A DNA stretch of 64,000 nucleotides from an uncultured Armatimonadetes bacterium. Lineage in GTDB: Bacteria; Armatimonadota; UBA5829; DTJY01. Where the stretch lies: positions 4,064,001 to 4,128,000 of the forward strand of contig OY970325.1 in the NCBI GenBank assembly GCA_963717145.1, written 5' to 3'. Both the position numbers and the translations under genes were made by a program. Below the pieces are notes generated by a model that saw only the letters and a program-made list of their open reading frames with translations, searched no databases and was not told the origin of the DNA. Positions 1 through 64,000 of this stretch are shown piece after piece (position 1 is the first letter of the stretch; each line of letters opens with the position of its first letter).

Positions 1-235
1 TACGGCGGAGATCGTCCTCCTTGGTCATGTCCATCGAATCGCATTCGGCCTGAAACCCCTCGGCCCGGAGTTGATCAGCCAGGTCGGAGCACTTCACCCC
101 GTCGCGCGAGACGATCCAGACCTTCGCGCCGGCCTCAGCGAGTCCCCGGCAGAAGACCCTGCCGTATCGCCCGGCACCGCCGGTCACCAGCGCGACCTTC
201 CCATCGAGACTCATCAGCGATCGAACGTCAGTCAT
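1..235 (-). CDS. SDR family oxidoreductase, N-terminal part (runs off window start)
   Basis: Manual translation from ATG 235: MTDVRSLMSLDGKVALVTGGAGRYG (TGxxxxxG Rossmann motif); AGAGAGG RBS upstream. Confidence 0.85.
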   Translation of the reverse strand, partial: MTDVRSLMSLDGKVALVTGGAGRYGRVFCRGLAEAGAKVWIVSRDGVKCSDLADQLRAEGFQAECDSMDMTKEDDLRR

Positions 236-248
236 GCCAAACCTCTCT

Positions 249-408
249 TAGAACACAGATGGCACAGATGGCGGAGGATAGAACAGATGGAATGCTGGAA
301 TAAGAAGGTGTCAGGGCAAGGCATTTCCAACGCTCCACTGCTCCGCTATTCCATCACGCTTCTTCTTTCTCTGTGTCATCCTCCTCAATCCGTGTCATCT
401 GTGTTCTA
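249..408. repeat. Imperfect palindromic element of 9-mer (aacacagat) and 8-mer units
   Basis: tagaacacagatggcacagatggcggaggatag vs the reverse complement of ctgtgtcatcctcctcaatccgtgtcatctgtgttcta; contains the stop codon of the neighbouring gene. Confidence 0.8.
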
Positions 409-1380
409 TGCGTTCAGTAGCTTGAGACATAGGCGTAATGTATGTGCCGCTTCCCGGATGGATGTGAGCAGGGGCGGGCCGCCATCGATCGCCGCGATGA
501 ACGCCTCGGCCTGACGCCTCATTGCTTCGAGATAATCGACCTGCTCGATCGGGAAATCCTCCCAGTCCGTTGCGCCCTTGCGGAAGATCCGGCATGCAAA
601 CCCCGGCTCGGTGATCCGCAGGAAACCGCCCTCCCCGGCGAACTCGAGGATCCCCTCGTTCGGCGGCTGAAACTGGTTCACGTTCATCGTGCCGAGCGCG
701 CCGTTCCGCGAGAAATCGAACGAGAGCGCGACCGCATCCTCGACCTCGACGCCTTCGAGCGCCAGGTGACGGATGATCCCATTGAACTCCCCGATCGGGC
801 CGAGATACGACTGCACGAGGTCGATGTAGTGGCTCGCACAGTCGAGCAGGCATCCACCGCCCATCTCGCGGCGGGCGTAGTATATCTCCCGGTAGTCCGG
901 GCGGTATGTCGTGAACGGCTGACCGGCGTTGACGCGGCAGACGAGCATCTCGCCGAGTTCGCCCGATGCGATCAGCTTGGCGGCGGTCTGATGGGCCGGA
1001 TGGTATCGGCGGACGTATGCCACTCCCGACGGAGGGGCGATCGGCCCCTCGGAAAGCTCGATCAGCTCCTCGACGCCGTCCCACGAGTGCGAGAGCGGCT
1101 TCTCCGACAGCACGGGAATGCCCTCTGTTAGGCACCGGGTCGCCATCGGGACATGGAACGGAGCCGGCGCGCAGATGACGACTCCATCGAACGTCGAGAG
1201 GTCGAGCGACTCCCATCCCGCATCGAGCGGCTCAGCGCCCAACTCAGCCGCGCGGTCGAGCGATTCCCTGCGCGGGTCGATGGTGAAGAGCGCTGGCTTC
1301 GGCTCGACCCCATTGAACGCGCGGATATGCTTGAGGCCGATGCCTCCCGCGCCCACGATCAATATTCGCTTATCCGGCAT
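406..1380 (-). CDS. Gfo/Idh/MocA family oxidoreductase
   Basis: ILIVGAGGIG, EKP motif, GGCLLDCASHYID; start MPDK with GGGGAGAGG RBS. Confidence 0.9.
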   Translation of the reverse strand: MPDKRILIVGAGGIGLKHIRAFNGVEPKPALFTIDPRRESLDRAAELGAEPLDAGWESLDLSTFDGVVICAPAPFHVPMATRCLTEGIPVLSEKPLSHSWDGVEELIELSEGPIAPPSGVAYVRRYHPAHQTAAKLIASGELGEMLVCRVNAGQPFTTYRPDYREIYYARREMGGGCLLDCASHYIDLVQSYLGPIGEFNGIIRHLALEGVEVEDAVALSFDFSRNGALGTMNVNQFQPPNEGILEFAGEGGFLRITEPGFACRIFRKGATDWEDFPIEQVDYLEAMRRQAEAFIAAIDGGPPLLTSIREAAHTLRLCLKLLNA

Positions 1381-1419
1381 TTCCTCTCCCCACAAACCTT
1401 CCGAAACAACTCCGCTAGT

Positions 1420-1533
1420 CCTGAGTATGCCGGTGAATGACGGCATGTAACGAAGGACGGTGGCATATGTACAAGGGTTGGCGCTCCGCAGGCCGCCCTT
1501 CGTTACATGCCGTCATTCACCGGCATACTCAGG
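1420..1533. repeat. REP-like palindrome, perfect 37-bp arms (family ctgag...cgaagg)
   Basis: 1420-1456 is the exact reverse complement of 1497-1533; related to 60234-60340. Confidence 0.9.
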
Positions 1534-1562
1534 GCTGACGGTTATGGTTACCTTCTGACCCC

Positions 1563-2414
1563 TTACCTCCCCAGGATCGCATCCATCGCCCGAGACGTGT
1601 TCTCGATCAGGACCTCGGGATGGAAGCGGTACGGCGGGATCATCTCGGCGGTCAGCGGGCCGTCGTAGCCGACCTCCTCGAGTGCCTGGATCACTTCCGG
1701 CCAGTCTACGTCACCGCTGAGCAGGTCCACGAAGCCGTTGATGTTCCCGATGCTCCTGCGGAAATCCTTGATGTGCACCCGCTTGATCCGATGAGCCAGG
1801 ATGCGGATCCAATCCTGAGGGTAGCCACTGATGACGCAGTTTCCGACATCGAAGTATGCCTGGACCCAGGGGCTGGCGAACTGGTCGATGAACGCCTCCA
1901 TCTCCATCGGGCTGAGGAGCAGCTTGTTCCAGACGTTCTCCGCGCAGATGACGACTCCGGCCGCCTCAGCGTCGGCAATCAACTCATCGAAGCACTCGGT
2001 GACGCGCGCGAACGCGTCGTCGTATCGTACCTTGGGGATGCTCGGATCCCACGGGACATCGACCGCTCCGGGGACGATCAGAACGGCATCCGTTCCGAGT
2101 GCGTGGGCCGCCCCTAGTGCCTTCCGGGCGATGTCCATGGCCTGCGAACGAACACTCGCGTCGTCGGAGGTGAACGGCCACTGGAAGTGCAGGGCGCACC
2201 CGAGGCTCGCGATCTCGATGCCGATATCATTCGAGGCCTGACGAAGCCCCTCCAGTTGGACATCAGACGATTCGAGCGAGACCTCGCCGGTGACGCCGAA
2301 TCCCAGTTCGATCGCCTCGAATCCGGCGGCTTTGGCCTGCTTCATCGCATCGGCGGCCGGCTTGGATCCGTCCAGTCCGCCGGGGAACGACCAGTAGCTG
2401 ATGCTCTTCTTCAT
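1563..2414 (-). CDS. Sugar phosphate isomerase/epimerase (AP-endonuclease-2 TIM barrel, ribulose-5-P 3-epimerase-like)
   Basis: ENVWNK, YFDVGN, VHIKDF, TAEM metal-binding motifs; start MKKSISYW. Confidence 0.85.
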   Translation of the reverse strand: MKKSISYWSFPGGLDGSKPAADAMKQAKAAGFEAIELGFGVTGEVSLESSDVQLEGLRQASNDIGIEIASLGCALHFQWPFTSDDASVRSQAMDIARKALGAAHALGTDAVLIVPGAVDVPWDPSIPKVRYDDAFARVTECFDELIADAEAAGVVICAENVWNKLLLSPMEMEAFIDQFASPWVQAYFDVGNCVISGYPQDWIRILAHRIKRVHIKDFRRSIGNINGFVDLLSGDVDWPEVIQALEEVGYDGPLTAEMIPPYRFHPEVLIENTSRAMDAILGR

Positions 2415-2425
2415 TGCCGGTGCTC

Positions 2426-2538
2426 CTTTGGAGTGCGGTGGCTCGACACCGCTTTTCTCCAGGGCGGCTTGACGCCCCAAGGGCCGCCGTGTCGAGCCAC
2501 GGCTCAGGAAAGCGACGTCGAGCCGTCGCACTCCAAAG
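2426..2538. repeat. GGAGTGCG-type REP cluster
   Basis: ctttggagtgcggtggctcgacacc ... gtcgagccgtcgcactccaaag; same family at 34025-34103 and 54969-55010. Confidence 0.8.
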
Positions 2539-3208
2539 CCCTCACAAATCGCTCCGTGACGATGTGCGGGCGGGTGATCGCCGTGCCGACGACGACCGCG
2601 TATGCGCCCAGATCGAGCGCCTGCCGAGCCTGCTCCGGTGTCCAAATCTTCCCCTCGGCGATGATCGGCACACTGATGCGTGCGACGAGTCCCTCGATGA
2701 GCGCGAAATCCGGCCCATCGGAATGCGCACTGTAGGGCGTGTAGCCGCTCATCGTAGTCGCTACGATATCCGCGCCCGCTTCGGCGGCGGCGATCCCCTC
2801 TTCGAGAGTCGAGATGTCCGCCATGACCGGGAGTCCGAGCGCCTTGACCTGGCCTATCAGTTCAGCGGCGGTGAGGCCGCTCGATCTGGGGCGGAGGGTA
2901 GCATCCAGGGCGATGATATCCGCGCCGGCCTCCAGGATTTCCCCCGCGGCGTCGACCGTAGGTGTGATATAGGGCTCGGTCTCGGAGCGGCCGATCTTGT
3001 TGATGCCGAGCACAGGGAGCTTGACGGCCTGCTTGATGGCTCGGATGTCGTCCGGGCCATCGGCGCGGATTGCGACTGCCCCACCGATCTCGGCGGCGCG
3101 CGCCATGGCTGCCATGATGTGGCTGCCGTGGAGCGGTGTGCCCTCGGCGGCCTGGCATGAGACTATGAGGCCGCCCTTCAGACTCGCGATGACGTTCGGG
3201 TTGATCAA
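2504..3208 (-). CDS. nanE: N-acetylmannosamine-6-phosphate 2-epimerase
   Basis: LIVSCQA, LGINK, YITPT, MADIST, TTMSGYT, AEGKI, VVVGTAITRP signature motifs. Confidence 0.92.
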   Translation of the reverse strand: MINPNVIASLKGGLIVSCQAAEGTPLHGSHIMAAMARAAEIGGAVAIRADGPDDIRAIKQAVKLPVLGINKIGRSETEPYITPTVDAAGEILEAGADIIALDATLRPRSSGLTAAELIGQVKALGLPVMADISTLEEGIAAAEAGADIVATTMSGYTPYSAHSDGPDFALIEGLVARISVPIIAEGKIWTPEQARQALDLGAYAVVVGTAITRPHIVTERFVRALECDGSTSLS

Positions 3209-3260
3209 TCCATCTGAGGTTTACACGTTCGGGGGAGGTTTTCCTTCGGGAGAATGAAGA

Positions 3261-3326
3261 CGGCCGTTCCCCCGGATGTTGGGGCTGGAGTTCAACTCAC
3301 AGCCCCAACATCCGGGCGAACGGCCG
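3261..3326 (-). terminator. Long hairpin, probable terminator between the small ORF and nanE
   Basis: ~27-bp near-perfect arms cggccgttcccccggatgttggggctg / cagccccaacatccgggcgaacggccg. Confidence 0.55.
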
Positions 3327-3400
3327 GTGAAAAAGGGAATCAGTTGCCGACGGGTTGCCGGGTCGATACGCCGCCGGGTGCATTTTGCCTGATCGCCGGA

Positions 3401-3577
3401 TCAGGTCTCATTGGTACCGAGTGCTGCAGTGGCTTCCGTCCGCGCGCCCAGCAGGCATCCCAGCGACGGGCGCAGGATTGCCTGAAGGAACGGTGACCAC
3501 TGAAGGGCTCGATTGCAGGCATGACAGTGTCTGTCAGTGCCGCTACTCCACGTGCCACACCAGAAGCATTTGATCAT
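3401..3577 (-). CDS. Small 58-aa zinc-ribbon-like protein (below the ORF track cutoff)
   Basis: MIKCFWCGTWSSGTDRHCHACNRAL... CxxC-x10-CxxC; AGGAAGG RBS; sigma54 promoter upstream. Confidence 0.65.
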   Translation of the reverse strand: MIKCFWCGTWSSGTDRHCHACNRALQWSPFLQAILRPSLGCLLGARTEATAALGTNET

Positions 3578-3730
3578 GGTGGCGTGTTTCCTTCCTGACT
3601 GCCAATGATCCGGCAGCCATGTATTACCCTTGCGTTTCGGTCCCTAAACCCAGGTCTCTACTCCAATGGGTCAGGACCAGAACCCCGGACATCCGATGTC
3701 CGAGGTGAGGCATCTCCTGGTATGATTACC

Positions 3731-3746
3731 TGCAAGATTCGTGCCA
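3731..3746 (-). promoter_or_regulatory. sigma54 (-24/-12) promoter
   Basis: TGGCACG-AATC-TTGCA on the minus strand, full consensus. Confidence 0.8.
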
Positions 3747-3957
3747 GTAGTGCTAACAGGGGGTATTTTCTGGTATTTTTACTGTGTAGACGTTTGTACA
3801 CAGAACGCTGATCACGCAGGATTTCGGTATGTAGCCTACTTCCTGCGGCAAAACTTGCTTCCCAGGCCACCCTGTCCGGTGCGCTGCAATGCAGGTATTT
3901 GTACCTATTGTATGACTGTGCTGCATGTGGGATTGTTCCCGCCAATCCATGTACTTT

Positions 3958-6195
3958 CTACCTGCTGACGACGCATACGCCATCCTCGGTGAGGGGGCAG
4001 CGATAGAAGCTCGTGCTGGCTATCCGCGTCACTGAGAGCGGCTTGCCGTTGAGCGAGACCTTGGGCATGCGCGGACTCACTATGATCAGTTCCGGCTCGA
4101 CGGGCTTGGGGAAGCTGTAGTGAGGCATCGAAACCTGCAATTGGAATCGGTCACCTCTCTGACTTTCCAGGCGGATGTTGGCGCTCCCGGCATCGACGAC
4201 CTGCAGCTTGTCCGGATCGAGCACCCACACGACGCCCGGCTCGGCGAACACGCCGCTGACGGGCTCTCTCCCGGACATTTCGTAGCCCACCAGGTTCTTC
4301 GGTATCGTCAGATGCTGCCCTCTCTCCAGGCAGTAGTATCCGGGCTCGCGGGCACCTGCATCGCGATTGAGGATGTGCAGCATTCCCGCGCTCCGCATGG
4401 TCGGCGGCTTAAGGCCGAAGAACGACTCCACCAATGCGTCGCAGCCGCTCCTGGGGATGCCGGCGAGGACCATCAGGTTCCCGCGGCGCCAGCCGACGGT
4501 CTGGCCACCTGCCTCGATCCACTCGCCGTCTGTGAAAGCAGGATTCCGCCGGACATTCGGCGTCACGCTCAATTCGACTTTCTTCCGTTCGGACGTCTCG
4601 AATGAAACTGGAGCCGCCAAACTGCCAATCGGACTGATCGGCAGAACGTCGAGCAGGGCATGGGTGAGATCGCGGCTCGTCCTGCGTCCGGGCTCGCAGA
4701 ATAGCTGCGTCTTCGAGCAGACCACGAGGACCTTCTTGTCCTTGGGCACGTTAGCGAGGAGTTCAGTGAGATAGGTGTCGGTCGGCCCGTCGGTGAAGCC
4801 GAGGACCAGGATGACGTTCTCGTAGTCGTCGTACTTGTCCAACTGCTCGGTCAGGAGTACATCGGGGCCGTACTTGACGAGGTCCTCGGACATCGCCTTC
4901 AGGATCGTCCACTGTTCGTTCTCGAGCTTGGCGACTTCGGGGTCTCTCGCGGACTCCGGATTCGCCGGCGGGATGAAGACCGCGAGGTCGCGCGTCGGAC
5001 GCTCGATATGCTTGTACGGGGTCATAAGCTCCAACTGACCGCGCATCACCGCCAGCTCGGTCGCGATACGGTCGGTATTGAACCAGTCCCAGGTGTCATT
5101 CGTGCTGAAGGCGAAGTAGTTGATCGCGGCCGGCTTGAACTGCAGTTCGTGGAACACGGCGCGGTAGACGTTATCTGGCGTGTTGCCGTCCAGGCTGCCG
5201 GATTGGAACTCGTTGTAGAAGGGCCTACGCCCGGTCCGGAGCGCCTGTTGCGCGATGCAGCTACTCGCCAACTCGACGACGACGGGATCGAACAGCGCGA
5301 ACTTGTGCTTGACGTCGTTTCCCTGCAGGTCCTTCTGCCCCAGGTACTCGAACACGTAGTGCGTGACTCCGACGGCGTCCGACGGGTACTTCAGTTGGCG
5401 CATGCTCTGGCCGAATGTGGGAGTGTAGGGGATGCTGAGCAGCCGGCTCGTCACGATCAAGTTATCGCCATGGATGCCGTGGTAGAAGTTGTCCATGCCG
5501 ACGATCACGTGCGTGATCAGGTACTCCTTGAACAGCGTGTGCAGGAAGGTTCTGAACAGACAATCGCTCGGCATGGCGGTACCGAGTGTTGACCATTTCT
5601 CCGAGGTGAACCCGAAGTCTTTCTCGAAGGTGATGCCGTCTCCGTTGCTGTCCTCCGAGGGTGACTTGTCCCCATACAAACCGGCCATCCAGTCGCCGAA
5701 GTCCTTCGACGACTCGGGCGTCACCATCAGCGACTCGACCTCTTCCTTCTTGTGGTTCGTGTAGTAATAGTCGGGCGAGAAATGCGGTTCGCTTCCGGTA
5801 TCGAAACCGAGGCAATACTTGTGCGTTTCCTGTATGGCGTAGAGCTTGTCGCCCATCCCCCGGTAGTCCCAGTGCTCCTTGTCCCAACTGCCGATCGGGA
5901 TGTAGTTGTGGAACAGCTCCACCCACGGGATGCGGGCCTCATCCAGAGCCTCGTTCACCCACGCGTCATGGGTGTCATGAGTGACGAAATCGAACACGTC
6001 GATCAGGTTGGGCACGACCGGCTTCATCGACTGCTCGATGCAGATGTGCGCGCCGATCAACGGCCTCCGACTGTCCTGCGCGCTGTATACGTTCAGCAGT
6101 GGCTTCCGGCCCTCGGTGTGCCATTTCATGATGCTCTCCTGTGCGCAGAGATGAGCGCAGATCAACACGAGCGTTAGAATAATGATAGCGCGCAT
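3958..6195 (-). CDS. Secreted hypothetical protein (possibly glycoside-hydrolase-like)
   Basis: Signal peptide MRAIIILTLVLICAHLCA; 745 aa; directly downstream of GH78. Confidence 0.7.
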   Translation of the reverse strand: MRAIIILTLVLICAHLCAQESIMKWHTEGRKPLLNVYSAQDSRRPLIGAHICIEQSMKPVVPNLIDVFDFVTHDTHDAWVNEALDEARIPWVELFHNYIPIGSWDKEHWDYRGMGDKLYAIQETHKYCLGFDTGSEPHFSPDYYYTNHKKEEVESLMVTPESSKDFGDWMAGLYGDKSPSEDSNGDGITFEKDFGFTSEKWSTLGTAMPSDCLFRTFLHTLFKEYLITHVIVGMDNFYHGIHGDNLIVTSRLLSIPYTPTFGQSMRQLKYPSDAVGVTHYVFEYLGQKDLQGNDVKHKFALFDPVVVELASSCIAQQALRTGRRPFYNEFQSGSLDGNTPDNVYRAVFHELQFKPAAINYFAFSTNDTWDWFNTDRIATELAVMRGQLELMTPYKHIERPTRDLAVFIPPANPESARDPEVAKLENEQWTILKAMSEDLVKYGPDVLLTEQLDKYDDYENVILVLGFTDGPTDTYLTELLANVPKDKKVLVVCSKTQLFCEPGRRTSRDLTHALLDVLPISPIGSLAAPVSFETSERKKVELSVTPNVRRNPAFTDGEWIEAGGQTVGWRRGNLMVLAGIPRSGCDALVESFFGLKPPTMRSAGMLHILNRDAGAREPGYYCLERGQHLTIPKNLVGYEMSGREPVSGVFAEPGVVWVLDPDKLQVVDAGSANIRLESQRGDRFQLQVSMPHYSFPKPVEPELIIVSPRMPKVSLNGKPLSVTRIASTSFYRCPLTEDGVCVVSR

Positions 6196-6200
6196 GATCT

Positions 6201-8987
6201 CTACCTCTCCGAGTCGAACGCATACCTGCCCGATCCCACTTCGAAAACCGCATGGCCGTTCTCGAAGCGCACGGCCTTCAAGCCATCGGATTCCCTCACG
6301 CTGGTCGCATCCTTCGCCGGGACGTGGACGGTGGCCGTCGTGTTCGGCGGAATCGTCAGGTCCCACCGGAACGACTTGCCGTCGAGCGACCACGCGCTCG
6401 CGATCCGTCCGTTCGGGCCATCGTGCCAGGCCCTCACCCACGTCAGCCCGCCGACGAGGTCGGGACGGAGCACCAGTCGGCGGAACCCGACTTTCGGTCG
6501 GATGCCGGCCAAGTCCTCCATGAACCACACGTGTATCGGCGCGGCCAGCGACGGCATCTGCACTCCACCGCCGTCCCACGCCTCCTGATACGTCCCCTGC
6601 CGCACCATGCCGAACCAGCCGGGGGTGTCCGGCTGTGTGGCGATTGTCCATGCCAGGTCCGGGCGGCCGATGTCCGACAGCGTGGTCAGCAGGATCGGCG
6701 TTCCGACGAAGCCGGACGCAATGTGGTTGTTCGCCTCCTCGACCGCCTTGGCCAGACGCGCCTCGACCTTCGGCTTCACCTCGCTCGGAGTCAGCCCGAG
6801 AGCCAAGGGGAGCGACTGAGCGGTCTGTCCGCCCTTGAGGTCATAGACGCCGGTCTCGGTATCGAGGAAAGTGCGGTTGAATGTCGCTCGTATCTCACCT
6901 GCGCGACGCTCGTAGAGAGCGTGATCGTCCGGGTGATCGAGCACGGATGCTGTGTCGGCCATGATCTGTGCGAACCACGCGAGTGCGGCGGTCGATGTGT
7001 AGACGACCCTCGCCTTCGAAGTCTCGACTGCCAGCCAGTCGCCGAGTCCCCACCACAGCACGTCCTTGCCCGTCGGTCCTTCGAGCCTCGGCCAGGCGGC
7101 CCGCGCCTTCTCATCCACACAGAGCTGCTCCAGGTACGCGAAATGCGCCTTCATCCCCTCGTAGCTCTCAGCCAACAATGATGTATCCCCATACGCCTGG
7201 TAGTAGAGCCACGGCGTATAGAGTATCGCGCCGCCCCACCACGGGCCGTTGATGTCCGGCGCCTCGAACCGACCGGGCACGACCGGTGCGACGTAGCCAT
7301 CGGGGAACTGCCCATCGAGGAAGTCGAGCTGCCACTTGCGGTACGTCGGGCCGACATCGTAGAACCACGACTCGGCCGGGAACTGGTTCCAGACATCCTG
7401 CGTCCACGGCGACTTCTCGCGGACCGGATCGTTCGGGATCTGGATGATGTAGTTGTAGACCGTGCGGCGGAAGACCTCCTGGAGGCGGTTGAGGCGTTCA
7501 TCCGAGCAGGCGAACTTGCCGACCACCGGCAGATCGGTCGCCGTCACGACGCCGACGAGGTCCTCGGCTTTCGGCTCATACCCGAGCCCCGAGACATCGA
7601 CCGCGCCGAATCCGTGGTACGTCAGGCTCGGCTGGCAGACCTCTTCGCCCTCACCCCGCGCGGTGTAGATGTCGGTCTGATAGCGCCCGAACGTGTGACC
7701 GCTGCCGCCGAGGACGTTCATAGTCACCACCTGCCCGGGCTTCGCTCTCAGCTTCAAGCGGGGGACGCCGCCGACTCCCTCCCTCAGGGTGAACCGCCAC
7801 TTGTCCTCGCCCACTTTCTCGACCTTGGCTGCGGGGATCTCCTCCAGCGCTCGCACCGGATAGAGCAGTTGCGCCGACATCCGGCCCTTGGGGGACGAAG
7901 CGGGTAGGGCGGGTTTCCATGTTGAGTCATCGAACCCCGGCGCGGACCAGCCGGGCATCTCCTTCCGAGCGTCGTATGTGTTTCCGCCCGCAAAGCAGTT
8001 GTAGCGGACCGGGCCGTCGGTCGTGAACCTCCAACGCCGGTCGGTGCCGATGATCGCTCGGCTGCCGTCCGTATACTCGATCTCCAGGTCCATCCTGAGC
8101 TGTGGCGGCGAGATGAAGTCCGAGCGGTAATATCCGTGGAAGAGCGGGCTGATCGGATTGAACCAGCCGTTGCCGAGCACGATGCCGACGGCATTTCGGC
8201 CCTGCCTGAGCGACTCCGTAACGTCGCGGACGACGTAGGGCACGCGCTTCTCGTAGTCGCACATGGCGGGATCGAGGAGGTTCGGGCCGACGAACCGGCC
8301 GTTGATGTGCAGTTCGAAGCATCCGAGGCCGGAGACATAGGCGACCGCGCGTCGGATGCTCTTCGGCGCGTCGAACTCCCGGCGCGTATAGACCGCGGGC
8401 GCCTCATTCGCGTCCTTCGACATCTCGGCGATCTTGCCACCGAGTCCCCACAATATGCCGCAGTACCCATTGTTCCGGCCCGGATCGGGAAACGCCTTCA
8501 GTTCCTTCTGGTAAGACATCAGCTCGAGGTCGGAAGCGATCCACTGCCCGCGCCAGTCCTTCGGGCTGAGGATGCCCATTGTCCACTCGGCGGGTTGGCT
8601 CCATGCGGAGGGCCGGTTGTCCTGGTCCCAAACACGCACCTTCCAGAAGACCCGCTGCCGAGATGCGAGTGGTTTGCCGGCATAGGGGATTGCGACCGTT
8701 GAGTCCGAGGTCACCCCACAGCTGTCCCACAGGTCGCCCCTGTTCGCCCTCAACTCCGCCGCGGAGGACGCGACGATCACTTGATAAGCCATCTGCCTGA
8801 GGCCGCGGGAAGCCGGATCGGCCGCCTCGCAGACCCACGACAGGTGTGGGTGGGCCTGATCGACGCCAGGTGGATTCACCATCCGCTCGCACGTCAACTG
8901 CACCGGGTTGAGCGCGGCGTTCTGAGCCGATGCGCCTGATGCGGCGATGATGAGGATGAGCAGTGACAGTGCGACCCGACGAGTCAT
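6201..8987 (-). CDS. GH78 alpha-L-rhamnosidase-like protein
   Basis: Signal peptide; AYQVIVAS, DLWDS, YVSGLG, LGNGW, DPVREKSPWTQD, GLGDW, SGFVGT motifs. Confidence 0.88.
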   Translation of the reverse strand: MTRRVALSLLILIIAASGASAQNAALNPVQLTCERMVNPPGVDQAHPHLSWVCEAADPASRGLRQMAYQVIVASSAAELRANRGDLWDSCGVTSDSTVAIPYAGKPLASRQRVFWKVRVWDQDNRPSAWSQPAEWTMGILSPKDWRGQWIASDLELMSYQKELKAFPDPGRNNGYCGILWGLGGKIAEMSKDANEAPAVYTRREFDAPKSIRRAVAYVSGLGCFELHINGRFVGPNLLDPAMCDYEKRVPYVVRDVTESLRQGRNAVGIVLGNGWFNPISPLFHGYYRSDFISPPQLRMDLEIEYTDGSRAIIGTDRRWRFTTDGPVRYNCFAGGNTYDARKEMPGWSAPGFDDSTWKPALPASSPKGRMSAQLLYPVRALEEIPAAKVEKVGEDKWRFTLREGVGGVPRLKLRAKPGQVVTMNVLGGSGHTFGRYQTDIYTARGEGEEVCQPSLTYHGFGAVDVSGLGYEPKAEDLVGVVTATDLPVVGKFACSDERLNRLQEVFRRTVYNYIIQIPNDPVREKSPWTQDVWNQFPAESWFYDVGPTYRKWQLDFLDGQFPDGYVAPVVPGRFEAPDINGPWWGGAILYTPWLYYQAYGDTSLLAESYEGMKAHFAYLEQLCVDEKARAAWPRLEGPTGKDVLWWGLGDWLAVETSKARVVYTSTAALAWFAQIMADTASVLDHPDDHALYERRAGEIRATFNRTFLDTETGVYDLKGGQTAQSLPLALGLTPSEVKPKVEARLAKAVEEANNHIASGFVGTPILLTTLSDIGRPDLAWTIATQPDTPGWFGMVRQGTYQEAWDGGGVQMPSLAAPIHVWFMEDLAGIRPKVGFRRLVLRPDLVGGLTWVRAWHDGPNGRIASAWSLDGKSFRWDLTIPPNTTATVHVPAKDATSVRESDGLKAVRFENGHAVFEVGSGRYAFDSER

Positions 8988-9074
8988 GTTGGCCTCCGGG
9001 AGAATCGTTGGGTTAACGGTTCAGCAGGAGGGTGGGGGAATCCTTGTGGGAGAGCTTTTCGACGAAGTCGCGGG

Positions 9075-9205
9075 CGTCGCGTGAGAGGTTAGGAGTCGGC
9101 ATTCAGCATCCTCTCGACGAACTCCCTGGTCTCCCCCTCGCCGATCAGTCCCTTCTCGGAGGCCATCCTGGCGCGGACCCGCCCACACCGAATCCTCCAG
9201 CGCCT
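9075..9205 (-). repeat. Copy 1 of a ~130-bp diverged direct repeat (antitoxin C-terminus plus toxin-like start, remnant)
   Basis: Near-identical to 9735-9866; encodes EDSVWA..RARMASEKGLIG..ERMLNADS*. Confidence 0.7.
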
Positions 9206-9239
9206 GCAACACGGAGTACCGAGCGCTGGAAGAAAGCCG

Positions 9240-9401
9240 CTACCGCTCCTTCGCAGATTCGCCAATCGCCTGATCTGAGTGTTTCCGGAAGAACTCCGCT
9301 ATCTCTGGTTTCTGCATTTCTCCCGGGTCGCTGCCATGTAGTTCTATCTGGTGGCCGTGGATCTCCAGCACTTCTTCCAGCGTCAGAAATATCGGATTCA
9401 T
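9240..9401 (-). pseudogene. Doc/Fic toxin remnant with internal deletion
   Basis: MNPIFLTLEEVLEIH (Doc-like N-term) joined to KPEIAEFFRKHS (C-term); no HPFxDGNKR motif; follows the antitoxin. Confidence 0.7.
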
Positions 9402-9405
9402 GCAA

Positions 9406-9633
9406 TCAATCCGCCAAATTCTTGTATGCCTTCCCGAACTTCTCGTCTGAGCGTTTGAGTACACGGCTGAACTTCTCTCTGCGCTTGGCGTCAGGCATCG
9501 GCACTATTATGAGCTTCTTGCCGTCAGTGGATATCTCCAGAGGAGTATCATCTGTAATCTTGAGAAGATCCAGCACGCCCTTATCGATTATGAGAGCCCT
9601 GCTGTTCCCGCATTTGGTCAGGGTCTTAATCAT
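9406..9633 (-). CDS. AbrB/MazE family antitoxin
   Basis: KCGNSRALIIDKGVLDLLKI..LEIS..KLIIVP swapped-hairpin pattern. Confidence 0.85.
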   Translation of the reverse strand: MIKTLTKCGNSRALIIDKGVLDLLKITDDTPLEISTDGKKLIIVPMPDAKRREKFSRVLKRSDEKFGKAYKNLAD

Positions 9634-9679
9634 TTCGTATTCCTCCGCACGGAAGTTGCGATACTTACTCCGTTCGTAC

Positions 9680-9708
9680 ATTGTATAGCCATTATCGGCT
9701 TTTGTCAA
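9680..9708 (-). promoter_or_regulatory. sigma70 promoter of the antitoxin
   Basis: TTGACA-17-TACAAT. Confidence 0.7.
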
Positions 9709-9734
9709 CCGGTTTCTCAGAGGAGGATTCCGAG

Positions 9735-9866
9735 GGTGTCGCGTGAGAGGTTAGGAGTCGGCATTGAGCATTCTCTCGATGAACTCCCCGGTCTTCTCCT
9801 CGCCGATCAGCCCCTTCTCGGAGGCCATCCTGGCGCGCACCGCCCACACGGAATCCTCAATCGCCT
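9735..9866 (-). repeat. Copy 2 of the ~130-bp direct repeat
   Basis: See 9075-9205. Confidence 0.7.
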
Positions 9867-10081
9867 CGGAGTTCACTTCACCGGGACTGCCAATGCGGAG
9901 AGTTCTTGTTCACGGACGATTCTTGGTGGGGGAGCCGTGTCCTCGGCAAGAACCGAGGCTGGCACGTTTCTCCAGGTAGTCATCACCGTCCGTATACCAC
10001 GGACAAAGTGGAGTAGGCCACCTTGTCCGGGCATAGCCGTCCGCATCCGGCCAAGTCCCATCTCAGTGATCTGGGGCGCGA

Positions 10082-12831
10082 CTAGCGAGCCAAGCGGAAA
10101 CCGATAGCATTATCCCTGCTCCCCGGGGAGTAGTTGCTCCGATTGGCGCAGCGGGGAGCGTACCGGTCTTCCTGAAGGTAACTCGCACCGCGCAGGACCC
10201 TGTAACTATAGATCCACCCAGCGGGCCCTGCGGGTCGGCTGGCCAACTGCTCGTCGAGTACTCGCTGTAGTAGGCGCTCGAATACCAGTCCTTACACCAC
10301 TCCCACACGTTGCCGGCCATGTCCTGGCAGCCGTACGGGCTGGCGCCCGAAGGGTTGACATAGCTTCCAACGGGCTTGGCGGCCGATGAGTTCATGACGT
10401 TGCACCTGTTGCCATCCCAGATGTCGCCCCACGGGTACACGTTTGGATGCTCCGCCGGGCTAGTCGCCCAGCGGGCAGCCTTCTCCCACTGAGCCTCTGA
10501 CGGCAAATGGCCGCCAGCGTAGTTGCAGAACGCTTCTGCTTCGAAGTAGCTCACCCCACCCACTGGGAGAAGTCCATTCGCGCTTGGGTTCCAGTTGGTT
10601 GGCTGCGTGATATGCCCTTGGTCACGCCAGAGTCGCCCCTCCTCAGACCAGTATTCGTTGTTCGCGTATCCATCTGCGTCCACGAATGCTTTGAACTCGG
10701 CGTTGGTCACCTCATACTTTCCTATCCAGTAACCTGAGAGACCAACGCGGTGCTGTGGCAACTCATCGGGGTAGCTGTTTCCCTCGCTCCCGCTGTTCCC
10801 CATTAGGAACGATCCGGCTGGAACGTAGACCATTTCCCCAGGATAATCGTCGGTCTGTCGCACCAATCGAAGCGTATTACCGCCGATGCTCATGCATGAA
10901 CTGACGCCCGTCGCTTCCAGGTAGTCACCGACGACGGGTGAGAGCACGGTGTTGCGCGTCAGAACCGTGACCGGCTCGGGGCTGCCATCGGAGATCACAA
11001 AGAAGCCGGCTCCGTAAGTCTGGACGCGACCCCAGGTCGTCACGAGCAATCCTATGTTGTTGAGTCCCCTCCCGCCGGTCACGCCGCACTGGCCGGCCCC
11101 GCTGGATGCCAGGCAGTGCCAATCCCCACCGCCCAGCGAGAGAAGGTTGATCCCCAATGGCTTTACCGATCCATAGCCGATAGGCTCGACCCAGGTCGCT
11201 TCGACGTATCGCTCTCCGTTCAGATCAGTGCGCATGGTGCCCGTGAGGTTGACGCACGTCTTGCGGGCAGCCGTAAAGCCGGAGGCAAGCACCTTAAGTC
11301 CTGCGCTTCTGTCGGCAGACTCCACATAGAAGCCGTCCGTTAGAACTGCCGTGATGATGCCACCCAGACACGTAACGGAGTCTGAGTTGGTCCGCAGTCT
11401 TGCAGCCGCGACCGAATCGGCTCGCGTACAGGTGAACGATAACTGGAACTCCTGGCCCGCCTGCAGCGGAGGGTCATTCTTCTGCCATGGGAGCATCATG
11501 ACCATATCGTCCGCGAAGTCATAGTCGCGTGCATTGCTGCCGGGTAAGGCAAGAGCGTTTGTCACTCGGAATGGCAACCAGGCGATCACCGGGTTCTCTA
11601 GCCGGGGGATAGAAGTGTTCATCTTCACGGAGAGAGTGAAACGATACTCCTCTGGGTTCTCTGTGTGTTCATAAGTGAGTGTCTGGTCGTATAGGGCGGA
11701 CTGGCAGCTGTCAAGGCGGCAGTCGTAGCCAGGATCGCCGTACAGGACGAACTTGTCCCGATCGTACGTGATGTCCTCATCATACCCGGGCGTTTCTCGT
11801 TCGCGGTGGAATGCCAGAGCCTGGTTTCCCAGGAAGAAAGCCTCCGACCACGTGAACCTGCCGGCCAGCGGAAAGAAATAGCTCTGTACCATGCCGCTTA
11901 TCAGCCCATAGGTGTTAGTCACGATGTAGCCGCTATACTGGACCGCCCCGCCAGAATGAATCCAGCCCAGAGCGAGGCAGTTGTCTCGTTGCCCACCAAG
12001 GTCGTCCACAAGGCCCAGTAGGCAGTTCCCGCGACCGAAGTACAGCTTCGGATTCGTGGAGTTGACGTCATGTCTAGTGAGCGCGATGTCTTCGCCGTAG
12101 AGCTGTCCATGATCGCTCTTGAAGTACCCCTCACCGTCCGAATTCGGGTAGTGTAGTTGCCAGTCTAGTGGGCTAGCGTGTCCGCTCGTTATCACAATGT
12201 CCACCGGTGACGTATTGGAGTTGAGAGCATCCACGAGTGCTTGTGTGTCGTCCGCCGGTCCAGCCGGCGGGTGGCCGGCGTCGTACTTTGCGACAATTCC
12301 GCACGAGGTATCCCGAACCCACATGACGTCGCTGGCCGACTCCGAGTGGTACGTCCCAAGCTTCAGGTAGGTCTCGAGAAGGTCACCACCGGTCTTCAGC
12401 AAGCCCCGGCGCACGGTTAGCGGCTGTGCTTGGGCCATTCTCAGGGCATCTGCCGCCGTGTAACCCGTCACGATGCCCCAGATGCAGTCGCCGTATGGGT
12501 CAGCGTCGAGAGCCCAACACAACTGATGAACAGTCTCCACGTAGACGCCGCTTAGCTCTGTTGGCTGTGCGACGAAGGCGATGTGGCGCGGCATTATGCG
12601 CGACAACCTGCTGCGCACGGTATCTGGGAAAGCTGCGCCCGTGTAGGTTACGACAAGAGCTGAGTGCTTTGCAGCCAGCGCGTCAACCACGCCGCGCCAA
12701 GCGGCGTCGCCGTAAGTGCTCTGCGAGACGCATACAGCATAGGGCTGCGGGTAGTGTTCATCCGCCAGCACATGCACGGTAGTGGCAAGCACTCCAATCA
12801 CTGCGAGCATAACATACACCTGTCTCATCAT
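10082..12831 (-). CDS. Secreted multidomain protein: C25/gingipain-like region + tandem OB-like module + FGE-sulfatase (SUMF1) domain; frameshift near 10210
   Basis: YEVTN, LPSEAQWEKAAR, DMAGNVWEW; the proper ending RVLRGAS..RCANR..IGFRLAR* lies in a shifted frame ending at 10082. Confidence 0.8.
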
Positions 12832-13231
12832 TCAACCTCATGGTGTCACATTTTTTGGTAACTGCTCTACAATAACTCACTAATCCTCATACAGCTTACC
12901 TTGGCTGCCTATCCCCTGGAGGCAGAGAGTTTGGGCGAGGAGAGAATAACCTTAGGTAAGCAGTACAGTCACTGAGCCACAGTATGTATCCCCCGCTTGA
13001 ATCTGTCAAGTATGGTCTTGGCTGACTGAGCGTATGGCCTGTGAAAAACTGGTATTATTACTAGCAGACAAGATATCGGTGAGTGACTCGAAGGCCCGTT
13101 CCAAAGAACCACGCCCCCTCTCGGTGCTCAACAGAAATCATCGTGTGGAGACGAAGGAGAATATAGGGGCCGAGATGAATCCGGCCTCCGCATAATATCC
13201 CTGGCTTTCTGCCCGTGCCGTGGCTTGGCCT

Positions 13232-15832
13232 CTACACAACCTCCGCCTCGACCGCGCGGGTGAAGGCGAACTCGCCTTCCTGGGCGTCGACGGTGATGTG
13301 GTCGCCGTCGTGGAACTCGCCCTCGAGGATCTTCATCGCAAGCGGGTCCTGGATGCGCTTCTGGATCGTCCGCTTGAGCGGGCGCGCGCCGTAGGTCGGA
13401 TCGAACCCCTCGGCCGCAAGCTCCTGTTCCGCCCGGTCGGTCACCTCGATCTCGATCTTCCGGTCCGCGAGCCGCTTCCTCAGGTACTGAAGCTGGATCT
13501 CCACGATCTGCTTGATGTGCTCCGCCGTGAGCGAGTTGAAGAACACGATCTCGTCGAGCCGGTTCAGGAACTCCGGCCTGAACTGCGTCCGGAGCGCGTC
13601 CATCGCCCGGCTGCGCATCTCCCGGTCGTCGACGCCCGCCATCTCCTGAATCCATTGCGAGCCGACGTTCGACGTCATGATGATCACCGTGTTCTTGAAA
13701 TCGACCGTCCGACCCTGGCCGTCGGTCATCCGCCCCTCGTCCAGGATCTGGAGCAGCACGTTGAACACATCCGAGTGCGCCTTCTCGATCTCGTCGAAGA
13801 GCAGCACGCTGTACGGCCTCCGACGGACCGCCTCGGTGAGCTGTCCGCCCTCTTCGAAGCCGACGTATCCCGGCGGCGCGCCGATCATCCGCGCGACCGA
13901 ATGCTTCTCCATGTACTCCGACATGTCGAGCCGGATCATCGCCTTCTCGTCATCGAACATGAACTCCGCGAGCGCCCGGGCAAGCTCGGTCTTACCGACG
14001 CCGGTCGGGCCCATGAAGATGAAGCTCCCGATCGGCCGGTTCGGATCCTGCAACCCGGCGCGCGCCCGGCGGACCGCGTTCGATACGGCTCGGACCGCCT
14101 CGTCCTGGCCGACGACCCGCTGCTTCAGGCGCTCATCCATGTGGACGAGCTTCTGCATCTCGCCTTCCATCATCCTGGAGACGGGGATGCCGGTCCACTT
14201 GCTCACGACCTCGGCGATGTCCTCCTCATCGACCTCCTCCTTGAGCATCTTGCGGTCCTTCTGGACCTCCGCCAGGCGGGCGGTCGAGTCGTCGAGTTCC
14301 TTCTGGAGGGTCAGCAGCGTGCCGTACCGAAGCTCGGCGGCCTTCTGGAGGTCGGCATCGCGCTCGGCGTGCTGGAGGTCGATCCCGGCCTGCTCGATCT
14401 GCTGCTTGATCTGCTGGATGCGGTGGACGACTTCCTTCTCGTTCTGCCAGTGAGCCTTCATCTCGGCGCTCTGCTCGCGCAAATCCGCGAGTTCCTTCTC
14501 GATTTCGGATTTCGTATTTCGAATTTCGGATTTGGTTTCACGCTTGAGGGAGATCAGCTCGATCTCGAGCTGACGGATGCGCCGTTCGATCACGTCGATC
14601 TCCAAGGGCATGCTGTCGATCTCGATGCGCAGGCGCGATCCGGCCTCGTCGATCAGGTCGATCGCCTTGTCCGGGAGGAAACGGTCGGCGATGTACCGAT
14701 GCGAGAGGATCGCCGCCGCCACGATCGCGGAGTCGTTGATCTTGATGCCGTGGTGAACCTCATACCGCTCCTTCAGTCCGCGGAGTATCGCGATCGTGTC
14801 ATCGACATCCGGCTCATCGACCATGATCGGCTGGAACCGGCGTTCGAGCGCGGCATCCTTCTCGATATGCTTGCGGTACTCGTCGAGCGTGGTCGCGCCG
14901 ACGCATCGAAGCTCCCCGCGCGCGAGCATCGGCTTAAGCATGTTCGACGCATCGACCGCGCCCTCGGCGGCGCCCGCTCCGACGACGGTGTGCAGCTCGT
15001 CGATGAAGAGTATGACCTCGCCCTCGGCCTCCGCGACCTCGCGCAGGACGGCCTTCATGCGGTCCTCGAACTCGCCTCGGTACTTCGCGCCGGCGATCAT
15101 ACCGCCGATATCGAGGCTGACGATCCGCTTGTTCTTCAGGCCCTCGGGGATGTCGCCGCTTTCGATGCGCTGTGCCAGTCCCTCGACGATGGCGGTCTTC
15201 CCGACGCCCGGCTCACCGATCAGGACCGGGTTGTTCTTCGTGCGGCGCGAGAGCACCTGAACGACCCGCCTGATCTCGTCGTCCCGGCCGATGACCGGGT
15301 CGAGCTTCCCCTTGCGCGCCATCTCGGTCAGGTCGCGGCCATATCGTTCGAGCGCCTGGTACTTCTCCTCGGGGTTCTGATCGGTCACTCGGGCGGTTCC
15401 ACGGACCTCCACCAGCGCCTTGAGGACCTTGTCCTTCGATGCGCCCAGACCGCGGAGGATGTTGCCCGCCTCGCCCTGAGCCTCGGAGATCGCGAGGAGG
15501 AGGTGCTCGGTGCTGACGTACTCGTCCTTCATCTTCTGGGCCTCGTCCCACGCCTTGTCGAGCGCAGTCTTGAGCACGGCCGAGATGTAGACCTGGCCGG
15601 TGACGCCCTGGATCTTCGGCATGCGGTCGAGCACTGCCTTGACCTGGCCTTGAACCGCTCGGGGATCGACGCCGATCTTCTGGAGAACAGGCGTGACGAC
15701 GCCTTCCTCCTGGGTCAACAGGGCGAGCAGGAGGTGCTCCGCGCCGATCTCCTGATGGCCGTTTTGGTCCGCGAGGTTCTGCGCCTCCTGGACGGCCTCC
15801 TGCGCCTTGATCGTAAACTTGTCCATTCTCAT
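13232..15832 (-). CDS. clpB: ATP-dependent chaperone ClpB
   Basis: Two Walker A motifs GEPGVGKT and GPTGVGKT, coiled-coil M domain, GARPLKR. Confidence 0.97.
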
Positions 15833-15863
15833 GGGGTCACACTCCCTCCATCAGCAACCGCAT

Positions 15864-15978
15864 GTAGTGGCCGCGCCTCCGTGCCGGCCTTCGACGTCCC
15901 ATGGCCGGCACGGAGGCACGGCCACTACATGCGGTTCCGATTGTCCGAACATGGCCGGCACGGAGGCGCGGCCACTAC
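15864..15978. repeat. GTAG-type REP cluster (3 copies) in the clpB leader
   Basis: gtagtggccgcgcctccgtgccggcc and two inverted copies ggccggcacggaggc(a/g)cggccactac. Confidence 0.85.
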
Positions 15979-16036
15979 GACGGCAAAGAATATGTACCCA
16001 ATCGGGCCAAGCGGTCACCATGTCTATGCCTGCGCC

Positions 16037-16074
16037 ATCATACTACTTGATGGCATTGTTGTCAAGTAGTATGA
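16037..16074 (-). promoter_or_regulatory. clpB sigma70 promoter overlapped by a 13-bp inverted repeat (HAIR-like)
   Basis: TTGACA-17-TATGAT; tcatactacttga-N11-tcaagtagtatga. Confidence 0.7.
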
Positions 16075-16127
16075 CGCACGAGCACCCCAAATGGTTCCCA
16101 TCTTGGCGTCCCTTGGCGACTTGGCGG

Positions 16128-17363
16128 CTAGTCCAATCCGCCGGACTCCTCCTGGGCGATGCGGGCCCAGGAGGCGAGGCGCCGGGGATCGTTGTCGCAG
16201 GTGTGCGTGTCCTTGAGGATCATCTCGACCACGCAACCCTTCCCAACGTCGAGCGTCTCGCGGATATCCCGACGGATCCAATCCTCGTCGAACTTGCCGC
16301 ACATCTGCGCGGGATTCGGCTTCCAGGAGAAGATATACCTGTTCCCGAGGCCCTCAGCCGCGAGGCGTTTATCCGCCCACGGGCTGATCGAAATCCTCCG
16401 CAGGCGCGGAATCTTGAGCACGTATTCCAGGCGGTCGGTCACCGGCTCGCAGCACCCGTAGCAGTTCAGGCCGTAGCGGTCCATCAGCGGGCGCTGGTAC
16501 TGGAAGACGAACTCCTCGTGCATCGCGCCCGAGACGCCGACGAGTTCCTGCGCCTCGCCGAACCCCCAGAGGTTTCTCAGGCGCACCCGTCCGTCGAAGT
16601 CGGGGCCGGGTAGCTCGTCGGTATATCCGATGCCGCCCGATGCGATGTACTCATCGTTGTTGTCGAGGTCGAGCTTCGGGTAGGCATCGACCTGATCGAG
16701 CATGTGCATGTTTCCATCCGCCAGGAACTTCATCACCCGGTGGACGAACTCCGGCCTTTCGATCATGTCGTACATCATCTGATCGAGGCCGCGGAGGTAC
16801 ATATAGACGTTCGCCAGGCCGGTGAACCCCCAGATGAACATGCGGTGGAAGACCTTGACCTCGAGGATGTCGCCGACCGCCTCCCGCATGGCGTCGAAGT
16901 TGCGCCGAGTCGCCTCCTCGTCGATCACGATGTCGGGGACCTGCAGCTTGTCGATATCCGACTCATCCTTCATCGGTGGATCGATGTGCCACGCGCCACG
17001 GGGCATGTCGCTGTGGGTGTATCCGCACGAGAGTCCCCAGCCGGTGTGCGTCCACGCGAGGTGGACTTTGAGGTGCGGCTCGATGGGCCAGTCGTCGTGG
17101 AGGACCTCCCCGTGGTAGATGATCTGGCGGAAGTGGTTCTCGTAGGCACGGGCGAGTGGATCGGTGCATCGGAGAGTGCCTTCCGGGAAGATCTCGCCCC
17201 ATGAGCCTTCCGGGGAGACGAGCACCATCGGCTTGGTCTTCTTCAGGCTGTTGTGGAGCTTCCACATCTCGCGCAGTTTCGCCTGGCGGGGATGATTGCC
17301 GATTTCCGCGACCTTTTTCGCAAGCTCGCGGAGGATCTGTCGGTCGTTCGTTTCAAATGGCAT
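16128..17363 (-). CDS. UroD/MtaA-like TIM-barrel hypothetical protein
   Basis: LRGLDQMMYDM, EAQE, YGCCEP, SISPWAD, SWKPNP, LKDTHT. Confidence 0.75.
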   Translation of the reverse strand: MPFETNDRQILRELAKKVAEIGNHPRQAKLREMWKLHNSLKKTKPMVLVSPEGSWGEIFPEGTLRCTDPLARAYENHFRQIIYHGEVLHDDWPIEPHLKVHLAWTHTGWGLSCGYTHSDMPRGAWHIDPPMKDESDIDKLQVPDIVIDEEATRRNFDAMREAVGDILEVKVFHRMFIWGFTGLANVYMYLRGLDQMMYDMIERPEFVHRVMKFLADGNMHMLDQVDAYPKLDLDNNDEYIASGGIGYTDELPGPDFDGRVRLRNLWGFGEAQELVGVSGAMHEEFVFQYQRPLMDRYGLNCYGCCEPVTDRLEYVLKIPRLRRISISPWADKRLAAEGLGNRYIFSWKPNPAQMCGKFDEDWIRRDIRETLDVGKGCVVEMILKDTHTCDNDPRRLASWARIAQEESGGLD

Positions 17364-17420
17364 GGCCAACCTCCAGAATGGTTGATGGTATATGGTTCAT
17401 GGTTGATGCGGGATCTCACA

Positions 17421-17528
17421 TTGGTGTTTCGGGATTTGAGTGACTCTGGGAACGGAAATCCCGAAATGCGTCTCTCGTCCCGTTTCGGGATTTCCGTTCC
17501 CAGAGTCACTCAAATCCCGAAACACCAA
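17421..17528. repeat. Perfect 46-bp-arm palindrome; each arm is itself a hairpin
   Basis: 17421-17466 is the reverse complement of 17483-17528; heptamer array atggttg adjacent (17377-17408). Confidence 0.9.
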
Positions 17529-17551
17529 CCTCTCATTTCCGTACCAGGGTC

Positions 17552-20500
17552 TCATTCCTCGACCCTCAGGCCGTCTATGTGGACCAGCTTGTCGTCGGCG
17601 ACCTCGATGCGGATCGTGTGACGGCGGGCGGTTGGGAACTCCCGGCGGTAGACGCAGACGCCCCAGATGTCATCGGCGGAGTAGGTATCGACGACCTCGG
17701 CCGGGTCGCCGTCGATGCTGACCGACGCCGGGCCGCAGTCCGCGCCGAGCTTCGAGAACCAGAGCACCTTCCGCCCCTCGAAGGCGAACTCCACCGACGC
17801 GCCCTTCTGCTTGGAGAATGAGATCGTGCCGTCATGCGCCGGTTGGAGACCCGATCGGCGCTCCCAGTCGCCAGTGTACGTCAAGGCGCTCGATCTGTCA
17901 TCCACGATCAGCGCGGGTTTGCCGGATGAACCCTTGGCGGAGATGCGCTCGGAGGCGTTCCCGTCTCCATCCACGGTACGTACCTCGTACTTGGCCGCCG
18001 GGTCCGCTCCCGCCGAATGGTCGAAGTAGATACGTCCCCTTGGCGACTCTGTCGAGCGGCTGCGCCGTTCCGCGAAGACCTCGTAGTAGGAGACCCAGTT
18101 GTTGTCCGACCCCGGCTTCCACATCAGCTCGACTCCCGGATAGCCCATGTTCTCCGCCGCGCGCTTGGTGACGCTGCTGGGCGGAGTCGGCGGCTCGGTG
18201 TCGAGCTTGCTGCCCGGGGTGCATCGGCAGGTTGAGGTAGATCAACTCGCCGGGGAGCATCTTCTCGATCGAGATGCCTGCCGTCATCAGGTCTGTGCCA
18301 GACCGCTTCTCGGTGCGCTTCGATTCGCTCGAATGAGACGGAATAGGTCTCATCGGGAAGCAGACCCTTGGGCGTGATCGTCACCGGCCCGGACGCGGGC
18401 CGCTTGATGATGATCACGCCGCGCAGGCCGTCGCCGCTGAGCCGCTGGAAGGTACATCGTCGGGTCATCGCCGGTCACGATCGGACGGTAGACGTGGACC
18501 CATCGGCCGACGACGCCGTTGTTTCTGCAGGTAGTGGTAGATGTCGATCAGCTCGCGCAGGCCCTCCAGCTTCGTCGGGCTCCCATGTGTCGCCGGTCAT
18601 GTCGAAGTTGATGCAGAGGAGCGCCGCGCCACGTCGCCTTGTCGTACTTGGCGGGATTCCAGATGTCGGGCATGTCGCTCGTCTTGTCGGGCGGGAAGAG
18701 CAGCGACGCGTAGTAGTTGCGCGAGGATGCCCGACCGCGCCATCGCTGAACTGGATCGTCGAGGCGTAGCGGATGTAGTCGTAGCCGCAGTAGTTGCCGC
18801 CGCCGTTGACCGCCTGGAACGCGCAGCTGGGATGCTTGTCGAGGAAGTGCCGGAGGATCTCGCGGAAGCCCTGGTCCTGGCCGAGCAGCGGCGTGTCGTC
18901 GCCGTCGCTGCGGGCTGGTGAAGAAGCTGTCGTTGCGCCACTCGAAGTCGCCCCAGCGCTCGACGAAATCGTCGAGTTGCCCCTCGATGAACTCGACGAC
19001 TTCGGGCTCGGACATGTCGAGCGTGTCTGCCGAGCACCCAGTCCGGATGCTCCTTCGCCACCTTCGACTCGGGATCGACCGTGTAGAGGAACGCGTAGAT
19101 GAGCTGGCCCATGTCCGTACTTGCGCAGGTACTCGCCGGTCGTGCGGAAGTCCGGGCCGTTCCAGTCGCCCGCGCGATCCCACCAGCCCCAGTCGCGGTG
19201 GTAGACGTCTGCGCCGATGTAGCGCATGAGGTCGGCGACGCGGAAGACCTTGCGGAAGGTGCTGTCCAGGTCCGGCTTGCCGCCGGTCCAGCCGACGCCC
19301 GGCTGGCCCCAGCCGGTGCCCTTGCATCCAGTAGCCGAGCATCCGGATCGCCGGGAACCATCCCTCGCGGGTGTAGTCCCACAGATAGCGGTACTGCCAG
19401 TCGAGGCATTCGTTGCCGGCGTTGTCGAGGTCGTCGCGGAAGAGGCCGACGAACGCCTTCGGGGTCGTGACGCGACTCGCCCGGCGCGAGGGTCTGCTTG
19501 TGGCCGGCGACCTTCAGTTGCGCCGTGATCGACGCCGTCGGCTGCAGCTCGAAGGACGACGCCCAGTGGCCGAAGTAGTCCCAGCCGATGAAGAGGCCGT
19601 CGCCGGTGTCTCGGTCGTAGCAGCGCGTACCACGGCGCGTAGCTCGATGAGCCCATGCCGGAAGCCGTAGCCCGAACTCCCGCCGGACGCGTTGCCGGTG
19701 TTGCAGACCGATGCCGGTCACGCGGACTCTGCCCGCCTTCGGCGCGGTCCAGACGCGGACGGCGTCCTGGCCGGCGTCAGGATGCTGATTGCCCGCTCCG
19801 ACGAACGGCGTGCCGGTCGCGTTGTCCTGCGTCTTGCGCCACTGCTTGTGCTCGGGGTAGTAGACCAGGTCGACGAACTTGCCGTCCTCGATGTACTGGT
19901 ATCGCCAGCCGCTCTTCCCCTGCTCGCCGCTGAACTCCCCGGAGGCTGTATGGGTCTCGCCGTCTTCGTAGGTGATCGTCGGGTTGAAGGCGGTGGTGTC
20001 AAAGCCGATGTTTCCGTGCATGTTGACCAGGAAGACCAGCCTGTCGCCCGCCGTCACGTCGAGCGGCGACATCGAACGGGACAGTGACGGTGGCGTTGGG
20101 GACGTACTGCCAGCCCTCCGCGGGCCAGACCTGCCGATCGTTCAGCATGATCCTGGCGTCTGATCCCGTCGCCGGGGAACTCGGGGTGGTCCGCGGGAAG
20201 CGGCTCGTAGGAATCGAACGTGCGCGTCTTGCCTGGTGTCAGCGACTCGGTCTTGAGCGTCCAGGAGCCGGGCTGGTTCTCGCCGCCGGTCATCCAGTGG
20301 AAATCGGGTGAACCGCCGAGCCGCACTCCGAGGTTGAGGAACTCCGGCTCGACGACCTGGAGCGGCGCATCGCCCGTATTCGTAAAGCTGACCCACTCCC
20401 GGATCACGCTCGACTTGGGGTAGATGACGAAAACCTTGGTGGCCTTCAGAGGTCCCTGCTGGAGAGCGATACGGAGTTCCAGTTCGCCGTGTTTGAGCTT

Positions 20501-20749
20501 GTTCGTGTCGGAACTGACAAGCTCCCAGCGTCCTGCCAGCAGCTCATCCGGGGCGGCGACCTCACGGCCCTTGATCTTGAAGCTCTTGAGGAGTAATCGG
20601 CCGTCCTCCAGGGCGACGGTCCGCTCGACGGACGCCGTTCCGAAGGTCCACGTCGTGCCCTCCTGTTTGACGTAGGCATCGCTGTTGCGCATCGGATTCC
20701 CTCCTGTCGCGAGAACTAGTACACTGCAAATCAAGGCTGCTGTCAGCAA
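17552..20749 (-). pseudogene. Large secreted GH36/GH27-like glycoside hydrolase broken by many frameshifts (probably sequencing errors)
   Basis: Signal peptide at 20749; protein-like segments hop among frames (GWDYFGHW, YHRDWGWWD, LDMSEPEVVEF, EWRND). Confidence 0.65.
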
Positions 20750-20761
20750 GTCGATTCTCCT

Positions 20762-21103
20762 CTATGTGCGAGCCAGATAAAGGTACGTGACCCGGTTGTC
20801 GGGGCCGATGTAGACGTACAGCCTCCAAACGAAGTCGTTGTACTCCAGGACTTCTTTCTCCACGGGCCTTGTCGGCACAGGTATGTAGTTCGCAGTATGC
20901 ATTTCCTTGAGCGACTGCGCCACGTGATTCGGCTGACCCTTGACCGCGATCACCTCGGAGCGAGTCATGCCGACATGCATGCCGTTCATCAAGGAACGAC
21001 GAGATCGTTCGTTCATGATCTGTGGACCGTTCATGAAGAGGATCACACCGGCTGCCACGATGGCAAGCGCGACAACCAGCCAGATAACCAGCGAACGCTT
21101 CAT
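20762..21103 (-). CDS. Small membrane-anchored protein (SmpA/BamE-like segment)
   Basis: N-terminal TM; GMTRSEVIAVKGQP. Confidence 0.65.
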   Translation of the reverse strand: MKRSLVIWLVVALAIVAAGVILFMNGPQIMNERSRRSLMNGMHVGMTRSEVIAVKGQPNHVAQSLKEMHTANYIPVPTRPVEKEVLEYNDFVWRLYVYIGPDNRVTYLYLART

Positions 21104-21211
21104 CTCATACCCCCTGATGGGCTCTCTTACATGAAGCTGTTCGATCAATGCGCCTTCTTCCCCTGCAGGACAATGGGCCGCATTGTGTGAAAGTCTCCCC
21201 TGAGGCGGAAC

Positions 21212-21783
21212 ATGAAGCGATCGAAGCAAAATCGGCCGAAGGACTGCCCGTTCGTCGGCAAGGGCGGGCTCAAACTGCAGTTCGCGCTCGAGCATTTCGG
21301 ACTCGACGTGTGCGACACGGTCGCCGCCGATCTCGGATGCAACATCGGCGGGTTCACGGACGCCCTCCTCCAGGCCGGCGCATCGAAGGTGTATGCCGTC
21401 GATACCTCCTACGGGCTGCTGGCCTGGAAGCTGCGAACCGACGAGCGCGTGGTCGTCTTCGAGCGGACGAACGTGCTCCGCTGGACGGCCCCGAGCAGGT
21501 CGATCTGGTGGTCGCGGACCTCGGATGGACCCGCCAGGAGTTGACGCTGCCGGTGATCGCGCGAATCCTCAAGCCGGGCGGTCAGGCGCTCTCGCTCGTG
21601 AAGCCGCAGTATGAAGTCCCCGGCAACAAGGGTGTCCTGCCTGAGGAACAGATCCCCGAGGCGCTCGAGATGGTCCACTCGATCATCCCCGACGAGTTCG
21701 AAGTCCTCGGCGAGGAGCGCTCCCCATACGTCGGCAGTGGAGGCAACGTCGAGTATTGGTTGTGGCTGCGGAAACACGAATAG
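21212..21783 (+). CDS. TlyA-like RNA methyltransferase lacking the S4 domain; single frameshift near 21493
   Basis: FVGKGGLKL, DLGCNIGGFTD, then LVKPQYE, GSGGNVEY in the next frame. Confidence 0.8.
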
Positions 21784-22042
21784 CACGAATGGACGAATAT
21801 GGGGAAAGACCCGGCATGGTGTTTTTTCGGTAACTCGGATCATCAAGTGATAGCTCATGTTCTCAAGGTACCCGAACACGAATGGGGCCAGGGATCCATT
21901 CGCGGATGGCCTTCCTGATCCCATCCCATCCCATTCGTGTTCCGTTACCTTGAGAACATGACCTACCGCCCTGTAGACTGAGTTACCGAAGTCCCCAAAC
22001 CCGATTCTCCCCATATTCGTCCATTCGTGGGATTCGTGTTTT
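21772..22042. repeat. Nested ~270-bp palindromic element (9-mer acacgaat family)
   Basis: Outer, middle and inner inverted pairs; see finding. Confidence 0.8.
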
Positions 22043-22093
22043 CCGAAGGATACCCGTGCCTCCACAATGAACCTCTCTGTTGGTGTTCAACTC

Positions 22094-23074
22094 ATGCAAA
22101 CAATCGGGATAGACATCGGCGGGACGAAGATCGCGGGGGCACTGGTCGACCGCTCGGGGGAGATTCGCGACCGCATTCAGTGCCCCACGCGGGCATCCGA
22201 GGGCGCGGAGGCGGTCATGTCACGAGTGATCGACCTGGCCGCGAGTCTCCGTCAGGCGTCCGGCGGGAAGATCGAGGGCATCGGGGTCGCGTCCGGCGGC
22301 CAGATTGACCCCGTGACCGGCGTCGTCATCCACGCGACCGACCTGCTTCCCGGCTGGAAGGGCACGCGCATCACCGAGATGATCGAGACACGGTTCCGCG
22401 TCAGGGCACGCGCGCTCAATGACGGGAGCGCCGCCGCGCTCGGCGAGGGCCGGTTTGGGGCCGCCAGAGATGTCAGGGATTTCGTGCTCCTCACACTCGG
22501 GACCGGAGTCGGTGGAGGGATCGTGGCCGGCGGGAAGCTCGTCTCAGGCGCGCTCGGTGTCGCCGGCTCGATCGGCCACATGGTGATCGACTGCGACGGC
22601 CGCCCCTGCAACTGCGGGAGTCGCGGATGCCTCGAGGCATACGTCTCCGGGACGGCGATCCTCGGCCGGATGATCGAACTCGCCGATGAACGGGGCTACG
22701 ACTCCCAATTCATCAGGCGGTTGAGGCAGGGCGAGCCGCGCAGCTCGACCCTCATGCACGACGCGGTCAGGGACAGGCTCGGGAACGAGGTCGTTCGCGA
22801 GGCCGGCGACTACCTCGGCTGGGGGTTCGTCTCCCTGCTCAACCTGCTCAACCCGGCGATGATCGTGGTCGGCGGCGGAGTGGCCATCCTCGGGGAAGCG
22901 CTCCTGGATCCGGCGAGGGAGATCGCCCGAAAGCACGCGCTTCGAGGGGAATGGGACCCGGTCCGCATCGTCCGAGCCGAGTTGGGCAACAACGCGGGCC
23001 TCGTTGGGGCCGCGAGTTTGGTGTGGGAGGAACACAGAAGCGCGGAAGGAAAGGAATCACGGAATGCTCTCTGA
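22094..23074 (+). CDS. ROK family sugar kinase
   Basis: GIDIGGTK, LGTGVGGG, GHM, CNCGSRGCLE. Confidence 0.92.
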   Translation: MQTIGIDIGGTKIAGALVDRSGEIRDRIQCPTRASEGAEAVMSRVIDLAASLRQASGGKIEGIGVASGGQIDPVTGVVIHATDLLPGWKGTRITEMIETRFRVRARALNDGSAAALGEGRFGAARDVRDFVLLTLGTGVGGGIVAGGKLVSGALGVAGSIGHMVIDCDGRPCNCGSRGCLEAYVSGTAILGRMIELADERGYDSQFIRRLRQGEPRSSTLMHDAVRDRLGNEVVREAGDYLGWGFVSLLNLLNPAMIVVGGGVAILGEALLDPAREIARKHALRGEWDPVRIVRAELGNNAGLVGAASLVWEEHRSAEGKESRNAL

Positions 23075-25163
23075 TCTGAGTTCCATTTGCCATGCCTTCT
23101 GTGTTTTCTGTGTTCTTCTGTGCATTCTGTGTTCCAATGGAGTTGCAGCGGTGGATGATACTCAGGCGAAGGCGTTTTTCGAGTTGGTCAACCTCGACTA
23201 CTCGGGGCTGGAGGCGGTCAGGGCGGCCGTCCAATCGGGCGACTATGGTCAGGCGAAGGAGCGGATCGCTCAGTACTACAGGACCCGCACGAAGCCGGGG
23301 TGGTACTGCGACGAGCCTCCGGAAGGTGGCCTGTATCCCTCGCTCGACTCCACCACCGCCGATGACGTTCTCGCCCGCAGGTTCACCATCAGCAGCAAGA
23401 CCGCTCAGTACGAGCGCAAGATCGACTGGGCCGTCGTGCCCTATGGCGACCGGGAGTTCACCTGGCTGCTCAACCGGCACACCTACTTCCTCGAACTCGG
23501 GCGGGCGTATCTGCGGACCGGCGACGAGAAGTACGCCCTGGCATTCGACGAGATCATCACCGACTGGATCGTCAGCAATCCGGTGGCGGAGGCCGCCGGG
23601 CCCAGCAGGAACTCCTGGCGCACGCTCGAGGCAGGCATCAGGATGTTCAACTCCTGGCAGATGGCCTGGAACTCCTTCAGGGATTCGCCGAGCTTCACCA
23701 CGGACGCACGGATCATGATGCTCAAGTCCTTCGCCGAGCACGCGGAGTACCTGATGAAGTACCCACACGGCGGGAACTGGGAGCTGATGCAGTCGAACGG
23801 ACTGCTCCACGTCGGCGCGATGTTCCCCGAGTTCAGGGACGCTCAGAAGTGGAGAGAGACCGCCGTTGAGCGGCTCGTCAATCAGATGGCGATTCAGGTC
23901 TATCCGGACGGCGCGCAGTTCGAGCTTACGACCTCCTACCACAGCATCAGCCTGTGGAACCTGCTGCATCCCGTGATCCTGATGCACGCCGCCGGGAACT
24001 TCGAACTGCCCAGGGAATACATAGACCGGCTCGAGCAGATGTTTCGGTGGAGTGCCGGTGTCAGCCGGCCGGACGGCAAGGCGACGATGCTGAACGACTC
24101 CGACCAGCACGACATACTCGGCAGGGTGCAGCGTCCTGCGAGGGCGATAGGAGGCGGTACGATTCCCGAGATCAGCCGACTGCTCGATATCCGCTTGGAG
24201 AGCAAGTCGGTCTTCCTCCCGTATTCTGGCGTCTCAACCATGCGGGGGCAGGGCCTCTATCTGCTGATGGACGCCGGCCCCTACGGCGCGGGCCACCAGC
24301 ACGAAGACAAGCTGAACCTGGAGGTCTACGGCTACGGTCGTCCGTTCATCGTCGATCCGGGTCGCTTCACCTACACCGCCTCGGGAGTCCCGTTCAAGGC
24401 AACCGGTGCGCACAACACCATTCTGGTGGACGGCATGGGCCAGAATCGGAGGGCCTCGGACCGAGCCAAGTGGATCGTGAGTGAGCCGGCGCCGGGATGT
24501 CGTTGGATCTCGAACGACGGCTTCGACTACGCCGAGGGGATCTACAACGACGGTTTCGGGACGACGAACGACAAGACGGTTACGCACGTCCGCAAGGTGT
24601 TCTTCGTCAAGCCGGAGTATTGGATTGTGATCGACGTCTTGAAGGGCGAGGGGGAGCACAGTTTCGAGCAGATGTGGCACTTCATGCCCGGCAAGGTGGC
24701 CGCAGAGCCGGGTCTCGTTCGGACGCTTGATCCCGGCGCGAACCTGGCGGTGGTCCGAGTGGACGGCGCACAGGTGCGGATCGTTGAGGATGAGGATCGG
24801 CCGATCCTCGGGTACTACTCGCCAGTGTACAACGTGAGAGAGCCATCCCCGACCGCGGTGTTCACAGGGTCGTGCGCCGCTCCGATTGCCTTCGAGACGG
24901 TGCTCTATCCGTCACAGGGAGACGCGGTCGTGCCTCAGGTGCGAGCGCTCCACTGCCTGATCGACGCCCAGCATCCCGAGCCGGGGCAGGTCTCGGCGAT
25001 CTCGATCAGCCTGCCGGAGTACGAAGATGTCATCGTCATCTGCCACGACGCAGAGTCGATCGGCAAGACCAAGCGGGTCCTCGGCTTCGAGTTCACCGGC
25101 GAGGCGCTCTGGATCCGCACGAACAAGCAGGGCAACACACTGAAGAAGGCGAGCATTCCTTAG
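23064..25163 (+). CDS. Heparinase II/III family polysaccharide lyase
   Basis: WRTLEAGIR, NWELMQ, DGAQFELTTSYH, HQHEDKL, HNT. Confidence 0.85.
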   Translation: MLSDLSSICHAFCVFCVLLCILCSNGVAAVDDTQAKAFFELVNLDYSGLEAVRAAVQSGDYGQAKERIAQYYRTRTKPGWYCDEPPEGGLYPSLDSTTADDVLARRFTISSKTAQYERKIDWAVVPYGDREFTWLLNRHTYFLELGRAYLRTGDEKYALAFDEIITDWIVSNPVAEAAGPSRNSWRTLEAGIRMFNSWQMAWNSFRDSPSFTTDARIMMLKSFAEHAEYLMKYPHGGNWELMQSNGLLHVGAMFPEFRDAQKWRETAVERLVNQMAIQVYPDGAQFELTTSYHSISLWNLLHPVILMHAAGNFELPREYIDRLEQMFRWSAGVSRPDGKATMLNDSDQHDILGRVQRPARAIGGGTIPEISRLLDIRLESKSVFLPYSGVSTMRGQGLYLLMDAGPYGAGHQHEDKLNLEVYGYGRPFIVDPGRFTYTASGVPFKATGAHNTILVDGMGQNRRASDRAKWIVSEPAPGCRWISNDGFDYAEGIYNDGFGTTNDKTVTHVRKVFFVKPEYWIVIDVLKGEGEHSFEQMWHFMPGKVAAEPGLVRTLDPGANLAVVRVDGAQVRIVEDEDRPILGYYSPVYNVREPSPTAVFTGSCAAPIAFETVLYPSQGDAVVPQVRALHCLIDAQHPEPGQVSAISISLPEYEDVIVICHDAESIGKTKRVLGFEFTGEALWIRTNKQGNTLKKASIP

Positions 25164-25260
25164 AACACAGATAACACAGATGGTTACGGATTAGATGATC
25201 CATTCCCTTTCTGTGCTTTCCGTGTTCCATCTGTTCCATCTGTGTTCCAGAGGGGTTAGC

Positions 25261-26196
25261 ATGTTTGATGTAATCGGAATCGGATACACCGCGACGGACT
25301 ACCTGGGGATCGTGCCCAGGTACGCTGAGATCGATACCAAGATGGAGATGTCGCCGTTCATCAAGCAGGGCGGCGGACCGGCGGCGACCGCAATGGTGGC
25401 CGTTTCGCGGCTCGGCGGACGGGCGTCGTACGTCGGCAAGGTTGGCGACGACGACTTCGGCCGGTTCATGCTCGATCAACTCGCTGTGGAGGGCGTCGAT
25501 ACGTCTCAGGTGACCGTCGCGCCGGGGGCGGAATCCCAGTTCGCCTTCATCGTCGTGGACGGCGAAACCGGAAAGCGGACGATCTACTGGACGCGCTCAG
25601 GAGTGCCGTCGCTCAGGCCCGACGAACTCGACCGGGAGCACGTCCTTTCGGCGAAGGTGCTGCTCGTCGACGGGCACGACATTGAGGCGGCGATCGAGGC
25701 CGCGGGATGGGCGAATGAGGCGGGAATCCCTGTGGTCTACGATGCCGGTACCGCCCGCGAGAACACCGACGTGCTGTTCGAGCGGACCAACTATCTGGCG
25801 GCCTCGAAGCTGTTCGCGACCTCGTTCACGGGGGAGGATGATCCCGAGAAAGCGGCGAGTGCGATGTTTGGCGGGCGACGGAAGCTCTCGGCGGTGACCC
25901 TGGGCAGCGAGGGCTGCTTCTACGCGACCTCGGAGGGCACGGCGTATCAGCCGGCGTTCCAGGTCGATACGGTCGATACCACCGGCGCGGGCGATGTCTT
26001 CCACGGTGCGATGGCGTTTGCGGTGTTCAAGGATTGGCCGATTCCCGAGATGGTCGAGTTCGCGAGTGCGGTGGCGGCGATGAAATGCACCGCCCTCGGC
26101 GGCCGGACCGCGATCCCCTCCCTGCCCCAGGCGCTCGGATTCTTGCGTGAGAGATCACCCAACGGGTTCTGGAGCAGCCAGGCGCATTCGAGTTGA
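25261..26196 (+). CDS. PfkB family carbohydrate kinase
   Basis: GGGPAAT, VGDDDFG, DTTGAGDVF; last residues come from the MITE. Confidence 0.92.
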   Translation: MFDVIGIGYTATDYLGIVPRYAEIDTKMEMSPFIKQGGGPAATAMVAVSRLGGRASYVGKVGDDDFGRFMLDQLAVEGVDTSQVTVAPGAESQFAFIVVDGETGKRTIYWTRSGVPSLRPDELDREHVLSAKVLLVDGHDIEAAIEAAGWANEAGIPVVYDAGTARENTDVLFERTNYLAASKLFATSFTGEDDPEKAASAMFGGRRKLSAVTLGSEGCFYATSEGTAYQPAFQVDTVDTTGAGDVFHGAMAFAVFKDWPIPEMVEFASAVAAMKCTALGGRTAIPSLPQALGFLRERSPNGFWSSQAHSS

Positions 26197-26354
26197 GTGG
26201 GTGGCGACCGTCTCTCGATATGGTTTCCAGAGAAACCGACTCGAGACTAGACGGGTTTGGGCTTGGGAAGCTTGGCAAGCTACCCAACCGTTCTCCTCGA
26301 GTAGCCACTCTGGTGGCATAACGAGAGGCTGACTCACTCTGCGGAGATGCACCC
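26180..26354. mobile_element. ISKra4-type MITE, copy 1
   Basis: Ends resemble the ISKra4 termini; 9-bp target duplication GGAGCAGCC (26171-26179, 26355-26363). Confidence 0.85.
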
Positions 26355-26430
26355 GGAGCAGCCTCTAAGATACGCCACTCCCCGCGGGTTTCTGGTATAA
26401 TGCGCGAAGAATCGAGTTCGGAGGTAGATC

Positions 26431-29205
26431 ATGAGAGCCGGAAATACTCGTCCATTCTTTTTGATGCTGGCGCTGATCGTGCTGGCAGCAACAATCGCGC
26501 CGGTACTCGGCCAGCAGGCGGAGGTCCGGGAGACCGTCCTGCCGAACGGCCTGAAGGTGCTCACGAAGGAAGTCCATGCCGTCCCGGTCGTCAGCTTCCA
26601 GGTCTGGTACAAGGTCGGCTCTCGGAATGAGCAGCTCGGAAAGACCGGACTGTCTCACCTGCTGGAACACATGCAGTTCAAAGGCACGAAGTCGCTCGGG
26701 AAGGGCGAGATCGACCGCCTGATCCAGAAGAATGGCGGCATCAGCAACGCGACCACCTGGAAGGACCGGACCCACTACTACGAGACGTTCTCCAGTGACA
26801 GGCTCGAGCTGGCGATGCGCATCGAATCCGACCGCATGGTGAACAGCCGGATGGACGCCAAGGAACTCGAGTCGGAGAAGGTCGTAGTTCGCTCGGAACT
26901 CGAAGGCGGCGAGAACAGCCCGGATTCGCTGATCTACTATGAGTTGTATGCCACCGCGTTCAAGGCACATCCCTACCAGTGGCCGACGATCGGCTGGGTC
27001 GCGGACCTGGGCTCGATCACCCGGGACGACCTGTACAGCTACTACAAGACTTACTATCAGCCGAACAATGCGACGGTCGTGATCGTCGGCGACTTCCAGG
27101 CCGAGAAGGCGCTGGCACTCGTGAACAAGTACTTCGGCAAGATCAAGAAGGGCGACGATCCACCCAAGGTCACAGCTAAGGAGCCGGTCCAGTTCGGTGG
27201 ACGGCGCGCGATCGTCAGCAGGGCGGGCAACGCGTCCCGAGTGATGATGGGCTTCAAGACCCCGGCGGTCGGCGATCCGGACAACTATCCGCTCGATGTG
27301 CTGGAGATCGTGCTGAGCAGTGGGACGAGCAGCCGCCTGTATAAGGCGCTCGTGGACAAGCAACTTGCGACCGAAGCCTGGGCGAGCGCGACCGTCGGCA
27401 AGGACCCCGATCTATTCCTCCTCGGAGGAACCGCCCGCGACGGCGTGAAGATCGAGGATGTCGAGGCCGCGCTCCTGGCCGAGGTCGAGAAGATCAAGAC
27501 CGAGGGCATCACGGACCAGGAACTTCAGAAGGCGCTCAACCAACTCGAGGCGTCGTTTGTCTACGCCAATGACAGCGTCTCCGCGCAGGCCCGGCAACTC
27601 GGAGAGTTCGAGACCATGTACTCCTGGCGGTACATCGTGGAATACCTGTCGAACGCGCAGAAGGTGAGCAGGGAAGACGTAGGTCGTGTGGCCCGGAAGT
27701 ACTTCACCGAGATGGGCCGGACCGTCGTGACGTTCGTTCCTGAGGAGTCAGGAGTCAGGAGTCAGAAGTCAGAAGTCGGCAGGGAGCAGATGGCACTGCC
27801 CTTTGAGAGGTTGGCAGCTTACAAACCGGATGTGGAGACACGGAGAGTGGGAGAACGGGAGAGTGGGAGAGTGGGAGACAAACCCATACTATCCGCCGAG
27901 GAATCCGAAATCCGCAGTCCGACATCCGCAATTCAGCCGAAGCGGGTGGTGCTCGATAACGGTATGGTCGTCATCATCTACCCGAACCGGAGCAATGCGA
28001 CGATCGCCGTGACCGGAAGCCTGGGCGCCGGTTCGATGCTCGATCCGACGGGCAAGGCCGGAGTCGCGCCGGTGACCGCCGGACTGCTCATGAAGGGCAC
28101 GAAAACCCGCACCGCCGATCAGCTCGCGGCCGAGAGGGACTTTCTCGCCATCCGCATGGGCACGGGCGCGGACACCGAGTCAGCCTCGTTCAGCACGTAC
28201 TCGCTCTCGAAGCACTTCGACAAATCGCTCGAACTGCTGTCCGACGTGCTGCGCAACCCGACATTCCCAGCGGACGAACTCGAGAAGCTGAGGATGAGAC
28301 GCCTCTCCGCCATCAAGCAGGAGCAGGACGACCCGCAATCGCTCGCGTTCCGGAAGTTCTACGGCACGGTCTACCCGAAGGGGCATCCGTACCATCAGAA
28401 TTCGATCGAAGAGGAAGCGGCGAACACCTCCGCGATCACAAGGGATGACATCACCGACTTCTACGGCAAGTACTATGGCCCGCAGACCGCGATCATCGTG
28501 GTCGTCGGCGATGTCGATGAGCAGACGGCGCTGGCAAAGATCAAGCAGTATTTCGGCGACTGGAAGCCGACCGGTCCCGCCGTAGTCCCGAAGCAAGTTC
28601 GGGACCTGATCCCGGACACGCCGCTTCAGGCGTCCATCGTGAAGGAGATCATCCAGGTGCCGGACAAGTCGCAGGCCGACGTGGTCCTCGGCTATGCGAG
28701 CACTCTGAAGCGGTCCGATCCGGACTTCTATGTCGCGACGATTATGAACTACATCCTCGGCGGCGGCGGAGCGCTCGGCAGCCGGTTCGGGAACGTCATC
28801 CGCGACGAGATGGGCCTCGTCTACACCGTCTACAGCGGCTTCGACTCGACGCTCGGCGCCGGGCCGTGGTACGCTTACCTCGGCACGAACCCGGAGAACA
28901 TAGACAAGGCAGTCACTACGCTGCTCGACCAGATGAAGCTCATGCGCGACAAGGGTGCGACGAAGGTGGAGGTCCAGGAGGCGCTGGACTACATCACGGG
29001 CTCGTTCGCGGCGCGCCGACTCGAGACGAACAGCGCGATCGCGGATACCCTGCACGCCGCTGAGTTCTTCGGCCTGGGGATCGATTACATTCAGAAATAC
29101 CAGAGCCTCTATCGGGCGGTGACACTCGATCAGGTGAACGCCGCCGCAAGGAAGTACCTGCACACGGATCAGTACACGATCGTGGAAGCAGGAACGATCA
29201 AGTAG
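26431..29205 (+). CDS. M16 family (pitrilysin-like) zinc peptidase, fused halves
   Basis: HLLEH (HxxEH) motif, NATT, signal peptide. Confidence 0.92.
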   Translation: MRAGNTRPFFLMLALIVLAATIAPVLGQQAEVRETVLPNGLKVLTKEVHAVPVVSFQVWYKVGSRNEQLGKTGLSHLLEHMQFKGTKSLGKGEIDRLIQKNGGISNATTWKDRTHYYETFSSDRLELAMRIESDRMVNSRMDAKELESEKVVVRSELEGGENSPDSLIYYELYATAFKAHPYQWPTIGWVADLGSITRDDLYSYYKTYYQPNNATVVIVGDFQAEKALALVNKYFGKIKKGDDPPKVTAKEPVQFGGRRAIVSRAGNASRVMMGFKTPAVGDPDNYPLDVLEIVLSSGTSSRLYKALVDKQLATEAWASATVGKDPDLFLLGGTARDGVKIEDVEAALLAEVEKIKTEGITDQELQKALNQLEASFVYANDSVSAQARQLGEFETMYSWRYIVEYLSNAQKVSREDVGRVARKYFTEMGRTVVTFVPEESGVRSQKSEVGREQMALPFERLAAYKPDVETRRVGERESGRVGDKPILSAEESEIRSPTSAIQPKRVVLDNGMVVIIYPNRSNATIAVTGSLGAGSMLDPTGKAGVAPVTAGLLMKGTKTRTADQLAAERDFLAIRMGTGADTESASFSTYSLSKHFDKSLELLSDVLRNPTFPADELEKLRMRRLSAIKQEQDDPQSLAFRKFYGTVYPKGHPYHQNSIEEEAANTSAITRDDITDFYGKYYGPQTAIIVVVGDVDEQTALAKIKQYFGDWKPTGPAVVPKQVRDLIPDTPLQASIVKEIIQVPDKSQADVVLGYASTLKRSDPDFYVATIMNYILGGGGALGSRFGNVIRDEMGLVYTVYSGFDSTLGAGPWYAYLGTNPENIDKAVTTLLDQMKLMRDKGATKVEVQEALDYITGSFAARRLETNSAIADTLHAAEFFGLGIDYIQKYQSLYRAVTLDQVNAAARKYLHTDQYTIVEAGTIK

Positions 29206-29316
29206 GGAATGGTTTATGGTTTGTGGTTGATGGCTGATGGGGAACCGGTTCCCATTCCCCATTCCCCATTGACCATTAACCATCAGCCATCAACCATTCC
29301 CCGTCAACCATTCCCC
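29205..29316. repeat. Inverted heptamer array (atggttg / ccatcaa)
   Basis: Tandem 7-mers then their complement; same family at 17377, 47445, 54064, 59109, 60162. Confidence 0.85.
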
Positions 29317-29394
29317 CGGGTTTGGCGTATAACAGGCGGGGGGTAAACTGCGCGCGGAGGCTCCAACGATGCCGCCGTGCTTTGGAGGTGTGTC

Positions 29395-29817
29395 ATGGCG
29401 TCGCATCGGCGGCCGTTCTTTACGTTCTTTATCATCATCCTGCTGGGCTTGACTCTGTACAATGCATGGCAGGTCCGTGCGCTCCGCGCAGAGGTCACCG
29501 TCCTGAGGACGCAGGTGGCGCTGCTGAGGACCGGCGGCGAGAAGCCGGCCCGCGGCGCTCTCGATAGCGTGGACCTGGCCCGCAAGCATGCGGATCTGGC
29601 GCGGAAGTATGTAGCAGATGGTGAGTTCAAGAAGGCGCGCGTCGAGTTGGAGAAGAGCCTCGAGTACATGAAGCGCTTCAGCCAGACGTCCGAGGAGTCG
29701 TCGAAAGACACGATTGATCGGCTCCAGGATACCTGGCGGGATGCCGGCAAGAGCATCGACAAGATGTGGCGCGGCGTCACCGAGAAATCGGGGGAAGCGA
29801 AAAACAAAGGAGGCTGA
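29395..29817 (+). CDS. Membrane-anchored coiled-coil hypothetical protein
   Basis: GGAGG RBS, N-terminal TM, helical. Confidence 0.7.
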   Translation: MASHRRPFFTFFIIILLGLTLYNAWQVRALRAEVTVLRTQVALLRTGGEKPARGALDSVDLARKHADLARKYVADGEFKKARVELEKSLEYMKRFSQTSEESSKDTIDRLQDTWRDAGKSIDKMWRGVTEKSGEAKNKGG

Positions 29818-29822
29818 ACGAA

Positions 29823-30566
29823 ATGCGTAAGCGTTGGCATATTGCACTGCTGCTGGTGGCGCTCATGCTGTCCATCTCAGTCCTGTCCGGCTGCAAGCCC
29901 GCCGGCCTTGTCAGCAACAGTCAGGAAGTGGAGATCGGCAGACAGTCTGCTCAGCAGGTGGAATCGCAGTATCCGGTGAATAAGGACCCGGAACTGAATA
30001 GAATGGTGACGACGATGGGGAAGAACCTTGCCCGTTTCTCACCCCGTCAGAACGTTGAATACACATTCAAGATCCTGGACATCAAGGACGTGAACGCCGT
30101 GTCGCTGCCCGGGGGTTGGATCTACGTCTACAAGGGCCTGATCGACACGACGAAGGGCAGTCCCGACCAGATGGCGGGAGTCATCGCGCACGAGATAGCG
30201 CACGTAGCGCTCCGACACCACGCCGACATGATCGGGCGTCAGACGTACGCGGGCATACTCGTACAGACGCTGACGCGTGGCGATGTCCAGCAGTGGGCAA
30301 ACCTGTTCGCGAATTTACAGCTTCTACAGTGGAGCCGGGAGCATGAGTTCGAAGCTGACCGAGATGGGATCGACATCATGTTCAAGTCCAAGCAATACGA
30401 TCCCCAGGGATTGGTCAACTTCTTTGGCGCACTGGACAAGCTGCACAAGGATAATCCATCGAAGTTCGAGCAGATGTTCAGGACGCACCCTGTGACGGCT
30501 GAGCGCGTCAAGCGCGCGCAGTCACATCTGGATGATCTCAAAGCCGGTCGAGTCCAGCCGAAGTAG
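29823..30566 (+). CDS. M48 family metallopeptidase lipoprotein
   Basis: Lipobox LSGC, NAVSLPGG, HEIAH, EFEAD, THP. Confidence 0.9.
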   Translation: MRKRWHIALLLVALMLSISVLSGCKPAGLVSNSQEVEIGRQSAQQVESQYPVNKDPELNRMVTTMGKNLARFSPRQNVEYTFKILDIKDVNAVSLPGGWIYVYKGLIDTTKGSPDQMAGVIAHEIAHVALRHHADMIGRQTYAGILVQTLTRGDVQQWANLFANLQLLQWSREHEFEADRDGIDIMFKSKQYDPQGLVNFFGALDKLHKDNPSKFEQMFRTHPVTAERVKRAQSHLDDLKAGRVQPK

Positions 30567-30599
30567 ACCTTGTGTGGGCCGGCCCGTCAGGAGAGCACG

Positions 30600-31280
30600 T
30601 TGAAACTAACTGTTGTGGTTCCGGCCTACAATGAGGGAGAGCGACTGCGCGGGGTTCTCGGTGTGCTTCAGGAGTGCGCGGTCGTCGACGACATCATCGT
30701 TGTGAGCGACGGCTCGACCGATAATACTTGCGATGTGGCACGCTCATACAACGGCGTGACGGCATTCCAATTGCCGCACAATGTCGGCAAAGGCGGCGCG
30801 ATGGTTGCCGGCGCCAAGCGTGCCACGTCCGAGTTCATCGCCTTCCTCGACGCCGACCTGATCGGCTTGACTCCCTCCCACGTGGAGGCTCTCGTTTCCC
30901 CCGTGCTGTCCGGAGAAGTCGATATGACCATCGGCATATTCAAAGGCGGCCGCCCGCGCACGGACTGGGCACAGGTCATCGCTCCGTTCATCTCGGGACA
31001 GAGGGCGCTTTCGAGGGATGAGTTCCTCTCGATACCGGGCCTCGACGAGGCCAGATACGGCGTCGAAGTGGCAATAACCAGGCATATCAGGGACAGGGGA
31101 CTTGCCATCCGCACTGTGGCTCTCATGGGAATGACTCACCCCATGAAAGAGGAGAAGATCGGCTACATTCGGGGGACGGGCGCACGGATGACGATGTACT
31201 GGGAGATCATGAAGATGGTCTGCAGTTGGCAGGGTCGAAAGTCGAAGGTTGAGAGTCGAAAGCTGAAAGTTGAGAGTTAA
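30600..31280 (+). CDS. GT2 family glycosyltransferase
   Basis: VPAYNE, DGSTD, GKGGAM, DAD, SGQRA; C-terminus from a heptamer array. Confidence 0.88.
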   Translation: MKLTVVVPAYNEGERLRGVLGVLQECAVVDDIIVVSDGSTDNTCDVARSYNGVTAFQLPHNVGKGGAMVAGAKRATSEFIAFLDADLIGLTPSHVEALVSPVLSGEVDMTIGIFKGGRPRTDWAQVIAPFISGQRALSRDEFLSIPGLDEARYGVEVAITRHIRDRGLAIRTVALMGMTHPMKEEKIGYIRGTGARMTMYWEIMKMVCSWQGRKSKVESRKLKVES

Positions 31281-31349
31281 GGTTGTAGGGGCGTGCCTTG
31301 TGCCGCCCGCGACACCGAACCGGGCGGCACAAGGCACGCCCCTACAACC
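31281..31349. repeat. GTAG-type REP pair
   Basis: gtaggggcgtgccttgtgccgcccg ... cgggcggcacaaggcacgcccctac. Confidence 0.85.
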
Positions 31350-31609
31350 GGTTCATCTGGAGACGCCTCCTACAACAGTGATCCCCGGCACATGATCCGC
31401 TCTGCCTCCGCCAAGTTGGTCCCGGGTGTTGATGCCGAGCACCTCGTCCGGCCCGCACGATACCGATGACGCGCGCATCCCCTGCGATTATAACTCCTGC
31501 ACTGCCCAGCGACAAGCGCCGACAGTTTCGCGCACCGACATGCCGGGTATGAGAACAAGGGTATGGCGCAGATGACTGCGCCGACAGGATGTCAATGGAG
31601 GTGAAACCC

Positions 31610-32047
31610 ATGACGGTACAGAGGGTAGTTTGTCTGGCACTGGTGGTAGTATTTGCGTCTACCGTGATGCTGACCAGTCCGGCGTACTCGGCAAACCTGC
31701 TTACGCAGGCATTGAAGCTGTTCGGAATCGGCTACGTGGTAAGCCACTTCGGACCGCAGATCGACAAGTTCATCACGAGCCTCGCCGGCCAGCGTGGAGT
31801 CCAATGGGAGGGCGCGACAAAGGTGGTCCCGATCGTGTCGGTTGGCCAGGGATTCTTCGTAGGTGCGGCACAGGTGGTCGGGGAGCCGAACCAGGTAGAC
31901 AAGGTCAAAGCTGTCGGCCAGGTCGAGGCGACTCTGTCGAGCTTCAGCGGCAGGCTGCTCGTCCCCGTGGACACATCGAACCCGACAAAGAACCTGTCGC
32001 GCGTCAACGGAGTGGGCGTGTCCGCGCTGGTCGATTTCAAGATCTAG
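31610..32047 (+). CDS. Secreted hypothetical protein
   Basis: Signal peptide; domain shared with the next gene. Confidence 0.75.
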   Translation: MTVQRVVCLALVVVFASTVMLTSPAYSANLLTQALKLFGIGYVVSHFGPQIDKFITSLAGQRGVQWEGATKVVPIVSVGQGFFVGAAQVVGEPNQVDKVKAVGQVEATLSSFSGRLLVPVDTSNPTKNLSRVNGVGVSALVDFKI

Positions 32048-32063
32048 CAGAGGAGGAGGGATT

Positions 32064-32807
32064 GTGATGATCAATCACCGATTACGGATTACCAATCGGA
32101 AAAGATTCGCCATCGCGCTGACGATCGTGGTCGGCGCGGTCGGCATGCTGGTCTACGGCATCTCCCAGGGAGACAGCAGACTCATAACTCCGGTCTATGC
32201 CGCGGCCAATGCAACTGCCCAGGAGACCACCATAGGCGGCCGGCAGGTGGGTGAGGTTATGGTGGACGGCAAGGCGGTGCTTCGGATCCGTTCGGCTGCC
32301 GGCGGGCTTTCGGCGTTCAAGCGGAGTCAGGTCGTGGCAGACAGGCTCAATCAGCTCATGGGCGACTCGATTCAGCCCGAGGACATCACCACGGGGATCG
32401 TGAACGGCCAGGAAGTCGTGCTTGCGGGCGGACAGATACTGGTTACAGCCGATACGACTCATGCCAAGCTGAACGGGACGACCCCGAGTATACTCGCCAA
32501 TCAGTGGGCAACCAACCTGCGCACGTCATTCAGCGGAGGGGCAATGGCTGTTACCGCCGCCGAACCGACGTCTGAGAAGATCGTTCCGATCATCAGCCTG
32601 GGACAGGGTACCAAGATCGGCGGCGCGCAGGTCACCGGCCCGAGAAGCCGCGTGAGAGAAGTGGTGGCCGTTGCACAGGTCGAAGGGACTTTCTCGAGCG
32701 TAGCGAGGGTGAGGATTCTCGTTCCGGTCTCGACCGAAAACATCGTCCAGAAGATCACACGCGTCCCGCAGACGAGCGTGACGGCGCTGGTGGACATCAA
32801 GCTCTAG
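32064..32807 (+). CDS. Membrane-anchored hypothetical protein with a paralogous C-terminal domain
   Basis: KIVPIISLGQG..GAQV..ALVDIKL matches the previous ORF. Confidence 0.75.
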   Translation: MMINHRLRITNRKRFAIALTIVVGAVGMLVYGISQGDSRLITPVYAAANATAQETTIGGRQVGEVMVDGKAVLRIRSAAGGLSAFKRSQVVADRLNQLMGDSIQPEDITTGIVNGQEVVLAGGQILVTADTTHAKLNGTTPSILANQWATNLRTSFSGGAMAVTAAEPTSEKIVPIISLGQGTKIGGAQVTGPRSRVREVVAVAQVEGTFSSVARVRILVPVSTENIVQKITRVPQTSVTALVDIKL

Positions 32808-32887
32808 CAGACCGAGGTGTTGGGTGTTGGGTGTTAGTCGTCGGGTCCGGATCCCCAACACCCAACACCTACAACCCAACACCGTCC

Positions 32888-33982
32888 TTACGGCTTTCCC
32901 TTGAGCAACCCGGCGAAGTAATCCCACACCGGGGGCTTCGTGCCGTCCGGGCGGATCAGCCAGAACCCCCGGCAGTCGGCGTTCGTCGGCCGGCCCTCAT
33001 ACTCGTGTGAGGGCTCGTTGCAGTACAACTCCCAGTAGACGACCCAGCGCGCACCCCAATCGAGGGCGACCTCCGTGGCGCTCTTGATGAACGCCAACTG
33101 CTTCTCGGGCCCGCCGACGTTGTTCTCCGGAGCGCCGTATTCGCCGACGTAGACGTTGTCGCTGCCGTAGAGCTTGCTGTCCGGCATCTGCTTCTTCAGA
33201 TAGTCGAGCGCCTTCCGAAACTTCTCCGGATCCCGCTGAGTGTCCCACGCGGAATACGAGGCGAGATCGCAGTGCGTCTTCGGGAGGACGTTGTTCGCCA
33301 CCGTTGTCTTGCCCTCCATCGCGAGCCCCATGAGGTTGACCTCGGCGGCGTGAGCGACCGTGACCCCGTGCATGCCGACCTCGCGCCGGGCCTTGTCGAC
33401 GCCATCCTGGCGGGCGTTCAGCCAGTCGATCATACCCTGGACGGCCTCAGGGTCGGGCTCCTTCTCGACCTTGACGTCCTTGAGCACCCAGTCGCCCTCC
33501 CAGTTCTGCAGGATGAAGGTCTTGCCCGTGCCCTTATAGGTCGTCAGCAGGTACTTGGTCAGTTCGTAGAACTGCTGTTTCTCGTCAGACGCCATCTCGG
33601 GAGTCATGCCGCCTTTCTTGAACTCATGCCATTCGTGTCCCGGTGCAAATGCCTCCAGGATGTACGTCGTGAACGGTTTGTCGAAGACCTTGCGGAAGTA
33701 CGGAGTCTTCGCGACATCCACGAGCCGCTCGATCTTCGGCCAGTCGGAGTTGAAGGGGTACGACTTCGCGGGCGAAGGGGTAAACCAGAGCTTGATGACC
33801 CGCGTCCCGAGTGCGAGCAGCTTGTCCGCGCCCTCGTTGAGGAAATCCTTGTCGGTGAGGTTGTACTTCCCTGCGACGTGCGCGCTCCCGACGATGTCGC
33901 GCAGGTTCCTATCCTGTGAATCAGCGCCCAATGCCCCGCCTCCTATCGTGATGATCAGCAGTGCCAGAAATGCTGGTTTCAT
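32888..33982 (-). CDS. Secreted hypothetical protein (GH-like TIM barrel?)
   Basis: Signal peptide; NWEGDW, SYSAWD, GEYG. Confidence 0.7.
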   Translation of the reverse strand: MKPAFLALLIITIGGGALGADSQDRNLRDIVGSAHVAGKYNLTDKDFLNEGADKLLALGTRVIKLWFTPSPAKSYPFNSDWPKIERLVDVAKTPYFRKVFDKPFTTYILEAFAPGHEWHEFKKGGMTPEMASDEKQQFYELTKYLLTTYKGTGKTFILQNWEGDWVLKDVKVEKEPDPEAVQGMIDWLNARQDGVDKARREVGMHGVTVAHAAEVNLMGLAMEGKTTVANNVLPKTHCDLASYSAWDTQRDPEKFRKALDYLKKQMPDSKLYGSDNVYVGEYGAPENNVGGPEKQLAFIKSATEVALDWGARWVVYWELYCNEPSHEYEGRPTNADCRGFWLIRPDGTKPPVWDYFAGLLKGKP

Positions 33983-33988
33983 GCCATC

Positions 33989-34017
33989 AGTATAGGATGT
34001 GGTCGGGACGAGGTCAA
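33989..34017 (-). promoter_or_regulatory. sigma70 promoter, probably leaderless transcript
   Basis: TTGACC-17-TATACT, 6 nt before ATG 33982. Confidence 0.6.
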
Positions 34018-34024
34018 GCGGAAC

Positions 34025-34103
34025 CTTCGGAGTGCGGTGGCTTGACACCGCCTTGACGGTTTGACGTGGCCCTAGAGCGGTGTCAAGCCACCGCACTCCG
34101 AAG
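34025..34103. repeat. GGAGTGCG-type REP pair
   Basis: cttcggagtgcggtggcttgacaccgc / gcggtgtcaagccaccgcactccgaag. Confidence 0.9.
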
Positions 34104-35604
34104 CGAGAAAGTCCGAGTCGAGGGTGTAGACGCCTGTGACGGAGACGATGCTGTCGAGCTGTACCGCGCCGGCCCAGCGGACGGGGACGCCGGTCTCACC
34201 ATCCGAGAGCCGGAAGCCGCCTGGGAGGATCTCGGTCACACGGCCCCACGTCTTCGTCCGGAGGCCGATCATCCTGTTCACTCTCGTGAGCGTCGAGCCG
34301 AGCGGCTCAGGGATGTGCCTCCCCGCGGCATGGAGTGTGCTTGCTGAGGCCGAAAGGATCTTCGCGCCGCCTGGATTCGTGCTCACAGTACCGGTCACGC
34401 TCGCCAGGAGATCGCCGACGTTGTATCCGTTCAGCCCCTGGACCGCGATCGCCGCCGAGCGGTCGGGCGATTGCAGATAGGTCGTGACGCCGTCGCTGCA
34501 GCTAACGACCAGCCGGTTGATCCTGGCCGCGGTTCCATCCGGCAGGAGCTTCGCGATCCCGATCCGATTGAGGTTGTACGGCGAATCGAGCGGATAGCAT
34601 CCGACCCCGGCGCACGGCGAATCGAACCGCAGCCGGAACTCATCGCGGTCGGGCATAAGGAAACGCGGATCGGCGGAGAAGTTGCCCCAGGCCGGCGCCG
34701 CCGGTTTGATCATTCCACCGAGATCGCCGCCCACGTTCCCATACAGGTCGCAGTGGCTGTATGTCAGTGCGGAGGACGTACTCCCGCCGAAGAGACCTCC
34801 TCCGACCGGCGCGGAGTTGAACGCTATGATGCAGTAGTTCAGGATCATCGGCGAGCCGTAGTAGTCATAGCCGCCGCCGCCACTGACCTCGGCGCTGTTG
34901 TAGGCGATCGTGCAGTTCTCGAAATCAGGGCCGGCATGATAGGGTCCGAATACGCCGCCGCCGCTCCCTGTGGCATGATTGCGGACGATGAGGCAGTTTC
35001 GAACGACGGGATAGGAGTGGTACTCGACGTATATGCCCCCGCCGCTCACGGCCTTGTTGTGGATCATCTCGCAGTTGATGATGTCGCCGTAGGAGTACTT
35101 GCCCATGTAGATTCCGCCGCCCCGATTGGTCGCGCGGCAGTTCTCGAACCGGCAGTTGATGATGGTCGCGGTGGTCGTGATCTGGCAGCGAATGCCCCCG
35201 CCGTCGTCCGCCTTGCCGTTCCTGATGGTGATACCTTCGATGGTCACGGAGACTTGTGTTGGGACGTCGATACCTCGTCCCGCACCGCCCGGATCGATGA
35301 TCGTCGGGAACGCCCCGCCCAGACGCTGGCTCAGCGAGGTCTCGTAGCCGAGGAACCCGCCGTACAGCTTGCTGTACTGGGTCATGGTGACCGATTCCCG
35401 GTAGGTCCCGGCTGCGATCCAGTAATCCGAGCCGGTGCCTGTCGCGCTGATGGCCTGCCCGATTCCTGTGTACGCGGTCGCCCACGAGGTCCCATTATGT
35501 ATGGGACCAGGCGCATCGGCATCGACGTAGACGACCGTCGCCCCATGAGCGGCTGAGATGCCCAACAGGCAGAGGAGAAGTGCTATGGTTATCCGTTTGG
35601 ACAT
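34072..35604 (-). CDS. Secreted right-handed beta-helix protein with C-terminal tandem OB-like module
   Basis: NxAxxGGGI repeats, NGTSWATAY, ADPRF; C-term SPDRSAAI..GLRTKTWGRV. Confidence 0.82.
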   Translation of the reverse strand: MSKRITIALLLCLLGISAAHGATVVYVDADAPGPIHNGTSWATAYTGIGQAISATGTGSDYWIAAGTYRESVTMTQYSKLYGGFLGYETSLSQRLGGAFPTIIDPGGAGRGIDVPTQVSVTIEGITIRNGKADDGGGIRCQITTTATIINCRFENCRATNRGGGIYMGKYSYGDIINCEMIHNKAVSGGGIYVEYHSYPVVRNCLIVRNHATGSGGGVFGPYHAGPDFENCTIAYNSAEVSGGGGYDYYGSPMILNYCIIAFNSAPVGGGLFGGSTSSALTYSHCDLYGNVGGDLGGMIKPAAPAWGNFSADPRFLMPDRDEFRLRFDSPCAGVGCYPLDSPYNLNRIGIAKLLPDGTAARINRLVVSCSDGVTTYLQSPDRSAAIAVQGLNGYNVGDLLASVTGTVSTNPGGAKILSASASTLHAAGRHIPEPLGSTLTRVNRMIGLRTKTWGRVTEILPGGFRLSDGETGVPVRWAGAVQLDSIVSVTGVYTLDSDFLASECGGLTPL

Positions 35605-35709
35605 GGACATGCTTTCTAAGCAAGCGGTTGACGTGTTTCCGCCAACATAGTATATCCAAAATTGCGAATATCTAACCATCGGGGGCCGGGAATGGGATGT
35701 CAGCCGATC

Positions 35710-36291
35710 CTATTGCTGCTTGCCCTCAATGGAGGCAAGGAGAATCGCGGCGGCCAAGCCCATGCGTCGGTCGAGTGTCTTGTTCCAGTCCGGCGAGAAG
35801 TCCAGGCCGATCTTCGTGACGAACGGGTTGAAGTGGTGCTTGAACTTGAAGACCTCGGTGCCGCCGACGGTCCCATGGAACGACTGGGGAATGAGATTGG
35901 TGGCGAACCGCCTGAGGAGTGCGAGCGCCCAGCTATCCTCCTCGATGATGCCGATCTCGTTGTCCTCGACATCCATGATGACCCACTCGTCCTTCAACAG
36001 CGACTTCACGCCTCTCCGCTTCAACGCGCCGATCTTTTGGTCCGAGGCGGAATCGATGACGTCGTAGGCCGACGAGAAGTCGATGATGTTCCTGGCCTTG
36101 ATGCGGAACAGCTCGGACGACTTGCTCTCGTCGGGATGGATGGTGATGTCTTCCTTCAGCTTGAAGGCCTTCATGCTCGCGAAAAGCGCCAGGCTGCCCG
36201 TGGAATCGTATATCCGGAACGATCCGCCGAATAACTTGAGGACCTGTTTGCGCAGTAGATAAGTGGAATGCTCGAACGGATTTGTGCCCAA
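35710..36291 (-). CDS. Scramblase/LURP-one-like hypothetical protein
   Basis: KLKEDI, IKARNIIDFSSAYDV, DRRMGLA. Confidence 0.7.
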   Translation of the reverse strand: MGTNPFEHSTYLLRKQVLKLFGGSFRIYDSTGSLALFASMKAFKLKEDITIHPDESKSSELFRIKARNIIDFSSAYDVIDSASDQKIGALKRRGVKSLLKDEWVIMDVEDNEIGIIEEDSWALALLRRFATNLIPQSFHGTVGGTEVFKFKHHFNPFVTKIGLDFSPDWNKTLDRRMGLAAAILLASIEGKQQ

Positions 36292-36425
36292 AGTCTACCT
36301 CCTCCAAAGGCTGGTTCATGCTAGTTCTTCCACTTTCACCTCGGATATCCTGCATATGAAAAGGCGGTGGCTCTGATCGAACCACCGCCGATATCTGGGT
36401 CTTTTGTGTTTGAACGAACGGCTTG

Positions 36426-37082
36426 CTAGCCGTTTCTACGTCTCAGCACGAATCCCGCGAGTCCGGTGATGCCGGACACCAGGGCGAGCAAGCTGCTCGG
36501 CTCGGGGACGACTTCGATGTAGGAAGTCGAGCCGGCCGGGCCTTCGACCGCTCCAACGTTTCCACCGTTCATGTTCCATACTACGTTGAAGATCAGGCCG
36601 ACGTTATTCCAGCCTGCATCGATGCCGGACTGGAGATATGAAGTCACGTCGTGTCTCTGCCAGCCTTCGCCGACGCCATTGAGAAAGGCTATCTCGGATC
36701 CGCCGGCTTGGCTGAATCCTGCTGCTACCGCCGAGCCGGGATCTCCGCCATAGAACTGGAGCGAGGTCCCGTTGATCCCGTAGGAATAGAAGTTGAAAGA
36801 AGCGCTGTTCGGACTTAGTGTCTTGCCTGCCAGGGAGGAGATGTTGACGATCACCATTCCTCTCCCTGATTCTCTGTTCTCGCCGTTATGCCAGAACGAG
36901 ACGTTGGTACCGCCGGTGTCCGCCCAGGAGCCATACCACCCGTACCAACTGCGGCCGGCATACCCGTCACCCTCGCCGGTTGGATAGAGCCTCAGCGGCA
37001 CCGGGCTGGCGAATGCCGAGGTGGCGCAGAGCACAAGAGCCATTGCGATCAGGATGATAGCAAACTTCCGAGTTTTCTTCAT
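36426..37082 (-). CDS. PEP-CTERM sorting domain protein
   Basis: Signal peptide; C-term VPEPSSLLAL-TM-RRR. Confidence 0.9.
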   Translation of the reverse strand: MKKTRKFAIILIAMALVLCATSAFASPVPLRLYPTGEGDGYAGRSWYGWYGSWADTGGTNVSFWHNGENRESGRGMVIVNISSLAGKTLSPNSASFNFYSYGINGTSLQFYGGDPGSAVAAGFSQAGGSEIAFLNGVGEGWQRHDVTSYLQSGIDAGWNNVGLIFNVVWNMNGGNVGAVEGPAGSTSYIEVVPEPSSLLALVSGITGLAGFVLRRRNG

Positions 37083-37143
37083 GTACAGACCATCCTTTCC
37101 ATGTTTGGAGGACGCAAGACACGAGGCGTCCGAAAACAAACCC

Positions 37144-37159
37144 TGCAATATCCATGCCA
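37144..37159 (-). promoter_or_regulatory. sigma54 promoter of the PEP-CTERM gene
   Basis: TGGCATG-GATA-TTGCA. Confidence 0.75.
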
Positions 37160-37298
37160 AACAAGCGATTAATTGAAGATCTGGTAATTCACACAGGTAG
37201 GCATGAGCTGTGCCATATCGGGGTACATACGGTGTGCCGGTCGCCATTTCGCATACCTATCGCATGTTCTGAGGCTTACTGAGTTGACCGATTTCTTG

Positions 37299-38096
37299 AT
37301 GGGACTTAATCCGGTCGTGCAGGCGCTGCTTGCGACGACATTCACATGGGGAGTCACCGCCATTGGCGCGACCGGCGTCTTTTTCATGAAGGAGATCAAC
37401 CATCGGCTGCTCGATGCCATGCTCGGGTTCGCGGCCGGGGTGATGATCGCCGCCAGCTACTGGTCGCTGCTTGCCCCATCGATCGCCCTCTCAGACGAAC
37501 TCGGATTCATAAAGTGGGTGCCGCCCGCTATCGGATTCCTCGCAGGTGGAGGTTTCCTCGCGCTCCTGGACAGGCTGTTGCCGCACGTCCATCCCGAGGA
37601 TCCGGAGGAGCCGGCGGAGGGCCTGAGATCCACGTGGAGACGCAGCCTGCTCCTGATCCTCGCTGTCACCATCCACAATATCCCGGAGGGCATGGCGGTC
37701 GGGGTCGCATTTGGGGCGGCGGCCGCGGGTCTCGGGGGAGCGACCATCGGTGGGGCGATCGCTCTGGCGATCGGCATCGGCCTGCAGAACTTCCCTGAGG
37801 GCCTGATCATCTCTATGCCGCTTCGGAGGGAGGGGTTCTCCCGCCTCAAGAGCTTCTGGTACGGCCAGCTCTCCGCCATCGTCGAGCCGATGGCGGGTGT
37901 GATCGGCGCCGTAGGGGTGCTCTACGCTCGATGGATGCTTCCATTTGCGCTGGCGTTCGCTGCCGGAGCGATGATCTTCGTGGTGGTCGAGGAGTTGATC
38001 CCCGAGGCACAGTCGAGCCACAATGCCGACGTCGCCTCCATCGGAACGATGGTGGGCTTCACGGTGATGATGGTCCTCGATGTAGCGTTTGCCTAA
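37299..38096 (+). CDS. ZIP family (ZupT/GufA) metal transporter
   Basis: GFAAGVM, HNIPEG, QNFPEG, AAGAMIFVV; start approximate. Confidence 0.92.
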   Translation: MGLNPVVQALLATTFTWGVTAIGATGVFFMKEINHRLLDAMLGFAAGVMIAASYWSLLAPSIALSDELGFIKWVPPAIGFLAGGGFLALLDRLLPHVHPEDPEEPAEGLRSTWRRSLLLILAVTIHNIPEGMAVGVAFGAAAAGLGGATIGGAIALAIGIGLQNFPEGLIISMPLRREGFSRLKSFWYGQLSAIVEPMAGVIGAVGVLYARWMLPFALAFAAGAMIFVVVEELIPEAQSSHNADVASIGTMVGFTVMMVLDVAFA

Positions 38097-38098
38097 GA

Positions 38099-38321
38099 CG
38101 GTGCATTCGAGTTGAGTGGGCGGCGATCCGACCGTCTCTCGTTATGGTTTCGGGGCCTCCAGAGACGCGGAGGCCGTCCGCAGACGGACGCAGAGAGAAA
38201 CCTACTCGAGACTAGACGGGGCTGGGGACTGGGGAGTCCGGCAGACCACCCAACCGTTCTCCTCGAGTAGCCACTCTGGTGGCATAACGAGAGGCTGCAC
38301 CCACTCTGCGGAAATGCACCC
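38099..38321. mobile_element. ISKra4-type MITE, copy 2
   Basis: Homologous to 26180-26354 with a ~45-nt internal insert; target duplication degenerate. Confidence 0.8.
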
Positions 38322-38331
38322 CCTACGTCCA

Positions 38332-38360
38332 TTGACGCATCGAGGCCCTTCGCGTACAAT
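38332..38360 (+). promoter_or_regulatory. sigma70 promoter
   Basis: TTGACG-17-TACAAT. Confidence 0.65.
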
Positions 38361-38379
38361 GCCGCTGGAGGACCCACCG

Positions 38380-39828
38380 ATGCGTTTTCTATTCTTCGCA
38401 CTGCTTGCTCTCATCACCATGATCCCCGCGAGCCTGTATGCCGAGGACCTGATCGCCGGGAATCCGCCGTTCCGACGGCTCTTCCTCGATGCGATGGTGA
38501 CCGAGGAGTCTCAGGGCCTCACGCGCGTATTCCACTCCGCCGAGAAGCACCCCGGCAATCCCGTCATGCGTACCACCGAGGCGTGGGAAGGCTGGGGGCC
38601 GTATCTCTACGGCACAGTGCTGCGGGACGAGGGGCGGCTCAAGATGTGGTACTCCTGCATCGGCTCAGACAGCGGGTATACGTGCTACGCCGAGTCCACG
38701 GATGGCATCACCTGGACCAAGCCGAAACTCGGGATCGTCGACTTCAAGGGATCGACCGCGAACAACATCGTCGGCACAATGGGCCTCCCGAGCGTGATGA
38801 AGCTCGGAGACAAGCGATGGGCGATGTACTCCTGGGGCGGCGACTCGGGTGCGCAGGTCATGTTTTCCGAAGACGGTCTGCGCTGGACTCAGGGCAAGAC
38901 GAAGCTCTTCCCGACCTCCGACGTCGTCAACTTCTTCTACGACCCGTATCGGGAGCGCCATGTCTCGACCTACAAGGTCGCGAACCGCCGGCACAGGGCG
39001 ACCGGCCTCGCGGTCTCCAGCGATGGATTGGAGTGGAGCAAGCCGGTCGAGGGGCCGGTCTTCGGCGCGGATGACCTCGACCCGGACGCCTCCCAGGTCT
39101 ACGGCATGCCGGTGTTCCCGTACCAGGGCATGTATGTCGGCCTGCCCTGGATCTATCACGCGCGATGGATGAAGTATGGCGACTATGACTCGCCGAAGAA
39201 GATGTACGAGGCACAGGAAGGGAGTCCGTGCACCGTAGATGTCCAGATGACGTGGGGCTGGAACCTCATCCAGTGGAATCGAACGCCCGACCGGAAGCCG
39301 TTCATCGCCCTCGGGCCGGACGGAAGCTGGGACGACGGCATGATCTACACCGCCCGCGCGCCGGTCGTCATGGGCGACAAGCTCGGGTTCTACTACGGCG
39401 GATTCGATCAGGTCCACGATGACTACAAGGATGTCCACGGCGCGATCGGGCTGGCGACCCTCCGGCTCGATGGATTCTGCTCCATGCGCGCCGGGGTCAA
39501 GGAGGGATGGCTGATCAGCCGGCGGGAGGTCTTCCGTACCCCCAGAGTCACGATCAACGCGAAGACCGCCCCGACCGGCTTCGTCGCGGCCGAGCTGCTC
39601 GATCGGAACAACAACGTCATCCCCGGCTTTTCACGAGCCGACTGCATCCCATTCACGGGCGACTCGGTCCGAGGCACGATCGAATGGAAGACAGAATCGT
39701 TCCCGAAGAAGCTGATCGACGCCGACAAGAAGGTCCGCTTCTTCGTCAAGAACGCCGATCTCTATTCCTACCTCCCGGCGGACATCGACATGGCGAAGGA
39801 CGACGGTCGAATCTGGATGGACAAGTGA
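38380..39828 (+). CDS. Secreted five-bladed beta-propeller glycoside-hydrolase-like protein
   Basis: CYAESTDGITWTKP, SxDGxxW repeats, GLATLRLDGF. Confidence 0.78.
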   Translation: MRFLFFALLALITMIPASLYAEDLIAGNPPFRRLFLDAMVTEESQGLTRVFHSAEKHPGNPVMRTTEAWEGWGPYLYGTVLRDEGRLKMWYSCIGSDSGYTCYAESTDGITWTKPKLGIVDFKGSTANNIVGTMGLPSVMKLGDKRWAMYSWGGDSGAQVMFSEDGLRWTQGKTKLFPTSDVVNFFYDPYRERHVSTYKVANRRHRATGLAVSSDGLEWSKPVEGPVFGADDLDPDASQVYGMPVFPYQGMYVGLPWIYHARWMKYGDYDSPKKMYEAQEGSPCTVDVQMTWGWNLIQWNRTPDRKPFIALGPDGSWDDGMIYTARAPVVMGDKLGFYYGGFDQVHDDYKDVHGAIGLATLRLDGFCSMRAGVKEGWLISRREVFRTPRVTINAKTAPTGFVAAELLDRNNNVIPGFSRADCIPFTGDSVRGTIEWKTESFPKKLIDADKKVRFFVKNADLYSYLPADIDMAKDDGRIWMDK

Positions 39829-39915
39829 GCGGACACAACGTGTAGCCTAGGGCTTTATGCCCGTCGAGGATGCCCACAAGGGGTAGGCTACGAGTATCGC
39901 CGAGGAAGGTGAAAG

Positions 39916-41496
39916 ATGACGGAACCGGTAAGCAGAAGAGGATTCCTGAAAGGTTCGCTCGCGGGAAGTGCAATCGTGGGCATGGGCGGCATATCCGCAT
40001 TCGGCGCACCGATTGAAAATGGAGGCACGAGCATGGCATCTAGGTATGACAGCCAGACACCAAAGGGCGAGATCTCGCACAGGTTGCTCTTCTTCGAGGC
40101 GCCGAACGAGGCATACGGCATCCACCATGCCTATGCGCCGGTGACGAAGGTCGAGTGCCGCGTGGACGACGGCGGGCTCGGCTGGTCGTGCATCGACTTC
40201 GGCGATCCGATCGAGATCGGCGGCACGTACCGATGTTATGGGACCGTGCGGACTCCCGACGAGAAGTTCATGGGCATCGCCCTGTGGGAATCCAATGATG
40301 CGCTCGAGTGGACGCCGGTCACCCTCGGCCAGGTCAAGCGGGACGGCAAGGAAACGAACCTCATCGAGTTCGAGAACCTGCCCGGCGACCAGACCGCGGT
40401 GTCGCTCCCGAACGTCATCCGGCTGAACGATGGCCGCATGCGGATGTACTTCTGGAAGCACCGCGACGGTCATCTGCGCTACCTGATCGCCGAGAGCGAA
40501 GACGGCCGCCGCTGGCGGGTCCTCGATGTCGACAAGCCGGCGCTGTTCCATCCCCATGACGGCGGCCTGTGGAAGCTTGCGGAGGGCCTCTCAAGACACG
40601 AAGCGCCTGAGATCAAGCTCACGCCGGAGGAATTCCTGAGACGCAAGCGGCTCTGGAGCAACGACTCGACGCATATCCACTACAATCCGCAGCTCGACCG
40701 CTTCGAATGCTACTCGGTCTGGCTCCATCCCGCGATCCCCGACCGGCGGGTCGATGTCGACAACGCACCCGGCATCCACCGCCTCATCCATCGCCGATTC
40801 AGCGCGGACGGCCTCGAATGGAGCGACGCCGAATTGATCATCATGCCGGACGACGGAGATCCGTGGGACCTGCAGTTCTACTTCCTGAGCGTCCATCGCC
40901 AGGCGGACTGGATGATCGGTCGGGTGGGATACTACCGCGTGGCCGATGGGATGCAGACGACGGACACCGACCTCTGCTTCTCCCGCGACGGCCGAAACTG
41001 GGAGCGTCCCGTGCGCGGTGGGTGGATTCCCCGCTCGAATGAGGGCCTCGATACGATGGGCATCTACGCAGCCGGCGCATTGGTCGATCGCGGCGACCGA
41101 TGGCTCACCCTCTACAGCGGGACACCCGTGCCGCACAACAACGGCAGGTATCGATCGGGCGTGATGGGAGCCACGTTTGCGAAGAACCGATTCGTCGGAC
41201 TGGAAGCCGATCGCACGCGGGGCGGGTTCATGACGGAGCCGTTCTTCCCGGCGGGAGAGACAATCCGCCTGGACGCGGACATCCGGGGCTCTCTGAGGGC
41301 TGAGTTGTGTGATGCGTTCGGCCGCAAGCTCGAAGGGTTCCATCTCATGGATTCGACGCCGATCCAGGGCGACTCCGAGGCCCACATCCTCCGATGGAAG
41401 GAAGCATCGACCGCCGACCACCGCTTCGAGTGCTTGCGCCTCCGGTTCGAGTACACCGACGGCGTCGTCTACGGCGTGGACTTCTCGGCGGGATGA
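39916..41496 (+). CDS. Tat-exported beta-propeller glycoside-hydrolase-like protein
   Basis: SRRGFLK; repeated SxDGxxW; C-terminus similar to the previous gene. Confidence 0.75.
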   Translation: MTEPVSRRGFLKGSLAGSAIVGMGGISAFGAPIENGGTSMASRYDSQTPKGEISHRLLFFEAPNEAYGIHHAYAPVTKVECRVDDGGLGWSCIDFGDPIEIGGTYRCYGTVRTPDEKFMGIALWESNDALEWTPVTLGQVKRDGKETNLIEFENLPGDQTAVSLPNVIRLNDGRMRMYFWKHRDGHLRYLIAESEDGRRWRVLDVDKPALFHPHDGGLWKLAEGLSRHEAPEIKLTPEEFLRRKRLWSNDSTHIHYNPQLDRFECYSVWLHPAIPDRRVDVDNAPGIHRLIHRRFSADGLEWSDAELIIMPDDGDPWDLQFYFLSVHRQADWMIGRVGYYRVADGMQTTDTDLCFSRDGRNWERPVRGGWIPRSNEGLDTMGIYAAGALVDRGDRWLTLYSGTPVPHNNGRYRSGVMGATFAKNRFVGLEADRTRGGFMTEPFFPAGETIRLDADIRGSLRAELCDAFGRKLEGFHLMDSTPIQGDSEAHILRWKEASTADHRFECLRLRFEYTDGVVYGVDFSAG

Positions 41497-41933
41497 GCGC
41501 CGCCCCTGGGCATCCGATGGAGGCCATGGCAGTCGGTGCACACGGCGTTGGAGAGAATCAGCCGCCCGTGGGGTCGGCGTTTGCCCTTCCATTCGGCCAG
41601 GAACTTGGCGACGGCATCCGGCTTCTTGTGCGCCACATGGCACTTCTTGCAGAACGGCTCCACCTCCGCTCGCCCAAAGAGGACATCCGGCTTGGCGGCG
41701 GCTTCCTCGTCATTCATGTGCTCGTAGGAGACGCCGTGACAATGCGCGCACGTCGTGCCCCGCTTGAGGTGGGTTGCGGCGATCTGCTCGCTCTCGAAGT
41801 TGATGTGGCAGACCAGGCACCCGCTGTTGTCCTTCGGCATCTTCGGCGCGCCACTGTTAACCACAGCCGCGAGGATCGGCACTGAGACTCCCAGCGCGAT
41901 CAGTAGCATACCGGCCAGCTTGCTTCGATTCAT
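41469..41933 (-). CDS. Tetraheme c-type cytochrome (c3-like)
   Basis: CLVCH, CAHCH, CKKCH, CTDCH; signal peptide. Confidence 0.85.
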   Translation of the reverse strand: MNRSKLAGMLLIALGVSVPILAAVVNSGAPKMPKDNSGCLVCHINFESEQIAATHLKRGTTCAHCHGVSYEHMNDEEAAAKPDVLFGRAEVEPFCKKCHVAHKKPDAVAKFLAEWKGKRRPHGRLILSNAVCTDCHGLHRMPRGGAHPAEKSTP

Positions 41934-42988
41934 ACCAACTCCCATTCCCTCAGCCAATGGTAATCCGGCGGCAACTCCGCGAGCATTTCCTTCGCGGCTT
42001 CATCGAGCCGGGCCGTCTCCTTGAGATCGAGTTCACGGCGCTCCCGTATGGCGCGGACCGCGTTGTCCACCTGGTGAATGCTGATCAGGCCCGGCATCGG
42101 GGCGGTGATCGCGTCGTTGCTGAGGATGTATCGAAGTGCCAGCCGAGCCAGCTCATCATCACCCGCCGTGCTCGCACCTCCCGCACCCGCGCCGTCCTTG
42201 AAGAGCGATCCGCTGGAGAACGGCTTGATGCCCAGGATTCCGACCTTGTGCTTCCTGGCGGCATCGAAGAGACTGTCGGTCGGCTTCTCCCTGCTGGCGG
42301 CGGTGTACGGCGTGAGGACGACGCTGAACCGGCGGTACCGCTCGATCACGTGCTTGAGCCATTCCCTGCTGTGGGATGAGACGCCGAGGAACCGCGCCTT
42401 GCCCTGGACGTGCGCCCTGTTGAACGCCTCGACCATCTCCGCAATCTCGCGATCGGTGTTCTCTCCCTGCATGGCGGCGCTGATCCTCCACACATCCACG
42501 TATTCGAGCCCGGACTCCTTGAGCCCCTGGTCGAGCCCCTGGAGGAGCTTGTCTGCCGTGCGCCATTCCTCGAAGCGGGGTTCGCGCTCGTACCAGGAGT
42601 AGCCGAAGTACATCTTGTCCCGCCGTCCCTTGAGCGCCTTCGCGTAGGTGAGGATCTCGCCGCCCGAGCATGCGTCCACATAGTTGATGCCGACGTCGAT
42701 GCAGCGGCTGACTATGTCGTATCGGTTCTTGTCCAGTTCCTCGATGCCCGAGTTGTCGCGGTCCCAGCCCGAGCCGGCGATCAGGCGCTTCCAGTGGCCT
42801 CCGAGCGCGATCGCGGAGATCATCAGCCCGGTCCTACCGAGGGGCCGATACTCCATGTTCTCATTGTAGTTGAGCGGCTTGGGCTTCTCGGCAGCCCCGT
42901 ATGCCGTGCTGACTCCGGCCGCCACTCCTGCTGCGGTGAGAGTCGCATTGCGGATGAATTCGCGACGTGTGATGCGCTTGCCGTTCAT
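41930..42988 (-). CDS. Tat-signal aldo/keto reductase
   Basis: TRREFIR; RPLGRTG, GVSSH, IKPF. Confidence 0.85.
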   Translation of the reverse strand: MNGKRITRREFIRNATLTAAGVAAGVSTAYGAAEKPKPLNYNENMEYRPLGRTGLMISAIALGGHWKRLIAGSGWDRDNSGIEELDKNRYDIVSRCIDVGINYVDACSGGEILTYAKALKGRRDKMYFGYSWYEREPRFEEWRTADKLLQGLDQGLKESGLEYVDVWRISAAMQGENTDREIAEMVEAFNRAHVQGKARFLGVSSHSREWLKHVIERYRRFSVVLTPYTAASREKPTDSLFDAARKHKVGILGIKPFSSGSLFKDGAGAGGASTAGDDELARLALRYILSNDAITAPMPGLISIHQVDNAVRAIRERRELDLKETARLDEAAKEMLAELPPDYHWLREWELV

Positions 42989-43056
42989 AGACCACACCTT
43001 CCTGTCCTCGGTGACCTACTTCTATCTACCACGAGACTGCGCCAGAGTCCTGCAGG

Positions 43057-43818
43057 TCAGCCCTCGAACCGCCCGAAATGGACGCGAGTGTCGTACTCGA
43101 ACCGCACTTGGCCGTCGGTCTGGTATCGCTCGAAGATGCGCCTCAACTCAGACATCATCGGCTCGTGTCCGGGCTGACCCGACTCAGGCGCGTAGGACGA
43201 GGAGAGCAGCCGTCCCTTGAGCCCCTCGAAATCGAATGCCTGCTCATATTCGACGGTTCGGACCCGGAAGGTGCTCGGAGAGAAGAACTCCCCGATGACT
43301 CCAGCGTCGATGTCCCGATGGTCGGCCACCTTGTACTCCGGGGAGTGGGCCTCGAGCATCCGCTGGTAGGCGTCGAGGAACGGGAGACCTTTCCGGTGCT
43401 CGTTCCACATCAGGACGACCCATCCGCCGGGCTTGAGGATGCGGCGGAACTCCTGCTTCGTCCTCGCGCGGTCGAACCAGTGGAACGCCTGGCCCGCGAC
43501 CACCATCTCGACGGAGGCGTCGGGGAGCGTGGTGTCCTCCGCCGTGCCATCTATGCTGGTGAAGTCGGGATAGCCCGCGAGAAGGGACTCGGCGGCCTCG
43601 CGCATCGGCCCGTTCGGCTCGACGCCGAACGTCGGGTTGCCGTTTGCCAGGAACAGCTCGGTCGAGAATCCGGTCCCGGACCCGATGTCGGCGATCGTCC
43701 ACTCGGGCAGCAGCCCGCATTCCTCCCTCAGGATCTCGACGACCGCCTGCGGGTACCGTGGGCGATACTTCACGTAGTTCTCGACGCGGCTTGAGAATCG
43801 TTCGGTTGATTCCAGCAT
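43057..43818 (-). CDS. Class I SAM-dependent methyltransferase
   Basis: DIGSGTG, VEPN, QAFHWF, LKPGG. Confidence 0.92.
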   Translation of the reverse strand: MLESTERFSSRVENYVKYRPRYPQAVVEILREECGLLPEWTIADIGSGTGFSTELFLANGNPTFGVEPNGPMREAAESLLAGYPDFTSIDGTAEDTTLPDASVEMVVAGQAFHWFDRARTKQEFRRILKPGGWVVLMWNEHRKGLPFLDAYQRMLEAHSPEYKVADHRDIDAGVIGEFFSPSTFRVRTVEYEQAFDFEGLKGRLLSSSYAPESGQPGHEPMMSELRRIFERYQTDGQVRFEYDTRVHFGRFEG

Positions 43819-43821
43819 CCG

Positions 43822-44229
43822 TTACTCCAGCCCATCCTGCGAGCGGGAGGCGGCTTCCTGCTTCATCCTGCGGGCGATGCTACGTCCACCGAGTATGTAG
43901 CAAACGACCCCAGCCGCCAGGAGTAGGGGAAAGATCGACCACCAGGGCAGCAGGTCAAGGATGGTGGGCAACACGGCCAGGCCCAGCGCCCATCCGGAAT
44001 TCCGCAAGACCGGGGCATAAGCGGCTTCGTCGGCAGGCGACTCCCGCCTCTTCAGAATCGTGAGTCCTGTGAAGATCATGAAGAACCCGATGCAGCGAAC
44101 GGCTGTCTCCTGCCACGATGGCAGATGGTCCAGCCAATCGTCAAACCGTATGCCGATCACGAGCGGCATCATCCACAGCATGTGGGGCCATATATCGTGC
44201 CAGGTGATCTTGAAACCATTCCGTGACAT
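43822..44229 (-). CDS. Membrane protein, hypothetical
   Basis: ~4 hydrophobic segments; GGAGG RBS. Confidence 0.65.
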   Translation of the reverse strand: MSRNGFKITWHDIWPHMLWMMPLVIGIRFDDWLDHLPSWQETAVRCIGFFMIFTGLTILKRRESPADEAAYAPVLRNSGWALGLAVLPTILDLLPWWSIFPLLLAAGVVCYILGGRSIARRMKQEAASRSQDGLE

Positions 44230-44274
44230 ATCGCTACCTCCAGAACGCGCAACTCCGGCAGGAGGCCTCGCCAT

Positions 44275-44646
44275 CTATGGTGAAGCCGAACTCCTGCGAC
44301 GGAACGGGTTCACCATGATCATCATGGCAAGGGTCACAACAGGGAATGAGAGCCAAGCCCATATCGGCCACACGCTCCTATGGTGGATCACGACGTACCA
44401 CGTACCTGCGAGGATCAACATAGGAATGATCGCCCAGGGGCTCTCTTCCGTGCCTCCCTTGCGCACAAAGGCCAGACTGAACCCCATAGCAACGATCACC
44501 ACGCCAGACAGCACGGCTGCCTGGTAGTACCAAAGCACCTCATCCAGTCTCTCGGACAGTTCTCTTGGAGCTGCCAGGGCAAAGAGAGATACGATGGTGT
44601 AGAGCAGAAAACTCGCGACACTACGTGCTTTCTCAGGCAGCTTCAT
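44275..44646 (-). CDS. Membrane protein, hypothetical
   Basis: ~4 hydrophobic segments; GGGAGG RBS. Confidence 0.65.
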   Translation of the reverse strand: MKLPEKARSVASFLLYTIVSLFALAAPRELSERLDEVLWYYQAAVLSGVVIVAMGFSLAFVRKGGTEESPWAIIPMLILAGTWYVVIHHRSVWPIWAWLSFPVVTLAMMIMVNPFRRRSSASP

Positions 44647-44736
44647 GCTCAGCCTCCCTCGTCCGGGTCCGGGCGCTCGGACTATATGGACATAATAGCC
44701 CACATTGCATCGATGCACAAGGGTTCATGCGATGCG

Positions 44737-46169
44737 GGGTGGAATTCCTCAGAGTGGGTAGAGCACGGCTCAGGCGGCACGTGCTGCGTGCTCGATCCGA
44801 GCCAGTTCGCCGCTTAGGAGGGCAGTTCTCACCGCGAGCACTGCATCTGCGCCGTCCTTCGTCCATCGCATCCCGGCTTGCTTTAACCTCTGGCCTACTA
44901 TCACCTTGCACGCCGCTTCCACCGGACCGCTGCCTATCATCATCCCCTTGGCCCTGTATGCCGGGTAGTTCATGTACTTGCGGTACTTTCTGAAGTAGCC
45001 TGTCTCGATCCGAAGCGCTTCCCTCTCAGAATCGTTTCGTGCTCTGCGCCGCTTCATGGCTCTAAGCAGACTCCCCGGCCCCTTCTCTTTAAGCTTCCGG
45101 CAGTGTTCGTTTGCCCAGCGCTTCCCTTTGGGATTCCCCTCTCCGTAGAGTGTCCGCGCCAAGCCGTATATGTGCTCACAGGCATGCCAGTAGTCGATGA
45201 TCTTGATGCTCTCCGGCAGATGATTCCTGACCTCTCTCCATATCCAGTCTGCGCCGTCGGCGATCACTATACGCTCTTTTGCCCCGTCATAGCCGGCTTG
45301 CAGTGCTCTGGTGTATACCCGTCTCCCGAACTCGTCGCTCGTCTCTTGCGCCGCTATGTAGCGCGAGTTGGTGACGGTATCCGTGTCTTTGCCTGCAGCC
45401 GGAACGCCTTCGTATACCACCATGGTCTTGATGTCATGCCACTGGCCATCGGTGTGCGCTTTGGCCGCGTCTATGCCAATGTAGAGCCTCTGTGGCGTCG
45501 CCTCGCAGGAGACCTCTTCACCTGTGTCTACCACAGAGATGATCGCTTCCTGCTCCTCTCGGCGGAGGCATTCCCCAACATCCCGGACTATCTCTTCTTC
45601 GCTGCTCTCTTCGATCGCAATACCCGTGGTTCGCTCGATCAGCCTTGCGGCTGCTTCATATGGAAGCGCGGCGCAGATCGAGGCGGTGAGTTCCTTCACT
45701 CTGGCGGTCCATACTCTCTCGGACAGCCCCTGCTCGCGGTCCCATGGAATGTAGCCCCGCCTGCAATGGTCGCAACGGTAGTATGACCTCTCGACCTCTA
45801 TGTCTCCGTGCAAAGTCCGAATGAAGCGTTTCCGGTATCCCTTGAACCTGGCCAGTCTGCCGCATTCGCATTCTATCCCAACACCCTTGTAGGTGGGCTT
45901 TCCGCTCATCTTGGCGGCAACCTCACTCATCATTGCGCCGGCAATCTGACGCGCCAGGATCTGAATACGCTCCTCGGCTGACCCTAAGTCCGTGCAATCG
46001 ATGTAGCTGCGCGCAAAGTCGCGAGCGGCCTGAAGGAGGGAGTCTGTGTGCAAAAGTGTAAGCATTCTCTGGGAGTCTCCTTTCGGAATGTTTGTCCTTC
46101 AACAAACCGTTACCGACTATTACAGGAGACTCCTTCCTTACTTGCTACCCACTCAACGCGAATGCACCC
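44737..46169 (-). mobile_element. ISKra4 family insertion sequence
   Basis: Imperfect terminal inverted repeats GGGTG...GAGTGGGTAG; 9-bp target duplication TGCGATGCG (44728-44736, 46170-46178). Confidence 0.88.
44770..46065 (-). CDS. ISKra4 family transposase
   Basis: DGADWIW, DYWHACEH, GSGPVEAACK, RLKQAGMRW. Confidence 0.9.
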   Translation of the reverse strand: MLTLLHTDSLLQAARDFARSYIDCTDLGSAEERIQILARQIAGAMMSEVAAKMSGKPTYKGVGIECECGRLARFKGYRKRFIRTLHGDIEVERSYYRCDHCRRGYIPWDREQGLSERVWTARVKELTASICAALPYEAAARLIERTTGIAIEESSEEEIVRDVGECLRREEQEAIISVVDTGEEVSCEATPQRLYIGIDAAKAHTDGQWHDIKTMVVYEGVPAAGKDTDTVTNSRYIAAQETSDEFGRRVYTRALQAGYDGAKERIVIADGADWIWREVRNHLPESIKIIDYWHACEHIYGLARTLYGEGNPKGKRWANEHCRKLKEKGPGSLLRAMKRRRARNDSEREALRIETGYFRKYRKYMNYPAYRAKGMMIGSGPVEAACKVIVGQRLKQAGMRWTKDGADAVLAVRTALLSGELARIEHAARAA

Positions 46170-46442
46170 TGCGATGCGTTTGCGGCGGAAGGGGCTGACA
46201 AAGCACATTCTATGGTACAATGTCATCGAGAATGGCCTGGTTCCCGAACTGTCACCGTGAGGTGCGCGTGTCCGCCGTTGGCGGAATAGGGGCCGGGCCG
46301 AACCTTTCCGGGGGGCCGGCTTCAGGCATGAGGCCGGCCTTATTCATTTTCTACCCGGTTTTTGACCGCCTGGCTGGTGCAATGCTATAATCCCCCCGGA
46401 CCGCCCGCTGGTTGAAACTGCGGATCCGGGTAAGAGAACGCT

Positions 46443-47459
46443 ATGGACAAGCTGAGAATCGCCATGATCGGAGCGGGTGACTGCGCATCGGCCGCGCACA
46501 TGCCGTCGTTCGCCGGGAACCCGAAGGTGGAGGTCGTCGCAATCGCGGACCCGGATGCCCAAGCCGCGCAGTCCCTCGCCGAGAGATTCTCTATCGACAG
46601 GGCGGTGGGTGACTACCACGAGTTGCTCCAGGACGGATCGATCTCGGCCGTTGACATCTGCGCGCCGCACGACCTGCATCACCCGATCACGATGGACGCC
46701 CTGAACGCCGGGAAGCATGTCATCCTCGACAAGCCGATCGCCATGAACCTCGAGGAGGCCGACGCCATGATCTCGGCGGCTCGGGATGCCGGGCTGAAGC
46801 TGCTCGTCGTGCTGAACCAGCGGTTCCTCCCGGCGCATCGGAAGATCAGGGAGATGATCGAGGGCGGCCACATGGGGAAGCCGTTCCTCATGAACGCGAT
46901 CCTCGCCGGCGACGTGCTCGCGCGCATGAACGATCCGCACGATTGGAAGGGCGCATCGGACCGATCGGGCGGCGCGTTCTTCGACACCGGCACTCATATC
47001 GTCGACTTGATGCACTACTGGTTCGGGCCGCCGACCGCCGTGAGCGCGACCCTCAGGCGGTTGGTCGTGACCCCGGACAACAAGGGCGACGACAACGCGG
47101 CCGTGACGTTCGAATATGACGGTATGATCGCGAACGTGATCGTCTCGTACACGATGAACAACGAGCCGTGGAGCGAAAAGAAGTTCATCTACGGCACGGG
47201 CGGCGACATCGCGATGATCAGCGAGGCCGTCGTGCCGATGTTCTACGTCCACGACAACGTGCCGGAGATGGTCGATGTCGAGCATCGAGACGACTGGTGG
47301 AGCTGGTCGATCGACCTCGCGCTCGGGCATTTCGTGGACTGCATACTGGAGGGCGCCGAGCCGCTCGTCACCGCCGAGGACGCCCGCGCCGCCCTGAAGT
47401 CGATCCTGGCGGCATATCGGAGCGCCGGAGAAGGACGACGGGAGATGGTTAATGGCTGA
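46443..47459 (+). CDS. Gfo/Idh/MocA family oxidoreductase
   Basis: IGAG, DKP, GGAFFDTGTH; TTGACC-18-TATAAT upstream (46362-46391). Confidence 0.9.
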   Translation: MDKLRIAMIGAGDCASAAHMPSFAGNPKVEVVAIADPDAQAAQSLAERFSIDRAVGDYHELLQDGSISAVDICAPHDLHHPITMDALNAGKHVILDKPIAMNLEEADAMISAARDAGLKLLVVLNQRFLPAHRKIREMIEGGHMGKPFLMNAILAGDVLARMNDPHDWKGASDRSGGAFFDTGTHIVDLMHYWFGPPTAVSATLRRLVVTPDNKGDDNAAVTFEYDGMIANVIVSYTMNNEPWSEKKFIYGTGGDIAMISEAVVPMFYVHDNVPEMVDVEHRDDWWSWSIDLALGHFVDCILEGAEPLVTAEDARAALKSILAAYRSAGEGRREMVNG

Positions 47460-47523
47460 TGGTTAATGGTTAATGGCAGACGGACCTGCATCCCCCATCA
47501 ACCATTCCCCATTAACCATCAAC

Positions 47524-48595
47524 TGTCAAGTCCCACCACGTTGTGAACGGTAGTTCAGTAAGTCGGTAGGCTCTTTGATAAACAGATCTGGTCTTTGCGC
47601 GTACCAGTCGCAGACCTTCTCATAGGGTGTCTTGCCACCGATCGCGCTGTGCTGTCTCCTTAGATTGTAGATGGTCAGCCACTGGTGGAGTCCATCTATC
47701 AACTCCGGATATCCAGGATATCTGTGCATCTTGTACGTGCCCTCCTGGATCAGTCCGTTCATGCGTTCCACCAGACCGTTGGTCTTTGGTGTATACGGCC
47801 GGGTGAGCCTGTGTTCAATACCACAGGCTGAGCATACTTCATCAAAGAAGTGAGGTCTCTTCGCCGGACTGCCCCAACGGCTCCAATTGGCCAGAGTGAA
47901 CTCTCTACCGTTGTCTGTCAGGATCTTGTGGATCATGAACGGATAGAACCACATGCACAGTCCAAGGAAGCCCACTGCGGATTCCTTGGTTAGGTTGTCG
48001 TACACCTGGAGGAAGGCTAGCCTTGTTGCTCTGTCTACCGCAACGAAGCAATACTTCCTCTTGCCCCCGATCTTGGGCAGGTAGAAACAGTCTATGTGAA
48101 GGTATCCAGGCAGATACTCTTTGAACTTGCCTGGACTTTCTCTCTTTTCTTTTTGGTACTGGGGGAGTCTGCTCACCCCTTTTCTGCTCAGTAAGCGATG
48201 TATACTGGCGCGTTCTGCATTCGGCAGAACTGTGACTACTGCACGCACCAGTGCATCGAGTGCTAGACCTTTGTCCCGGAGCGAGAGGATGATCTCCTCC
48301 TCTTCGGGGCTGAATGCATAATGGATCTTCCTGGGCCGACTGCTGCGGTCTTGCTGGTCACCCCGGGCCTTCCATTTGCAGACTGTTGCCGGCGATACAT
48401 GGCAGATATCTGCGAGCTTTCTGCAGCTCTTGGGACTCTGCCTGAAAAACCGCCGTTGCTTCATATTGCTGGTTGCGTTAGAATGGATCTGCATGCGAGT
48501 GGTCTCCTTTTTTGGTTTGGCGATCATCAAAGAGACTACCGCATGCACCTCCTTCTTTTCAACCCACGGTGTTCATAATGTCATGAGACTGGACA
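47524..48595 (-). mobile_element. IS481 family insertion sequence
   Basis: TGT...ACA ends, 25-bp imperfect terminal inverted repeat, 6-bp target duplication ATCAAC. Confidence 0.88.
47526..48494 (-). CDS. IS481 family transposase
   Basis: HTH, PGYLHID, TDNGREF, PKTNGLVERMN. Confidence 0.9.
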   Translation of the reverse strand: MQIHSNATSNMKQRRFFRQSPKSCRKLADICHVSPATVCKWKARGDQQDRSSRPRKIHYAFSPEEEEIILSLRDKGLALDALVRAVVTVLPNAERASIHRLLSRKGVSRLPQYQKEKRESPGKFKEYLPGYLHIDCFYLPKIGGKRKYCFVAVDRATRLAFLQVYDNLTKESAVGFLGLCMWFYPFMIHKILTDNGREFTLANWSRWGSPAKRPHFFDEVCSACGIEHRLTRPYTPKTNGLVERMNGLIQEGTYKMHRYPGYPELIDGLHQWLTIYNLRRQHSAIGGKTPYEKVCDWYAQRPDLFIKEPTDLLNYRSQRGGT

Positions 48596-48634
48596 ATCAA
48601 CCATCGACCATTAACCATTCTGCAAGGAGACACC

Positions 48635-49270
48635 ATGGACTATCTATCCGCAATCGCCGATGACATCCGCGCTGAGCTGGATGCAAAGAACGCCGCGCGC
48701 GACAAGGCGCTGGTCACATCCCGTGAAGCGATCCGATTCTGCGCCAATTCGATCCGCGCCGTACACCGGGCCGAGTGGGATGAGGCCGCCGAACGGCTCA
48801 ACGAGGCGAAGGTGCGCGTGCTGGCAACCGCCGAGGAGCTGAAGGATTTCCCCGACCTGTACTACGCGGGCTACGTTCAGGACGCCCAGAAGGAGTACAC
48901 CGAGGCATCGACCGTCAACGCGATCATGCACAATCAGCCGGTCCCGAGCCACAAGGACATCGGCGTGGAGTCAGCGCCGTACATGAACGGCCTGGCTGAG
49001 GCGGCGAGCGAGCTGAGGCGTGACGTGCTCGACCTGATCCGGGGCGGCAACATCGGACGCGCCGAGGAGATCCTGAAAGCGATGGACGACCTCTACTACA
49101 TGCTGGTGACGTTCGACTACCCGGACGGGATCACCGGCGGTCTGAGGCGCACTCTCGATCAGGCGCGCGCGGTCCTCGAGCGCACCCGCGGCGACCTCAC
49201 GGTCACGATCCGCCAGCGGGAACTCGAACTCGCGCTCAACAAGGCGATCGAGGTCTTCGAGAAGGGCTAG
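48635..49270 (+). CDS. Translin/TRAX family protein
   Basis: SREAIR..IRAVHR, KEYTEA, YMNGLAEAASELRR, LRRTLD. Confidence 0.8.
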   Translation: MDYLSAIADDIRAELDAKNAARDKALVTSREAIRFCANSIRAVHRAEWDEAAERLNEAKVRVLATAEELKDFPDLYYAGYVQDAQKEYTEASTVNAIMHNQPVPSHKDIGVESAPYMNGLAEAASELRRDVLDLIRGGNIGRAEEILKAMDDLYYMLVTFDYPDGITGGLRRTLDQARAVLERTRGDLTVTIRQRELELALNKAIEVFEKG

Positions 49271-49294
49271 TGGGCAGTGGGGTTGTCGGAGAAG

Positions 49295-50401
49295 CTATGC
49301 CCTATCATTGCGGATGAACTCGCGATAATGAGCCGCCAGCCAGTAAGCGCGTCCACGCCTGGACGGGTCGGCAATGAGCAGCCATCCGTCGTTGACCCAC
49401 TGCTGCATCAGGACTCTCGCCATCCGGTCCGAGAGCCCTAGAGCTGACGCCACATCGGAGGCTCTGATCACTTCCCGGTCGGCAAACAGCGCCACGACGA
49501 TCCGCGCCCGGTGGTCCAGTCGCCGAAGTTCCTCCGGCTCCGTGGATATGCCTTGACCGGCATACCGCAGGGCTTCCTCCTTCGCAGCCGCGAATACCAT
49601 CGAGAGCGTACTTACGAAGTAGTCCAGCCAGCCTGTGAGATCGGCTTCCGAGCGGCCCATGTAGTAGTTGTGATGCTCGCCGACATCGAGCGCCGAGTAG
49701 TACGCACCCAGATCACGCGCATGGTACTCCTCGAGGCTGAACAACCCGTTCAGGCCGTAGCCTCCCCTGTGGAGTATCAGTGTAGCCAGCAGGCGGGAGG
49801 TTCGCCCGTTGCCGTCGTAATACGGGTGAATGGTAACGAACTGATAGTGAGCCAATCCAGCCAGGATCACGGCCGGCGTCTGCTCCTTCTCGGCTCTGTT
49901 GATCCACTCGGCGAGCTGACTCATCAGGGCAGGCACGTCGTCGGCTTCGGGCGGCATGTAGACGAGTCGCCCGGAGACGGAATCCCGGATGGCATTCTGG
50001 CCGTCTCGGTATGGAAGTGGTTTCGACCGAGGGCCGTTCGTCACGATTGCATGAATCCGCCTGATCGTGTCTTCCGTCACTGGCTTCCCTCTGGCGGCCC
50101 AGTCCTCAACTCGGACGAGCGCATTCCAGTAGTTCCGCACCTCGGCGACGTCTCGCTCCCGTCCTTGGAAGTCCCGACGCCTCTGGGATACTACCTGCTC
50201 AGCCTCCTGGAGGGTGAGTCTGTTGCCCTCGATCATGGTCGAGTAGTGAGTTGACCGCAGCCTTGCCCGTCTCGACAGGTCGGCTGCCACGACCGGTGGC
50301 AGGGGCGTGGACTCGACCACGACACGCGCAGCCTCGACATCCATAAGATTCCGAGCGATTGTCGATGTGATCGTGTACCTGGGTTGCCAGATGGGTCTCA
50401 T
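49295..50401 (-). CDS. Fic family protein with auto-inhibitory helix and C-terminal HTH
   Basis: STMIEGN, HPYYDGNGRTSR. Confidence 0.9.
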   Translation of the reverse strand: MRPIWQPRYTITSTIARNLMDVEAARVVVESTPLPPVVAADLSRRARLRSTHYSTMIEGNRLTLQEAEQVVSQRRRDFQGRERDVAEVRNYWNALVRVEDWAARGKPVTEDTIRRIHAIVTNGPRSKPLPYRDGQNAIRDSVSGRLVYMPPEADDVPALMSQLAEWINRAEKEQTPAVILAGLAHYQFVTIHPYYDGNGRTSRLLATLILHRGGYGLNGLFSLEEYHARDLGAYYSALDVGEHHNYYMGRSEADLTGWLDYFVSTLSMVFAAAKEEALRYAGQGISTEPEELRRLDHRARIVVALFADREVIRASDVASALGLSDRMARVLMQQWVNDGWLLIADPSRRGRAYWLAAHYREFIRNDRA

Positions 50402-50534
50402 GGGAACGACTCCATTGCCGATAACGTCACCACGCATTGCCGATAAACTGCCGATAAATCATACCACATTCCGCAACAGATTCCCATTTCCGATGCGTCA
50501 GCGGTCTCGATCGACCGGCTCTACTACGTTCCCG

Positions 50535-51215
50535 TTACTCGCCCGGCAGGCTGCGGCCCATGCTTGTCAGTGCGGTCTTGCAGACTCGTTTGACCTGTTC
50601 TGAGTCGTACTTCGTCGCATGGACGGAGTGGTATTCACGTCGAACGTGCAGTTTCCCGTACTGGGCCGTGCAGTACTGCTCGTAAGAGACGAGTTCGTAC
50701 GCGTGGGCGTAGTCGTCTGCCGCCTCATCCGTGCGGTCCAGTTTGCGGAGGGCTTTCGCTCGGTAGTAGAACAAGAGCACGGCATCCCGGTCGTGACGCT
50801 GCAGTTGGTAGAGTGCTTCAGAGGTCGGAGCTTTGGGGCCTTCGTCTGTTTTCCACGGAACGCGTCCGATAGCGATGTCCGGATTCTCCCAGGGATAGCC
50901 GCGGATGTTGATTCCCTTGCCGGTTCCAATCCACGGATCGGTGGCCACCTCGAGTGGATGATTCACCGCTATGCTGTCGAAGCAATCCACGCCCTCCAAA
51001 GCATCGAGCATTTCACCGCACTGCGACACTGCGGACTCATACTTGCCGGCGCTGATGTCGGCCGTTATCGTCGAAATGGTGGCGGGCTTGGACGGCTCTG
51101 GTGCAGGCTTGTTCACCTGGCTGGATGTTGATGAAGGCGTTCCGACCGGTTTTGAACAGCCGACAAATACAAGCGAGAACACGACCAACACAACCCATAA
51201 GCACGATCTGATCAT
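50535..51215 (-). CDS. Lipoprotein with TPR-like helices
   Basis: Lipobox FVGC; YYRAKAL..EAADDY. Confidence 0.65.
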   Translation of the reverse strand: MIRSCLWVVLVVFSLVFVGCSKPVGTPSSTSSQVNKPAPEPSKPATISTITADISAGKYESAVSQCGEMLDALEGVDCFDSIAVNHPLEVATDPWIGTGKGINIRGYPWENPDIAIGRVPWKTDEGPKAPTSEALYQLQRHDRDAVLLFYYRAKALRKLDRTDEAADDYAHAYELVSYEQYCTAQYGKLHVRREYHSVHATKYDSEQVKRVCKTALTSMGRSLPGE

Positions 51216-51226
51216 GTGCAACCTTC

Positions 51227-52069
51227 CTATCCTTTCACATGGCTATGGAGTCCGGGGAGGAAGAAGGTGACCCCTATGTAGGTGATCAGCACGCAGAGGA
51301 ATCCGATCGCGAGCAGGCGGTTCGACCACTTCCCGCGCCAGCCCTGGACCATACGCACGTGCAGGTATGCCGCATAGACGAGCCACGTGATCAGCGACGC
51401 GGTCTCCTTCGGGTCCCATTCCCAATACTTCCCCCACGCCGTCTGTGCCCAGAGCGCGCCCGTGATGATCCCCAGCGTGAGCATCGGGAACCCGAACGCG
51501 ACCATCTTGTACGCCAGGCCGTCGAGCGAGTCGAGCGAGGGCAGATGCCGCTGCAAGACGGTGATCCGCTTGGCCTTCAGCATCTTCTCCTGGAGCATGT
51601 ACCCGAGCGCCGCGCCGAACGCCAGCGCGAAACTCGCGTATGCCGCCAGACTGCTGATGATGTGGATCGCGGCCCAGCGGTTTCCGAGCATCTGGCCGAG
51701 CAAGGCGTCGCCGGCGTTCAACTCCGGTGAGAGCGACAGGGAGACATAGAACCCGAGCGCGATCAACGCGAGCATGCTGGCGAAGACGCTCAGCGCGGTG
51801 TTCTCGGACCTGCGTTGCGCGGTGAGATAGATCGCGGTCAGTACCCACGCGACAAAGGTGAGCGATTCGACCATCGTCCCGAACGGCAGCCGATGCTGTT
51901 CGATCCCGTGTGCGACGATCGCCAGGGTGAGCAGACCGAGCCCCCCGATCCCTACCACAGTCGCCGCGCGCTTGACCCGGCCCGCCTTAGACGTGACACT
52001 CCCGACGTGCAGCACCACCGAGACCGCATACACTACGAGCGTGATCAGGAACAGCACGTGGCTATACAT
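51227..52069 (-). CDS. ccsA: Cytochrome c biogenesis protein CcsA/ResC family
   Basis: GALWAQTAWGKYWEWDPKE WWD motif, GLHS. Confidence 0.88.
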   Translation of the reverse strand: MYSHVLFLITLVVYAVSVVLHVGSVTSKAGRVKRAATVVGIGGLGLLTLAIVAHGIEQHRLPFGTMVESLTFVAWVLTAIYLTAQRRSENTALSVFASMLALIALGFYVSLSLSPELNAGDALLGQMLGNRWAAIHIISSLAAYASFALAFGAALGYMLQEKMLKAKRITVLQRHLPSLDSLDGLAYKMVAFGFPMLTLGIITGALWAQTAWGKYWEWDPKETASLITWLVYAAYLHVRMVQGWRGKWSNRLLAIGFLCVLITYIGVTFFLPGLHSHVKG

Positions 52070-53450
52070 CGCGGTCGGCCTCCTTTTCGGTCGGGCATAT
52101 TCCGAACGCGTCGCAGATCGTGTCGAGCCGGGTGGAGACATCGTCCCCCGCGTACTCCTTGATCCGGATCATCGGCTGGTGGCAAATCTTGTTCACGATC
52201 GAGCGAGTCGTCTGGTTGACGGCCTCGATCTCCTCCTCGGACAGGTTCGGCAGCCGGGCGCGGAGTCTCTCCAACTCCGACTGCCTGATCTCCTCGAACT
52301 TGTCTCTGAGCGCGGTGATGACCGGCACGGCGTCCAACGTGCGGAACCAATCCATGAACTTCTCGACCTCCTCGCGGACGATCACCTCCACCTTCGCGAT
52401 CTCGGCATCCCGCTCCTCCGCGTCGGCGGCGACCACCGCCTGCAGGTCGTCGATGTTGTACAGGAAAACGTCGTCCAGTTCACCGACCTCGGGTTCGACA
52501 TCCCTGGGCACTGCGAGGTCGATGATGAAGACCGGCCGGCCCCGACGGACCCGCATCGCCTGCGAGACCATATCCCGCGTGACGATCGGCTTCCCGGCGG
52601 CGGTCGAGGTGATGACGATGTCCGATCTCTGCATGGCCGACTGTATCTCATCGAACTTGAGAGGCCTTCCGCCGAACCGCTCGGCGAGATCGACCGCCCG
52701 CTCGTATGTCCGATTCGCGACGAGCACGGAGGTCACTCCCGCTGATGAGAGATGAGTCGCAGTCAGTTCGCCCATCTTTCCCGCGCCAACGATCAGGACC
52801 GTGCGGCCTTTGAGCGGGTCGAAGATCGAGCGCGCGAGTTGGACCGCCGCGTATCCTACGGAGAACGCGCCTCGACCGATCTCAGTCTCGGTGCGGGAGC
52901 GCTTCCCGACGGTGATCGCCTGCTGGAATAGCGCATTGAGCACCGGGCCGGTCGCTCCCGCCTCGGATGCCGCCGCATAAGCCGATTTCACCTGCCCGAG
53001 AACCTGCGCCTCCCCGAGGATCATGGAGTCGATCCCCGAAGCGACGCGAAAGAGGTGCTCGATCGCCTTGTGGCCGGAAAGGGAGTAGAGATGCGGCTCG
53101 AACGACTCGCGGGCGAGGCCACTGCGCTCGGCGATGGCCTCGATGATGTCGTCGGCTGCCCTCACCCCCGACCCCTCTCCCGGAGGGCGAGGGGAGACTC
53201 CACCCTCTACCTTCGGTTGTTCCCCCTCGCCCTCCGGGAGAGGGGTCGGGGGTGAGGGTCGACTCTGTAAGGTCGTCCAGGCGTAGATCTCGGTCCGATT
53301 GCAGGTCGAGAGGACTACGGCCTCCCTCAACCCTTCGTTCCTCAGTAGAGCATCGAGGAACGCCTTCGGGTCGCTCTCGGGCATGCAGAGTCGCTCGCGG
53401 ATCTCGACCGGAGCGGTCACGTGGTTCAGGCCTATGACTACCAGATGCAC
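52062..53450 (-). CDS. hemA: Glutamyl-tRNA reductase with an in-frame palindromic insertion
   Basis: STCNRTEIY, GEAQVLGQVK, GAGKMG, DLAVPRDVE. Confidence 0.95.
   Translation of the reverse strand: MHLVVIGLNHVTAPVEIRERLCMPESDPKAFLDALLRNEGLREAVVLSTCNRTEIYAWTTLQSRPSPPTPLPEGEGEQPKVEGGVSPRPPGEGSGVRAADDIIEAIAERSGLARESFEPHLYSLSGHKAIEHLFRVASGIDSMILGEAQVLGQVKSAYAAASEAGATGPVLNALFQQAITVGKRSRTETEIGRGAFSVGYAAVQLARSIFDPLKGRTVLIVGAGKMGELTATHLSSAGVTSVLVANRTYERAVDLAERFGGRPLKFDEIQSAMQRSDIVITSTAAGKPIVTRDMVSQAMRVRRGRPVFIIDLAVPRDVEPEVGELDDVFLYNIDDLQAVVAADAEERDAEIAKVEVIVREEVEKFMDWFRTLDAVPVITALRDKFEEIRQSELERLRARLPNLSEEEIEAVNQTTRSIVNKICHQPMIRIKEYAGDDVSTRLDTICDAFGICPTEKEADRDV
53159..53258. repeat. Perfect 36-bp-arm palindrome inside hemA
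   Basis: 53159-53194 is the reverse complement of 53223-53258. Confidence 0.95.
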
Positions 53451-54065
53451 TTGTGAGCTGTCTCCAGTGCCTCGTCATGCCGCCCCTCCGCCAGAAGGCG
53501 CAGCGCATTCGAGTCGAGGATTCGGTTGTATGCGCTCGCTCGCTCGTCCATCGTGGCGTACTTCGCCTTGATCTCGCTTCTGAGAGAGCCGAGCAGGTCG
53601 GCGAGCATTCCGTACTCCGGGCCGTAGCGCGCCTCTATCTCCTCGCGGATCCGGCGAGCCATCGCCGGGCTCTTCCCGGAGGTCGAGACGCTGATGACGA
53701 GGTCGCCGCGCATGACCGACGCCGGCACGAAGAAACTGCACAGCTCGGGGTCGTCGACAACGTTGACAAGTATGCGCCGATCCCGGGCGTCGGAGGATAC
53801 CTGCTTGTTTGTTCCCCGATCGTCGGTCGCGCCAATCACCAGGAACGCGCCGTCCAGATGCTCGGGGCGGTATTCCGAATCGACGTGCTCGATCCGGCCT
53901 TTGGATGCCCACTCGGCGAGCTTGGAGGTGATCTCAGGCGATATGACGCGGACGGAGGCGCCGAATTCGAGGAGCGATTCGACCTTCCGCTCCGCGACGG
54001 GTCTACCCGCCGATAACCGCGCAGGTCTGACCGCTCAGACTGAGGTTGATTGGATAATGGGACAT
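53438..54065 (-). CDS. Precorrin-2 dehydrogenase/ferrochelatase (SirC/CysG N-terminal); frameshift near 54005
   Basis: MSHYPINL..VIGG, then VAERKV..ATDD..VNVVDDPELCSF..STSGKSP after a 1-nt shift. Confidence 0.85.
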
Positions 54066-54133
54066 GGTTGATGGTCGATGGCTGATGGTTGATGGGGATT
54101 CGGGACGTTAACCATCAGCCATCAACCATTCCC

Positions 54134-54955
54134 TCATTTCGCGTAAGCGTGCAGGCCGCCGAGAAGGTTCACGCCGTACAGGGTGAAGAGCACTGCCGCG
54201 AATCCGACGATCGTCATGATCGCCGACTTCCGGCCTCGCCAGCCGTGTGTAGATCGCATGTGCAGGAACGACGCGTAGATCAGCCACGTGATGAGCGCCC
54301 AGGTCTCCTTCGGGTCCCAACTCCAGTACGTGCCCCATGCCTTCTGCGCCCAGATCGCGCCAGTGATCAGCAGAAGCGTCTGCATCAGGAATCCGAAGCT
54401 GATCAGCCGATATATCGTCTGATCGAGGACCGCCGCCGATGGAATCCTGGTGGCCCAGAAGGAAGCCTGGCCCTCGTTCTTCTCGCGGATGAGATACATG
54501 ATCGCCGCACCGACGGCGATGGCGAAGGCCGAATACGCCAGGATCGCCGTTGCGATGTGCGGTACGCGCCACGCGCTCCGCAGCGCCGGCATCGTCGGGT
54601 TCACGTCGATCGGCAGTCGGATGGCCAGGAGAGAGATCCCTGCCACAAGCGGTACGGCGAACGAACCGTAGGCCCGGGTCTTCGTCAGGAATTCGAGGCC
54701 GAGGTAGACGATCACTGCACCCCATGCGTACGATAGCATGTATTCGTACAGGTTCAGGAACGGTGGTCGCTGGGCCGCCACGGTCCGCACGACAAGCGAC
54801 CCTGTGTGGAACGCTAGACCGATGAGCAGGAGCGCGAGCCCGGCTTGGCCGATCGCGCGCCTCTTGTCGAAAAGGTGGACGACGTAGAATACGGCTGCGG
54901 CCAGGTAGATCCAGAATGCTATCGTAAAGAGCGTCGAGCCCAGTGTGACTGTCAT
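54134..54955 (-). CDS. ccsA: Cytochrome c biogenesis protein CcsA/ResC family (second copy)
   Basis: PFLNLYE, PALRSAW, GAIWAQKAWGTYWSWDPKETW, GLHAY. Confidence 0.9.
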   Translation of the reverse strand: MTVTLGSTLFTIAFWIYLAAAVFYVVHLFDKRRAIGQAGLALLLIGLAFHTGSLVVRTVAAQRPPFLNLYEYMLSYAWGAVIVYLGLEFLTKTRAYGSFAVPLVAGISLLAIRLPIDVNPTMPALRSAWRVPHIATAILAYSAFAIAVGAAIMYLIREKNEGQASFWATRIPSAAVLDQTIYRLISFGFLMQTLLLITGAIWAQKAWGTYWSWDPKETWALITWLIYASFLHMRSTHGWRGRKSAIMTIVGFAAVLFTLYGVNLLGGLHAYAK

Positions 54956-55021
54956 ATCATCTCCCATATGGAGTGCGGAAGCGGAGTCCTCATCAGCCTC
55001 CGCACTCCACGGCAATCCGTC

Positions 55022-55966
55022 TTACTTAGTCGCCTTCTTGAAGTTGTGCTGGCCTTCGGGCATATGGCACGACGCGCAGGTCGCATCGGCAGCCGCCTGA
55101 GGGGCATGTGTCTTCATGTCGGTGACCTTCCCGGCATGGCATCCGAGGCAGAGGTCGTTCACCGGCTTCTTCAACTGGGACTTGCCGCTCGCCACGGTGT
55201 GCGGATCGTGGCAGGTTTCGCAGTTGACGCCCACCTGTGCGTGTTTGCTGGTGATGAACTCCGAATACTGCTGGTTGTTCCCCGGCATGGTCGGCTTGGC
55301 ATCCACGAGGAACTTGGTCAGGTCGTCCCCCGGCATGAATCCTACGGGATGCGCGAACTTGCCGCTCGGGTCCTTGCCCGAGGAGTGACACTGGCCGCAG
55401 ACCATAGCCTGCTTCGCCTTGTCGAGCTTGGCCGGGTTCACGATGGAAGTCTTGTTTGCCATGTGGTCGCTGCCCGGACCGTGGCACGACTCACACTGCA
55501 CTCCCTCCGCGAGGAACTTCTTCGTGGCGGGATCGAAACCGGTCGTGTGGCATGAGATGCACAGAGTGGTGCCGTCACACTCGGTCGTTGGCTTCCACTG
55601 CTTCTCCTTCACGTACCACATGGCGGGCAGGACCTTGAAGTTGGCGTCGAGGTAGGCCTGCTTGTTGCGGCCCTTGCCGAGCACCCACGCCACCTTGTCC
55701 TTCGTGAAGGCGGAATTCGAGGCGAAATCGCCGACGATAGCGCCCTCCGCGGAGGCCTTCTGCATGGCCTTCGGATGGGAGGTCTTATCGAAAAGCGGGA
55801 CGAAGGCCTTGCCCTTCTCCAGATTCTGGTGGCACATCTTGCACATCGCATAGCCCTTGTACGCTGCCTTGTGGACATCCCAGGCATCCTGGGCCAGCGC
55901 CGTCAGACCGAAGATGGCAAGAACGACGATCGCAACGGACGAGAACACGAAAACTCTTCTGCGCAT
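55022..55966 (-). CDS. Multiheme (7 CxxCH) c-type cytochrome
   Basis: CKMCH, CISCH, CESCH, CGQCH, CETCH, CLGCH, CASCH; signal peptide. Confidence 0.9.
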   Translation of the reverse strand: MRRRVFVFSSVAIVVLAIFGLTALAQDAWDVHKAAYKGYAMCKMCHQNLEKGKAFVPLFDKTSHPKAMQKASAEGAIVGDFASNSAFTKDKVAWVLGKGRNKQAYLDANFKVLPAMWYVKEKQWKPTTECDGTTLCISCHTTGFDPATKKFLAEGVQCESCHGPGSDHMANKTSIVNPAKLDKAKQAMVCGQCHSSGKDPSGKFAHPVGFMPGDDLTKFLVDAKPTMPGNNQQYSEFITSKHAQVGVNCETCHDPHTVASGKSQLKKPVNDLCLGCHAGKVTDMKTHAPQAAADATCASCHMPEGQHNFKKATK

Positions 55967-56449
55967 ACACTTCGCTCCTTAAGTGACGATAAGTGGTGGG
56001 ATTATAGCATATCCGATGCTCCTCGTGCAAGAGCTTCTGCCCCGGTTCGCGCTCATTCGTGTGTAGTCGTGCCTGGATGACACGAGCGTGGGCCATTCGA
56101 ATGCCCTCGCAGGAAGCGTTTTCGGATCGCCATGCATCCCACAATAGCTTATACTACCCGAAAGGCCGAATTGTTACCACACGTCTGTCGAGTGGCACGG
56201 CCCTCAATGCTGGTGAGCCGTGCCGGGGCGGAAATCGCAAACAATTTCACAATAGTTTGCAGTTGCCAAGGCATTGGGTACAGGTACCTCGATTATTAAG
56301 AAAAAAATCCCCAAAGAAGCCTTTCTTGCCCTCCGCCTTGCAGGAGTTTATGGAAACTCTGGCAAACTGTTACATATAGGAGGGCGTTCGCCCCGGATGG
56401 CTCTGGAGCCATCGAATGAACTACATCCAAAGGAGGATGGGCATCCACA

Positions 56450-57835
56450 ATGTACAACACGATGCAACGAATTTCCACCCTGTTGCTCATCGGGCTGATC
56501 GCGCTGTCAGCCGCGACTGCAGGAGTGAAGCCGAATGGCCTGATCTCCGACAATGCGGTGCTCCAGCGAGGGATATCCGTGCCGATCTGGGGTACCGCGG
56601 ACCAGGGCGAGAAGGTGACTGTCAGGTTCCAGGGCCAGACCGTTTCGACGACGGCTTACGGTGGCCTGTGGATCGTCCGACTGAAACCACTGAAGGCAGG
56701 TGGCCCGTTCACCATGCAGATCAACGACCTGGAGTTGAAGAACATCCTCGTCGGCGAGGTCTGGATCTGCAGCGGGCAATCGAACATGGCGTTTGCGCTC
56801 TCCAAGAGCGAGAACGGCGAATCCGCCACCGCGTCCTCGAAGGATCCGATGCTCCGAATCCTTACCGTTCCGAAGACCGACAAGACAGGCGAATTCGCCG
56901 TCTCGTGGCGAGAGTGCGGGCCGGAGACCATCGGCAGCTTCTCGGCGGTCGGCTACTTCTTCGGCCGGGATCTGCGAAAGGACTTGAAGGTACCGATCGG
57001 CCTGATCGACTCCTCCGTCGGTGGCACTCCCGCCGAGGCGTGGACGAGCCGTCTGGCCATTCGGGCCAATCCCGATCTCAAGGGAATGCTCACGAACTCG
57101 GCTCGCACCGGGAAGGGACGACCGGGCGCGCTCCACGCTGCAATGATTGCGCCTCTGCAGCCCTACGCCATTCGAGGCGTCATCTGGTATCAGGGCGAGG
57201 CCAATGCCGCTCGAGCGCAGGAGTACCGCACCCTGTTCCCTTCGATGATCGCCGACTGGCGCAGTGCCTGGGGGCAGGGCGACTTCCCGTTCCTGTTCGT
57301 CCAGCTTGCTCCGTATGCGACCAATCTCCCCGAGGGCACATGGGCTGAGCTTCGCGAGGCCCAGCTTGTGACCTCCAAGACAGTGCCGAACACCGCGATG
57401 GCGGTCATCACCGATCTTGGCGAGGAGAATGATATCCATCCCAAGAAGAAAGAGCCGGTGGGCGGGCGACTGGCTCTTGCGGCCCGTGCTCTCGCTTACG
57501 GTGAGCGGATCGAGTACTCAGGCCCGATCTACAGCAAGGCTGTGATCGTCGACGACAAGATGATCCTGTGCTTCGATCACGTCAACGGCGGACTGGTGGC
57601 CAAAGGTGAGACGCTGGCCGGCTTCACCATCGCCGGCAAGGATGGGAGCTACTATCCGGCCAAGGCGGAGATCAGGCGGGACAAATGCGTCCTCGTTTCG
57701 AGTCCGGAGGTGCCGAAACCGACCTCCGTCAGATACGGATGGTCGAACTGGATGGCTGTGAACCTGTTCAACAAGGCCGGACTCCCGGCCAGCCCGTTCT
57801 GCAGTTGCGACTTCCCCATGAAGATGGTGGACTAG
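56450..57835 (+). CDS. Sialate O-acetylesterase family protein
   Basis: GEVWICSGQSNM, GGTPAEAW, WYQGEAN, DIHP. Confidence 0.92.
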   Translation: MYNTMQRISTLLLIGLIALSAATAGVKPNGLISDNAVLQRGISVPIWGTADQGEKVTVRFQGQTVSTTAYGGLWIVRLKPLKAGGPFTMQINDLELKNILVGEVWICSGQSNMAFALSKSENGESATASSKDPMLRILTVPKTDKTGEFAVSWRECGPETIGSFSAVGYFFGRDLRKDLKVPIGLIDSSVGGTPAEAWTSRLAIRANPDLKGMLTNSARTGKGRPGALHAAMIAPLQPYAIRGVIWYQGEANAARAQEYRTLFPSMIADWRSAWGQGDFPFLFVQLAPYATNLPEGTWAELREAQLVTSKTVPNTAMAVITDLGEENDIHPKKKEPVGGRLALAARALAYGERIEYSGPIYSKAVIVDDKMILCFDHVNGGLVAKGETLAGFTIAGKDGSYYPAKAEIRRDKCVLVSSPEVPKPTSVRYGWSNWMAVNLFNKAGLPASPFCSCDFPMKMVD

Positions 57836-57929
57836 CCGCGTGATCGGTGTATCACTGCGAGGCCGGCCGGGTTCTCCGGCTGGCCTCAACATCATATGCA
57901 GGACTCTCCTCCTCTTCCGCAGAACTCAT

Positions 57930-58586
57930 ATGCAAATACCGGGGGAGGATATATATACCTTGCAGCTATCATCCAAGCGTTCTGTTTCTGTCTACGTCAT
58001 CCTGTTCCTCGTCGCCGCGATCGCCGTCTCTCGCCCGGTTCACGCGCAGAAAGCGCCGCCGGATCCGTCATTCGCCGCCGCCCAGCTCGAACTCCTGCGC
58101 GCGCAGATCGAGACCGAGAAGACGCGCATGGAGTATTACCGCACACAGACCGAGGCCAACGGCGAGAAGCAAGCCGTGCCGCTGGTGAAGAAGTTCCTGA
58201 ACGATCCGGCCGACGCGGTCGGGGCGTTCGGCGCGGTGATAGGGTTCTTCCTCGCATTCTTCGTGCTCCTGGGCAATCGGGACGCGACCCGCATGCACAT
58301 GAGGGATATGGAGTTCTACGAAACGCTCAGGCGGTTCGGTGACGGCAGTCCCGCGATGCGGGCCGGCGCGTCCGGCATACTGGCGGTGATGGGTGGAGTC
58401 CGGAATCGCCGGTCGCGTCCGTACCTCGATACGGCGGTCGACCAGCTCATCGCGGGCCACCGCCTCGAGGAGAACGACGCGGTCCGTGACGCGATGACGG
58501 CCGCCCTCAAGCATCTCATCCTCACCGATCCGATCCGAGTCCGCACCAAACTCTCCGCCGCCGGCATCAAGCTCCCGGAAGGCTGA
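57930..58586 (+). CDS. Membrane hypothetical protein
   Basis: Signal/TM segments, coiled coil; start uncertain. Confidence 0.6.
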   Translation: MQIPGEDIYTLQLSSKRSVSVYVILFLVAAIAVSRPVHAQKAPPDPSFAAAQLELLRAQIETEKTRMEYYRTQTEANGEKQAVPLVKKFLNDPADAVGAFGAVIGFFLAFFVLLGNRDATRMHMRDMEFYETLRRFGDGSPAMRAGASGILAVMGGVRNRRSRPYLDTAVDQLIAGHRLEENDAVRDAMTAALKHLILTDPIRVRTKLSAAGIKLPEG

Positions 58587-59054
58587 GTGGGAAACACGAA
58601 TGACACGAACGGACGAATAGGCTCAGCTTGCCTGTATATAAGGGACACGCACCTACTTCCAACTCAGCGTCGGAACCGTCGCCGGTTGGGCGAACAGGCC
58701 GAGCCTACGCCATGCCTCCCAGTCCTGGAAGCGCTGACCGGTCGCATCCTCCCTATTCGCGAACACCTCGCGTGAGCGTTAGTGATGACGCGGCGAGCGT
58801 ATCCGTCGCGGAGTCTTGGGCAGTTGAAGGGAGTTGCTCGTGGAGATGAAGCACGGGAGGAGGTAAGCGTGCCACGGATTCAGGTTCGCGCGGGCGTTCG
58901 GTGCGGTGTATGAGTTCGTGGAGGGGGCTGAGTGTGATAATAGCGGGTCAGACTGTTGACCATTCTGTAAATACCGTGCCTGTCCCAGTTTCCCAGTTTC
59001 CTCCGCTTGGCGTTCTTGGCGACTTGGCGGTTCCAACTCCATGCGTCGCAGAAA

Positions 59055-59097
59055 CCCCCTCGGCCCAGAGGCCGGTCCCCCTTCGTAAGGGGGACAT
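59055..59097. repeat. CCCC/GGGG-type REP; exact inverted copy at 60829-60871
   Basis: 43-bp identity in opposite orientation. Confidence 0.85.
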
Positions 59098-59197
59098 CAT
59101 GTGCTCCCCCCATCAACCATGAACCATCAACCATTGCCCAACTCCGATGTGGTATACTGTTCACTGATTACCGTTCACCGTTCACCGGAGGTAACCC

Positions 59198-60178
59198 ATG
59201 ACACGCATACGCCCGCGACGGCTGCGGGTCTCCGAGGCCATGAGGCGCATGGTCTGCGAGACCGAGCTGTCCGTCAACGATTTGATCTACCCGATGTTCG
59301 TCATGCCCGGCGAAGGATCCCGTGTGGAGATCCCATCGATGCCGGGGTGCTTTCGCATGTCGGTCGACGAGCTGTGCAAGGAAGCCGCCGAGGTCCAGGC
59401 GCTCGGCATCCCGGGGATATTGCTATTCGGGCTGCCGGAGTCGAAAGACGAGATCGGCTCGGGCGCATATGACCCCGAGGGGATCGTCCAGCAGGCGGTC
59501 CGTGCGATCAAGTCGTCCGTGAAAGACCTGCTCGTCATCACCGACGTGTGCATGTGCGAATACACGTCCCACGGCCACTGCGGGATCATCTCCGGCGAGA
59601 AGGTCCTGAACGACCGCACGGTCATGCTGCTCGCGAAGACCGCCCTCTCCCATGCGCAGGCGGGCGCGGATATCGTCGCCCCGTCCGACATGATGGACCT
59701 CCGCATCGGGGCGATCCGGGATGCGCTCGATGAGCATGGCTTCGAGGACACGGCGATCATGGCATACTCGGCGAAGTATTCGTCTGCGTTCTACGGCCCG
59801 TTCCGCGAGGCGGCGGAGTGCGCGCCTCAGTTCGGCGACCGGAAGGCATACCAGATGGACCCGGCGAATTCGCGCGAGGCCCTCAAGGAGGTCGCGCTCG
59901 ACATCGAGGAGGGCGCTGACATCGTGATGGTGAAGCCGGCGCTCGCGTACATGGACATCATCCGCCAGGTGAAGGACTCGACCGACATCCCCGTGGCGGC
60001 GTTCAACGTCTCTGGCGAGTACTCGATGGTGAAGGCGGCGGCGCAGAACGGCTGGATCGACGAACAGAAGGTCGTCTCGGAGATACTGACATCCCTCAAG
60101 CGCGCGGGCGCGGACATCATCCTGACCTACCACGCGATGGATGTGGCGGAGGGGATGGGGCGAATGGTTGATGGTTGA
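59198..60178 (+). CDS. hemB: Porphobilinogen synthase
   Basis: [38 protein letters not shown]. Confidence 0.97.
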
Positions 60179-60233
60179 TGGGGAATGGCTGATGGGGGAA
60201 CGGTTCATGGTTGATGGCTGACGGGGACCGGAA

Positions 60234-60340
60234 CCCGCTAGTCCTGAGTGCGCCTCTGGGCGTGTATCGAAGGACGGCCTACGGAGTGCCACAAGGCCGT
60301 CCTTCGATACACGCCCAGAGGCGCACTCAGGACTAGCGGG
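60234..60340. repeat. Perfect 47-bp-arm palindrome (same family as 1420-1533)
   Basis: 60234-60280 is the reverse complement of 60294-60340. Confidence 0.9.
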
Positions 60341-60376
60341 TCCTGTTGTGCAGGGCTCAACCCACGAAGTTCCCAC

Positions 60377-60745
60377 AAAGAAAGAAGGCCGGCGATCACT
60401 CGATCGCCGGCCTTTCGGCTAGGTACGAAGTTGGCTCAATGAAAGCATCTCGCGGTTGTCTCGCCGCTGACGAATGCTAACCCCAGACAGTCCACCGCCA
60501 GCGCCCGCAAGGCCTGGGGAACTGCGCACCGATCGGTCTGGTAAGCGCATGATCCGCCGAATCTCTCTGTGGCGGATCAGCGTGGGCAAGGGAGTCGCCC
60601 GTCGCCGATCTTCCGGCATATGTTCCAATCGCTGGTCGCGGTGAAATCAATGAGAAGGGATACAGAAGCGGTACGCTGGTCAAAGAGGATCTAAGGCACA
60701 GCCACGCATCTCTTTCTCCTACTTCGACGGTCTGGCGCCGTCTTC
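60377..60745 (-). ncRNA. Candidate ~365-nt structured RNA (with a 9-codon mini-ORF)
   Basis: TTGACG-17-TATATT (60780-60752), chain of hairpins with minus-strand G-U pairs, intrinsic terminator 60377-60415. Confidence 0.55.
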
Positions 60746-60828
60746 TATAACAATATAATGCGGATACCGAATTCCGTCAACCGGCAAAAATACCTGTTTT
60801 GCGAAAAAGATGCGGGACGCGTCGGAAG

Positions 60829-60930
60829 ATGTCCCCCTTACGAAGGGGGACCGGCCTCTGGGCCGAGGGGGTATGTCTGCATGCAAACCTCCCCCGGCCT
60901 GCTGGCCGGCCCCTCCTTCGTAAGGAGGGG
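60829..60930. repeat. CCCC/GGGG-type REP pair
   Basis: tcccccttacgaaggggg ... cccctccttcgtaaggagggg. Confidence 0.8.
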
Positions 60931-60933
60931 CGC

Positions 60934-61737
60934 TTACAGGATCGGGGTCTGCGAAGGGATTCTGTCGCGGAAGAGAGTGATCGCCTCAAAGCCCGCCGAC
61001 CGGATCACGTCCAGTCCCCGCTCCAGACCGAAGCCCAGGTGCTCCCCGAGATGCGCGTCTGAGCCGATGGTGAGCAACTCCCCGCCGAACTCGCGGTACA
61101 GCTTGAGGGTCTCCAGCGCGGGGAACGGCTCCCCGCACGGCTGACGATATCCCGAGGTGTTCACCTCCAGCGCGATTCCCCGCTCGATCATCGTCCGCAG
61201 GATTGCCTCGATCTGCTCGCGGTACGGCTCGATGCTGAACGGGCCGAGGTACTTCACCCCGAATCGCTTGACGAGGTCGAAGTGCGCCAGGACGTCGAAG
61301 TTGGCGCACTCGGCCGCCTGCAGGACCTCATCGAAGTACCTGCGATAGAGGGCGACCCAATCGGTCGTACCGGTCTGAAAGTCGACCGAGACGACCGCAT
61401 CGCCGACCCAGTGGATGCCGGCGGTGAGGAAATCGAACTTCTCGTCGCCGAGGACCCGCTCGATCTCGCGGGGATAGAGGTGCGGCTCACCGAGTTCCGC
61501 GCCCTTGAGAATGCGGAGACGGTCGCCGAAATGCTCCCGGCAGTCATCGACATCGCGGGCGAAGTCGGCCGCATCGAAGAGGCCATAGCACTGGTCGTCC
61601 GGATTGCTGTCGAGGTGGTCGGTGAACGCGATCTCAGTCAGGCCGCGCTCGATGGCGAGGCGGCACATCTCCTCGACGGAGACGTGTCCGTCGCCGGAAT
61701 GGGTCGAATGAACGTGGTAGTCGATCAGGTGTGTCAC
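60934..61737 (-). CDS. PHP-domain histidinol-phosphatase (HisJ family)
   Basis: DYHVHSTHSGDG, FTDH, AHFD, LEVNTSG, GSDAH. Confidence 0.88.
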   Translation of the reverse strand: MTHLIDYHVHSTHSGDGHVSVEEMCRLAIERGLTEIAFTDHLDSNPDDQCYGLFDAADFARDVDDCREHFGDRLRILKGAELGEPHLYPREIERVLGDEKFDFLTAGIHWVGDAVVSVDFQTGTTDWVALYRRYFDEVLQAAECANFDVLAHFDLVKRFGVKYLGPFSIEPYREQIEAILRTMIERGIALEVNTSGYRQPCGEPFPALETLKLYREFGGELLTIGSDAHLGEHLGFGLERGLDVIRSAGFEAITLFRDRIPSQTPIL

Positions 61738-61778
61738 CCCCTAATGTTATCCGGCCCGGGCATACTCTCCTTGGGCAC

Positions 61779-61848
61779 AAGAAAAATGGCCCGCAGGGTG
61801 TTCGCCTGCGAGCCAAGTAAGTAAGGAGAAAAAGATGTCTTTTTCAAC
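61779..61848 (-). ncRNA. Candidate sigma54-dependent sRNA, copy A
   Basis: Promoter 61859-61874; conserved core; GC hairpin plus U-tract. Confidence 0.65.
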
Positions 61849-61858
61849 TGGGGATATC

Positions 61859-61874
61859 TGCAAGAATCGTGCCA
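61859..61874 (-). promoter_or_regulatory. sigma54 promoter
   Basis: TGGCACG-ATTC-TTGCA. Confidence 0.8.
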
Positions 61875-61975
61875 ATCCCGGCAATAATGCCTGCCATGTA
61901 GCATATTTCACGAACTTATCACATTCAGCACATGCGGCGTTCACGAACAAACGCCTATCAGGCGGTTTGGAGGGC

Positions 61976-62044
61976 AAAAAAAGAGAAGCCTGCGAGATTT
62001 TCCCGCAGGCTCGTAAGGAAGGAGAAATAGATGTTGTTTCCAGG
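61976..62044 (-). ncRNA. Candidate sigma54-dependent sRNA, copy B
   Basis: Promoter 62055-62070; same core; hairpin plus U7. Confidence 0.65.
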
Positions 62045-62054
62045 TAGTATTACC

Positions 62055-62070
62055 TGCAAGAATCGTGCCA
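62055..62070 (-). promoter_or_regulatory. sigma54 promoter
   Basis: TGGCACG-ATTC-TTGCA. Confidence 0.8.
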
Positions 62071-62163
62071 ATTCGTGCAACAAGTCGGGGAAAGGTCAAA
62101 AAGAGTTGGAGGCAGGGGGCAATCATTGAGGCACACGTGATCGATGATGCGTTGGCAGTGCAC

Positions 62164-63036
62164 TCAAGAATCCGAGGTTCCGGCAACTGCAGAGCTCGTC
62201 ATAGTACCGGTTGATATGACGTATGGCTGGTATACATGCGTCGTCCCATCTAGAGCCAGAAAGCATCCTCTGCTGCAGACAAGAAGCGCTCGAGTGTGGA
62301 AGTATATACATCCACTTTCTGCGAAATTCTCGGCGGTCAGATATCGATTGTGCATCACTCTGTTTCGGAGAGTCCGAAGTTCGTTCAGTTTGTAATAAGC
62401 GCCCTTTCGAATAAAGACATTCCGGAACACATCTGCCCAGCAAGTCGCCTCATCTATGATCTTGGGCAAGTCTGAGAAGTCAGCGTAGAATATGTCGTGC
62501 ATCCTCTCAAAATCATGTTCAAGATCGTTCTCCTCATCAGACTTCCGATTGCCACACCTGCGCTGGATGGCAAGTAGATCTGGCTCAGCGCTGACCGTCC
62601 ACCAGTCCATGCCGTAGCATCTTGCCATAGATGCGGCGATGCGACGCCGAAGTTTGTTCTCCAGATCATGCAGGTCTGCATATGTCTTGATGGTCCGTTG
62701 GCGGCCTATCCCATCGTAGCTCAACATCCACCATGTGAAATAGGCAGACGCGGCGTATTCAATGCGAGTCTTGGCCTCTTGCATCTCCGTCTCTCCAGCT
62801 TCCTCGCCACCCTCCAGCATGATCTGGAACACGTTTGGCGATCCTCCGCTCCATCTAATCCTAACGAACACACCTTGTGCCAACCCGGATACCTCGCTCT
62901 GAGCTTGGAGGCCTGGCTGTAACTCGAAGTCTGTCAGTTCCATTAGCTCCACCATATCGGTACTGGCCTGAGCATCTGGTGAGTTATTGAGAGCGAGGTA
63001 CTCCACTTGGTTACTTGCGAGAGCAGGTGTGGTCAT
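62164..63036 (-). CDS. Swt1-like HEPN domain protein
   Basis: LENKLR, YADFSDLPKII, LRNRVMH (RxxxxH). Confidence 0.72.
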   Translation of the reverse strand: MTTPALASNQVEYLALNNSPDAQASTDMVELMELTDFELQPGLQAQSEVSGLAQGVFVRIRWSGGSPNVFQIMLEGGEEAGETEMQEAKTRIEYAASAYFTWWMLSYDGIGRQRTIKTYADLHDLENKLRRRIAASMARCYGMDWWTVSAEPDLLAIQRRCGNRKSDEENDLEHDFERMHDIFYADFSDLPKIIDEATCWADVFRNVFIRKGAYYKLNELRTLRNRVMHNRYLTAENFAESGCIYFHTRALLVCSRGCFLALDGTTHVYQPYVISTGTMTSSAVAGTSDS

Positions 63037-64000
63037 CTATCCGTCCTCCAGCACGACATCCTCAACGAGCGCCTGTATCTGACAACAAGTGTCCTGCGCT
63101 TGCTGCTCCAGTTCCCGCACGTGGTTCCGCAGATCCGCTATGCGCTGCACTAATCCCGATTGAGTTCCTAGAGGTGGAATGGGGACGCGTATCGACCGCA
63201 GACTGCTGTAGTCCAGTGCTGGCCTCGTAGAGCCCGTTGCAATCCGTTCCATCTGGGTACGGCAGAGGGCGCTGTTGAGTGCGGCTTCCAAGTATCCTGG
63301 CAGTGCCTGGTCAGGCCTGACTCTGAGTCGAACAATGTGCTGGTTGATATTTGCTTCCCGGAGTTCGGGAGGTACCACGGCCGCGGTGCCTATCCGGCCC
63401 GTAATCGTAAGAAGGACGTCGCCAGGGGTTAGCATCGATCGCGCCAAAGTGCCCGTATGAGTTCGCCTATCAATATATAACACATCAGCTAGATCGATCA
63501 TGCCTTCCTGTATGTTCTGAATGCGTAGGAGAGGCACACCTGCCTCAGCGTTCACATACGCCTCTCCCTTTGCTGCGGGAGTTGCACCCCCTGATATGCT
63601 CTCTACAATCTCGCCAAGCGTACGCACCGGGTACTTGCTTTGGCCCAGTCTAACGTCTATGGAGATGCTGAAAGATGGCTTATGGAAAAATGGATCCATC
63701 CGCAGCGTAAGTCTGCCTTCGTCTGCCATATAGCAAATAGGTTCAGCTTCATTAGATGCGGGTAGCCCTTGCGCGGAAGCAGAGAATAGAGTGGCCACCA
63801 CAGGAAGGGAATCCTCGTCCACTCTTCCGGTCGCGTCGTAGCCCACATGGGAAGGCAAGGCCATGAATGTCATCCCCATGCTATCATCATGCGGCTGTCT
63901 ACGTTGTAGTACCACCAAGCTGGCCTTTACACCTATGCCTGCTGGGGCAAAAGTGTGGGAAGGTAGTGAGATGACTGCCAGGACATGGCACCTGTCTTGT
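63037..64000 (-). CDS. C-terminus of an N6-methyltransferase fused to a specificity (HsdS/TRD) domain; 5' part outside the window
   Basis: Frame open to the window edge: LAVISLPSHTFAPAGIGVKASLVVL (HsdM-like), then SGGATP, PLLRIQNI, GDVLLTITGRIG, INQH, IPPLGTQ. Confidence 0.8.
   Translation of the reverse strand, partial: QDRCHVLAVISLPSHTFAPAGIGVKASLVVLQRRQPHDDSMGMTFMALPSHVGYDATGRVDEDSLPVVATLFSASAQGLPASNEAEPICYMADEGRLTLRMDPFFHKPSFSISIDVRLGQSKYPVRTLGEIVESISGGATPAAKGEAYVNAEAGVPLLRIQNIQEGMIDLADVLYIDRRTHTGTLARSMLTPGDVLLTITGRIGTAAVVPPELREANINQHIVRLRVRPDQALPGYLEAALNSALCRTQMERIATGSTRPALDYSSLRSIRVPIPPLGTQSGLVQRIADLRNHVRELEQQAQDTCCQIQALVEDVVLEDG

Follow-up and report, generated by a model that had tools for sequence, protein, structure and literature searches.

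The window, a stretch of 64,000 nucleotides from an uncultured Armatimonadetes bacterium, holds on its minus strand what its sequence indicates is a non-coding RNA gene of ~365 nt that is probably transcribed independently (hereafter the long RNA). Its family is new and previously undescribed, and is restricted to a small clade of three related soil-type genera. A stretch near its 5' end is complementary to the seed of small RNAs (sRNAs) with sigma-54-type promoters, and we give an even chance to the explanation that the long RNA is a mimic of a ribosome-binding site (RBS) that serves as a decoy or a target within an RNA-RNA module with these sRNAs. Below, G000 denotes the source genome, G001 and G006 are relatives in two other genera, and L053 and L054 are metagenome contigs.

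Anatomy and coding potential of the long RNA

An earlier note on this DNA had described a promoter, a 5' hairpin, an SD with AUG, a hairpin-rich body and an intrinsic terminator on the minus strand, and we recovered all of them (Table 1). The promoter is the sole promoter-like site that a promoter scan found within 58600-62400, and would place the transcription start of the long RNA near 60745. The palindromic element that abuts it may be an operator or a UP-like element; related sites of the form CTGGTA-N4-TACCAG-TTGAC occur at about ten other promoters of the genome.

Table 1. Features of the long RNA and of sRNAs A and B, in window coordinates
Feature	Position	Strand	Description
Palindromic element AAAACAGGTATTTTTGCCGG	60781-60800	-	A/T-rich, imperfect palindrome abutting the -35 hexamer; kept in G000, L053, G001 and G006
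Sigma-70-type promoter TTGACG-17-TATATT	60752-60780	-	10 of 12 positions match; hexamers kept in homologues
5' terminal hairpin GACGGC-GCCAG-ACCGUC (GACGGCGCCAGACCGUC)	60726-60742	-	
SD/AUG stretch AAGUAGGAGAAAGAGAUG	60707-60724	-	Strong SD; proposed sRNA-binding site and RBS mimic
Mini-ORF MRGCALDPL*	60680-60709	-	9 codons plus stop; the only ORF opened by the SD and AUG
Anti-SD-like element GUAUCCCUUCUCA	60651-60663	-	Pyrimidine-rich; can pair internally with the SD/AUG stretch
Central domain	60545-60650	-	Hairpins of variable length; mostly absent from the shorter G006 homologue
3' domain	60412-60544	-	Conserved; helices H1 and H2 and invariant blocks; modelled as R1 and R2
Invariant block AUUGAGCCAAC	60430-60440	-	Complement is the sRNA5 terminator stem-loop GUUGGCUCAAU
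Invariant block ACCUAGCC	60417-60424	-	Complement is the loop of sRNA5 hairpin 2, GGCUAGGU
Intrinsic terminator	60377-60414	-	13-bp stem (60414-60385), GAGU loop, U-rich tail CTTTCTTTGT
sRNA A	61783-61874	-	Sigma-54-type promoter TGGCACGATTCTTGCA (61874-61859); seed CAUCUUUUUCUCCU (61837-61824); terminator 61815-61787
sRNA B	61975-62070	-	Sigma-54-type promoter (62070-62055); seed CAUCUAUUUCUCCU (62033-62020); terminator 62012-61986

Several of the helices carry changes among homologues. One pair of the 5' hairpin is A-U in the source genome and G-C in G001, with the other five pairs invariant, and the G006 row likewise has G and C at the two positions of the changed pair; in the terminator stem, one C-G pair becomes U-A in G001. 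The hairpin at 60580-60550 in the central domain has 9 bp in G000, whereas its L053 counterpart has 5 bp and a GCGA loop. Within the 3' domain, helix H1 (60541-60536 with 60488-60483) is 100% paired, with three one-sided changes to G-U, and helix H2 is 93% paired, with four pairs changed on both sides, figures that are biased in favour of the structure by an alignment that was fitted to the model. Many hairpins are predicted over the region as a whole, at -147.6 kcal/mol (z = -2.57); none of 100 shuffles did as well. Because the antisense strand gives an equally good fold (z = -2.71), fold energy cannot pick the strand; we assign the RNA to the minus strand because of its promoter, its terminator and the G-U pairs in its conserved helices.

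The longest minus-strand frames reach 68-69 aa from TTG starts and are not kept in G001, which agrees with the earlier note's finding of no convincing long ORF. We rejected a protein gene or frameshifted gene, as G000 and G001 have no frame in common, and the indels between their conserved blocks are not multiples of three. A search of 60377-60780 with the Rfam 15 covariance models gave no match at the gathering score, and up to E 10 it gave only terminator-level matches (asX1, 21.3 bits versus 70; suhB, 16.4 versus 41). The genome's housekeeping RNAs lie elsewhere: RNase P RNA (RF00010) at G000:C1:3580208-3580619 with 271 bits, tmRNA (RF00023) at G000:C1:169206-169558 with 156.5 bits, and 6S RNA (RF00013) at G000:C1:3075589-3075774 with 78.7 bits. 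All three were rejected as identities of the long RNA, with no match to RNase P RNA or 6S RNA at the locus and no tmRNA found by ARAGORN in the window. The view that this is a structured, non-coding transcript unit outside the known families thus holds as far as sequence comparison reaches. Two further candidates were rejected on genomic context. What follows the terminator is a convergent gene, hemB in G000 and G001 and another in G006, which excludes a cis-acting leader or riboswitch, and two opposite-strand ORFs separate the RNA from the PHP orthologue in G006, which excludes a 3' UTR of the PHP gene.

Distribution and conservation

Homologues of the long RNA were found in three of the 53 genomes of the class (G000, G001 and G006) and on the two metagenome contigs. 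In G001 the promoter, hairpin, SD/AUG stretch, 3' blocks and terminator are all kept, in the order PHP gene, RNA, convergent hemB; G006 has the same conserved elements 2.9 kb downstream of its PHP orthologue, and L053 and L054 carry conserved elements of the RNA as well. BLASTN of 41 relatives matched the long RNA in G001 alone. A pattern scan returned only the record of G001 from genome contigs, and L053, L054 and a copy of G001 from metagenome contigs. The covariance model R1, run over the 53 class genomes, added G006; its five weaker matches (E 0.012 to 1) fall in apparent coding regions. Over 151 genomes of the phylum, model R2 added only G101 (E 2.6e-4) and G011 (E 0.072), which we do not count as homologues because they have none of the conserved blocks, the promoter or the terminator. 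No such RNA was found downstream of the PHP orthologues in G009 and G007.

The unit is conserved as blocks in three genera, while flanking repeats and neighbouring genes differ. Its homologues share the invariant blocks and some compensatory pairs, and the helices of the 3' domain, the best conserved part of the RNA, show both compensatory and G-U changes. This conserved 3' domain exceeds what a simple sponge would need, an observation that counts against reading the RNA as a decoy.

Complementarity to sRNAs with sigma-54-type promoters

The genome has two sigma-54 genes and an Hfq gene. Against the SD/AUG stretch of the long RNA, sRNA A is predicted to form 14 contiguous base pairs (one of them G-U) plus four more across a 1-nt bulge, and sRNA B to pair at 13 of 14 positions; our computation reproduced both of these pairings as the earlier note had given them. 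The note had also held that a near-identical 14-mer occurring three times is unlikely by chance. With up to two mismatches allowed, the window does hold three copies where 0.46 are expected, a count that 1 of 100 shuffles also gave; because two of the copies are paralogous sRNA genes, however, the triple amounts to one coincidence rather than two. The sRNAs need not be neighbours of the long RNA, as the word "linked" in the note had implied: in G001 and G006 the sRNA arrays lie on other contigs.

PEP-CTERM proteins are sorted by exosortases and associated with exopolysaccharide. The sRNA seed is anti-SD-like, and of the 28 sites in the genome that pair fully with it, 26 are other than that of the long RNA, which bears out the earlier caution that SD-like sequence inflates matches. 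These other sites include the RBSs of at least nine PEP-CTERM genes, and the SD/AUG site is therefore not unique. The exact 14-mer occurs five times in the genome, and its other four occurrences open ORFs with signal peptides, three or four of which have a PEP-CTERM tail.

All eight sRNA cores tested, from three genera, have their best predicted duplex with the cognate long RNA at its SD/AUG site. In each genome the top-scoring sRNA reaches -24 to -28 kcal/mol there, a value that 0-1 of 300 shuffles matched; sRNA B and a third copy score modestly (16 and 43 of 300 shuffles as good, respectively). Among 5,809 SD-bearing starts the SD/AUG site ranks 2nd for sRNA A and 29th for the consensus core, and a naive whole-genome duplex scan that allows unrealistic loops left it outside the top 25. 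Conservation of the complementarity in relatives had been named in advance as a check, and it is kept in three genera, with 13 to 18 pairs predicted in G000, G001 and G006; in L053 the site has a 16-nt match to the consensus seed. The changes at the site among relatives are purine transitions opposite U, and conservation of the SD strand exceeds that of its internal anti-SD partner. This purine-rich strand could instead be conserved through internal anti-SD pairing or ribosome binding.

sRNA5, a dedicated paralogue

The fifth member of the sRNA family, sRNA5, is a 110-nt RNA encoded outside the window, 213 kb away (G000:C1:4341232-4341370). It has three hairpins that carry, in their loops and in the third also in the stem, the complements of the SD/AUG stretch, ACCUAGCC and AUUGAGCCAAC. 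The predicted partners, with sRNA5 named first, are the seed with the SD/AUG stretch, GGCUAGG with CCUAGCC, and GUUGGCUCAA with UUGAGCCAAC; the exact complementary words in G000 measure 13, 8 and 11 nt. When sequences were shuffled, 5 of 1000 trials for G000 gave a longest word in the tail of 11 nt or more, and none of 1000 combined this with a second word of 8 nt or more. The same test gave 28 and 7 of 1000 for G001, and was not significant for G006 (413 and 79 of 1000). The 10-mer complement of AUUGAGCCAAC occurs only three times in the genome, namely on its own antisense strand, in sRNA5 and inside one coding region, which led us to reject a repeat family as the origin of the sRNA5 complementarity.

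Two A>G changes in AUUGAGCCAAC, one in G006 and one in a metagenome contig, both lie opposite U, and the pair flanking ACCUAGCC is A-U in G000 and G001 and G-C in G006. This is the sole intermolecular compensatory change, and the sRNA5 base involved also covaries inside its own hairpin, so that an intramolecular explanation is available. In the strains of sequencing runs X1 and X2, position 60424 of the long RNA is G in place of A. In the consensus hairpins of sRNA5, the loop letters that match the long RNA are kept, whereas the remainder of the terminator loop is variable. In the MFE dimer of sRNA5 and the long RNA, the helix between seed and SD has 13, 16 and 18 bp across the three genomes, and dimer formation gains about -10 kcal/mol; blocks 2 and 3 take no part in this cofold. 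Among the 53 class genomes, sRNA5 is present in G000, G001 and G006 only, the same distribution as that of the long RNA; because these three genomes are each other's closest relatives, the co-occurrence counts as a single evolutionary event. Taken from sequence, the conserved seed complementarity, the high genomic rank and the co-occurrence with sRNA5 lend partial support to the earlier reading of the long RNA as an sRNA target or decoy.

A decoy model and its alternatives

In the model that we favour, the long RNA would present, close behind a protective hairpin at its 5' end, a copy of the RBS region typical of PEP-CTERM genes (GGAGAAAGAGAUG), followed by a throw-away mini-ORF and then by a structured body with invariant single-stranded blocks. 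It would pair with the sigma-54-dependent sRNAs that bear the CU-rich seed, with sRNA5 as its main partner. As to the direction of control, we favour a decoy, or sponge, that would titrate these sRNAs and thereby set a threshold for their shutdown of PEP-CTERM mRNA translation; the internal anti-SD element and ribosomes would be competitors of the sRNAs in this pairing. More tentatively, and with the chances somewhat against it, a three-contact complex of sRNA5 and the long RNA might be a threshold device for the whole regulon of PEP-CTERM secreted proteins, the decoy being gated by the anti-SD element and by a switchable 3' domain.

An alternative that we think unlikely, while taking it seriously, makes the long RNA a regulated target: it would function through its 3' domain, by way of a protein, a ligand or an RNA partner, and the sRNAs, chiefly sRNA5, would switch it off or remodel it. 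That the 3' domain is best conserved, with helices backed by covariation, speaks for this. So does the overlap of blocks 2 and 3 with predicted internal helices, by which sRNA5 binding would remodel the fold, and two alternative 5' strands, CCAGAC and CCCCAGGCC, are both able to pair with GUCUGGGG, in a manner reminiscent of a switch. Yet Rfam yields no aptamer match, this reading can point to no target, ligand or protein, and the exact match of the site to PEP-CTERM RBSs is more simply read as mimicry. It is similarly improbable that a structured non-coding RNA exists here without any sRNA interaction, its SD strand being one side of an internal helix or a stabilising landing pad for ribosomes, and the complementarity a by-product of anti-SD-like seeds. 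The helix between the SD and GUAUCCCUUCUCA, which appears in the MFE and RNAalifold predictions, or its equivalent is predicted in G000, L053 and G006, the internal pairing being kept by GCAUCCCCUUCUCA in L053 and by GCAUCCUUCUCU in G006. Among variants of the locus, taken from contigs of four DNA runs, a U>C change at 60662 that is common among metagenome contigs strengthens this helix, and the seed fits many RBSs. Such an RNA would nevertheless leave unexplained why, outside the seed, sRNA5 is complementary to it over colinear stretches of 11 and 8 nt, why loop letters of sRNA5 are conserved and why the two RNAs have a common distribution, and the greater conservation of the SD strand relative to its internal partner argues against it.

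A small-peptide mRNA or dual-function RNA, in which translation itself or the resulting peptide carries the function and the remainder is a long structured 3' UTR, appears quite improbable to us. Although SD, spacer and AUG are kept in four homologues, their mini-ORFs (MRGCALDPL, MHSCALDPL, MTYRRAAY and one 19-codon ORF; 9, 9, 8 and 19 codons) have only Met in common between genera. Within the genus, the length and 7 of 9 residues are kept, against which stand two non-synonymous and two synonymous changes. The micropeptide mRNA that the earlier note had offered as one option therefore finds no backing in these differing mini-ORFs. Least probable, and very unlikely, is a conserved but non-functional intergenic stretch in which promoter-like and terminator-like sites arose by chance: the promoter scan did find one site versus 1.2 expected in shuffled sequence, but conservation in blocks across three genera despite differing flanks, and compensatory changes in the hairpins, speak against it.

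Comparison with known systems

CsrB and RsmZ are protein sponges of a few hundred nucleotides with many hairpins and, as their defining feature, arrays of GGA in the loops. The long RNA resembles them in its length, its many hairpins, its own promoter and terminator and its SD-like sequence, but lacks the array of GGA loops; with five GGA per ~365 nt by manual count, about chance by our own estimate, we rejected a CsrA sponge of this type. OxyS and fhlA form a two-site kissing complex in which hairpin loops of the sRNA contact separate sites on the partner, one of them at the ribosome-binding site. Similarly, hairpin-loop stretches of sRNA5 are predicted to match separate sites on the long RNA, one at the RBS; unlike in OxyS-fhlA, there are three blocks rather than two, the partner is non-coding, the sites lie ~280 nt apart, and the pairing is a prediction.

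A close parallel to the decoy logic proposed here is QrrX, which is said to be a separate transcript from its own promoter, complementary to the seed common to the Qrr paralogues, and reportedly acts as a decoy that sets the threshold of the regulon. QrrX is a sponge RNA and Qrr1-4 are sigma-54-dependent sRNAs of Vibrio cholerae (PMC9732341). By analogy, both systems would combine sRNA paralogues under sigma-54 and with a common seed with a separate complementary transcript. Extended seed complementarity that is kept in relatives, as expected of a base-pairing sponge or decoy, is found at the sequence level in the long RNA. The long RNA differs in belonging to another phylum, with no sequence or structural relation to QrrX, in its ~365 nt with a conserved structured body, and in its predicted RBS mimic with mini-ORF and two extra contact blocks specific to sRNA5. 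For Proteobacteria, Haft et al. 2006 tie sigma-54 regulation to PEP-CTERM genes and describe long non-coding upstream regions (PMC1569441). In that system, sigma-54 promoters drive the PEP-CTERM genes themselves (PMC1569441), whereas here sigma-54-type promoters precede sRNAs whose seed is predicted to fit PEP-CTERM RBSs, sites that the long RNA would mimic.

Significance

The long RNA is a conserved orphan non-coding RNA that, even if the model fails, is worth an entry in the RNA family databases. To our knowledge, how the large and enigmatic PEP-CTERM protein families are controlled is largely unknown outside Proteobacteria. Further regulators of PEP-CTERM genes remain to be found, as Haft et al. 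note (2006, PMC1569441), and a literature search of limited coverage returned nothing on small RNAs of Armatimonadota or on sRNA control of PEP-CTERM genes. If the three-contact reading is true, it would be the first riboregulatory circuit of Armatimonadota and, for PEP-CTERM proteins, the first layer of post-transcriptional control to be described. If the decoy model holds, the locus would also provide a new family of structured RNAs, ~365 nt long, on which structure and evolution can be studied, and a compact, testable circuit made up of a sigma-54 activator, an sRNA family, the RBSs of PEP-CTERM genes and a mimic RNA that buffers them.

Anatomy of the RNA locus

The earlier note had described, on the minus strand, a promoter, a 5′ hairpin, an SD/AUG stretch opening a mini-ORF, further hairpins and an intrinsic terminator, and this description proved accurate in every checkable detail. 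Within 58600-62400, the sigma-70-type promoter is the sole promoter-like site found by a promoter scan. In the predicted transcript of roughly 365 nt (hereafter the long RNA), a hairpin-rich body of about 270 nt separates the mini-ORF from the terminator.

Features of the long RNA, its neighbours and the sigma-54-driven sRNAs (window positions unless a contig or locus is named; G000, source genome; L033 to L036 and L066, other loci)
Feature	Position	Strand	Details
Sigma-70-type promoter	60780..60752	minus	TTGACG-17-TATATT; promoter scan
5′ hairpin of the long RNA	60742-60726	minus	
SD/AUG stretch	60724-60707	minus	AAGUAGGAGAAAGAGAUG
Mini-ORF	60709-60680	minus	MRGCALDPL*
Intrinsic terminator	60414-60385	minus	13-bp stem, then U-rich tail
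PHP-domain phosphatase gene	60934-61737	minus	upstream of the long RNA, on the same strand
hemB/ALAD gene	59198-60178		convergent with the long RNA
sRNA copy A	about 61850-61783	minus	textbook sigma-54 promoter TGGCACGATTCTTGCA, CU-rich core, terminator
sRNA copy B	about 62045-61975	minus	textbook sigma-54 promoter TGGCACGATTCTTGCA, CU-rich core, terminator
sRNA family loci	61783-62070; G000:C1:3764492-3764600, 3764905-3765010; L033, L034, L035, L036		
sRNA5	G000:C1:4341232-4341370 (L066 633-770)		213 kb from the window; 110 nt, three hairpins

The predicted fold of the long RNA beats 100 of 100 shuffles (z = -2.57). Because the opposite strand folds equally well (z = -2.71), fold energy is uninformative on strand; the conserved G-U pairs, which on the other strand would become A-C mismatches, support the minus strand as the RNA strand.

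Could the locus be a known RNA or a protein gene? Rfam 15, which the earlier note had proposed to search, gave no gathering-level match to the long RNA, and with E up to 10 only terminator-type scraps; ARAGORN found nothing in the window. RNase P RNA, tmRNA and 6S RNA are ruled out, as all three sit elsewhere in the genome. A protein gene is likewise ruled out: six-frame translations of this locus and its homologue in G001, a relative from another genus, have no common frame, and the conserved nucleotide blocks fall in different frames, separated by indels whose lengths are not divisible by three. The suggested micropeptide mRNA is improbable, as the mini-ORF is not conserved, reading MRGCALDPL in the source genome, MHSCALDPL in the metagenome contig L053 and MTYRRAAY in G001, and having 19 codons in G006, a relative from a third genus. 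The window's only gathering-level Rfam match is a DUF3800-IX RNA (RF02968; 46234-46303, plus strand, 58 bits).

Between hemB and the terminator of the long RNA is a perfect palindrome of about 100 bp (60236-60336); upstream of the promoter is another long hairpin repeat (60832-60929; related to 59040-59100). Each produces spurious Rfam matches to microRNA models, below threshold, and neither is present at the G001 locus. Inverted arrays of short GGTTGATGG-like repeats stand on both sides of hemB (59100-59190, 60160-60235), the downstream array encoding the final hemB codons (...GMGRMVDG*); such repeats also adjoin the long RNA in contigs L053 and L054.

Distribution and conservation of the long RNA

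BLASTN against 41 relatives found one homologue, in G001 (same family), where the gene order matches that of the source genome: PHP gene, long RNA, convergent hemB. A pattern scan of genome representatives returned the G001 record only, and a scan of metagenomes returned three contigs: L053, a full-length close relative; L054, which holds only the 3′ part; and L055, identical to G001. Searching 53 class genomes with R1, a covariance model of the 3′ domain, added G006 (E = 0.004); the second model, R2, gave E = 8e-22, having been built with G006 included. The G006 RNA lies 2.9 kb downstream of the PHP orthologue on the same contig, beyond two inserted opposite-strand ORFs; at about 270 nt it is shorter, with little of the central domain left. 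These ORFs encode 388 and at least 344 aa (L013 2368-3534; L058 3-1034, G006:C4); the locus is without hemB, and the gene downstream of the RNA is an orthologue of the window ORF at 57840-58586. Beside the distant PHP orthologues of two further relatives, G009 and G007 (54% and 53% identity, respectively), there is no long RNA. Weaker model matches in the class and phylum were discounted, being coding-like or without any landmark. The family was found in 3 of the 53 class genomes (3 of the 10 genera of the taxonomic family) plus two metagenome contigs.

Both promoter hexamers and an A/T-rich, imperfectly palindromic element abutting the -35 are conserved among the homologues, as are the SD/AUG stretch, the 5′ hairpin (one pair changed from A-U to G-C) and the terminator (one pair from C-G to U-A). 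Pairing with the SD/AUG stretch is possible for a pyrimidine-rich internal element (GUAUCCCUUCUCA in the source genome, GCAUCCCCUUCUCA in L053, GCAUCCUUCUCU in G006), and the 3′ domain has the invariant blocks GUCUGGGGU(U/C)AGC, UUGAGCC(A/G)AC and CCUAGCCG. Every cell of helix H1 is paired in a five-sequence alignment of this domain, G-U arising three times by a one-sided change, and helix H2 has four pairs with both sides changed. The covariation score lay above 499-500 of 500 shuffles and all slid controls, in an alignment fitted to the model and with two near-identical rows. These statistics, like the co-occurrence with sRNA5 described below, are weak because they draw on four or five distinct sequences from one small clade, in genomes that are not independent. 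Single-base variants were also seen in contigs from four metagenome runs on soil and sediment; among them, 60551 C>U replaces a G-C pair by G-U, and 60662 U>C replaces G-U by G-C in the SD to anti-SD helix. Either CCAGAC (60541-60536) or CCCCAGGCC (60519-60511) can pair with the invariant GUCUGGGG (60488-60481), and since both pairings are present in all four homologues, they may constitute a conformational switch. The locus very probably holds a genuine gene for a non-coding RNA, one belonging to a new family restricted to this clade.

A CTGGTA-N4-TACCAG palindrome stands directly 5′ of a TTGAC -35 in the window (60781-60800) and at about ten other promoters of the source genome (for example 4178480, 4352870, 3923071, 1934814 and 417096), one driving a PEP-CTERM gene and others unrelated genes. 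The arrangement resembles an operator, or may mark a special class of promoter.

Sigma-54-driven sRNAs and PEP-CTERM genes

The source genome encodes two sigma-54 proteins and Hfq. The sRNA family (about 75 nt) forms tandem arrays of two or three copies in all five genomes searched (the source genome, G001, G006, G007 and G009) and is therefore wider than the long RNA; no member matches an Rfam family. The earlier note had inferred a linked RNA-RNA module; in G001 and G006 the arrays are on contigs other than that of the long RNA, so the adjacency found in the window is not kept there.

Genome-wide, 28 sites pair gap-free (Watson-Crick plus G-U) with the 14-nt seed. Two are antisense strands of sRNA-type seed sequences, and at least 9 of the remaining 26 are ribosome-binding sites of genes whose products carry both a signal peptide and a PEP-CTERM tail, the genome having 49 PEP-CTERM matches; in these genes the CU-rich seed CAUCUUUUUCUCCUUCC is complementary to the ribosome-binding site plus start codon. 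The exact SD/AUG 14-mer has five genome copies. Signal-peptide ORFs begin at the other four, three or four of these ORFs having a PEP-CTERM tail, and, judged by sequence, the long RNA bears the same ribosome-binding site as PEP-CTERM genes.

Predicted pairing with the sRNAs

In all three genera, every sRNA core has its best predicted duplex with the cognate long RNA at the SD/AUG stretch. Energies there reach -24 to -28 kcal/mol for the best sRNAs, as good a value being found in 0-1 of 300 dinucleotide-shuffled controls; weaker duplexes are predicted for sRNA B and the third copy of the source genome (16 and 43 of 300 shuffles as good). Of 5,808 crude SD-bearing start sites of the source genome, a single one is predicted to pair better with sRNA A than the long RNA site does, and 28 beat that site with the consensus core. 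Because the site differs between genera by purine transitions opposite the U-run of the seed, 13-16 contiguous predicted pairs are kept in all of them. This conservation is suggestive of pairing but not decisive, since purines would likewise be favoured at the site by ribosome binding or by pairing with an internal anti-SD element.

A 12-mer scan for complements of the long RNA led to sRNA5, a fifth sigma-54-driven family member, upstream of an ORF starting MAGDVRGY (L066 854 onward). In the consensus fold, hairpin 1 holds the seed in a 19-nt loop (CAUCUCUUUCUCC in the source genome, a perfect 13-nt Watson-Crick match to GGAGAAAGAGAUG), and hairpin 2 holds AUGGCUAGG in a 9-nt loop; in the terminator hairpin, GUUGG is part of the stem and CUCAA of the loop. 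Two 3′ blocks of the long RNA are colinear with sRNA5 for an antiparallel duplex: GGCUAGGU of sRNA5 complements the invariant ACCUAGCC (60424-60417), and GUUGGCUCAAU complements AUUGAGCCAAC (60440-60430). When the sRNA5 tail was shuffled against the long RNA without its SD region, a longest exact word matching the observed length arose as follows: of at least 11 nt in 5/1000 shuffles for the source genome, of at least 10 nt in 28/1000 for G001 and of at least 8 nt in 413/1000 for G006, where a 10-mer is broken by one G-U pair because exact words alone were counted; with a second word of at least 8 nt, the counts were 0/1000, 7/1000 and 79/1000. A repeat family is ruled out as the cause, because the 5.37-Mb genome has only three copies of the 10-mer GTTGGCTCAA: one on the strand opposite the long RNA, one in sRNA5 and one within a coding region.

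Orthologues of sRNA5 are found in G001 (88% identity) and G006 (84%) and are absent from the rest of the 53 class genomes, so that sRNA5 and the long RNA share their distribution. In the sRNA5 loops, the letters complementary to the long RNA do not vary, and the other terminator-loop letters do (UAAC, AGUC, ACC). UUGAGCCAAC carries an A>G change in G006 and another in a contig of metagenome run X2; each lies opposite an sRNA5 U, keeping a wobble. The pair flanking the CCUAGCC block is A-U in the source genome and G001 and G-C in G006, which is not clean intermolecular covariation because the sRNA5 base covaries inside its own hairpin. In the minimum-free-energy dimer, the seed-SD helix has 13, 16 and 18 bp in the three genomes, with a cofold gain of about -10 kcal/mol. 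The two 3′ blocks (blocks 2 and 3) lie outside this dimer because the sRNA5 hairpins would need opening. On these predictions, we consider it fairly probable that the long RNA pairs with the sigma-54 sRNAs, chiefly sRNA5.

Decoy or target

What would such pairing serve? A serious rival reading is that the sRNAs control the long RNA, whose own function would reside in its conserved 3′ domain. We favour the long RNA as a putative decoy (sponge) for the sigma-54 sRNAs, because the site copies the PEP-CTERM ribosome-binding site exactly, because no protein worth regulating lies downstream of it, and because the additional contacts through blocks 2 and 3 would raise the affinity of the decoy above that of true targets. 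In its logic, the proposed circuit most resembles that of QrrX and the sigma-54-dependent Qrr sRNAs of Vibrio cholerae; QrrX and the long RNA have no sequence relationship. In the literature searched, no paper deals with sRNAs in Armatimonadota or with regulation of PEP-CTERM genes by sRNAs. Haft et al. (2006; PMC1569441) state that sigma-54 promoters precede proteobacterial PEP-CTERM genes and that more PEP-CTERM regulators are still to be discovered. Because their seed fits at least 9 PEP-CTERM ribosome-binding sites, the sigma-54 sRNAs are best read as candidate translational regulators of PEP-CTERM genes.

Follow-up and report, generated by a model that had tools for sequence, protein, structure and literature searches.

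Two tandem sigma-54-promoter units in an Armatimonadota genome belong to an undescribed family of putative small RNAs with predicted PEP-CTERM targets

Two minus-strand units (unit A and unit B) in the window, the 64-kb stretch of DNA that was analysed here, are members of an undescribed multi-copy family restricted to one class of Armatimonadota. In our main reading, to which we give a probability of about 60%, this family of sigma-54 small RNAs (sRNAs), which is Qrr-like and not homologous to Qrr, would act as the repressing branch of a surface-protein switch under sigma-54, aimed at a subset of PEP-CTERM genes. Both the transcription of the units and the repression of targets are predictions from sequence. 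The units are the first sRNA lead in Armatimonadota, a little-studied phylum in which a literature search at the level of listings turned up no known regulatory RNA, and the family is not among the models of Rfam.

An earlier note on this DNA had described a pair of minus-strand units separated by about 196 bp, both with a perfect sigma-54 box. All the elements were found where it had placed them (Table 1), and the boxes are 196 bp apart. The 22-nt core, ACATCT(A/T)TTTCTCCTT(C/A)CTTAC, was the same at 20 of 22 positions in the two units, as had been claimed. The terminator stems differed in sequence between the units and contained two G-U pairs in unit A and one in unit B, which become A-C mismatches if read on the plus strand; this confirmed the differing GC stems with a U-tract and the G-U pairing on the minus strand only. 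Comparison of both units also confirmed that the promoter and the core alone are conserved between them. The predicted starts were placed by counting the usual 12 nt from the -12 GC. The predicted fold of unit A consisted of an open 5' half and the terminator hairpin (z-score -4.3), and the fold z-score of unit B was -5.9. A 15-nt core with at most two mismatches occurred three times in the window versus 0.26 times expected, and none of 100 shuffles reached three. A chance origin of the paired units is excluded. A third core-like site (60707-60721, plus strand) was rejected as a family member, as it is without a proper sigma-54 box or terminator and is missed by the family model R1.

Table 1. 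Positions of the elements of unit A and unit B in the window
Feature	Positions	Strand	Remarks
Unit A sigma-54 promoter (-24 GG / -12 GC)	62055..62070	-	box TGGCACGATTCTTGCA
Unit A predicted sRNA, ~69 nt	61976..62044	-	start inferred from promoter spacing
Unit A seed/core ACAUCUAUUUCUCCUUCCUUAC	62013..62034	-	complement of Shine-Dalgarno site, spacer and AUG
Unit A intrinsic terminator	61976..62012	-	12-pair stem 62012-61986, then CTCTTTTTTT / CUCUUUUUUU
Unit B sigma-54 promoter	61859..61874	-	box TGGCACGATTCTTGCA, perfect like that of unit A
Unit B predicted sRNA, ~70 nt	61779..61848	-	start inferred
Unit B seed/core ACAUCUUUUUCUCCUUACUUAC	61817..61838	-	22-nt core
Unit B intrinsic terminator	61779..61815	-	11-pair stem 61815-61787, then U-run TTTTTCTTGT

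The distribution of the family was determined by pattern and model searches. A promoter-gap-core pattern matched 24 of 41 related genomes, and its reversed control matched none. When 401 genomes of the phylum were searched, the pattern was present within the class of the window in 7/10 genomes of family f1, 6/6 of f2, 6/6 of f3, 19/28 of f4 and 1/2 of f5. Outside this class the search gave only about five single matches with one mismatch, which is the chance level (reversed control, three); four of them (L052-L055) were examined and none had a terminator, and the fifth had no locus. One genome for each of 185,579 species was also scanned for the exact pattern; this returned 21 stretches, all in metagenome-assembled genomes that were titled Armatimonadota or Armatimonadetes or were untitled. 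Model R1, which combines promoter and seed and can be used to annotate the family in metagenome-assembled genomes, found it in 41 of the 53 class genomes. The genome of the window carries five sRNA copies, two of which form a second tandem pair, and positive genomes elsewhere gave one to six matches each. Unit A was the top R1 match in its genome (E 1.6e-14; unit B, E 1.3e-12), and its promoter was of the same subtype as those of the other sRNA copies and of the sigma-54-driven PEP-CTERM genes there.

The claim that the sRNA family is undescribed held up, with homologues throughout one class and no match in Rfam 15. A scan of positions 60000-64000 at E values up to 10 gave no family that reached its threshold, and no Qrr; over the units there was only noise, far under the gathering scores (ncr982, E 3; mmgR, E 0.26; trpB, E 4.4). 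The regions 60230-60344 and 60832-60929 scored high as Rfam 'microRNA' matches; both consist of long perfect palindromes and have nothing to do with the units.

The conserved features of the RNA gene were compared over 65 non-redundant units. The sigma-54 promoter and the seed segment TTTCTCCTTC were invariant or nearly so, and the seed was unpaired in single folds as well as in the consensus fold. A hairpin followed by a T-run was present in 65/65 units under a looser T-run rule; a stricter rule missed 16 of the 66 units of an earlier set, four of which were non-family chance matches. Compensatory changes were seen at six of nine terminator stem pairs in a consensus of 19 short forms. The homologue and covariation check that had been suggested for the two units thus came out in favour of the sRNA interpretation, with promoter and seed kept and terminators that covary. 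A flanking ORF family, whether upstream or downstream, recurred at 4 of 47 loci at most, no activator gene lay within 1.5 kb of the loci, and a PEP-CTERM ORF lay within the locus at only 1 of 47. Judged by these comparisons, the units are probably minus-strand non-coding RNA genes that are independent of any particular neighbour.

The earlier note had further proposed that the RNAs act on AGGAGAAAnAGAUG-type start regions. This was borne out and sharpened by the predicted pairing, as the best-matching start regions belonged mostly to PEP-CTERM surface-protein genes. The complement of the seed, AAGGAGAAAAAGAUG, is essentially a consensus start region. In the genome of the window, PEP-CTERM genes made up 8 of the top 50 (16%) by duplex energy among 4474 strong-RBS ORFs, compared with a background of 46/4474 (about 1%; hypergeometric P = 2.6e-8); this background rests on a crude ORF caller, and the P values given here overstate independence because PEP-CTERM genes are paralogous and the genomes are kin. 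A reversed seed placed no PEP-CTERM gene in the top 50 of the same ORFs. The best PEP-CTERM start regions of this genome are those at C1:148459, 163311, 98801 and 1934929. In five other genomes, twelve near-perfect sites lie at the start of ORFs that are 60 aa or longer. Nine of these twelve were PEP-CTERM genes, none of which had a sigma-54 box within 500 nt. Among 30 further sites with at most two mismatches in ten genomes, 11 were PEP-CTERM. The best seed matches were overwhelmingly PEP-CTERM in the genome of the window and in relatives from three families; two genomes (G026 of f3 and G032 of f5) had no PEP-CTERM site at up to one mismatch. Genes outside the PEP-CTERM group also occur among the good sites, for example those for an SGNH-type hydrolase, for ribosomal protein L32 and for further secreted proteins.

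We also analyzed the pairing of individual copies. The unit B seed is perfectly complementary over 15 nt to AAGGAGAAAAAGATG in the start region of a frame-disrupted PEP-CTERM gene (G000:C1:3714901, in the genome of the window), and unit A has no contiguous complementary match longer than 11 nt in that genome. Copy E pairs over at least 12 nt with five ORFs, which are four PEP-CTERM genes and one truncated PEP-like ORF (P = 4.9e-8). Copies C and D contain one U less and match over 15 nt a PEP-CTERM start region that contains one A less. When the 3' flank of the seed (CCUUCC in f1, CCUUCU in f2) was compared by eye with the bases upstream of the target Shine-Dalgarno site, the outcome was mixed and the numbers were small.

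The PEP-CTERM genes fell into two sets. Among the 35 sigma-54 sites of the genome of the window are five that drive sRNA units and 13 in front of 12 PEP-CTERM genes, such as the one at 2704160. These 12 genes paired worse with the seed, with a mean of -13.4 versus -17.8 kcal/mol (Mann-Whitney P = 0.0023), and the 19 best-pairing PEP-CTERM genes were all without a sigma-54 box. A second genome (G015) has 12 sigma-54 boxes, three driving sRNAs and five driving PEP-CTERM genes, and none of these five genes was among its seed-matching sites.

These observations are consistent with the following mechanism. Units A and B would be independent genes for trans-acting regulatory RNAs of about 70 nt, each transcribed by sigma-54 RNA polymerase from a consensus -24/-12 promoter that needs an ATPase activator; EBP1 of the genome of the window, a protein without a DNA-binding domain, would act from solution. 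Transcription would end at the unit's own intrinsic terminator, which is apparent in the sequence and supported by covariation. The single-stranded 5' seed, (A)CAUCUUUUUCUCCUUCC, is predicted to pair with translation start regions of the GGAAGGAGAAAAAGAUG type, and this pairing would hide the Shine-Dalgarno site together with the start codon and keep ribosomes from loading. Hfq, which is encoded in the genome of the window, would probably take part. The complementarity statistics suggest that the main targets are a subset of the secreted, exosortase-sorted PEP-CTERM proteins whose genes are without sigma-54 promoters, while another PEP-CTERM subset would be transcribed directly from sigma-54 promoters like those of the sRNAs. 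Since sigma-54 would drive both the sRNAs and one PEP-CTERM set, a single signal would switch on one group of surface proteins and, by way of the sRNAs, switch off another. Paralogues with slightly different seeds would split the target set.

The same sRNAs might instead have a general anti-Shine-Dalgarno action or a few other conserved targets, with the PEP-CTERM enrichment as a by-product of a near-ideal A-rich RBS. The seed complement is indeed a near-ideal generic RBS plus AUG, other genes occur among the good matches, unit A is without a long contiguous match, and the comparison of seed flanks with target flanks was mixed. However, the enrichment in the top 50 was measured against strong-RBS ORFs, and it is joined by the nine of twelve near-perfect sites elsewhere and by the failure of the reversed seed. 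The seed variants of the paralogues find matching PEP-CTERM variants, the sRNAs are confined to genomes with PEP-CTERM genes, and the PEP-CTERM genes with sigma-54 promoters pair poorly with the seed. We consider such a general action unlikely. That the RNA is a protein-binding sponge in the manner of CrcZ or CsrB, titrating Hfq, another U/C-preferring RNA-binding protein or the mRNA channel of the ribosome, appears improbable. The U/C-rich invariant tract and the multiple sigma-54 copies do resemble the CrcZ design of Pseudomonas, and Hfq is present. However, no repeated protein-binding motif was found in the family alignments, in which each RNA has one short conserved tract, whereas sponges typically have repeated motifs; moreover, this tract is the exact complement of Shine-Dalgarno site, spacer and AUG, with the CAU triplet opposite the start codon present in 47/65 units, which a protein site would not require, and seed variants follow target variants.

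Two further explanations would remove the trans-acting RNA altogether. About 40 nt separate the end of the unit B terminator from a PHP-domain ORF that starts downstream on the same strand (60934-61737), as would fit a cis-acting leader or attenuator for this PHP-family gene. We regard a leader as very improbable, given that flanking gene families are hardly shared between the loci (4 of 47 at most), that the units are often in tandem with a full terminator each, and that no alternative anti-terminator fold is apparent. The plus strand could also encode the functional products, as small proteins of 70 aa (ATG 61835) and 32 aa (ATG 62031), an outcome that the earlier note had named as refuting its sRNA interpretation. 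Their translation would begin at a perfect ribosome-binding site, the complement of the core. Read on the plus strand, AAGGAGAAAAAGATG makes an ideal start region, and the promoter box lies in the same frame in both window units. This alternative failed the comparison over 65 units and is hardly credible: 18 of the 65 have no ATG, the ORFs of the other 47 range from 3 to 81 aa with 13 of them at most 10 aa long, the promoter box is spread over the three frames (21/15/11), and the peptides share nothing beyond what the promoter DNA imposes. The sRNA interpretation is thus supported, and all of its computational checks that were run came out in its favour.

The dependence on sigma-54 was examined across the class. 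All 41 sRNA-positive class genomes carry rpoN, and none of seven rpoN-less genomes carries the sRNA. The family is confined to genomes with both rpoN and PEP-CTERM genes; five genomes have both and are without the sRNA, and four of these five carry an orthologue of EBP1. The genome of the window encodes two rpoN genes and three sigma-54 activators (EBP1, EBP2 and EBP3). The Pfam domains of EBP1 (C1:3047975-3049174) are Response_reg, Sigma54_activat and AAA_lid, with no HTH_8. Orthologues of EBP1 were present in 40/41 sRNA-positive genomes, and in five genomes (G006, G015, G013, G011 and G017), each with one rpoN, the orthologue was the only strong Sigma54_activat match. EBP2 was rejected as the activator of the family, as it has no close orthologue in the class, and so was EBP3, as the sRNA-carrying f2 genomes yielded neither EBP3-type proteins nor the second rpoN. 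Inspection by eye of the 150 nt upstream of 29 TTGCA-type promoter sites showed an A/T tract in some and no other shared motif; the lack of an evident upstream activator site agrees, weakly, with an activator such as EBP1 that is without a DNA-binding domain. Promoter conservation, phylogenetic profile and elimination together indicate that an EBP1-type receiver-AAA+ protein is the likely activator of the sRNA units. A bolder proposal is that a single enhancer-independent activator without a DNA-binding domain runs a class-wide, two-armed coat switch, by direct transcription of one PEP-CTERM set and sRNA silencing of a disjoint one, with one to six paralogues dividing the targets. We advance it tentatively and put it somewhat short of even odds.

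The Qrr sRNAs of Vibrio act on luxR/hapR and aphA, and LuxO binds upstream of their genes. The family resembles Qrr1-5 in having several redundant short sRNAs per genome (five in the genome of the window), each with its own sigma-54 promoter and terminator, and in a predicted Hfq-type action through a shared single-stranded seed complementary to mRNA start regions. In the cited portions of the Vibrio work, five Qrr sRNAs are dependent on LuxO and sigma-54 (PMC3730234; bioRxiv 10.1101/2021.07.01.450815). However, the family has no sequence or structure homology with Qrr (RF00378), whose covariance model was unmatched at E values up to 10, and it belongs to a different phylum. Its short form is a shorter RNA with one hairpin, whereas the Qrr model has four stems; no activator gene is linked to the units, and the likely activator is without a DNA-binding domain, unlike LuxO, which binds DNA. 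Instead of a master transcription factor, the family is predicted to target a set of paralogous secreted proteins. The comparison with Qrr is one of analogous design, not of homology, and the Qrr-type layout, with its several redundant sRNAs under sigma-54, would be a case of convergence in a distant phylum.

Bacteria of soils, sediments and biofilms are rich in PEP-CTERM/exosortase proteins, and to our knowledge little is known about how these are regulated, apart from the predicted PrsK/PrsR system in Proteobacteria. If the bolder proposal is true, the PEP-CTERM/exosortase system would have its first post-transcriptional regulator in this family, and the phylum its first sRNA family with an assigned function. 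If our main reading is true, it would provide a defined sRNA family, seed-target pairs and a candidate single activator for PEP-CTERM regulation, and it would explain the two promoter classes of PEP-CTERM genes. For Proteobacteria, the cited portion of Haft et al. (2006; PMC1569441) describes a PrsK/PrsR/PrsT sigma-54 regulon of PEP-CTERM genes, whose motif was found in Proteobacteria only, and it describes no RNA component. As in that regulon, so far as the cited portion describes it, single PEP-CTERM genes lie behind sigma-54 promoters in the Armatimonadota genomes (13/35 sites in the genome of the window and 5/12 boxes in G015). However, the best score of the PrsR model in the genome of the window was 407.2 bits, below the cut-off of 502.6 (PrsK/PrsR, TIGR02915/TIGR02916). 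That regulon is also marked by a conserved activator site upstream, 'motif 1', and the inspection by eye of the 29 promoter sites showed nothing convincing of this kind. Compared with the same portion of that work, the conserved activator here is without a DNA-binding domain, and a predicted post-transcriptional sRNA arm is added.

Two other known systems share parts of the proposed design. The enterobacterial envelope sRNAs RybB, MicA and OmrA/B use 5' seeds to repress many mRNAs of one protein class, and they depend on sigma-E or OmpR, not on sigma-54. The family is likewise short, with a 5' single-stranded seed, a terminator, an alternative sigma factor and predicted repression of mRNAs for surface or exported proteins. 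However, it is unrelated to them in sequence, its seed spans both the Shine-Dalgarno site and the AUG, and its predicted target class is PEP-CTERM. Activators of the Chlamydia CtcB/CtcC type act with sigma-54 and are without a DNA-binding domain, and EBP1 is similarly a receiver-AAA+ activator without a helix-turn-helix domain. The EBP1 type differs in being the sole activator in several genomes and in its predicted regulon, which would comprise the sRNA family and PEP-CTERM genes.

The region was found to hold two minus-strand units, A and B, 196 bp apart, each with a sigma-54 box, core, stem and T-tract, as had been described from the sequence alone (see the table). The cores were identical at 20 of 22 positions, but the stems were unlike in sequence, and their G-U pairs are possible in minus-strand RNA only. 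At two or fewer mismatches the core occurred at three sites in the window, in comparison with 0.26 expected. By the usual spacing past the -12 GC, the RNAs probably start near 62044 (A) and 61848 (B), and would therefore be about 69 nt and 70 nt long, respectively. Folding of both predicted RNAs gave an open 5' half followed by the terminator, with z-scores of -4.3 (A) and -5.9 (B). The pair was located between a PHP-domain gene, which lies downstream, and a methylase/HEPN cassette.

Coordinates of the sRNA units and AATTGCT-type sigma-54 sites (unprefixed positions in this table are those of the window; C1 is the contig of G000, the genome that holds it)
Feature	Position	Strand	Sequence or description
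Unit A (copy A of G000), sigma-54 box	62070-62055	minus	TGGCACGATTCTTGCA
Unit A, core	62034-62013	minus	ACATCTATTTCTCCTTCCTTAC
Unit A, terminator	stem 62012-61986	minus	GC-rich 12-pair stem, then CTCTTTTTTT
Unit B (copy B of G000), sigma-54 box	61874-61859	minus	TGGCACGATTCTTGCA, identical to that of unit A
Unit B, core	61838-61817	minus	ACATCTTTTTCTCCTTACTTAC
Unit B, terminator	stem 61815-61787	minus	11-pair stem, then TTTTTCTTGT
Copies C and D, second tandem pair of G000	C1:3764492 and C1:3764905		seed one U shorter
Copy E of G000, longer form	C1:4341232		seed CAUCUCUUUCUCC
AATTGCT-type sites	C1:244080, 249531, 262979, 269485	plus	beside second rpoN (C1:245951) and EBP3 (C1:242740-244080)

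The distribution of the units was investigated with patterns and a sequence model. A sigma-54 box followed after 15-35 nt by the core was matched in 24 of 41 related genomes, and the reversed control in none. A looser pattern was searched in 401 genomes of the phylum. Inside the window's class it was found in G000 and in families f1 (7/10 genomes), f2 (6/6), f3 (6/6), f4 (19/28) and f5 (1/2). Genomes beyond the class gave only some five single matches, each with one mismatch (reversed control, three), and the four that were examined had no terminator and look like chance. Of the 53 genomes of the class, 41 were positive with R1, a promoter-plus-seed model made from 65 non-redundant units. When a single genome from each of 185,579 species was scanned with the exact pattern, 21 stretches were returned, all in MAGs titled Armatimonadota or Armatimonadetes or with no name in the title. 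G000 carried five copies, and a tandem layout was common in the relatives. The RNAs were about 60-70 nt long in members of the window's family, about 73-84 nt in f2 and about 100-120 nt in f3 and f4, whose long forms have an extra hairpin and an added conserved tract, AAAGUGUUGUGG. Scanning with Rfam 15 showed no family matching the units. The Rfam and homologue searches thus upheld the proposal in the earlier note that the family was undescribed, and the units are a real, previously undescribed sRNA family. The nearest system in design is Vibrio Qrr1-5, but no covariance-model match to Qrr was obtained, so the Armatimonadota family is not a member of Qrr. Full-text literature searches listed no paper dealing with sRNAs in Armatimonadota, nor any on the regulation by sRNAs of PEP-CTERM genes, which encode exosortase-sorted surface proteins.

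We also analyzed whether the product is an RNA, a peptide or a leader. A hairpin plus T-run lay downstream, on the promoter's strand, in all 65 units. The consensus fold of the 19 short forms left the seed unpaired and consisted of a 9-pair terminator stem in which 6 pairs had compensatory changes, the covariation that had been named as a check. The earlier note had held that conserved plus-strand mini-ORFs would speak against sRNAs. As products these ORFs were rejected by comparison, since the ATG was absent in 18 of the 65 units, and in the 47 that had one the ORFs varied from 3 to 81 aa and the promoter box fell in all three frames (21/15/11). No flanking ORF family was common to more than 4 of 47 loci, which argues against a cis-acting leader of the PHP-domain gene downstream of the window pair. 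No linked activator gene was present at these 47 loci, and a PEP-CTERM gene was nearby at only one. On this comparative evidence, the units are non-coding RNA genes.

The complement of the seed, GGAAGGAGAAAAAGAUG, consists of a Shine-Dalgarno site joined to AUG by an A-rich spacer, and is near a generic ideal start region. The earlier note had suggested pairing with matching start regions, and a target scan agreed with this idea and pointed to PEP-CTERM genes. G000 has 60 PEP-CTERM-like ORFs by a crude ORF caller and a C-terminal regex, and 52 TIGR02595 matches. When 4474 strong-RBS ORFs of G000 (crude gene calls; 46 PEP-CTERM) were ranked by the energy of their duplexes with the seeds of units A and B, the top 50 included 8 PEP-CTERM ORFs (hypergeometric P = 2.6e-8; paralogy and kinship of genomes inflate the significance of this and the other p-values here). 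Reversed seeds gave 0 in the top 50. In five genomes from five families, 30 sites with at most one mismatch to AAGGAGAAAAAGATG were examined; 11 were the sRNA genes themselves and 12 were the starts of ORFs of 60 aa or longer, 9 of them PEP-CTERM (G015, 4; G006, 3; G035, 2; G026 and G032, 0). From ten f1 and f2 genomes, 47 further non-self sites at two or fewer mismatches were taken, and an ORF of 60 aa or longer began at 30 of them, including 11 PEP-CTERM genes, one of which was missed by the regex and recognised by eye. Among the sites outside PEP-CTERM genes were internal methionines of ClpB and acyl-CoA dehydrogenase, as well as L32 and PstB.

Single copies were also compared with single genes. 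Copy E formed at least 12 contiguous Watson-Crick pairs with 5 of 4472 ORFs, of which 4 were PEP-CTERM and one was a truncated PEP-like ORF (P = 4.9e-8). Copies C and D, which have four U and not five, showed a 15-nt match to the PEP-CTERM gene at 148459, whose spacer is four A. Unit B had a 15-nt match, its only perfect complement of that length, to a gene at 3714901 of G000, and the longest contiguous match of unit A in G000 was at most 11 nt. A flank comparison between families (seed 3' flank against target flank, by eye) gave small numbers and a mixed result. The PEP-CTERM gene at C1:3714901-3715560 (+) has a disrupted frame, with the signal peptide in frame 0 and the body and PEP-CTERM tail in frame +1, and is either a pseudogene or an assembly error.

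Next to the sRNAs, the sigma-54 system was examined. G000 has two rpoN genes, three true sigma-54 activators (EBP1-EBP3) and 35 TGGCA[CT]-N5-TTGC[AT] sites, in comparison with 6 for the reversed control. Four sites are of a distinct AATTGCT subtype clustered near the second rpoN, which suggests that the second sigma-54 paralogue has a regulon of its own; most others have the same form, TTCTTGCA, as the sRNA promoters. All 41 sRNA-positive genomes had rpoN, and the sRNA was absent from all 7 genomes that had no rpoN match above the cut-off (at least 5 genera, kin not being independent). Receiver, AAA+ and lid domains were identified in EBP1 (400 aa), but not HTH_8, which is present in both EBP2 and EBP3. 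Orthologues of EBP1 (identity of 59% or more across almost the whole protein) were found in 40 of 41 sRNA-positive genomes, the exception being 88% complete, and in 4 of 12 negative ones. Five genomes (G006, G015, G013, G011 and G017) had one rpoN each and exactly one strong Sigma54_activat match, the EBP1 orthologue. Because sigma-54 cannot open a promoter without an activator ATPase, the EBP1 orthologue would drive the sRNA promoters there, and we infer that an EBP1-type protein is the activator of these promoters. In G015, G013 and G011 its open frames were 403-413 aa and the match ended near residue 395, so there is no space for a DNA-binding domain. No shared upstream site was seen by eye, in weak agreement with such an activator. 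Five genomes had rpoN and PEP-CTERM genes but no sRNA, and four of them had the EBP1 orthologue. G008, a 100% complete single-contig genome from the family of G000, had 30 PEP-CTERM matches and only the weaker rpoN type and an EBP3-type activator; neither an EBP1 orthologue nor the sRNA was found in it, and it offers a natural contrast against which to test the model.

The PEP-CTERM genes separated into two disjoint sets, one behind sigma-54 promoters and the other matching the seed. Thirteen of the 35 G000 sites lay upstream of 12 PEP-CTERM genes, and five were at the sRNAs. Seed pairing of these 12 genes averaged -13.4 kcal/mol, in comparison with -17.8 for 36 other strong-RBS PEP-CTERM genes (Mann-Whitney P = 0.0023), and none of the 19 best-pairing PEP-CTERM genes had a sigma-54 box. 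The 12 exact boxes of G015 belonged to 3 sRNA genes, 5 PEP-CTERM genes and 4 others, and none of the 5 was among its seed-matching sites. No sigma-54-like box occurred within 500 nt of the 9 seed-matching PEP-CTERM genes of other genomes. At least 6 PEP-CTERM matches were present in all 41 sRNA-positive genomes, and all 5 genomes with none lacked the sRNA, a profile that is confounded with that of rpoN. For Proteobacteria only, a link of sigma-54 with PEP-CTERM genes (PrsK/PrsR) was predicted by Haft et al. (2006; PMC1569441); the Armatimonadota data extend it beyond that phylum, and no PrsR-grade protein was found in G000.

In the model that we propose, a signal would pass through a kinase to the receiver-AAA+ activator, which would open sigma-54 promoters for transcription of one set of PEP-CTERM genes and of the sRNAs. 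Probably with Hfq (gene at C1:1354901-1355092 in G000), these RNAs would then prevent translation of another set of PEP-CTERM mRNAs by masking AUG and the Shine-Dalgarno site. Sequence and comparison show the anatomy of the units, the family, its non-coding nature, the co-occurrence and the complementarity statistics; transcription, pairing in vivo and a repressive effect are predicted. The hypothesis on the targets is specific, can be tested and, if it proves right, would be new.

Several other sites were observed. A third core-like string, CATCTCTTTCTCCTA, at 60707-60721 (+) of the window precedes a small hairpin; it had no proper sigma-54 box or U-run, was not picked up by R1, and may be a decayed copy or chance. 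At 3731-3746 (-) of the window (C1:4067746) a perfect box, TGGCACGAATCTTGCA, is followed by the GGTAAT...ACC context of unit A and a short hairpin (CCTCGGACATC/GGATGTCCGGGG) with no seed, and the 60 nt or so downstream may be another small sigma-54 transcript. Outside the window, boxes at C1:1523043 (+) and C1:3591340 (-) precede a U/C-rich tract of another kind, GAGTTTTCTTCTTC(T)TT(A)CCTTTCGTGGCAA (R1 E-values of 3.3e-5 and 0.045, respectively), and may represent a second, related subfamily. Seeds of similar type, CUUCUCCUUUUCUUCUUCC, were seen in G032 (f5). Matches to the seed part of R1 only (positions 19-58), with no promoter, at G001 C35:40985-41014, G005 C11:214661-214696 and G010 C23:35319-35354 may be copies that have decayed or lack a promoter, or else target mimics. 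Long near-perfect palindromes at 60230-60344 and 60832-60929 of the window, between a porphobilinogen-synthase-like ORF and the PHP-domain ORF, scored against microRNA models of plants and animals solely through their hairpin shape (best score 56.7 bits, gathering score 70) and are probably REP-like intergenic repeats.
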